DNA of 8,520 nt from a virus (IMGVR_UViG_2534681654_000003:1-8520); one strand, 5' to 3'. Shown: positions 1-8,520, numbered from the stretch's first letter. A program made the numbers and translations. The notes: generated from the sequence alone by a model not told the origin.

Positions 1-6218: not shown

Positions 6219-6232
6219 ATCAGGAGGTCTAT

Positions 6233-6616
6233 ATGACACGCAGAACTCAGTTCAAAGGCAATTCACGTTCTCGTCGTCGTGAGCGTTTAAAGGCAAAGGC
6301 ATTAGCTAACGGCGTACTGGCCCGCGAAGAAGCAATAAGTTCAGAAGTATTACACCGCCCTACTCTAAGCAGAGCGCAGATTCAGGCTAAAGGTACTCAC
6401 GAAACGCCTGAGCGCATAGAAGACGCTAAGCCAATTAAGTTCATGGCACAGGACGTGATCTGGCAACAGAAAGAATACAGACGCAATCTGGAGCGAGCGG
6501 CCATTGTGTACGCGAATGAGTTTGGACATAAGCAACCAGAAACTGGTGTATGTCTTCCAAACGTAGCCATTTACGCGGCAGGCTACCGGAAATCAAAACA
6601 ACTGACGGCGAGGTGA
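6233..6616 (+). CDS. N: N-type transcription antiterminator, P22 gene 24-like
   Basis: 127 aa with an arginine-rich N-terminus (RRTQFKGNSRSRRRERLKAKA). The C-terminus LPNVAIYAAGYRKSKQLTAR matches P22 N ...LPGVALYAAGHRKSKQITAR (recalled). Strong SD; cognate boxB upstream. Confidence 0.85.
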   Translation: MTRRTQFKGNSRSRRRERLKAKALANGVLAREEAISSEVLHRPTLSRAQIQAKGTHETPERIEDAKPIKFMAQDVIWQQKEYRRNLERAAIVYANEFGHKQPETGVCLPNVAIYAAGYRKSKQLTAR

Positions 6617-6674
6617 CTTGTGTTGGTCGCCAGAAAATGAAATTAGGCAGCAAACCACTTATTTGAGGTGAGAT

Positions 6675-7145
6675 ATGACAAAATCATGGAGCGTACCTTT
6701 TCCTGAATCAGAAACTGAACATGATGGAATGCCTGTTTTCTGGAGATTCCAGGCGACAGTTGAAGAAGATGGGATAAAAATATTCGCACTTCAATATATA
6801 GCTTTTCATCAGACAGAGCATTATGCATGGTTGGTTCCTGCGCATTGGATTGTTAATTTTAAACCAGCACCAAATCAGTGGTTACAGGAATGGAAACAAA
6901 GGAGAAATAGATATGCAATTAAGAAAGTAGCAAAAAATGCAGAAAGATCTTTTGCATTCCCAACGAAGAAACTTGCCATTGAAAGTTTATTGCGCCGGAA
7001 GAAATACCATTTAATGAGAATCAAACAAGATTTGGCTGTTGTATCAACTCTTGTTGATGGTATGAAGAATATTGATACATCAACACCAGATATTGAATAT
7101 AACTTTGGACACAACCAAGAAACAGAAAATTGGGTATTTTATTAG
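6675..7145 (+). CDS. Hypothetical protein, 156 aa, AT-rich moron between N and the cIII region (lambda ral/sieB position)
   Basis: SD GAGGTGAG upstream of the ATG. Visibly more AT-rich than the flanking genes. Trp-rich and apparently soluble, with no transmembrane-like hydrophobic stretch. No recognisable motif. Confidence 0.65.
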   Translation: MTKSWSVPFPESETEHDGMPVFWRFQATVEEDGIKIFALQYIAFHQTEHYAWLVPAHWIVNFKPAPNQWLQEWKQRRNRYAIKKVAKNAERSFAFPTKKLAIESLLRRKKYHLMRIKQDLAVVSTLVDGMKNIDTSTPDIEYNFGHNQETENWVFY

Positions 7146-7247
7146 TACGAATAAGCACTGTGTATTCATTCCAACGAGTGAATACACGGAGCAATGTCGC
7201 TCGTAACTAAACAGGAGCCGACTTGTTCTGATTATTGGAAATCTTCT

Positions 7248-7276
7248 TTGCCCTCCAGTGTGAGGGCAATTTTTTT
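7248..7276 (+). terminator. Rho-independent terminator between the 156-aa moron and the next gene
   Basis: Perfect 8-bp stem ttgccctc (7248-7255) / gagggcaa (7262-7269), 6-nt loop, then 7 T (7270-7276). Confidence 0.7.
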
Positions 7277-7288
7277 GACGGAGGATAT

Positions 7289-7600
7289 ATGAAATTACGT
7301 GTCTGGCATATCCCGCAAGTACCTATGAAGCCGTTCATTGTAGAAGTGGCAAGTGTTGAAGAGGGTGTTCGTCTGATGGACGCACTGGCTGATTATGACG
7401 CCTTTCAGTATGACAACAACATCAAGCCTGATTACTGCAATGCTAACGGCCTTGAGATGTGGGATGAGAGCCTTACCGATGAAGATTTATCAGAGATGGG
7501 GCTTACTGATCGCTGGGTGGATTGGTACAGCGAATGCCAATGTTACGACGACCCACGTAAATATCTCGAAAGCCTGAAAGAAGAAACATCAGCCGCCTAA
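7289..7600 (+). CDS. Hypothetical early-left operon protein, 103 aa (about the position of lambda ea10; identity unverified)
   Basis: ATG at 7289 preceded by SD GGAGGA. The TTG start at 7235 used by the ORF track would put the terminator 7248-7276 inside the coding region, so the shorter start is preferred. Confidence 0.6.
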   Translation: MKLRVWHIPQVPMKPFIVEVASVEEGVRLMDALADYDAFQYDNNIKPDYCNANGLEMWDESLTDEDLSEMGLTDRWVDWYSECQCYDDPRKYLESLKEETSAA

Positions 7601-7672
7601 GCGCGGCTTTACCGCATACCAATAACGCTTCACTCGAGGCGTTTTTCGTTATGTATAAATAAGGAGCACACC

Positions 7673-7837
7673 ATGCAATATGCCATTGCAGGGTGGCCTG
7701 TTGCTGGCTGCCCTTCCGAATCTTTACTTGAACGAATTACCCGTAAATTACGTGACGGATGGAAACGCCTTATCGACATACTTAATCAGCCAGGAGTCCC
7801 GAAAAATGGATCAAACAATTATGGCTATCCAGACTAA
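7673..7837 (+). CDS. cIII: CIII, lambda-type protease-inhibitor lysogeny factor
   Basis: Hand-translated 54 aa: [54 protein letters not shown], which matches lambda CIII as I recall it. SD AAGGAG upstream. Confidence 0.85.
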   Translation: MQYAIAGWPVAGCPSESLLERITRKLRDGWKRLIDILNQPGVPKNGSNNYGYPD

Positions 7838-7949
7838 ATTCACTATCGCCACTTTTATTGGCGATGAAAAGATGTTTCGTGAAGCCGTCGACGCTTATAA
7901 AAAATGGATATTAATGCTGAAACTGAGATCAAGCAAAAGCATTCACTAA
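7806..7949 (+). CDS. kil: Kil, lambda-type host-killing/FtsZ-inhibiting protein
   Basis: 47 aa ([47 protein letters not shown]). Start overlaps the 3' end of cIII in another frame, as in lambda. SD AGGAG upstream. Confidence 0.75.
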
Positions 7950-8024
7950 CCCCATTTCCTGTTTTCCTAATCAGCCTGGCATTTCGCGGGCGATATTTTC
8001 ACAGCCATTTTCAGGAGTTCAGCC

Positions 8025-8321
8025 ATGAACGCTTATTACATTCAGGATCGTCTTGAGGCTCAGAGCTGGGCGCGTCACTACCAGCAGATCGCCCGTGAAG
8101 AGAAAGAGGCAGAACTGGCAGACGACATGGAAAAAGGCCTGCCCCAGCACCTGTTTGAATCGCTATGCATCGATCATTTGCAACGCCACGGGGCCAGCAA
8201 AAAAGCCATTACCCGTGCGTTTGATGACGATGTTGAGTTTCAGGAGCGCATGGCAGAACACATCCGGTACATGGTTGAAACCATTGCTCACCATCAGGTT
8301 GATATTGATTCAGAGGTATAA
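8025..8321 (+). CDS. gam: Gam, RecBCD inhibitor (short form)
   Basis: 98 aa starting [21 protein letters not shown] and ending [10 protein letters not shown], near-identical to lambda Gam as recalled. SD CAGGAG upstream. Confidence 0.9.
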
Positions 8322-8326
8322 AACGG

Positions 8327-8520
8327 ATGAGTACAGCACTCGCAACGCTGGCTGGGAAGCTGGCTGAACGTGTCGGCATGGATTCTGTCGACCCACAGGA
8401 ACTGATCACCACTCTTCGCCAGACGGCATTTAAAGGCGATGCCAGCGATGCGCAGTTCATCGCATTGTTGATCGTCGCCAACCAGTACGGCCTTAATCCG
8501 TGGACGAAAGAAATTTACGC
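8327..8520 (+). CDS. bet: Bet (Red-beta) single-strand annealing recombinase, 5' partial; runs off the window end
   Basis: Hand-translated: MSTALATLAGKLAERVGMDSVDPQELITTLRQTAFKGDASDAQFIALLIVANQYGLNPWTKEIY, which matches the lambda Bet N-terminus as recalled. Absent from the ORF track because there is no stop in the window. Confidence 0.9.
   Translation, partial: MSTALATLAGKLAERVGMDSVDPQELITTLRQTAFKGDASDAQFIALLIVANQYGLNPWTKEIY

Follow-up and report, generated by a model that had tools for sequence, protein, structure and literature searches.

In phage lambda the gene for Ral, a small, optional, early lytic protein that alleviates restriction, lies on the PL strand between the antiterminator gene N and the PreS/tL2a element, and a further terminator, tL1, is present between N and ral. 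An alternative occupant of the same interval in lambda and P22 is sieB (superinfection exclusion B), but this is encoded on the opposite strand, and its product is a membrane protein that is expressed from the prophage. Nucleotide-modification proteins of the Nmad5 family (PF18757) are also found as single-gene cargos at this address, between N and PreS and on the PL strand.

The right side of this interval in lambda, the ral-ea10 region, encodes the small RNA LPR1, since renamed PreS (Silverman et al., bioRxiv 10.1101/2024.10.31.621285; Mol Cell 2025). Lambda PreS is an Hfq-dependent sRNA of ~88 nt that is processed to ~68 nt, and its 3′ end is the early-left terminator tL2a (10.1101/2024.10.31.621285). 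Its target is the dnaN leader, with which it pairs; it increases DnaN levels and aids the replication of phage DNA, and it is conserved in 2537 genomes (10.1101/2024.10.31.621285). Optional phage genes with deviant composition may be morons, a term that we use in the HK97/HK022 sense (Juhala et al. 2000, as cited in PMC4104026) and which, in that cited form, also implies an own promoter, an own terminator, and expression from the repressed prophage.

Here, we analyse an AT-rich 156-codon gene that occupies the interval after N in an Stx phage, and which has been on record since the genomes of 933W and HK97 were determined, with no study of it found. We compare its location with those of lambda and other prophages, re-assign the RNA structures that follow it, and weigh what its product may do at the start of lytic growth.

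Results

A compositionally deviant gene directly after N

The window – the whole 8,520-nt stretch of viral DNA analysed (IMGVR_UViG_2534681654_000003:1-8520) – covers the immunity and early-left region of a Stx phage that resembles H-19B (97% identity over 1.5 kb), and is oriented such that PL reads rightward on the + strand (Table 1). The PL-like promoter is flanked by an inverted repeat visible in the sequence (ACCAATAGTTC/GAACTATTGGT) and is located upstream of nutL, as in the 933W annotation; we infer its promoter function, and transcription of N and the 156-aa open reading frame (ORF) presumably starts here. N is annotated as such in both H-19B and 933W, and forms the conserved upstream flank of the region considered here. 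In the first-pass annotation of the window the ORF had been placed between N and a lambda-like cIII-kil-gam-bet block, and it does indeed follow N directly, but the P22 gp17-like gene ahead of cIII had been overlooked. This latter gene occupies a second, independent variable slot (7276-7590), which contains gp17 here and Ea10/DUF2528 in 933W, and is empty in HK97.

Table 1. Features of the window, listed in map order
Feature	Coordinates	Strand	Basis or position
DnaB-like helicase, O-like replication protein, cII, cro		-	window gene order
cI, then DUF3024 gene and 177-aa ORF in the rexAB position			between cro and the PL-like promoter
PL-like promoter, TTGATA-17-CATTAT	5955..5983	+	promoter scan; between operator-like palindromes
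nutL	6001..6067	+	99.4% identical to the 933W stretch with annotated nutL
Antiterminator N, H-19B/933W type	6233..6616	+	PF25694, E 2e-15; PHROG 271
Linker with Shine-Dalgarno	6617..6674	+	58 nt between the end of N and the ORF
156-aa accessory gene	6675..7145	+	ATG start; homology, purifying selection, induced mRNA, detected protein
Conserved hairpin, perfect 14-bp core 7158-7189	7155..7192	+	fold dG -21.7 kcal/mol, z -5.1
PreS (LPR1) homologue, ~88 nt	7189..7276	+	lambda identity; 5′ end approximate
Intrinsic terminator tL2a	stem 7248-7269 (8 bp, GC-rich), T-run 7270-7276	+	terminator scan, folding
P22 gp17-like gene	7289..7600	+	PF17420, E 7e-56
cIII with Rfam thermoregulator, then kil, gam			after the gp17-like gene

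Most of what had been noted about the ORF itself holds up, including its extent on the + strand from an ATG start, its strong Shine-Dalgarno (a GAGGT within 6665-6671, 5 nt ahead of the ATG), its AT-richness, its abundance of tryptophan (7 of 156 residues, 4.5%), and the lack of an obvious transmembrane segment. The GC content of the ORF is 0.357 and its GC3 0.268, whereas the twelve other genes of the window range from 0.42 to 0.51 and from 0.35 to 0.55, respectively. When GC was computed along the whole window, just 0.7% of all 471-nt segments were equally AT-rich and the global minimum was located inside the ORF (at 6698), making this the strongest compositional break present. Kyte-Doolittle hydropathy of the product reaches a maximal 19-residue mean of only 0.56, and reveals no transmembrane segment. 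The protein is basic, with a pI of 9.07 overall and of 10.9 in its central region.

Comparison with a 64%-identical homologue in Salmonella phage NX263 gives a dN of 0.24 and a pS of 0.79 (synonymous sites being saturated), with differences by codon position of 40/30/80 in the + frame. This pattern indicates that the 156-aa frame is under purifying selection and that its coding capacity is real. Three minus-strand antisense ORFs (61, 79 and 57 aa) were dismissed as by-products of AT-rich sequence, because the codon-position pattern of the substitutions fits the + frame.

The gene is widespread in enterobacterial prophages and matches no named family

The 156-aa protein is 100% identical to 933W L0079, phi24B vb_24B_11c, Min27 ORF20 and the EDL933_RS06705 product (WP_000167595.1), and 99% identical to HK97 gp45. 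In 933W, HK97, phi24B and Min27 it is the same gene in the same place, directly after N, and is annotated in every case as 'hypothetical protein'; the H-19B record contains the ORF, but it is unannotated. An identical ORF sequence is present on >1000 contigs, and the full cassette is found in 560 of 5426 complete E. coli genomes (~10%). Besides many Stx phages, the gene is carried by HK97 and further non-Stx phages, and close homologues (55-99% identity) are restricted to phages and prophages of Enterobacterales.

The protein matches PHROG 1636 over its full length (E 2.7e-112, residues 1-156 against profile positions 1-156 of 156), a family labelled 'unknown function'. The first-pass annotation had recognised no motif, and likewise Pfam, NCBIfam and PDB sequence searches with the ORF product returned no match (Pfam E<=0.1), nor did a PDB sequence search with an 82-sequence profile. 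Among the defence-protein HMMs of PADLOC-DB v2 the sole match was Cas1_II, at a non-significant, chance-level score (E 0.018, 12 bits). Literature searches by locus tag and accession for the 933W L0079/HK97 gp45 family found nothing, and those for 'HK97 gp45' returned only unrelated gp45 proteins. A preprint describing a phage accessory-gene screen makes no mention of HK97, 933W or Stx phages, and a paper on Chi-rich lambdoid phages does not cover the gene.

An exchangeable cargo in a gene-sized slot

Direct alignment of the flanks with lambda, together with a census of what other prophages carry between them, confirms the initial placement of the gene at the ral/sieB position. In loci with alternative cargos, homology to the window runs to the end of N (6616), and in some through the linker to 6677, is then lost, and is regained at 7155 to continue to 7275. 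Among 85 fetched loci the homology breakpoints cluster at 6610-6660 and 7270-7290, and there is further variation outside of them, with at least four unrelated N types upstream of the slot, and Ea10, gp17, cIII or other genes downstream.

The cargos of the slot include Ral alone, Ral with a 140-aa ORF, Ral with SieB, SieB alone, the Nmad5 protein, an 83-aa ORF and a 98-aa ORF, as well as two-gene arrangements in which a 74-aa or a 107-aa ORF precedes the 156-aa gene. All of the other small cargos have the PHROGs label 'unknown function', and in profile comparisons the Nmad5 protein and the 140-aa ORF are unrelated to the 156-aa protein. The cassette flanks are present in 2294 of the 5426 E. 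coli genomes, four times the number that carry the ORF (560), and most lambdoid prophages with the same flanks contain an unrelated cargo in its stead. The gene is therefore present or absent at one and the same site across relatives.

The linker is common to several different cargos. In two prophage loci (L004 and L006) homology to the window continues through 6677, and in L006, which contains the 107-aa ORF together with the 156-aa gene, the 19-nt linker from Shine-Dalgarno to ATG (6659-6677) is duplicated, with a copy ahead of each cargo gene. Because of this duplication, the linker is the probable recombination joint. By these alignments, the 156-aa gene occupies, as an exchangeable cargo, a slot the size of a gene in the PL operon of lambdoid phages, and the breakpoints define the borders of this slot as the 3′ end of N with the Shine-Dalgarno linker on the left, and the PreS sRNA/tL2a element on the right.

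The downstream hairpins belong to PreS/tL2a

The first-pass annotation reported hairpins at 7160-7187 and 7248-7276 as following the gene. Both exist, but they are not the gene's own terminator, because the spacer that contains them matches the PreS/tL2a region of lambda. This 121-nt spacer (7155-7275) is ~99% identical to the lambda ral-ea10 intergenic region, and in an alignment of the window, lambda, 933W and a sieB-type prophage the columns from 7155 to 7268 are near-invariant; lambda differs by 2 nt, at the last stem pair and the U-tract of the terminator. The 14-bp hairpin, directly upstream of the PreS interval, is identical in lambda, is kept with sieB and 83-aa cargos, and is missing in one prophage locus (L005), which retains exactly 7189-7275 of the spacer.

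The PreS interval (~7189-7276) was set by counting 88 nt back from the U-tract, and Rfam 15 contains no model for the PreS/LPR1 sRNA. In 933W the PreS/tL2a element directly precedes ea10, and in lambda it has the same position upstream of the ea10/gp17 slot, as well as the same GC-rich stem and poly-U 3′ end. By its identity with lambda, the hairpin region is a PreS/tL2a homologue, and a part of the phage backbone whatever the cargo. Since the element forms the right border of the slot, PreS constitutes the 3′ UTR of any cargo that occupies it, namely of the 156-aa gene here and of ral in lambda. The EHEC prophage sRNAs HnrS, AgvB/AsxR and Pas were considered as candidates for the spacer and rejected, as all of them map to the late region.

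Expression with N upon prophage induction

A consensus scan of the + strand from 5984 to 6675 identified no sigma-70-like site – a weak test in itself, with which the expression data agree – and a terminator scan showed no equivalent of tL1 between N and the 156-aa ORF; after PL, no strong intrinsic terminator occurs until that at 7248. We infer that the 156-aa gene is co-transcribed with N, upstream of any strong intrinsic terminator in the operon.

Published data for strain EDL933 treated with ciprofloxacin include the gene as EDL933_RS06705, which we confirmed to encode the 156-aa protein and to be located between an Ea10-like gene and N. At 2 h its mRNA is up 66.7-fold, as are those of N and the ea10 homologue (66.7-fold each), and gam is up 83-fold, a single RNA-seq time point that does not separate N-dependent from N-independent expression (PMC11125564 Table S1). 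The protein is itself detected, with increases of 6.2-fold at 3 h and 8.4-fold at 12 h, and on the lysogen side of the same prophage DUF3024 rises by just 2.2-fold, with no differential expression of stk (PMC11125564 Table S1). The gene is silent in the 933W lysogen until SOS induction, and then rises in step with N.

These observations bear on the description of the gene as a moron in the first-pass annotation. As an optional extra gene whose base composition differs from that of its neighbours it resembles a moron in the HK97/HK022 sense, but it lacks the other three of the five features that the cited description gives: no promoter of its own was found, the terminator is tL2a, and instead of being expressed from the repressed prophage it is induced 66.7-fold like N. 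Because no own promoter was found and induction occurs alongside N, the gene is an early lytic accessory gene and not a prophage-expressed moron.

A family of small basic phage proteins with a new predicted fold

Remote-homology searching and structure prediction yielded some 90 uncharacterised relatives and a confident model without a relative in the PDB. Among 1.84 billion representative proteins a profile search identified 87 homologues (E<1e-3) of 125-165 aa, spread over four PHROGs that are all labelled 'unknown function'; the PHROG 1636 HMM also matches 81 of 82 superfamily members. No source supplied a Pfam domain or an informative name for any of the superfamily relatives. Three longer proteins that appeared to be domain fusions (P0065, P0080 and P0094) proved uninformative or spurious.

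An AlphaFold2 run with only 20 close homologues gave a pLDDT of 59.5 and was replaced by one using the 82-sequence superfamily alignment, with a pLDDT of 96.0 and a pTM of 0.83. In the model, a predicted N-terminal three-stranded sheet (residues 19-30, 33-46 and 50-55) is followed by two short helices (57-61 and 66-74), a further strand (83-86) and a long helix of 33 residues (98-130), and the C-terminal tail is ordered. A PDB structure search with it returned no relative, and no likeness was found to OB-fold SSBs, known DNA-binding domains or known inhibitors; the predicted fold is new, and without a solved relative. In a viral structure library, however, 12 uncharacterised phage proteins match the model (E<1e-3, probability 1.0), and these come from unrelated phages infecting Erwinia, Achromobacter, Delftia, Rhizobium, Sinorhizobium, Tenacibaculum and other hosts. 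These include Erwinia phiEa2809, Achromobacter phiAxp-3 and Delftia RG-2014, which we take to be virulent.

The basic character is a property of the family. The 66 distant members have a median pI of 9.0, with 94% of them exceeding 8; median net charges are +5 and +3 in the centre and -3 in the tail, and the last two residues of the tail are aromatic and acidic, in this order. Positions conserved in the family are R24, G33, E46, T47, K75, K83, K84, K87, R92, A101, R108 and K109. There is no catalytic-looking set of invariant residues across these 66 members, and the conserved set looks better suited to structure or ligand binding than to catalysis. The distant relatives reside in early or DNA-metabolism operons without a constant partner gene; in about 4 of 11 such contexts a DNA methyltransferase or Lar is encoded within a few kb, a proportion that has no background rate to be set against.

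Discussion

The 156-aa gene is translated on induction, and is found in roughly a tenth of complete E. coli genomes and in most sequenced Stx1 and Stx2 phages. Our best guess for its function, and a tentative one, is counter-defence by non-enzymatic binding. The product would be an 18.6-kDa soluble non-enzymatic protein with an N-terminal sheet, a very basic centre organised around the 33-residue helix, and an acidic tail ending in an aromatic residue, which at the very start of lytic growth would bind stoichiometrically to a polyanion – nucleic acid, or else an acidic protein of the host or of a defence system – with the outcome that the phage genome is protected or favoured against interference by the host or a competitor. 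It may be a functional analogue, though not a homologue, of the Ral and Nmad5 cargos, because these alternate with it in the slot. The sharing of a slot with Ral, SieB and Nmad5 points circumstantially to such a role, and in several early operons distant relatives lie near DNA methyltransferases or the restriction-alleviation gene lar. A role in the lytic phase would also fit the structural homologues in unrelated, presumably virulent phages. The DNA mimics Ocr and ArdA are strongly acidic, and because the 156-aa protein is basic it is not a mimic of this type; it also lacks a fold match in the PDB.

The protein could instead be a phage-internal nucleic-acid-binding factor that serves early DNA transactions or tunes early expression, with no conflict with a defence system, and we regard this as possible, if on the unlikely side. 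The transactions meant are recombination, the start of replication and the protection of genome ends. Such a factor would fit the basic centre and acidic tail that are conserved family-wide, residence in the PL operon beside gam-bet-exo, erf or Ea10 ('Ssb'), and the presence of distant homologues in operons with RecE, RecT, RdgC, an SF3 helicase or a replication initiator. SSB and T7 gp2.5 have acidic tails with a terminal aromatic residue, of which the tails in this family are reminiscent. However, the gene is evidently dispensable, given that most lambdoid prophages with the same flanks are without it, and an internal factor of this kind sits uneasily with the changing partner genes and with a model that resembles neither OB-fold SSBs nor any known DNA-binding domain.

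A toxin or inhibitor of a housekeeping process, acting Kil-like in host takeover during induction and unrelated to defence systems, is an unlikely reading. It would accord with the early lytic timing, with the apparent nature of the protein as a non-enzymatic binder, and with an operon that in lambdoid phages holds the small host-directed proteins Kil, CIII and Gam, but the protein has no similarity to known inhibitors. The protein is still present at 12 h, and at a higher level than before, which speaks neither for nor against such a role.

We consider it doubtful, and less probable still, that the gene provides superinfection exclusion or abortive infection against other phages in the manner of SieB or Rex, from the prophage or during lytic growth. 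The occupation of the same slot by sieB in lambda and many prophages suggests this role, as does the adjacent gene, which belongs to the P22 gp17 family and has the Pfam label 'superinfection exclusion'. Yet the expression pattern is that of PL rather than that of the genes active in the prophage, the scan found no promoter for the gene alone, the protein is unrelated to SieB and, unlike SieB, has no membrane segment, its best PADLOC match (Cas1_II) is non-significant, and its structural homologues include proteins of phages that are presumably virulent. A SieB-like role in the lysogen in particular is unlikely, because expression is induction-dependent. Finally, a classical lysogenic-conversion gene, expressed from the repressed Stx prophage for the virulence or fitness of its host, would fit the AT-rich and foreign composition, the optional presence and the frequency in Stx phages that are seen here, but this reading is largely refuted by the expression data, with strong induction alongside N instead of constitutive expression, and is made very improbable also by the lack of a detected own promoter, a downstream terminator that is PreS/tL2a, and the occurrence of the gene in HK97 and other non-Stx phages.

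Counter-defence can be extended to a broader reading, in which the protein is the first recognisable member of a widespread, phage-specific, structurally new class of small, basic, non-enzymatic proteins that neutralise host immunity or a nucleic-acid-targeting barrier; we regard this reading as rather unlikely. The members of such a class would be present in both temperate and virulent phages and made at the onset of lytic growth, and their mechanism would differ from DNA mimicry and from Ral-type enhancement of methylation. If this reading were true, the gene would affect which E. coli strains Stx phages productively infect or are induced in. The slot lends itself to the exchange of genes for anti-restriction, exclusion and DNA modification, and a function in conflict between phage and host or between phages, if true, would thus have consequences for how Stx phages spread and for their host range. 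Moreover, with a confident model, no solved relative, and ~90 distant homologues across phage groups, the protein is a tractable target for structure-function studies, and PreS as the 3′ UTR of different cargos should be useful for studies of PreS biogenesis beyond lambda.

In kind, the gene is familiar – an optional early-left accessory gene of the lambdoid ral/sieB region – and the re-assignment of the hairpins behind it to PreS/tL2a rests on published biology, but its protein is outside of the characterised families. It shares with lambda Ral its address, its modest size, its optional nature and its early lytic expression, and differs in length (156 aa here, 66 aa in Ral) and in sequence, there being no similarity (BLASTP E 23). 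It is distinguished from SieB in being soluble, encoded on the PL strand and dependent on induction, and the best BLASTP alignment with SieB has an E of 0.21 over 14 residues. The Nmad5 family protein is like it a single-gene cargo between N and PreS, but the two are unrelated (hhalign probability 0.4%).

Variable cargo between N and PreS

The slot between N and PreS is a small hotspot, in which the early genes are mostly uncharacterised. A prophage of E. coli PEC240 (locus L006, 1492-2604) carries tandem cargos here, a 107-aa gene followed by the 156-aa gene, and the same 19-nt linker from Shine-Dalgarno sequence to ATG, compared with the window at 6659-6677, precedes both. Because a copy of the linker stands before each of the two cargo genes, recombination at this linker is suggested to stack or exchange cargos. 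The slot in some prophages is occupied by an Nmad5-family protein, as in E. coli KSC207 (locus L104, 666-1289), where the 'nucleotide modification' product matches PF18757 (E 6e-71), and other prophage loci encode TolA-like or coiled-coil proteins just past PreS.

Between the cargo and PreS lies a perfect hairpin (see table) that is identical in lambda and is kept alongside the sieB and 83-aa cargos; it is missing from one prophage that retains 7189-7275 only. Possible roles are to signal processing, to mark where PreS begins at its 5′ side, or to stabilise the 3′ end of the cargo mRNA. The second variable slot holds a P22 gp17-like gene (PF17420) in the window, whereas 933W has Ea10/DUF2528 there and HK97 has no gene at all; further downstream, the thermoregulator element overlaps the cIII start.

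Features of the window (coordinates in nucleotides)
Feature	Coordinates	Strand	Remarks
O-like replication protein	1774-2673	-	Region of note ~2100-2300
DUF3024 gene	4354-4695	+	Directly 3′ of cI, rexAB position
177-aa ORF, PHROG 2602	4885-5418	+	Second gene in rexAB position, after the DUF3024 gene
Perfect 14-bp hairpin	7158-7189	+	dG -21.7 kcal/mol, z -5.1; abuts PreS interval on its 5′ side
Second variable slot	7276-7590		From PreS/tL2a to cIII leader; independent of the first slot
Lambda cIII thermoregulator RNA element, Rfam RF01804	7660-7718	+	88.5 bits, E 4e-21

Genes in the rexAB position

In PADLOC, the DUF3024 protein hits PDC-S43, a family of candidate defence proteins (E 5e-42). Ciprofloxacin induction of EDL933 raises expression of its homologue only 2.2-fold, versus 60-110-fold for early lytic genes (PMC11125564), and this weak induction fits a gene that the prophage expresses, so that the DUF3024 gene is a plausible candidate for a prophage-encoded defence gene. 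After the 177-aa ORF, a strong GC-rich hairpin lies between T/A runs at 5417-5440 (AAAGCCCCG...CGGGGCTTT); it looks like a bidirectional terminator between the cI-side operon and the PL region.

Repeats within the O-like gene

Two 13-residue units are repeated in tandem in the O-like replication protein. Since GC falls locally to 0.39 at the same place, the repeats are probably gene-embedded origin iterons, like those that lie inside lambda O.
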